Assembly (NCBI GenBank): GCA_043813875.1
Contig: JBDRKP010000006.1
Span: 1 to 18,288, forward strand
DNA length: 18,288 bases
Source: an archaeon
GTDB taxonomy: Archaea; EX4484-52; B79-G9
Direction: 5' to 3'
The notes below the pieces were generated by a model. That model saw nothing but the letters and a program-made list of their open reading frames with translations, ran no database searches and was not told where the DNA came from. Position numbers and translations under genes: made by a program. Shown here one piece after another: positions 1 to 18,288 of the stretch (within the stretch, counting starts at the first letter, position 1; each line of letters begins with the position of its first letter).

Positions 1-12
1 CAAAAACAAACA

Positions 13-20
13 TTTATAAA
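13..20 (+). promoter_or_regulatory. Archaeal TATA box for the 5S rRNA
   Basis: TTTATAAA preceded by an A-rich BRE-like stretch, 22-29 nt upstream of the 5S 5' end. Confidence 0.6.
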
Positions 21-41
21 CTTAATTGTTCAACTTTAAAC

Positions 42-155
42 TCTGGCGGTCATAGCGGAGAGGAAACACCCGATCCCATTCCGAACTCGGAAGTTAAGCT
101 CTCCAGCGATTTGAGTTGTACTGTCTTTCGACGGGAACCTCATGACGCTGCCAGG
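42..155 (+). rRNA. rrf: 5S ribosomal RNA
   Basis: Conserved core CATAGC...ACACCCGATCCCATTCCGAACTCGGAAGTTAAG. Helix I is CTGGCGGT (43-50) paired with GCTGCCAG (147-154). Loop E has GTA/GAA. Confidence 0.96.
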
Positions 156-234
156 CTCTTAATATTTATCCGCAAACGTCCACATATTTCTCTAAACTCT
201 ACTATACCATAAGACTAGGGAAAATCAACAACGC

Positions 235-343
235 GCCCCTGTAGTGTAGCCGGCCTATCATCGAGGACTGTCACTCCTTGGACTCGGGTTCAAAACATGC
301 AACGCACAAAGTTTTGCATCTGAAAATCCCGACGGGGGCGCCA
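235..343 (+). tRNA. tRNA-Asp(GTC) with a 32-nt intron in the T-loop (295-326) and encoded CCA
   Basis: Acceptor stem GCCCCTG/CGGGGGC, discriminator G340, CCA 341-343. Anticodon arm GAGGA-CT-GTC-AC-TCCTT (anticodon 270-272). T stem TCGGG/CCCGA. Removing 295-326 restores the TTCAAAT T-loop. Confidence 0.95.
295..326 (+). other. Archaeal tRNA intron at non-canonical position 59/60
   Basis: Bulge-helix-bulge: central helix TTCA(289-292)/TGAA(321-324), 3-nt bulges AAA(293-295) and AAT(325-327), intron stem ATGCAA/TTGCAT. Confidence 0.88.
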
Positions 344-514
344 CCAATCTCCGTCATATTCTGTCAGCAAAACGACATATCTTTCATCAAATCACGAAGT
401 ATAGATTTCATTAAAAACAAGCACTATAACACCCTTATAAAACGAAAAAAGTAACACATATAAAGCTTCGTGCATCATATCATAATCTTCTTAAAGTAAG
501 GGGAGGAACAAAAT

Positions 515-1105
515 ATGCTATTAGACATAGTGCTCGGCTCAAAGGCATCATTCAGGATACTATCCGTGCTGACAAAACATCCTGGACGCGGATTCACAAA
601 AGAAGATATTAAAAAAATGACCAGACTCGGTGGAAACTCCATATTCAGGACAATGAACATCCTGGAAAAAAACAGCATAATCACAGGAAACAAATCAGGA
701 AGAAAGACATATTACAGACTAAACCTTTGCAACAAATACATACCACACATAACCGGGATATGCCACATGGAAAGAGAAGACTTAAACAACATGGACTCTG
801 AGATTGCGACAATGCTAAGAGAATACACCCGCCAGATCGCCGACGCGATCGAAGTGGACTCAGTATACGTATTCGGATCGACAGTAAAGAACAACTACAC
901 CACAAATTCAGATGTCGACATCGCCCTCGTATTCAAAGAAGAGATAGACAGCAACTCAAGACTGAAACTAAAAGATATCTCAAGAAAAGTCGAGACCAGA
1001 TTCAAGAAAGACATAGACGAGCATATCTTCAAAAAAGAAGATTTCATGAAGAGGACGATACCATACTCTGAAGCAGTGCATCGCGACGGCATCCGTCTAA
1101 TATGA
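515..1105 (+). CDS. Winged-HTH plus minimal nucleotidyltransferase (MNT/Pol-beta-like) protein
   Basis: N-terminal wHTH (wing GRKTYYRLN) and C-terminal VYVFGS...SDVDIALV motif. GGAGG lies upstream of the ATG. Confidence 0.85.
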   Translation: MLLDIVLGSKASFRILSVLTKHPGRGFTKEDIKKMTRLGGNSIFRTMNILEKNSIITGNKSGRKTYYRLNLCNKYIPHITGICHMEREDLNNMDSEIATMLREYTRQIADAIEVDSVYVFGSTVKNNYTTNSDVDIALVFKEEIDSNSRLKLKDISRKVETRFKKDIDEHIFKKEDFMKRTIPYSEAVHRDGIRLI

Positions 1106-1486
1106 GCGCGGTTGTCTTTCAGCCAGGACTTTATACAATCTCTCGACAGACATCCTGTTTATCTTCTTGCCGAAACACGAATGAGGGACAAGAGCCCCCG
1201 AAAAAGTCTTCGGTATATGCATCAGTTCATGTATCAGCGTCCTGTCCTGGTCTTCCTTGGACTGCTTGTCAAAATACCCTGAAAGCACTTCAAGGATATA
1301 ATGCGCCTCAAGCCCGAGCGCCTTCTGCCATATCCGCGGCAGCGACCATATACGGGCATATGCACGGGCCTTGGAATCAGACGACCTCATGCATATGACA
1401 TTCTGCGCAGTGATATGGCCGAGATCAAGTGTCTCGATAATCTTATTGACGCGCTCCTGGACATCATGAGCAGACTCGAACTTCAT
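1097..1486 (-). CDS. Putative HExxH metallopeptidase (phage-metallopeptidase-like archaeal family)
   Basis: RS..SKARAYARIWSLP.IWQ.AL and TLIHELMHIP.TFSGAL.PH motifs. Start taken at MKFESA (1486). Confidence 0.8.
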   Translation of the reverse strand: MKFESAHDVQERVNKIIETLDLGHITAQNVICMRSSDSKARAYARIWSLPRIWQKALGLEAHYILEVLSGYFDKQSKEDQDRTLIHELMHIPKTFSGALVPHSCFGKKINRMSVERLYKVLAERQPRSY

Positions 1487-1515
1487 AAGCCATTTTAACA
1501 TCTGAACCTTTTAAG

Positions 1516-2796
1516 TTATTTCCGTTTCTTACCCCAGCACTCAAGCGCCTCCTTCAGCTCCAGAAAATCCTTTGGCACCTTCTTTGCATCCATATCAAGC
1601 ATCTCGACAGCCTGCCTTATCGCCCTTGCGCCAGCCGTCGTACCGCGCGGATGCCCATGGCAGCCGCCACCGAACTGCATGATTATATCCCTGCCCATAT
1701 ACTTCACGACATCAGGCACAGAACCCGGATGAAGGCCGCCCGAAGCCACAGGAATGACCGGCTTTTTAGAATACCAGTTCTGCAAAAGCACATCTTTCGC
1801 ATCATCATGAGTCACAAGCCCCCCCGTGATATTCTCCTGTATCAGAAGAACCTCCTTGCCGGACCCGTGCATCTTACCGACAATCGCCCCTATATGAAGC
1901 TGATCGACACCGATAAGCCGGCAGATCTTCGCGATAGCAAGCATCGATATTCCATGCACAGGACTCCTCGTCAGCGCCCCATGCATCGCCCGATGCGCAT
2001 GTATGACAAGCCCAAGATCAGCGTCCCGAAGCGTCTGTAGCGCCGAAAAGCCCGCAGTCAGTACGTCGATCATCACATACTCGCCGCCATGCGCCTTCAC
2101 GAACCTCGCGCGGCGAAGCATCTCATTTGCCTCCGCAGTCACATTAGGCATATAGAACTTCCTCTCCCCGGCCTCTATCTCAGCCTTCTCCCTCGCCCTA
2201 AGCGTAAGCTGTACCCGCTCATTGAAAGGATTGAACTTAAGAGAAGTGAGATTCTCATCATCCTTGACAATATCAAGGCCGCCGACCCACGCATTATACG
2301 CGACCAAAGCATGGTTCTCTGCATCAAGACCCACCTTCGGCTTGATGATAGTACCGACAAGAGGCCTCTTCTTCACGCCAGTCATCTCCCTTATGCCCTT
2401 GATCCCGAAAGCAGGCCCGGGGTTCGCTGTGACGATGCTCTTGGGAAACGATATATCAAGAAGCCTAAGCGACTTTACAGCGCTCATCCCGAATATATTC
2501 CCTGCGACACTCGAAAGGATCTGGGGAATATTATTGGCCTCAAACAGGCTGGCAGAATACGCGATCTTGACCGTGCCCGCATTCCTGTCAATCTCATATA
2601 CATGCGGCTTGAGCTTATTCATAAGCGCGCGCGACATCGTGCACACATCAGTCCACGTGCCGATAGACGACTCAGCAGCGATATGCTCACAAGCCCTCTC
2701 GATAGAGATACCATTAGGCACGATCCTGTATTTGGCAACAAGGTCAGTCGCAGCCGGCATGTACTTTAAATCAACATATTCATATTTCTCTGCCAT
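1516..2796 (-). CDS. rbcL: Form III RuBisCO large subunit (ribulose-1,5-bisphosphate carboxylase)
   Basis: AAESSIGT, AGNIFGM, GTIIKPKVG, KDDENL (carbamylation motif), HAHRAMHG, DQLHIG, GKM, ASGGLHP, GGGCHGHP. Start MAEKY with GGTGG upstream. Confidence 0.96.
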   Translation of the reverse strand: MAEKYEYVDLKYMPAATDLVAKYRIVPNGISIERACEHIAAESSIGTWTDVCTMSRALMNKLKPHVYEIDRNAGTVKIAYSASLFEANNIPQILSSVAGNIFGMSAVKSLRLLDISFPKSIVTANPGPAFGIKGIREMTGVKKRPLVGTIIKPKVGLDAENHALVAYNAWVGGLDIVKDDENLTSLKFNPFNERVQLTLRAREKAEIEAGERKFYMPNVTAEANEMLRRARFVKAHGGEYVMIDVLTAGFSALQTLRDADLGLVIHAHRAMHGALTRSPVHGISMLAIAKICRLIGVDQLHIGAIVGKMHGSGKEVLLIQENITGGLVTHDDAKDVLLQNWYSKKPVIPVASGGLHPGSVPDVVKYMGRDIIMQFGGGCHGHPRGTTAGARAIRQAVEMLDMDAKKVPKDFLELKEALECWGKKRK

Positions 2797-2884
2797 CAAA
2801 ACCACCATCAATCATAATTATAAAATATTTGTCCATTCCTGTATACAATATTTAGACAAAAAAACAAAAGCAAAAAATCTAAAT

Positions 2885-3202
2885 CTACTTCCTCAGCTTG
2901 ACAGCAGTCCCGTACGCTAAAAGCTCTGCAGCCGAAGCCATGATCTGCGACGTCTGGAATCGCACATTGACAACCGCATCAGCGCCAAGCCTCTTCGCAT
3001 CATCAACCATCCTCTTCTCAGCCTCGACTCTTGCCTCAGTCAGCATCTCAGTATACTCCTTAAGCTCGCCGCCGACAATCTGCCGAAGCGCGGCCACAAT
3101 ATCCTTCCCGAACCACTTGGCCCGGATAGTATTCCCCTTGACAAGCCCAAGAGTCTCGACAATCTCATATCCCTGCACAAAATCCGTATTCACAACAATC
3201 AT
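2885..3202 (-). CDS. YbjQ/UPF0145 family protein
   Basis: GLVKGNTIRAKWFGKDI.A.LRQIVGGELKEYT...GADAVVNVRF...AYGTAV. GGTGA precedes the ATG at 3202. Confidence 0.93.
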   Translation of the reverse strand: MIVVNTDFVQGYEIVETLGLVKGNTIRAKWFGKDIVAALRQIVGGELKEYTEMLTEARVEAEKRMVDDAKRLGADAVVNVRFQTSQIMASAAELLAYGTAVKLRK

Positions 3203-3216
3203 CTTCATCACCCGTC

Positions 3217-3447
3217 TCAATTCTTAGATAACAATTTCTCATCCTCAACCGAATCCCTCATCCGCTCACGCACGAGCTGAACAATGATAACCAGAAGCCC
3301 AAAAAAAACAAGACCGACACCGGCCTTGATCACAATTGGCACTTCAGCGCCCATAAACCCGGCAATGAAATTATAGAAAAAATAACCCAAAAGAACAACA
3401 ACCCCGCTGGAAAATATGACAATTCCGGCATTCTTGACCTTATCCAT
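3217..3447 (-). CDS. Small two-TM membrane protein
   Basis: 76 aa with two hydrophobic helices and a charged C-terminal tail, co-oriented directly upstream of the YbjQ gene. Confidence 0.75.
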   Translation of the reverse strand: MDKVKNAGIVIFSSGVVVLLGYFFYNFIAGFMGAEVPIVIKAGVGLVFFGLLVIIVQLVRERMRDSVEDEKLLSKN

Positions 3448-3469
3448 GACACATAATTAAACTTCAGAC

Positions 3470-3497
3470 TATAAAAAACTAAACCATCCTTTAAATA
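3470..3497. promoter_or_regulatory. Back-to-back TATA boxes for divergent, probably leaderless transcripts
   Basis: Minus-strand TTTTTATA (3470-3477) lies 23-30 nt before ATG 3447. Plus-strand TTTAAATA (3490-3497) lies 23-30 nt before ATG 3520. Confidence 0.45.
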
Positions 3498-3519
3498 TTT
3501 CTGGATATCATAATCTCAC

Positions 3520-4071
3520 ATGTTGATATACTTCGCGACAGGAAACAATAACAAGCTCAAAGAATTCAGGAACGCCCTGGCCCCGTCAGGCATCGAGATA
3601 GAGCACATAGACATAGATTACCCTGAAATAAGATCAGACGACATTGAAGAGATCGCGAAGTCGGGCGCAATCTACGTCTCAAACAAAACCGACAAGCCAG
3701 TCATCGTCGAAGACACAGGCCTTTTCATAGGATCGCTGAACGGCTTTCCAGGCGCATACACAAAATGGGTCCACCAGAAAATAGGCCACGAGGGCTTATT
3801 CCGCCTCCTGGAAGAAAAAGACCGCAGGGCAGAATTCAGGACCTGCATCGCCTTCTCTGAACCCGGCCGCGAACCGGTCACATTCATCGGCATCGCAAAA
3901 GGCACACTCATACTGGAAGAAAGAGGAAAAGAGGGCTGGGGCCACGACCCGATATTCATACCTGAAGGCTACGACAGGACATGGGCACAAGATCCCGAAC
4001 TGAAATCAAGGACATCGCACAGGGCCCGTGCGATAGAGAAATTCAGGGAATGGCTGAAGAAAAAAAGATAA
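3520..4071 (+). CDS. rdgB: RdgB/HAM1 family non-canonical purine NTP (dITP/XTP) pyrophosphatase
   Basis: FATGNNNKLKE, VEDTGL...LNGFPGAYTK, GWGHDPIFIPEG and SHRARA motifs. Confidence 0.95.
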   Translation: MLIYFATGNNNKLKEFRNALAPSGIEIEHIDIDYPEIRSDDIEEIAKSGAIYVSNKTDKPVIVEDTGLFIGSLNGFPGAYTKWVHQKIGHEGLFRLLEEKDRRAEFRTCIAFSEPGREPVTFIGIAKGTLILEERGKEGWGHDPIFIPEGYDRTWAQDPELKSRTSHRARAIEKFREWLKKKR

Positions 4072-4094
4072 AGATAAGACAACAAGGTGATTTC

Positions 4095-5360
4095 ATGACC
4101 GCGACAATAATTATCGGAACGCAATTCGGAGACGAAGGAAAAGGAAAGATAATAGACTACCTCGCAGACGGATCAGACATAATAGCCCGCTTCCAGGGTG
4201 GAAACAACGCAGGCCACACACTTGTGGTAGGCGACGAGACATTCAAGCTGCACCTGATCCCTTCAGGCGTCCTCCATGATGACAAGACAGTTGTGATAGG
4301 CAGCGGCGTAGTCATCGACATCAGGATACTATGCGAAGAGATAGACGAGTTGAAAAAAAGAGGCCACTCAGTAGAAAACCTGAAGATCGCAGGCAACGCC
4401 CATGTGATCATGCCATGGCACAGGGCGCTCGACAATCACGAAGAAAGCAGGCGCAAAAAAAAGATAGGCACGACAGGCCGCGGAATCGGCCCTGCATACA
4501 TGTTCAAGGCAGGCCGCTCAGACGCCATCCGCATATACGACTTCAAAGACGATGACAGGCTCAAAAAAAAGATCAAAGAGATACTCGAAAAAAACAGAGA
4601 CGACTTCATGCGCATCGGATACGGACAGGAAGAAAAAGCCCTCATAAAAGAATATACCGTATACGCAAAAAACATAAGGCACTACATATGCGATGTATCA
4701 GATTACCTCAACAACTCGCTTGACAGCGGCAAAAAAGTGCTCTTCGAAGGCGCACAGGGCACGCTTCTTGACATCGACCACGGCACATTCCCATTCGTCA
4801 CGTCATCAAACACCATCGCAGCCGCAGCCTGCACAGGCTCAGGCATTGGCCCGGGCAGGATAACAGAAATCCTCGGCGTCGTGAAGGCCTACACGACACG
4901 CGTCGGAGAAGGCCCTTTTCCCACCGAACTGGACAACGAAACAGGCGAAAATTTAAGAAAAAACGGGCACGAATTCGGCACGACAACAGGAAGGCCGAGA
5001 AGATGCGGCTGGCTGGATCTCGTCATGCTCAACTACGCAAAAAACCTGAACAGCCTCACAGGCATCATGATCACGAAACTGGACGTCCTGACCGGCCTTG
5101 AAAAAATAAAAGTATGCACAGGATACATGATAGAAAAAAAAGAGACAAGAACATACCCTAAAGACCCGGATGACCTGAAAAAAGCAGAACCCTTATACAA
5201 AGAATTCAACGGCTGGACCGAAGACATAACAGGAATAAAAAACTACAAAGATCTTCCACAAAACGCAAAAATCTACCTGGACTTCATCAAAAAGAATCTT
5301 GCCATCCCGATAAAAATCATATCCGTAGGCCCGAAAAGAGACGAGACAATAGTTGTTTGA
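4095..5360 (+). CDS. purA: Adenylosuccinate synthetase (long, ~421 aa type)
   Basis: QFGDEGKGK, GGNNAGHT, IGTTGRGIGPAY, EGAQG, GTFPFVTSS, EFGTTTGRPRRCGWLD, TKLDVL. AGGTGA SD before ATG 4095. Confidence 0.98.
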   Translation: MTATIIIGTQFGDEGKGKIIDYLADGSDIIARFQGGNNAGHTLVVGDETFKLHLIPSGVLHDDKTVVIGSGVVIDIRILCEEIDELKKRGHSVENLKIAGNAHVIMPWHRALDNHEESRRKKKIGTTGRGIGPAYMFKAGRSDAIRIYDFKDDDRLKKKIKEILEKNRDDFMRIGYGQEEKALIKEYTVYAKNIRHYICDVSDYLNNSLDSGKKVLFEGAQGTLLDIDHGTFPFVTSSNTIAAAACTGSGIGPGRITEILGVVKAYTTRVGEGPFPTELDNETGENLRKNGHEFGTTTGRPRRCGWLDLVMLNYAKNLNSLTGIMITKLDVLTGLEKIKVCTGYMIEKKETRTYPKDPDDLKKAEPLYKEFNGWTEDITGIKNYKDLPQNAKIYLDFIKKNLAIPIKIISVGPKRDETIVV

Positions 5361-5368
5361 GGATAAAA

Positions 5369-5932
5369 ATGAGCCGAGAAGTTAAAGACCGGACAATTCT
5401 CGACAGATTCGCAGAAGACTTTGCCAGAATCATAGAAAAACACACAAAATACATAATAGTCTCCGGATTTGTTGCAATCGCACACGGCAGAAGCAGGGGA
5501 ACCGAAGACATAGACATGATAATAGAACGGATAGAAAAAGAGACATTTATAAAAATTCACACGGATCTAAAAGCAAATAACTTCGAATGTATCCAATCAG
5601 AAGACCCAAACATAATATATGACGACTATCTTAAAGACAACCTCAGCGTGCGGTACATAAGAAAAGGAAGTTTCATACCAGAAATGGAGTTGAAACTTGC
5701 AAAAGATCGCCTTGACAACTACCAGATTGAAACAAGAAAAAAACTACCTCTTACAGGACTTGACCTCTACTTCTCAAGCATCGAGATGAACATCGCATTT
5801 AAAGAAGAACTTCTGAAATCCGAAAAAGACATTGAAGACGCACAACACTTGCGCATTGTGTATGAAGACAATCTCGACGAAAATGAGATCGATAAAATAA
5901 AACAAGAGATAAGGAGAATGTTATTGCCATGA
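5369..5932 (+). CDS. Putative nucleotidyltransferase-fold protein (DUF6036/AbiEii-like)
   Basis: YIIVSGFVAIAHGRSRGTEDIDMII matches G-x-A-x-HG-x-R-x-T-x-D-x-D. C-terminal K...SEKDIEDA. GAGGA SD before ATG 5369. Confidence 0.7.
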   Translation: MSREVKDRTILDRFAEDFARIIEKHTKYIIVSGFVAIAHGRSRGTEDIDMIIERIEKETFIKIHTDLKANNFECIQSEDPNIIYDDYLKDNLSVRYIRKGSFIPEMELKLAKDRLDNYQIETRKKLPLTGLDLYFSSIEMNIAFKEELLKSEKDIEDAQHLRIVYEDNLDENEIDKIKQEIRRMLLP

Positions 5933-6135
5933 GAGACAGAACACACACAGAGCAGGTAAAGAGATGGGCGACATTCGTAAAAAATCACCCGCGTTCAGTT
6001 TGGATAAAAGAAGTAGGTCCGCTAATTGACGGAGAGATAACCTTGGCAAACAATTTTTATGCGCGCCTGGCAAAAACAAAAGGAGGTATGGAAAAAATTA
6101 AAAAACTAAGAGAAATAAGAAAAAGAAAAACCTAA
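5929..6135 (+). CDS. Small basic helical hypothetical protein, partner of the upstream NTase
   Basis: ATGA start/stop overlap with the upstream gene and AGGAG upstream. 68 aa. Confidence 0.7.
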   Translation: MRDRTHTEQVKRWATFVKNHPRSVWIKEVGPLIDGEITLANNFYARLAKTKGGMEKIKKLREIRKRKT

Positions 6136-6157
6136 AAACCAAAAAAAAACACTAATT

Positions 6158-6306
6158 CTATAGTTGCTCGCATAACTATAGTGAAGGCACTAATAAATTG
6201 AGCAGAGTGCCTTCCAATATAGAACAAGGCAAATTGGTTTTTGGCGATGTTTGCTCATTTATTTCATGCCTTGACTATATTTATACAAAAATGCGAGCAA
6301 TCTATA
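6158..6306. repeat. ~150-nt imperfect fold-back (nested inverted repeats) between convergent genes
   Basis: TATAG-TTGCTCGCAT (6159-6173) pairs with ATGCGAGCAA-t-CTATA (6291-6306). TATAGTgAAGGCA (6177-6189) pairs with TGCCTTgACTATA (6267-6279). AATAAAtTGAGCA (6192-6204) pairs with TGCTCATTTATT (6252-6263). CCAAT pairs with ATTGG at the apex. Confidence 0.85.
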
Positions 6307-6354
6307 TGGACAAAGCAGATTAATTGTAAATGCAATTGTGCTTTTTACTATAAA

Positions 6355-7164
6355 TTAGAACCCCTTCCGCTCCAATATAGACTTGACCGACCTGATATCC
6401 GTATAAGGTGGAGCCAGACAGACAACAAAATCATCGTCAAGCTTGCTCAACTCAGAGATATAATCTTCATATGAATCAGCCAAATCATATGCCTTGAAAT
6501 TGCAGACCAGAACCTTCTTTCTGTCACCGCAGACATCTTTCATGGTACATGCAATATCCAGCGCTTTTCCAACAGTATTGCAGGCAGAGCCCAGTATCAG
6601 GCCATCAATATTCCTGTCCCGCAAAACCTGCCTTGTACGCTCAGGCGTTGATCTCCCGCCATAGATGAAATAAGGAGTTGCTCCATCACCATATCTTATT
6701 TTAACAAATAGCCTCATTTTCTGGATACACAAAGATATGAGTTCCGGCTGGGGCGGTGACATATCATCGCGGCCGCTGCCTCTTGACCCCCACTTTGGCT
6801 CATAACCAAGAATCACAGAAGACATGAATTCTCCCGGGACATCCCTGAATATGACACCTAATCTGGACATCATCATTTCAGCTATTCTTTGTGCACTATT
6901 AGTTTCAAATTCATCCCGGCTTTCACCCACTAAAATGACAAATCTAAAAGAAGAGAGATCATAATGGCTTTTTTTAATGACAGATAGCAGTTTCTTGTTA
7001 ATGATTTCCGGTGAATCCCCTGCTTCAGAATGACCTAAAATAACGCCGGATGCACCCGCTTTAAATATCTGGTTCGAACTGATATCACCGGTCCTTGCAA
7101 AAGGATCATATCCATCCCCGTCATATATTTCAAAATTCTGCGCAATCACACCGATATAGGCCAT
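6355..7164 (-). CDS. Triosephosphate isomerase-like protein, circularly permuted (269 aa)
   Basis: Motifs in order: IAQN, ARTGDIS, VILGHSE, LVGES, GYEPKW, IYGG, IDGLILG, then RKKVLVCNFK and VCLAPPY at the C-terminus. ATG 7164 lies 1 nt after the HAD stop, with a GGTGG SD. Confidence 0.88.
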   Translation of the reverse strand: MAYIGVIAQNFEIYDGDGYDPFARTGDISSNQIFKAGASGVILGHSEAGDSPEIINKKLLSVIKKSHYDLSSFRFVILVGESRDEFETNSAQRIAEMMMSRLGVIFRDVPGEFMSSVILGYEPKWGSRGSGRDDMSPPQPELISLCIQKMRLFVKIRYGDGATPYFIYGGRSTPERTRQVLRDRNIDGLILGSACNTVGKALDIACTMKDVCGDRKKVLVCNFKAYDLADSYEDYISELSKLDDDFVVCLAPPYTDIRSVKSILERKGF

Positions 7165-7165
7165 A

Positions 7166-7834
7166 TTATCCACCACAATATAATCTCGATATCGCTTCCT
7201 CAACATCATATATCGACCCGGCACAGGCATCCACACTATCAGTATGCCCCGCTTCCCTGGATACCCACATTGTCCTCATGCCCGCCCTTTTCGCCGGAAC
7301 CATATCCTTGGTGAGGCTATCCCCTACATAGACACATTCATCCGGCTCGAATCCGCACAATTTCATCGCTTTCATGAACGGCTCGATATCTGGCTTGCTA
7401 TGCGTCGTATTATCAACAGAGACAATATGCCTGAAACAGGCCTTATCAACCTGCAAAGCATCAAGAATATCATTCAGCAGCCTCTCACGGATATTAGTGA
7501 TCACACCCAACTCAAATCGATTATGCAACCTATAAAGCATCTGGGCAAGACGCTCATCAGGATTGACATACTGTTTCGGAACTACTGCCGAAAGCGCATC
7601 ATGCAGTTCCATCTTGCTTATACCGAATTCCTTGAGCACTGCCCCTTTCGTAACATGGACCGACTTATCTTTCAGGCGAGCCTTTGTCCTGGCAAACAAG
7701 TCACGAGCTTCATCATAAGAGATGCCCCTACGCTCACCCAGAAGAATTATCGCCTGCCTTGACTGCGCATCCTCAAACTCAGGATTATTATACAATGTAT
7801 CAGACACATCAAAAAATACAGCCTTTACGACCAT
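7166..7834 (-). CDS. HAD-superfamily hydrolase (subfamily IA)
   Basis: Motif I VFFDVSDTL, motif II VITN, motif III KP, motif IV YVGDSLTKD...AKRAGM. The start could be 7834, 7840 or 7855. Confidence 0.9.
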   Translation of the reverse strand: MVVKAVFFDVSDTLYNNPEFEDAQSRQAIILLGERRGISYDEARDLFARTKARLKDKSVHVTKGAVLKEFGISKMELHDALSAVVPKQYVNPDERLAQMLYRLHNRFELGVITNIRERLLNDILDALQVDKACFRHIVSVDNTTHSKPDIEPFMKAMKLCGFEPDECVYVGDSLTKDMVPAKRAGMRTMWVSREAGHTDSVDACAGSIYDVEEAISRLYCGG

Positions 7835-7896
7835 ATTCATAAAAATGCAATCCAAAAGTTATATTTGTTTCGACAGAACCAAAACAAACGACTTTC

Positions 7897-9714
7897 CTAC
7901 TTGACACACTTCTTCGCAAGCTCAATGACCCGCCCGAAATCCTCATCATTCGGCTTGTACTTGGCGAACTTCACAAGATCGCAGAGAGTGAAGCACTCCT
8001 TAAGGTCGACCACATACTTCTCCTCTTCCTTCCCCCGGACATACCTCAAGATTTCGCTGGTAGTAAGCTCCTCTTTGTCCGAAGCTATGACGTACTTAAA
8101 ATACAGGCGTACACCCTGTGAAACCAGTGTATAGGCCTCTTTTTTCTTCCCCGAATCATACATCTTTTGAGCCTTAGTTATCAGCTTCATGGCCTCCTTT
8201 CGCGCATCCAGAGGCTTCACATCAACCAGGGGAACAGCCACACGAGTGACCGCAACATCGCGCTTAAGATACCTCATATAACTATAGACACCGAGCAGCA
8301 CCAAAATCAAAAGAATCGGGATCTTCAACTTATCAAAAAGCGTCCGCCCATCCTCAAGCTCAATATCATCGATTTTGACTTCATCACCATCAAGCTGCAC
8401 GCTCCCCGTGATATTCATCGTCTCATTGCCATTGGAATATGCCAGGGAAAACGAGCTCTCATTCTTCATGAACGGCTTCAGGTCCAGATCCTTCGGCAGA
8501 AACCCCTCTGATCGCAGCTTATCATCAAGTTTCTTGAAGTCTGAACTGTTAGACAAAGCCTCCATAACCTTCTTTTCAAGAGCAGTGGACTTCATACCTA
8601 CTTGAGATACATCACCGCTCTTGATATCGCCGGTTATGTTCGCGCTCTCGCCGTCATCCCTCTTATACTGGTAATTGAACGTAGTCTCATTACGTGGATT
8701 AAGCCCTGAAAACTCTTTCTTGTCAGGCACAAAACCCTCATCCCTGAGCCTATTCTCTTCTTCCTGAAAATCCTTGTTGAGAGAAAGCTTATCATCAAGC
8801 TCACGCTTATCATCATCAGAAAGCTTCTTAATATCCTCGATCTTGCCATCCTTCATCTTGCCGGTGATCTCTCCTTTCTCGCCGGTCGGCTTCTCATACT
8901 CATACTTGAACTCAGTCTCATTATCCCTAAGATCGCTTCGTGACTTCGACTTTTCCTGGTAGCCCTTGCTTTCAAGATCTTTCTTCATGTCCTGGAAATC
9001 CTTATTTTGCGAAAGCGCATCATCCAGCTCCCGGTCAACCTTTTGCTGGGCCTCATCTGCCTCTTTTTGCTGCTGGTTCTTGACGGAACTCATATCATGG
9101 CCCGTCTGCTGCCTTGACTGGGAGATCTTATTCTGTGTCGGATCCTGCTGCTGCTTCATCTCCTCCATCTTCTCCTGGACAGACTTCTGCTCCTCTGTTT
9201 TGGACTCCTGTTTCTGCTCTTCCTCTTGTTGCTGCTGCTGCTCTTGTTGTTGAGGTTGATCATCAAACTGGCACTCGCTCTTGGTCGAAGTGCTAGAAAA
9301 AGCGTAATTCGGATTCCCACCGGTGACAGTCACTACAACTTCATTCTTGCCGGAAACAATCTCCTCTTTGCCGGTCTCTGGATTCGTATACTTGACCTCG
9401 ATTGTACCAAGAGTATAGGTACCCGGATTCTGCACCTGGATAGTCTCATATTCTGAAACACCTATAGCATTCGCAGGTATCCTGCCCTGGATACACTGGG
9501 TATCTAGCGTAGTCCCGCCGATTGAGTTCATATCCCTGATCTTCACAGTAAGTTCCTGTTCAAAAGGATTAGATATGTTCAGGAGTACCCTGACAGTTCC
9601 GCCGCTCTCGACTGACCGGGGATCAGCAATCTTGTCGATCTGCAGTTGCGCTGATGCAAAGGCTGACTGAAAAAGAATCAGAATCACAAAAAAAATAACC
9701 CAATAACGCACCAT
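7897..9714 (-). CDS. BatD-like membrane-anchored protein: signal peptide, Ig-like domain, Q/E-rich linker, three ~76-aa repeats, TM helix, cytoplasmic helical domain
   Basis: Start MVRYWVIFFVILILFQSAFASA with GGTGA SD. PGTYTLGTIEVKY beta-sandwich. TM IPILLILVLLGVYSY. C-terminal ELTTSE...DLVKFAK motif typical of Bat-operon proteins. Confidence 0.75.
   Translation of the reverse strand: MVRYWVIFFVILILFQSAFASAQLQIDKIADPRSVESGGTVRVLLNISNPFEQELTVKIRDMNSIGGTTLDTQCIQGRIPANAIGVSEYETIQVQNPGTYTLGTIEVKYTNPETGKEEIVSGKNEVVVTVTGGNPNYAFSSTSTKSECQFDDQPQQQEQQQQQEEEQKQESKTEEQKSVQEKMEEMKQQQDPTQNKISQSRQQTGHDMSSVKNQQQKEADEAQQKVDRELDDALSQNKDFQDMKKDLESKGYQEKSKSRSDLRDNETEFKYEYEKPTGEKGEITGKMKDGKIEDIKKLSDDDKRELDDKLSLNKDFQEEENRLRDEGFVPDKKEFSGLNPRNETTFNYQYKRDDGESANITGDIKSGDVSQVGMKSTALEKKVMEALSNSSDFKKLDDKLRSEGFLPKDLDLKPFMKNESSFSLAYSNGNETMNITGSVQLDGDEVKIDDIELEDGRTLFDKLKIPILLILVLLGVYSYMRYLKRDVAVTRVAVPLVDVKPLDARKEAMKLITKAQKMYDSGKKKEAYTLVSQGVRLYFKYVIASDKEELTTSEILRYVRGKEEEKYVVDLKECFTLCDLVKFAKYKPNDEDFGRVIELAKKCVK
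8350..9030 (-). repeat. Three tandem 76-77 aa protein repeats within the BatD-like gene
   Basis: Units start at 9030, 8802 and 8571. Consensus LSxNxDF..L.xxG[FY]....NE[TS].F.[YL].Y...GE...ITG. Confidence 0.85.
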
Positions 9715-9725
9715 ATCACCCGGGA

Positions 9726-10673
9726 TCAAGAAAGGATCCTGTATCTCACATACCTTAAATAAAACTCGAGAACAACAAGCATAAAAGCGAGCATGACAAA
9801 CCACACGCGCGTACTGGTCTCCTGGTCCTTGCGCTCGATCTTCTCAGAAAGCGACTTATAGATAGTATCAAGAGTCTTGTCATCTACAGACTTGAAATAC
9901 TCGCCGCCTGTCTCACTGGCGATCATCTGAAGCGTCGCCTCATCAAACTCCGCATAGACCGGCCTGCCGAACCAGTCGACTCCAAGCTGGACATTGCCGT
10001 TTGACCCCATGCCCACAGTATACACCTTGATATCCTGCGCCTTCGCAAACCCGACCGCCTCCTGTGGCGAGACAATACCAGCATTATTCACGCCGTCGGA
10101 CAGAAGAATAACTACCTTCTTCTTAGACTCAACAGAAGTCACCATGTCGATAGCAAGCGCCAGCCCGTCACCGATAGCGGTCCTGCCCTCCTGGACATTT
10201 ATGGAAGCTATATTGGCAAGCGTCCTGTCGCGCGATTTAATCATGAACGACTGCGTCGTAGCGCCCTCGGAAAAAATAACAACACCCGCCCGGTCAGTAG
10301 GCAGAAGGCTCTCGACAAATATCCACGCAGCTCTCTTTGCCGCCTCCATGCGGCTCGGCGTATAATCAGGCGCCTTCATGCTGCCGGACACATCAAGCGC
10401 AAGCACGACATTGACCCCTTCCCCCTTGTGCGGAAGAACAATATAAGGATCAGAAAGAGCGAAAACAACAGAGATGAGAATGAACATGTTCAGGTAAAAA
10501 AGCACCCTGCTCCTGTTCTGGACGCTCTTCCCGTTCATGGCAGTCTTCAGAAACGCGATATTCGAAAACTTGATAGCAGACGCCTTCTTCTTTTGCGCGC
10601 TGAAATGATACAGGTAATAGACCATCGGCACAAGCGCAAAAAGTATCATCCACTGGGGCTGTTCAAAATGCAT
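9726..10673 (-). CDS. batA: BatA-family vWA domain protein
   Basis: N-terminal BatA segment (MHFEQPQWMIL...IKFSN), MIDAS DVSGSM, TAIGDGL, ILLSDGVNNAG, VYTVGMG, TGGEYF, C-terminal TM. Confidence 0.9.
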   Translation of the reverse strand: MHFEQPQWMILFALVPMVYYLYHFSAQKKKASAIKFSNIAFLKTAMNGKSVQNRSRVLFYLNMFILISVVFALSDPYIVLPHKGEGVNVVLALDVSGSMKAPDYTPSRMEAAKRAAWIFVESLLPTDRAGVVIFSEGATTQSFMIKSRDRTLANIASINVQEGRTAIGDGLALAIDMVTSVESKKKVVILLSDGVNNAGIVSPQEAVGFAKAQDIKVYTVGMGSNGNVQLGVDWFGRPVYAEFDEATLQMIASETGGEYFKSVDDKTLDTIYKSLSEKIERKDQETSTRVWFVMLAFMLVVLEFYLRYVRYRILS

Positions 10674-11206
10674 TAGTCGCTCACCATAAACTTCTCTTCA
10701 AACTTCTCATTGAGTTTCAACATCCACGAAAAAACCTTATCAAGTATCCTGATATAATGAAGATGATACAAGACATTAAGCGGCAGTATACCGACGACCA
10801 CCCAATAGAGTTCAAGGCCAGTATCGGCAGCAAGAACATAGATAAAAGCAAGGAAAAACAGAACGACCTGCTTCACTGGATAAGGGATAGATACCCGAAA
10901 AATCCCTTTCCCGTCACTAAGCGAACGCGAGAAGACAACATACCCGAAAACAGCAGCAAAAAAGAGAGTCTCATAAACCCCAAGCTGCATGACATCAATC
11001 TTAAGATAACTCAGGTACTTAAGCACAAGTACACTGCAAAAAGTGACCATTGAAAGCAAGATCGTAAGAATGACACCTTTAAGGAAACGCATCATATCTT
11101 TCTTCTGATTATTGCTCGACAGGGCAATGACACCAAGAAGTATAGCGAAAACTACAGCAATAGACGTTACAGGTATCTGTTCCAGCGCATGAAATATAGA
11201 CGTCAT
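10673..11206 (-). CDS. Hypothetical multi-pass membrane protein (~5 TM)
   Basis: 177 aa with about five hydrophobic segments. Overlaps both neighbouring genes, consistent with translational coupling. Confidence 0.75.
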   Translation of the reverse strand: MTSIFHALEQIPVTSIAVVFAILLGVIALSSNNQKKDMMRFLKGVILTILLSMVTFCSVLVLKYLSYLKIDVMQLGVYETLFFAAVFGYVVFSRSLSDGKGIFRVSIPYPVKQVVLFFLAFIYVLAADTGLELYWVVVGILPLNVLYHLHYIRILDKVFSWMLKLNEKFEEKFMVSD

Positions 11207-12159
11207 ACAAACCCCTGCCTGTTCTTCCTGTCATTCTTCCTGTGTTTCTTCTTATGAAAATATGCGATTATCGGCTTTATCCAGCTGTCCTTTGTATTGA
11301 CTTCCACAAGATCAACCTTATGCTTTCTGAGCATCCGATGAAAATCAGACCGTTGACAAGCGACGAGACGCGAATATTCTTCAAGAAAGGAAGCATCTGT
11401 CGTATCGATCGTCAGCTGCTCGCCAGTCTCCTCATCCTCAAGCTCAATCAGGCCCCCCACATCAGGCATGACAATCTCCCGAAGATCCTCGATGCTCACC
11501 GCAATCACATCATGGCGGCAGGACATCATCTTCAGAGGCACCTCGATCCTTGATATATCATCCATGAAATCCGATATCAGAAATATGATGCTTTTCCTTT
11601 TTAATATTTTCGAAAGATAACCCATAGCAGCACGAAGATCAGTGCCCTTGCCCACCGGCTCGAACGAGGATAACGCATTGATCATCCTCAAGACATGCCT
11701 CTTTCCTTTCTTTGCAGGAAAACACCTCTCGACCCTGTCAGTCGAAAGGACAAGCCCTATGCGATCATTGTTCTTCAGGCACGCAAAAGCGATGCTGGCG
11801 ATAAGCTCGAGCCCGACATCCTTCTTGAATGCGTTCTGCGTCCCGAAATCAAGAGACCCGGAAACATCAAACACAACATAGACACAGAGATCCCGCTCCT
11901 CGATGAACTCCTTCACGAACGGGTGTCCCATCCGCGCAGTCACATTCCAGTCGATAGTCCGCACATCATCACCCACGCGATACTCCCTCACCTCACTGAA
12001 CTCGATTCCCTGCCCCTTGAAGCGCGACTTATAAGCGCCGCATATCAATGAATTTACAAGCGAATTCGTAGCAAGCTCTATTCTTTTCACTTTTTTGATG
12101 ACGTCTTTGGCGCTCCTCTTGGAAGTTGACAGCTTTGTATCTGAATCTGAATTCATCAT
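11203..12159 (-). CDS. DUF58 family protein (MoxR-associated, vWA-like)
   Basis: GAYKSRFKGQGIEFSEVREYRVGDDVRTIDWNVTAR...VKEFIEER, DVSGS, LISDF. Confidence 0.95.
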   Translation of the reverse strand: MMNSDSDTKLSTSKRSAKDVIKKVKRIELATNSLVNSLICGAYKSRFKGQGIEFSEVREYRVGDDVRTIDWNVTARMGHPFVKEFIEERDLCVYVVFDVSGSLDFGTQNAFKKDVGLELIASIAFACLKNNDRIGLVLSTDRVERCFPAKKGKRHVLRMINALSSFEPVGKGTDLRAAMGYLSKILKRKSIIFLISDFMDDISRIEVPLKMMSCRHDVIAVSIEDLREIVMPDVGGLIELEDEETGEQLTIDTTDASFLEEYSRLVACQRSDFHRMLRKHKVDLVEVNTKDSWIKPIIAYFHKKKHRKNDRKNRQGFV

Positions 12160-12310
12160 AGAAAATATATACCAGCCTGAATTTTATATGTATTACACAT
12201 AACTTATCATAGAAACTAAAGATTCGAGATTTGCTCAACTCCAAAAGAGCAAATAATATATAGTATTTCCTTCATTATGCATTCATAGAAACCGTGGAAA
12301 GGTCATCATC

Positions 12311-13354
12311 ATGACTGACGAGAGCATACGATGCAGGAATTGTGGAAGGAAAAACATAATCAAAAGAGGAAAGCGCAAAACAAAATATGGCAACAGGCAG
12401 CTATATTGGTGTAAAAGCTGCAGCAGGTATTTCGTCGATAGCAGCCTGAACAATAAGACATACGGGCCCAAAGTCATTGCAAATGCAATGAATATGTACA
12501 ATCAGGGCAATACACTTGAGGATTCAGCCCGGCATACCAATAGAAAATATAAAGTAAAGATCTCAAAAAGCTCAGTCCATGACTGGTTAAAAGAATATTC
12601 AGGCATTTTCACATACAACAGGATAAGGCCAAAAGCACTCAAAACTTATGGAAAAGATATCATTTTTGCAAAAACCTACGAGCATAATGGCCTGGATTAT
12701 GACTTCCGATATCATATCCCGAAAGTTGAGTTTCTCTGTACAGACACGTTTCCGGGACTGAAGAGCTATGTGACCGGGTTTGAAAACAGCTGCCCAAAAT
12801 TCTTCAACGATATTGATAACAGGTGCTCTCAGATGAAAATAGATATTTCGTTCAGGAAACAAGGCAAATACAATAATGCCTGCAGGCTGGCGAATTTCGC
12901 TTTGAAGACCTGCCGGAACAACAGGGAGAGGCATCCAACTGTTGAAAATATGATGCTGATCAACGATTCCTCAACAATTGCCTGCGAAGTTCCCATATGG
13001 CTATGGGAGAAGAATCTTAATGCAGGCATCAACGGCCATATTGACGTTTTGCAGGTCCGGAACGGGTTGGTCTATATTCTCGACTTCAAACCGGATGCTT
13101 TTAAGGAGAAGGCAGAGAAGGTGGCTTCGCAGCTGTTCTTTTATGCGTCGGGGCTGTCGTTCAGGACAGGGATTAAGCTTGATAAATTTAGATGCGCATG
13201 GTTTGATGAAACCGTATATTATGAATTTGACCCTTCATCTGCAAAGGTCAGGTTCCCGAAGCCATATGAGACCGCGGATTACAAGCTACTGATTCCGGAA
13301 GGAAAAGCGGCGGACTTCGTATCCGAAGTAAGATACACATTCCGGAAAAATTAG
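12311..13354 (+). CDS. IS1/InsA-like Zn-ribbon + HTH fused to a C-terminal PD-(D/E)XK (RecB/Cas4-like) nuclease
   Basis: CRNC...IIKRG...QLYWCKSCSRYF Zn ribbon. HTH ending ISKSSVHDWL. Nuclease motifs EVP, GHIDVL, ILDFKP, QLFFYA. Confidence 0.82.
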   Translation: MTDESIRCRNCGRKNIIKRGKRKTKYGNRQLYWCKSCSRYFVDSSLNNKTYGPKVIANAMNMYNQGNTLEDSARHTNRKYKVKISKSSVHDWLKEYSGIFTYNRIRPKALKTYGKDIIFAKTYEHNGLDYDFRYHIPKVEFLCTDTFPGLKSYVTGFENSCPKFFNDIDNRCSQMKIDISFRKQGKYNNACRLANFALKTCRNNRERHPTVENMMLINDSSTIACEVPIWLWEKNLNAGINGHIDVLQVRNGLVYILDFKPDAFKEKAEKVASQLFFYASGLSFRTGIKLDKFRCAWFDETVYYEFDPSSAKVRFPKPYETADYKLLIPEGKAADFVSEVRYTFRKN

Positions 13355-13472
13355 CGGCTTGTCCGGAAGTCTCATGAAAAAGAATCTGCGATGGATACCG
13401 GACGCATTAAGTTGTTAAAAACATAATGATTGGTGTTGATTTATATACGGGATCACATATTATCTATGCTCA

Positions 13473-13489
13473 AAAAAAGCGACTTTTTT
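13473..13489. terminator. Possible bidirectional T-tract terminator
   Basis: AAAAAAG-CGA-CTTTTTT gives a T-run on each strand, about 120 nt downstream of the nuclease gene. Confidence 0.3.
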
Positions 13490-14149
13490 CTTACATGACT
13501 TGAGTATCGCCTATATTCCATTGGTTCGTTCCATTGAGTTGGGTCAATTTTGTTCTGCGCCAAAATGAGTGATATTGGTTGAGCTCTTTTGATGAAGTTG
13601 GATTGTATGTGGGAAGACCGTTGTGGTAGTTGGTGACAGCTATATACGATTGTGGCAGGTTCCATGTGTTTGGAAGGGCGCTTGAGCGCAATCGGTGTCG
13701 GGTGATACCAAATGCGATATATTTCCATAAATTTTTGGTGCTATGCGTGATTTATGATGTCGGATGGATGTAAACCGTCTTGAGTAATATGGACTTTTCC
13801 AAATGGATTTATGTGTGAATTTGGTGTTTTCCATAGATGCAGGTTGAATATTGGATGAATTGGGCACATGAGCGCAAGAGATAAATTCCATCAAATGTTA
13901 GAAAAATGCCTTATGATATCGTTATAAGCGCGTTATATACACGGCATGATAGTGACTCTGATGCGCCCGAAAATTCAAATGGATGAGATGATGGAATCTT
14001 TATATAATTTATAATTCTAATTTTTGATTAGCATTTTGTTAGTTGGTTAATTATTAATATCCGGATAAGATATAGGATAATATTCGCATATACGCCCTGG
14101 AATGGGGTTATCCAGGGGATGTAGTGGGTTAGTGGAGTGGGATCGGGTA

Positions 14150-15166
14150 ATGTCGAAAGTAGTTCATGATGAAAAAGAAACAGCGGGTAAAGAAAGGTCA
14201 TTGGACGGCTACGGCCAGCTGCTGAAAGACATAAAATCCATATTGCAGCAGGGCCTGTCAAAGGCGTATAAAGCTGTTGATAATCTCAAGGTTCAGACCT
14301 ATTGGCAGATTGGCGAGCGGGTTGTAAGGGAAGAATTGAGACATGAAGAAAGGGCAGATTACGGCCAAAAAATTATTGACCATTTGGCAGAAGATCTCCA
14401 GTTGTCGCGTTCAGCGATGTTTTCCATAGTAGCATTTTACAAGACCTATCCGATTGTCCAAACACTGTCTGGACAATTGAGCTGGTCGCATTATCTTGAA
14501 CTTATCACAATTGGGGACAAGGAAAAAAGGATATTTTATGAGTTGCAGATAATTCATAACATGTGGAGTGTGCGTGAGTTAAAAAAACAAATACAAAATA
14601 ACGCCTACGAGCGGGCGAGACGTGCAGGGAAATTAACGATAACGTTACCTGTGCCGCTGAAGCCAACCCTGCCTGAAGACATCTTTAAGGATATATATCA
14701 TTTTGATTTCCTGAAGCTTGATGGCGGATATGCGGAATCCGATCTGGAAGATGGCCTGATTTCGAATATCGAGAAACTGCTTCTTGAATTTGGTTCTGAT
14801 TTCTCGCTTTCCGGCAGGCAGAGAAAAATAATAATCGACGGGCAGGCGCATGCGGTTGACCTTGAGTTCTATCACAGGGGCATTCCCTGCGTTATTCTGG
14901 TTGATCTGAAAATCGGGAATTTCAAAAGCGAATATGTGGGCCAGATGAACAAATACCTTAACTGGTACAGGGAGAACAAAAAGTACGCATGGGAAAAGGA
15001 GCCGGTTGGCCTCATAATCTGCCAGAAGAAAGGCGCTGAAGAAGTCCATTACGCGCTTGGCGGTATAAGCAACCGGATTTTCGTTGCAGAGTACAGGACA
15101 AAGCTTCCGTCCGAGGAAGATATCAAAAAAGCGCTGGTGAAGAAAGCGCCAGAATATGAAAAATGA
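14150..15166 (+). CDS. DUF1016/YhcG family PD-(D/E)XK nuclease
   Basis: YWQIGERV...DYG, LSWSHY, WSVREL, KDIYHFDFL, VDLEFYHR...VDLKIG.F...GQMN.YL. Start at 14150 (14102 also possible). Confidence 0.93.
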   Translation: MSKVVHDEKETAGKERSLDGYGQLLKDIKSILQQGLSKAYKAVDNLKVQTYWQIGERVVREELRHEERADYGQKIIDHLAEDLQLSRSAMFSIVAFYKTYPIVQTLSGQLSWSHYLELITIGDKEKRIFYELQIIHNMWSVRELKKQIQNNAYERARRAGKLTITLPVPLKPTLPEDIFKDIYHFDFLKLDGGYAESDLEDGLISNIEKLLLEFGSDFSLSGRQRKIIIDGQAHAVDLEFYHRGIPCVILVDLKIGNFKSEYVGQMNKYLNWYRENKKYAWEKEPVGLIICQKKGAEEVHYALGGISNRIFVAEYRTKLPSEEDIKKALVKKAPEYEK

Positions 15167-15237
15167 CAAAAGAAAATGATGAAATGGAAATCAAAATAGA
15201 GAAATCATTATATACACGAAGAGTCCAAGGTAATGTG

Positions 15238-18200
15238 ATGAGGAAAGGTAAAGTAAAAAAGTCAACATCAAACGCGCGATTGCCGGCAATTGCATTTTCA
15301 GCAGTTGCAGTGCTCGCGCTGTTTGCGATTTTGTCTTTTGCGTTGCCGCAGGTGACTTACGTTTCGCCAACTCTTTCCGACAACGCGACAACCGGCGCAA
15401 ACTGGGTTTTTGTGAACCTGACTTCTTCGGAGAATTTGAACCAGTCGCTTCTGGAGTGGGGCAATACAAGCGGGTTTACGAATGTTTCGATGTCGAATGT
15501 CTCAGCCTCGATAACAAACTGGTATGTGAATATGACCAGCTTGACGGACGGAAGATATAACTATACGGTTTGGGCAGAGAATACGACGGGAGGGTGGAAT
15601 CGGACGGCGAGGAGGTTTGTGGTGGTACAACAAGGTCCTTCCGGCTGCTCTGCAATTGGGGCAGCGACGTATAATGCCGGAACAAACACAATCTCGTTGT
15701 ATAACCAGACAAGCACTTTGTGTACCCTCTATTATGATGTAAACAACGAAAGTGCATTATCATATATCACTTCAACAAATACTTATGACCTAAAAGCGAA
15801 CATAACTTTAGGTAACAACGCAACATTCATAATAAATGACACTACATTAATACTCAATACAACAAATTCAATAAGAGTTATTGATGCCCCCAGTGATACT
15901 GTTTGTAATAGAACGCTTAAAATTAAAAATGCTGAGATTTACGCATTAGATTATAATAAAAGTGAATTTACGGACATATGCGGCATAGTAGAAATTGAGA
16001 ACGCCACTATCCATAAAATTGGCATAGACAAGCCAACTATTTCGGGGTGGGGGGCATTTTATCTTAGGTCCTCCGATGTGAATAATAATCTCCCATATTT
16101 TTCTATAAAAAACAGTACTGTCTATGATGTCCCTAAGTTTTTTGGAGGCTACTATCTGGAAACGGCTATTTTTGAGAATAACAACTTTTCAAACATAACT
16201 CGTTCAACAATCGACTTGTACAATCAAATTAACAGTTCAGTAATTAGAAATAATTTGTTTAATAACGTATTACGTGCAAATGCCCTTTGCAGCAATGGGG
16301 ATGCGGTTATTTGCGGAAGTGATAATTCGATAATTGAAAACAATACGATTTCATATTACGGATATGCTGGTGGATCATCAACACTAGCAATCTGTATTAA
16401 AGAGAAAGTTAATATATCTCTTGATAATAATCGCGTCACTAACCCCTATGGCAGTGATGTTCGTGGTCTTGCAAATTCAATGACATTTGCTGTACAGGCA
16501 TCCATAAACCTATTCAGAAACAATTTTGTAAACGCTACGGGAGGTATGAACGCATTTTCAACCAGTGGCGCCGGAGTGTTTGCTTACAATTATTATCACC
16601 TGATAAATAATACATTTATTGGCGGGCTAGTCGAATCGTTTCAAGGACATGACCTACTTATACGCGATAATAATATTAGGGATTGCGGGTTGTGGACATC
16701 AGGGATACTTATCTCGCCGAGTGGTGGCGGGCATTCGAATGTTACTCTGTGGAATAACACAATCTCAAATTGTGCAACTGGCGGAGGCCAAATTGCAATA
16801 AACATCCAGGATGCCAATGTTACTGTAATAGATTTTGATTACGATGGAAAATCGACCTATTCCATAAGCGTAGAAAACACCAAAATAGTTAATGCGAATT
16901 ATACAAATCAACTTTATATCGGTTCTGGAAAAGTAGCATATGTATATTATTATTCAGATGTCAATCTCACGGATTTTGGGGGTAATAGCCTTTCTGGCAT
17001 GGAAGTCCGAGTAACTAATGATGTTAATTCGTCACATCCTTCAAAAAACCTATTACTTCCTCTTCAAGACAACGCCGTAGCTTATACAGAGTCTAATGGA
17101 CATACCTCAAAGCCTTCTGAAAATGCAAGCAATACAATTGTACTCATGGATTACTGGAAGACATCATCAACTCAGCAAAATATGACCTACACCATCACCG
17201 CCTACGACCCCAACAACATCTGGACCAACGTAACGCACACGATATATCCAAACGGAACGATACAGCAATTGCAGCCATTGGCTAATGTTTCGGGCGTTAA
17301 TCCAGACGCCTCGTGGTACAGAAGCAATCCGAACACTTATCAGAACACAACAACTCTGCAAATCAATTACACTAAAACCAATATCACAATCGCAGTCACA
17401 AATACTACAAATATTACAGTCTCCGAATATTCGCAAGCAAAGATAAACTTCACTGCAACCAACACAACAGCAAGCCAGAAGATGAACATCACAATCTCAA
17501 ACAGCACATTCCCTGTGGTGAATGGTTGGCAATATCACATTAAGAAAGACGGAGTTATACAGTCAACTCAAGCGGCGTCATCTAATCAGGTCATATTCAC
17601 TAACATCAGCATTGGAAGCGAATACATAATTGAATCATTCAATAACCTGACAGTTACTCTCAATACTCCGCAAAACAATAATGTTACAAATAACGCCTCA
17701 GTTACATTCAACTGTTCTGCTTCAACATCTAACAATCTGACAAACATCACTCTCTACACCAACCAGTCCTCTTGGTCCGCAAAGAACTCGACCAACATAA
17801 CCGGCACTACAAACTCCTCGCAATGGGTTAACACTCTCGCAGACGGCACCTACATCTGGAACTGCCGGGCATATGACGACACAGGCAACTCGTCGTTCGC
17901 AATAAGCAACTATACGCTGACAATAGACACGATCGCACCGTTTGTGCAGATAATCCTACCCGCAAACACGACATATAACTCAGCTACGCGGACGCTGAAT
18001 TACACAGCAACCGATCTGAACCTGAATGCGGCGTGGTACGGCTACAACGGGACTAATACTACTTTAAGCGGGAATGCGACATTCACTGCTTTGGCGAATC
18101 AACAGTCCACTCTTGTGTTGTACGCCAACGATTCCGCAGGAAACGTCAATTCGACTTCGGTAACGTTCACTGTAGATACATCTGCTCCTGTCGTTTCTCT

Positions 18201-18288
18201 CGCGAGCCCCGCAAACGCATACAACACATCAACCGCATCCATTAACTTTACCTTCAACGTGACGGATAATATCAACGCATCAATGGCA
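15238..18288 (+). CDS. Large secreted surface (glyco)protein, partial: signal peptide, Ig-like domain, right-handed beta-helix, further Ig-like repeats
   Basis: Translated by hand: the frame is open from ATG 15163/15238 to the window end (1017 codons from 15238). MRKGKVKK...hydrophobic signal. LTDGRYNYTVWAEN Ig domain. IRNNLF/IENNTI/LDNNRV/FRNNFV/LWNNTI beta-helix coils. DGTYIWNCRAYD...IDTIAP and YANDSAGN...VDTSAP Ig repeats. Many NxS/T sequons. Absent from the ORF track because it has no stop in the window. Confidence 0.92.
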   Translation, partial: MRKGKVKKSTSNARLPAIAFSAVAVLALFAILSFALPQVTYVSPTLSDNATTGANWVFVNLTSSENLNQSLLEWGNTSGFTNVSMSNVSASITNWYVNMTSLTDGRYNYTVWAENTTGGWNRTARRFVVVQQGPSGCSAIGAATYNAGTNTISLYNQTSTLCTLYYDVNNESALSYITSTNTYDLKANITLGNNATFIINDTTLILNTTNSIRVIDAPSDTVCNRTLKIKNAEIYALDYNKSEFTDICGIVEIENATIHKIGIDKPTISGWGAFYLRSSDVNNNLPYFSIKNSTVYDVPKFFGGYYLETAIFENNNFSNITRSTIDLYNQINSSVIRNNLFNNVLRANALCSNGDAVICGSDNSIIENNTISYYGYAGGSSTLAICIKEKVNISLDNNRVTNPYGSDVRGLANSMTFAVQASINLFRNNFVNATGGMNAFSTSGAGVFAYNYYHLINNTFIGGLVESFQGHDLLIRDNNIRDCGLWTSGILISPSGGGHSNVTLWNNTISNCATGGGQIAINIQDANVTVIDFDYDGKSTYSISVENTKIVNANYTNQLYIGSGKVAYVYYYSDVNLTDFGGNSLSGMEVRVTNDVNSSHPSKNLLLPLQDNAVAYTESNGHTSKPSENASNTIVLMDYWKTSSTQQNMTYTITAYDPNNIWTNVTHTIYPNGTIQQLQPLANVSGVNPDASWYRSNPNTYQNTTTLQINYTKTNITIAVTNTTNITVSEYSQAKINFTATNTTASQKMNITISNSTFPVVNGWQYHIKKDGVIQSTQAASSNQVIFTNISIGSEYIIESFNNLTVTLNTPQNNNVTNNASVTFNCSASTSNNLTNITLYTNQSSWSAKNSTNITGTTNSSQWVNTLADGTYIWNCRAYDDTGNSSFAISNYTLTIDTIAPFVQIILPANTTYNSATRTLNYTATDLNLNAAWYGYNGTNTTLSGNATFTALANQQSTLVLYANDSAGNVNSTSVTFTVDTSAPVVSLASPANAYNTSTASINFTFNVTDNINASMA

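Follow-up and report, generated by a model that had tools for sequence, protein, structure and literature searches.

Triosephosphate isomerase (TIM), which gave the TIM barrel its name, is the textbook case through which enzyme catalysis and loop dynamics, and also the folding and design of barrels, are studied. The locus described here raises the question of whether this enzyme family also occurs in nature with its chain circularly permuted and, if so, what such a protein does. The sequence that we analyzed, referred to below as the window, is a stretch of 18,288 nt from contig JBDRKP010000006.1 of assembly GCA_043813875.1, which comes from an archaeon (GTDB lineage Archaea; EX4484-52; B79-G9). 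A first-pass annotation made from the letters alone had read one of its open reading frames as a naturally permuted TIM, and the sequence features on which that reading rested are correct. Specifically, the frame of 269 amino acids runs from 7164 to 6358 on the minus strand with no stop; the motifs AQN, ARTGDIS, GHSE, VGES, YEPKW, YGG, IDGLILG, RKKVLVCNFK and CLAPPY are all present; and computing the codon positions gives the same places for His45, Glu122, Lys224 (6493-6495) and Arg215 of RKKVLVCNFK (from 6522). The features are collected in Table 1.

The start codon is preceded by GGTGGA, and it lies one base past the TAA of an upstream gene of the HAD family. As judged from the family alignment, the true start is this ATG at 7164 and not the GTG at 7236, because all 45 aligned homologues share the same MAxI starting position. 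We consider it nearly certain that the product is a circularly permuted TIM-family barrel, with units beta3-alpha8 followed by a linker of about nine residues and then by units beta1-alpha2. The explanation as a whole, in which this permuted barrel is also a specialized paralogue, we hold to be very probable.

Table 1. Position of the permuted TIM-family gene, its parts and the gene upstream of it in the window
Feature	Positions	Strand	Basis
CDS, circularly permuted TIM-family protein, 269 aa	6358..7164	(-)	Translation without internal stop; stop TAA 6355-6357
Residues 1-207, barrel units beta3-alpha8, corresponding to canonical TIM ~58-249	6544..7164	(-)	hhalign, VIA-align, Foldseek
Residues 208-216 (MKDVCGDRK), short linker from old C-terminus (alpha8) to old N-terminus (beta1)	6517..6543	(-)	Alignment and AF2
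Residues 217-269, units beta1-alpha1-beta2-alpha2, corresponding to canonical TIM ~3-57; NFK (Asn222, Lys224) and APP	6358..6516	(-)	hhalign, PDB profile match, AF2, barrel alignments
His45 codon, equivalent of catalytic His95 (GHSE)	7030..7032	(-)	Invariant in 45/45; aligned to canonical GHSE
Glu122 codon, equivalent of catalytic base Glu165 (YEPKW)	6799..6801	(-)	E in 38/45, D in 7/45; aligned to YEPVW
Asn222-Phe223-Lys224 codons, equivalents of Asn11 and Lys13 (canonical NWK)	6493..6501	(-)	Invariant in 45/45
Arg24-Thr25-Gly26 codons, loop 3 tip, equivalent of Thr75 (AFTGE), interdigitating dimer loop	7087..7095	(-)	Invariant in 45/45
Upstream HAD-IA phosphatase-like gene	7166..7855	(-)	Pfam HAD_2/Hydrolase; best NCBIfam TIGR02253, below cut-off

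Strand order in sequence and profile comparisons

Instead of the canonical linear order from beta1 to beta8, the protein runs from beta3 to beta8 and then through beta1 and beta2. Its match to Pfam family PF00121 scores 69.2 bits (E 5.2e-19), where the cut-off is 20.1, with residues 5-205 falling on positions 56-242 of the 245-position profile. A canonical-TIM HMM, which we built from 33 Patescibacteria TIMs, matches each of the 45 family members with HMM positions ~57-252 on residues ~2-213, and in 26 of the 45 it returns a second, weak domain in which HMM positions 2-61 fall on residues 209-269 (single-sequence scores from -3 to +6 bits). Profile-profile comparison using hhalign places the N-terminal part on canonical TIM 58-249 (E 3e-28, probability 99.8) and the last 62 family columns on canonical TIM 3-57 (P = 1.8e-4, probability 48%); that is, the second match falls exactly on the positions left free by the first. 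When the family profile was compared with PDB TIM chains, it again aligned as two pieces in swapped order, with profile positions 221-266 on TIM 28-75. This succession of swapped matches, seen with PF00121, the canonical-TIM HMM, the PDB chains and hhalign, is what had been foreseen for a chain ordered 3-8 then 1-2. The linker coincides with poorly conserved columns of the family alignment, which the AF2 model places between the helix at 198-212 and the strand at 217-222. Because the C-terminal 55 residues align weakly in any one sequence, and hhalign assigns them a probability of 48%, the case for the permutation also leans on predicted structure.

Predicted barrel and dimer

The AF2 model (pLDDT 94.3, pTM 0.92) has eight strands and their helices in order around a closed barrel, with strands 217-222 and 246-251 contributed by the C-terminal part; the protein is thus predicted to be a complete eight-stranded (beta/alpha)8 barrel, as the permuted reading had called for. 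The PDB matches listed by Foldseek are all TIMs, and their alignments extend over no more than ~191-224 columns. In VIA-align, the part of the model that TIM-family chains cover is limited to residues 1..213, against chain residues 57..254, at Z-scores of 17-18 (for example, 11ef_A with Z 17.8, rmsd 2.3 and 186 aligned residues, and 6bve_B with Z 17.3, rmsd 2.4 and 182 aligned residues), whereas unrelated barrels reach through the whole model (7uek_A over 4..269 and 4rc1_A over 1..269).

Modeled as a homodimer, the protein reached an ipSAE of 0.81 against 0.00 for the best of three controls. In the calibration of the method, 20 of 30 proteins with a solved structure of two copies of one chain attained this mark, as did 1 of 23 whose solved structure is a single chain. 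Since TIM dimers are themselves solved structures, the score indicates resemblance to such dimers and may reflect their having been learned by the model. Three homodimer runs agree in at least 91% of contacts, with a partner pLDDT of at least 91. The inter-chain contacts of lowest error are made by the tip of loop 3, where Thr25 of one chain meets His45, Glu47, Asn222 and Lys224 of its partner (45:25, 47:25, 222:25 and 224:25). The predicted homodimer would therefore reproduce the TIM interface, with the equivalent of Thr75 inserted into the active site of the other chain. In the model, these contacts imply that the active site is built from both ends of the permuted chain.

A conserved family and the reality of the junction

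A search for homologues with a common breakpoint had been proposed from the start, and it yielded 173 homologues at E<=1e-3, with reading frames of ~255-275 aa, from CPR/Patescibacteria, DPANN and a few other archaea; the breakpoint is the same in all 45 that we aligned. An exhaustive search of representatives found 21 at E<=1e-30. The reading frame in the window belongs within this family: it scores 417.9 bits over profile positions 1-266, shares the breakpoint and the family-specific loops described below, and lies inside a clade with a support of 99 in the tree. It is 44-63% identical to the remaining 44 sequences of the alignment, and mean identity across the 45 is ~50%.

An apparent permutation could also arise from a mis-assembly, if two fragments of TIM genes had been wrongly joined, or from a C-terminal segment that resembles beta1-alpha2 by chance. 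The weak match of the C-terminal part in single sequences would fit such an artefact, as would the fact that no contig in four public sequencing runs covers the whole gene; those runs gave short contigs only and left large parts of it uncovered. Against this, a 208-nt contig from one of them (X3), 100% identical, spans the junction at 6484-6691, and the read check that had been suggested there thus comes out in favor of the sequence as assembled, with the qualification that the best-matching runs (word shares 0.06-0.18) may include the source sample and so do not count as independent support. The architecture recurs in all 45 aligned homologues, and the 173 homologues come from many independent assemblies, including a complete CPR chromosome (L017, CP011210.1). 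Furthermore, a chance resemblance is at odds with a profile-profile match that lands exactly on the missing segment and with a predicted barrel that is closed and confident. We regard an artefact as close to refuted, and of all the explanations considered it is by far the least probable.

Active site, loops and likely function

The residues on which TIM catalysis depends are retained. Equivalents of Asn11, Lys13, His95, Glu97 and Glu165 (in the numbering of chicken and yeast TIM), together with that of Thr75 in loop 3, are conserved: N222, F223, K224, H45, E47, R24, T25 and G26 are invariant in 45 of 45 sequences, and position 122, the equivalent of the catalytic base, is Glu in 38, this protein among them, and Asp in 7. 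In canonical TIM, the change of Glu165 to Asp is strongly deleterious. Taken at the level of sequence, the invariant Asn, Lys, His and Glu97 and a base position restricted to E or D are characteristic of an active site that has been maintained, and the protein is likely to be a catalytically active isomerase.

The loops around this active site are different. Loop 6 reads EPKWGSRGSGRDD where canonical TIM has EPVWAIGTGK, with GSRGSG(R)DD in place of AIGTG. Loop 7 has YGGRSTPER in place of YGGS, with Ser211 replaced by Arg in 40 of 45 sequences, and loop 8 has LGSAC in place of GGAS, with Gly233 replaced by Ser in 44 of 45; the canonical phosphate-gripper motifs (AIGTG, YGGS and GGAS) are thus absent from the reading frame. 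Loop 3 is ~5 residues longer than that of canonical TIM, and after GHSE comes VGDSPE where canonical TIM has RR. The substitutions at Ser211 and Gly233 suggest that phosphate binding may be altered or lost, although backbone contacts to the phosphate could persist. That loops 3, 6, 7 and 8 have been rebuilt, and that the family conserves them in their altered form, suggests selection for something different. In keeping with these changes, the protein misses all NCBIfam TIM equivalog cut-offs, scoring 58.1, 52.9 and 40.9 where 883, 293 and 130.6 are needed.

A TIM of ordinary type is usually present as well. A canonical-order, full-length PF00121 match was found in 14 of the 16 genomes that carry the permuted gene, a count made over metagenome-assembled genomes (MAGs) of unknown completeness; the exceptions are G041, which has a partial match only (profile 1-119), and G042, which has none. 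In the genome studied here, the canonical TIM is archaeal-type, intact and on another contig, and it scores 283 bits against a cut-off of 132. Clusters with tpiA and pgk were found at 5 of the 33 related loci scanned for neighbors, all from CPR, with the permuted gene between the two in L011, L012 and L019 and after tpiA and pgk in L076 and L078; four of these loci (L012, L019, L076 and L078), in which canonical TIM stands beside the permuted gene, add to the co-occurrence counted in the 16 genomes. In the other 28 of the 33, the context is variable, so that the link to tpiA and pgk holds only for some CPR lineages.

These observations bear on two further explanations. The protein could be a working triosephosphate isomerase (DHAP <-> GAP), kept as a redundant or condition-specific isozyme for whose function the permutation is neutral. 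Such an isozyme would fit the full set of catalytic residues, the TIM-like predicted dimer, the position between or beside tpiA and pgk in five CPR loci, the two genomes with no complete second TIM and the name 'triose-phosphate isomerase' that databases give to family members. We nevertheless think it unlikely, because a canonical TIM accompanies the gene in nearly all genomes and is directly adjacent in five loci, the four loops are conserved in their new form, and the gene is distributed patchily, being found in none of 40 relatives and, among 201 sampled Patescibacteria, only in the seed G041 among the matches listed. The opposite explanation, that the protein is inactive or regulatory (for example, a metabolite sensor, or a protein that binds canonical TIM or PGK), draws on the presence of a paralogue alongside an intact TIM, the changed gripper loops and the E165D replacement in 7 of 45 sequences. 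It is much less probable still, given that the catalytic Asn, Lys, His and Glu97 are invariant, and the base is E or D only, across 45 sequences with a mean identity of ~50%.

We therefore return to a specialized paralogue, as is indicated by the almost constant co-occurrence of canonical TIM and by the family-specific rebuilding of loops 6, 7, 8 and 3. With the catalytic residues kept and a normal copy of TIM in the genome, the protein is probably a specialized second isomerase, and neither the housekeeping TIM nor a broken gene. We infer that it is an aldose-ketose isomerase of the enediol type, active on a small phosphorylated sugar. Its physiological substrate may well differ from that of the housekeeping TIM, or be used differently, a view to which we incline by a modest degree. 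Judging by the tpiA-pgk clusters of the five CPR loci, the substrate is probably a triose phosphate handled under different constraints or a close analogue. Of the name 'triosephosphate isomerase' in the first-pass annotation, the permuted TIM-family isomerase thus stands; TIM function is less certain, as a canonical TIM is encoded on another contig and the phosphate-binding loops have been rebuilt. Because databases label these genes simply with that name, an unannotated activity is probably present in CPR and DPANN metabolism, and metabolic reconstructions that count TIM by Pfam match may miscount.

Comparison with known proteins

Canonical TIM of bacterial type (TpiA, EC 5.3.1.1, PF00121) resembles the permuted protein by homology over the whole barrel, by the Asn/Lys/His/Glu set with the equivalents of Glu97 and Thr75, and in the predicted dimer geometry. 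It differs in its chain order (1-8, as opposed to 3-8 then 1-2), and the permuted protein fails the TIM equivalog cut-offs and coexists with canonical TIM. The best VIA-align match (11ef) is, by its entry title, L-erythrulose-1-phosphate isomerase from Brucella, a TIM-family paralogue whose chain runs in the canonical order; an ordinary TIM (6bve_B) scores equally well, and the likeness to the Brucella enzyme lies in the structure score. The Brucella enzyme illustrates that a TIM-family paralogue can isomerize a different sugar phosphate using the same catalytic machinery.

Closer in architecture are the permuted TIM modules of giant proteins and the standalone, canonical-like permuted TIMs (P0134, P0137-P0141, P0161 and P0177), which have the same breakpoint, starting at beta3 and ending in NWK...AP. 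Many of these proteins are fused to PGK, enolase or phosphoglucomutase domains. Their junction is spanned by the alignment of the family profile (positions 18-266); in P0134, PF00121 matches at 102-361 and the family profile at 176-419. Unlike the family described here, they keep near-canonical loops (AYEPrWAIgtG, YGGS, VGGAS and GNWK), and they score 187-267 bits on PF00121 as compared with 69 for this reading frame. Canonical TIM, the canonical-like permuted forms and this derived family make up a series in which the origin of permutations can be followed.

Natural permutations exist in other TIM-barrel enzymes, such as transaldolase as compared with class I aldolases and GH70 glucansucrases as compared with GH13. 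We know of natural circular permutants of the barrel fold only in such other families. Searches of the literature turned up no account of a TIM permuted in nature, in agreement with the first-pass annotation, which knew of none, and the circular permutants of the fold in the literature searched are designed proteins. For example, sTIM11 is a circularly permuted designed barrel according to two reviews (PMC8250049, PMC13105402). Transaldolase, GH70 and sTIM11 indicate that the termini of the (beta/alpha)8 fold can be relocated, in other families or in a design and not in TIM itself. A conserved natural permutant of TIM is thus a natural experiment on how chain connectivity bears on folding, dimerization and lid-loop function.

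Distribution and origin

The gene was found in none of 40 relatives of this archaeon, including seven genomes of the same genus, so that it was probably acquired by lateral transfer. No carrier besides the seed G041 is among the matches listed for the 201 sampled Patescibacteria. Five Patescibacteria genomes with only a weak PF00121 match (E 1e-16 to 1e-23) were considered as possible cases with the permuted form alone and were rejected; the family is absent from them, with a best score of 18 bits. GC content gave no clear island signal, as the 1-kb bin that holds most of the gene is at 0.39 and the window ranges over 0.38-0.50.

In an unrooted tree of the 193 shared columns, a single branch separates all 47 permuted rows from the 60 canonical rows, which are the best matches to the family profile and not a balanced sample, so that the tree requires no more than one change of state. 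Support for the branch that unites the permuted forms is not strong (SH-aLRT 82). This topology suggests that there was probably a single permutation event in a bacterial-type TIM, common to this family and to the permuted modules in giant multi-enzyme proteins. An exhaustive profile search did recover long proteins that contain such modules; a word-index search for fused forms of 472-2000 aa returned none at E<=1e-3, which is weak evidence.

A scenario that combines these points is tentative, and we would put it at somewhat under even odds. A bacterial-type tpiA would have duplicated and fused to give, once, an active natural permutant of TIM. Lateral transfer would then have carried the permutant into CPR bacteria, DPANN and other archaea, it would also have become part of giant multi-enzyme proteins, and the present branch would have rebuilt its phosphate-gripper loops for a new sugar-phosphate isomerization next to the ordinary TIM. 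If this is true, the family would be an enzyme not yet described, one that serves central carbon or nucleotide-salvage metabolism in microbes of ultra-small size.

Gene neighborhood

Scans of the surrounding sequence returned little: no tRNA in the window, no Rfam match in 5900-6500, a fold of the RNA downstream of the stop codon (6200-6360) that is not unusual (z -1.66), and promoter and terminator signals near the shuffle expectation in 6100-8100. No RNA data set was among the listed sequencing runs that match the gene, and a query of the ESM Atlas gave clusters named as TIM only, with no further pointer to function. A type III RuBisCO lies 3.5 kb from the permuted-TIM gene. A functional link between the two remains speculation, with RuBisCO beside the permuted gene in 0 of the 33 related loci scanned. 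A role in phosphoglycolate metabolism by way of the HAD neighbor is likewise speculation, as the HAD protein falls far below every phosphoglycolate-phosphatase cut-off. The single base between the HAD stop codon and the start of the permuted-TIM gene makes co-transcription of the two probable, and in a Saccharibacteria locus (L014) a HAD protein 36% identical to this one is also encoded next to the permuted TIM.

Evidence for a circularly permuted barrel

The first-pass annotation had read one frame of the window as a triosephosphate isomerase (TIM) in which barrel units 3 to 8 precede units 1 and 2. Translation bore out all of its motifs and codon positions (His 7030-7032, Glu 6799-6801, Lys 6493-6495, RKKVLVCNFK from 6522). 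The ORF list also holds a longer, GTG-started variant from 7236, which overlaps the 3' end of the upstream HAD gene; MAxI at ATG 7164 is the start position in 45 of 45 aligned homologues. Because the HAD gene stops (TAA, 7166-7168) one base ahead of this ATG, which GGTGGA precedes, the two genes look translationally coupled. We refer to the permuted protein as pTIM.

The Pfam TIM profile (PF00121, E = 5.2e-19) places protein residues 5-205 on profile positions 56-242 of 245. Against PDB chains, the family profile matched in two pieces in swapped order: positions 20-196 on TIM 89-256 (73.6 bits), and positions 221-266 on TIM 28-75 (5 bits), with NFK over NWK and sPp over APP. A canonical-TIM HMM made from 33 canonical Patescibacteria TIMs matched all 45 family members (hmm ~57-252 on residues ~2-213), with a weak second domain in 26 of the 45 (hmm 2-61 on residues 209-269, -3 to +6 bits). 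In profile-profile comparison, the first 207 columns of the family correspond to canonical TIM 58-249 (E = 3e-28, probability 99.8%) and the last 62 to 3-57 (P = 1.8e-4, probability 48%); the two parts tile canonical TIM exactly.

Another check is the predicted structure. The AlphaFold2 model, built on the 45-row alignment (pLDDT 94.3, pTM 0.92), has eight strands (3-6, 40-43, 74-79, 117-121, 165-169, 188-191, 217-222 and 246-251), each followed by helices. The Foldseek matches listed were TIMs without exception, with alignments limited to ~191-224 columns and TM ~0.55-0.62. When the model was compared with 48,161 representative chains using VIA-align, the top matches were TIM-family chains, yet they covered only model residues 1-213, against chain residues 57-254. 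For 11ef_A we obtained Z 17.8 and an rmsd of 2.3 over 186 aligned residues, and for 6bve_B Z 17.3 and 2.4 over 182. The whole model was covered by many unrelated barrels, such as 7uek_A (4-269) and 4rc1_A (1-269), which can rotate register. This difference in coverage indicates that the model's barrel is closed by two strand-helix units lying within residues 217-269. The swapped profile pieces and the confident eight-stranded model are what the first-pass annotation had predicted; with the breakpoint common to the homologues, they confirm its observation and support its interpretation.

A small family with a common breakpoint

With E<=1e-3 as the limit, a word-index search yielded 173 homologues; among the 120 matches listed, lengths were 171-450 residues, mostly 255-275, and all were labelled TIM or hypothetical. 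The start, the linker position and the C-terminal NFK...(S/A)P segment are common to all 45 aligned sequences, so the shared breakpoint that the first-pass annotation had proposed to look for is present throughout. When 1.84 billion representatives were searched exhaustively with the profile, 21 reached E<=1e-30, so the family is small but real. The annotation had also proposed checking the junction with reads: a 208-nt contig from a public run, identical to the window, bridges the alpha8-linker-beta1 junction (6484-6691); since the run and the source sample may be one and the same, we give it little weight. Judged from these sequences, pTIM is a family and not an artefact.

Family loci number 19 from the genome scan and 27 from the metagenome scan. 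By record title, seven genome loci are from Saccharibacteria, and loci of other Patescibacteria lineages are from Peregrinibacteria, Peribacteria, Kerfeldbacteria, Roizmanbacteria and Beckwithbacteria (a complete chromosome), along with two whose titles say only 'Patescibacteria group'. The rest come from Woesearchaeota, Aenigmatarchaeota, a MAG labelled Methanosarcinales, an 'uncultured archaeon', a short Gammaproteobacteria-binned contig and one record titled only 'uncultured bacterium'. Among 201 evenly sampled Patescibacteria genomes, pTIM was shown in none but the seed.

Several copies depart from the common form. The copy in the 'uncultured archaeon' MAG contig (L005:412-1221, + strand; 64% identical) is intact except for one in-frame TAA, aligned with Glu141 of the window's pTIM; the TAA may mark a pseudogene or be a sequencing error at low coverage. 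Odd fused forms also occur among related proteins. In P0119 (382 aa), a PF02578 (Cu-oxidase_4/YfiH-like) domain is fused to the last two-thirds of a permuted TIM; P0096 (450 aa) carries 183 extra N-terminal residues that Pfam does not match; and in P0050 (351 aa) the C-terminus differs beyond residue ~220. Such forms may be genuine fusions or else artefacts of gene calling where contigs are short.

A full-text literature search, with subscription journals largely outside its reach, found among the papers listed no description of a natural circular permutant of TIM, in agreement with the first-pass annotation. Where the TIM-barrel reviews PMC8250049 and PMC13105402 touch on permutation, it is as an evolutionary mechanism in general or in connection with designed barrels such as sTIM11; the matching passages of the CPR papers PMC12815258 and PMC8406219 mention only ordinary tpiA/TIM. 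pTIM is of interest to protein evolution and to CPR/DPANN metabolism.

Active site, loops and predicted dimer

We counted conservation over the 45 aligned sequences (mean column identity 49%), giving canonical residues in chicken/yeast TIM numbering. N222 (Asn11), K224 (Lys13), H45 (His95) and E47 (Glu97) are invariant, as is the loop-3 tip R24, T25, G26 (Thr75 equivalent). At the position of the catalytic base, 38 sequences, the window's among them, have Glu and 7 have Asp. In place of the phosphate-gripping loops of canonical TIM, the family has conserved motifs of its own: EPVWAIGTGK becomes EPKWGSRGSGRDD(M)PPP, YGGS becomes YGGRSTPER (Arg in 40/45), GGAS becomes LGSAC (Ser in 44/45) and GHSERR becomes GHSE-VGDSPE. 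Loop 3 is ~5 residues longer than in canonical TIM.

The predicted homodimer passes its controls (ipSAE 0.81 against 0.00 for the best of 3 controls; contact agreement at least 91% and pLDDT at least 91 across runs), at a mark that 20 of 30 solved one-chain pairs and 1 of 23 solved single-chain proteins reached in calibration. Because TIM dimers are solved structures, this pass expresses likeness to them and is no proof of binding. The lowest-error inter-chain contacts join Thr25 to the partner's His45, Lys224, Asn222 and Glu47, and the model thus brings Asn and Lys of the C-terminal part next to His and Glu of the N-terminal part. These contacts match those of canonical TIM dimers, in which loop 3 interdigitates.

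A second TIM, probable transfer and origin

PF00121 is matched at full length (131.9 bits, profile 1-240) by a gene on contig 53 of the window's genome, an assembly of 1.64 Mb in 90 contigs that is 91.5% complete. The TIM it encodes is intact (247 aa) and archaeal-type, scoring 283 bits with NF003302 (cut-off 132), and the gene adjoins an MCM gene, so the host is an archaeon. Canonical-order full-length matches occur in 14 of 16 pTIM-carrying genomes, with a partial match (profile 1-119) in one and none in the other, all being MAGs that may be incomplete; canonical TIM directly adjoins pTIM in four more loci (L012, L019, L076, L078). On gene content, pTIM is a second TIM and not the sole TIM of its genome.

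pTIM scores 52.9 bits with PRK00042 against 21.1 with the archaeal TIM model; by these scores the family is closer to bacterial-type than to archaeal TIM. The gene was absent from all 40 relatives searched (7 of the same genus, 8 more of the same family; completeness 57-96%). Given this absence and the bacterial-type likeness, the simplest reading is that the window's archaeon gained the gene laterally.

The exhaustive search also matched long proteins of 640-4398 aa, together with a few of ~270-310 aa, in which the family profile crosses the junction (about positions 18-266) and the TIM part matches PF00121 ~41-244 at 187-215 bits. By Pfam, P0139 combines PGK with TIM and P0141 TIM with enolase; in P0134 a canonical-order match (102-361) overlaps a permuted-order one (176-419), with phosphoglucomutase domains after. 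Three of the short forms, P0137, P0161 and P0177, share the pTIM breakpoint but have near-canonical loops in the alignment (AYEPrWAIgtG, YGGS, VGGAS, GNWK). We computed an unrooted maximum-likelihood tree (193 shared columns, 107 rows; quick search, SH-aLRT only), leaving out the low-coverage row P0128 and taking as canonical rows the best matches to the family profile. The pTIM family is a clade (support 99), the 60 canonical rows form another (support 82), and the canonical-like permuted forms fall between them, so one change of state would explain all 47 permuted rows. A single origin of permuted TIMs is compatible with this tree and not proven by it, since support is moderate and canonical rows were picked as best family-profile matches.

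Gene neighbourhood and putative function

We examined with Pfam the neighbours of 33 related loci (17 genome, 16 metagenome). Genome loci left out were too short (L015, L016) or canonical TIMs (L022, L023); metagenome loci left out were short or cut (L065, L067, L072, L087, L088, L090, L091) or repeated the layout or contig of L007, L013 or L017 (L068, L069, L079, L083). Strong recurrence is confined to glycolytic neighbours, in the order tpiA-pTIM-pgk (L011, L012, L019) or tpiA-pgk-pTIM (L076, L078). A HAD-IA hydrolase adjoins pTIM in the window and in L014 (36% identical over 212 residues; best NCBIfam model for both TIGR02253, below cut-off). Neighbours elsewhere vary (HIT, NUDIX, metallo-beta-lactamase fold, UDG, IMPDH, OMP decarboxylase and others). 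On a Saccharibacteria contig, a heliorhodopsin gene (PF18761, 299 bits; L020:5018-5881, + strand) lies immediately upstream of pTIM.

In our reading, pTIM is a putative active enediol-type isomerase whose substrate would be a triose phosphate or a close phosphorylated analogue, and whose role would differ from that of the housekeeping TIM. Substrate shifts do occur within the TIM family: the best structural neighbour of the model, tied with ordinary TIM, is the L-erythrulose-1-phosphate isomerase 11ef_A, a TIM paralogue with another substrate.

Other features of the window

Type III RuBisCO, Ham1 NTPase and purA genes lie within 5 kb of pTIM; RuBisCO adjoins pTIM at none of the other loci whose neighbours were examined.

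Features of the window
Feature	Position	Strand	Remarks
Pol-beta-type nucleotidyltransferase and 'phage metallopeptidase' (PF18894)	515-1501		One contig end
Type III RuBisCO large subunit	1516-2811	-	TIGR03326, 553 bits against cut-off 497; 3.5 kb from pTIM
YbjQ-family gene	2885-3220		Between RuBisCO and pTIM
Ham1/ITPase gene	3520-4071		Between RuBisCO and pTIM
purA	3981-5360		Between RuBisCO and pTIM; ~90-nt overlap with Ham1/ITPase gene in ORF list
Dispersed short repeat	6200-6356		Two ~75-80-nt units, directly 3' of pTIM stop codon
pTIM	ATG 7164 to TAA 6355-6357	-	269 codons; ORF list, translation
635-aa ORF	7897-9804		Adjoins BatA/VWA cluster; Gln/Glu/Lys repeat-rich; no Pfam match
BatA/VWA, 177-aa protein without known identity, DUF58/VWA cluster	9726-12159	-	
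YhcG/DUF1016 PDDEXK nuclease and ORF of >1042 aa	14102-18288		Other contig end

The repeat has twenty more partial copies (78-98% identity), spread over 17 of the genome's other contigs, and many contigs of four metagenome runs begin or end in it with loose ends. We found no tRNA, Rfam match or unusual fold in this region, which resembles an intergenic element of the MITE or REP kind. The ORF of >1042 aa is cut off by the contig end and matches nothing in Pfam; the gene sets at both contig ends may be mobile or defence-related flanks.
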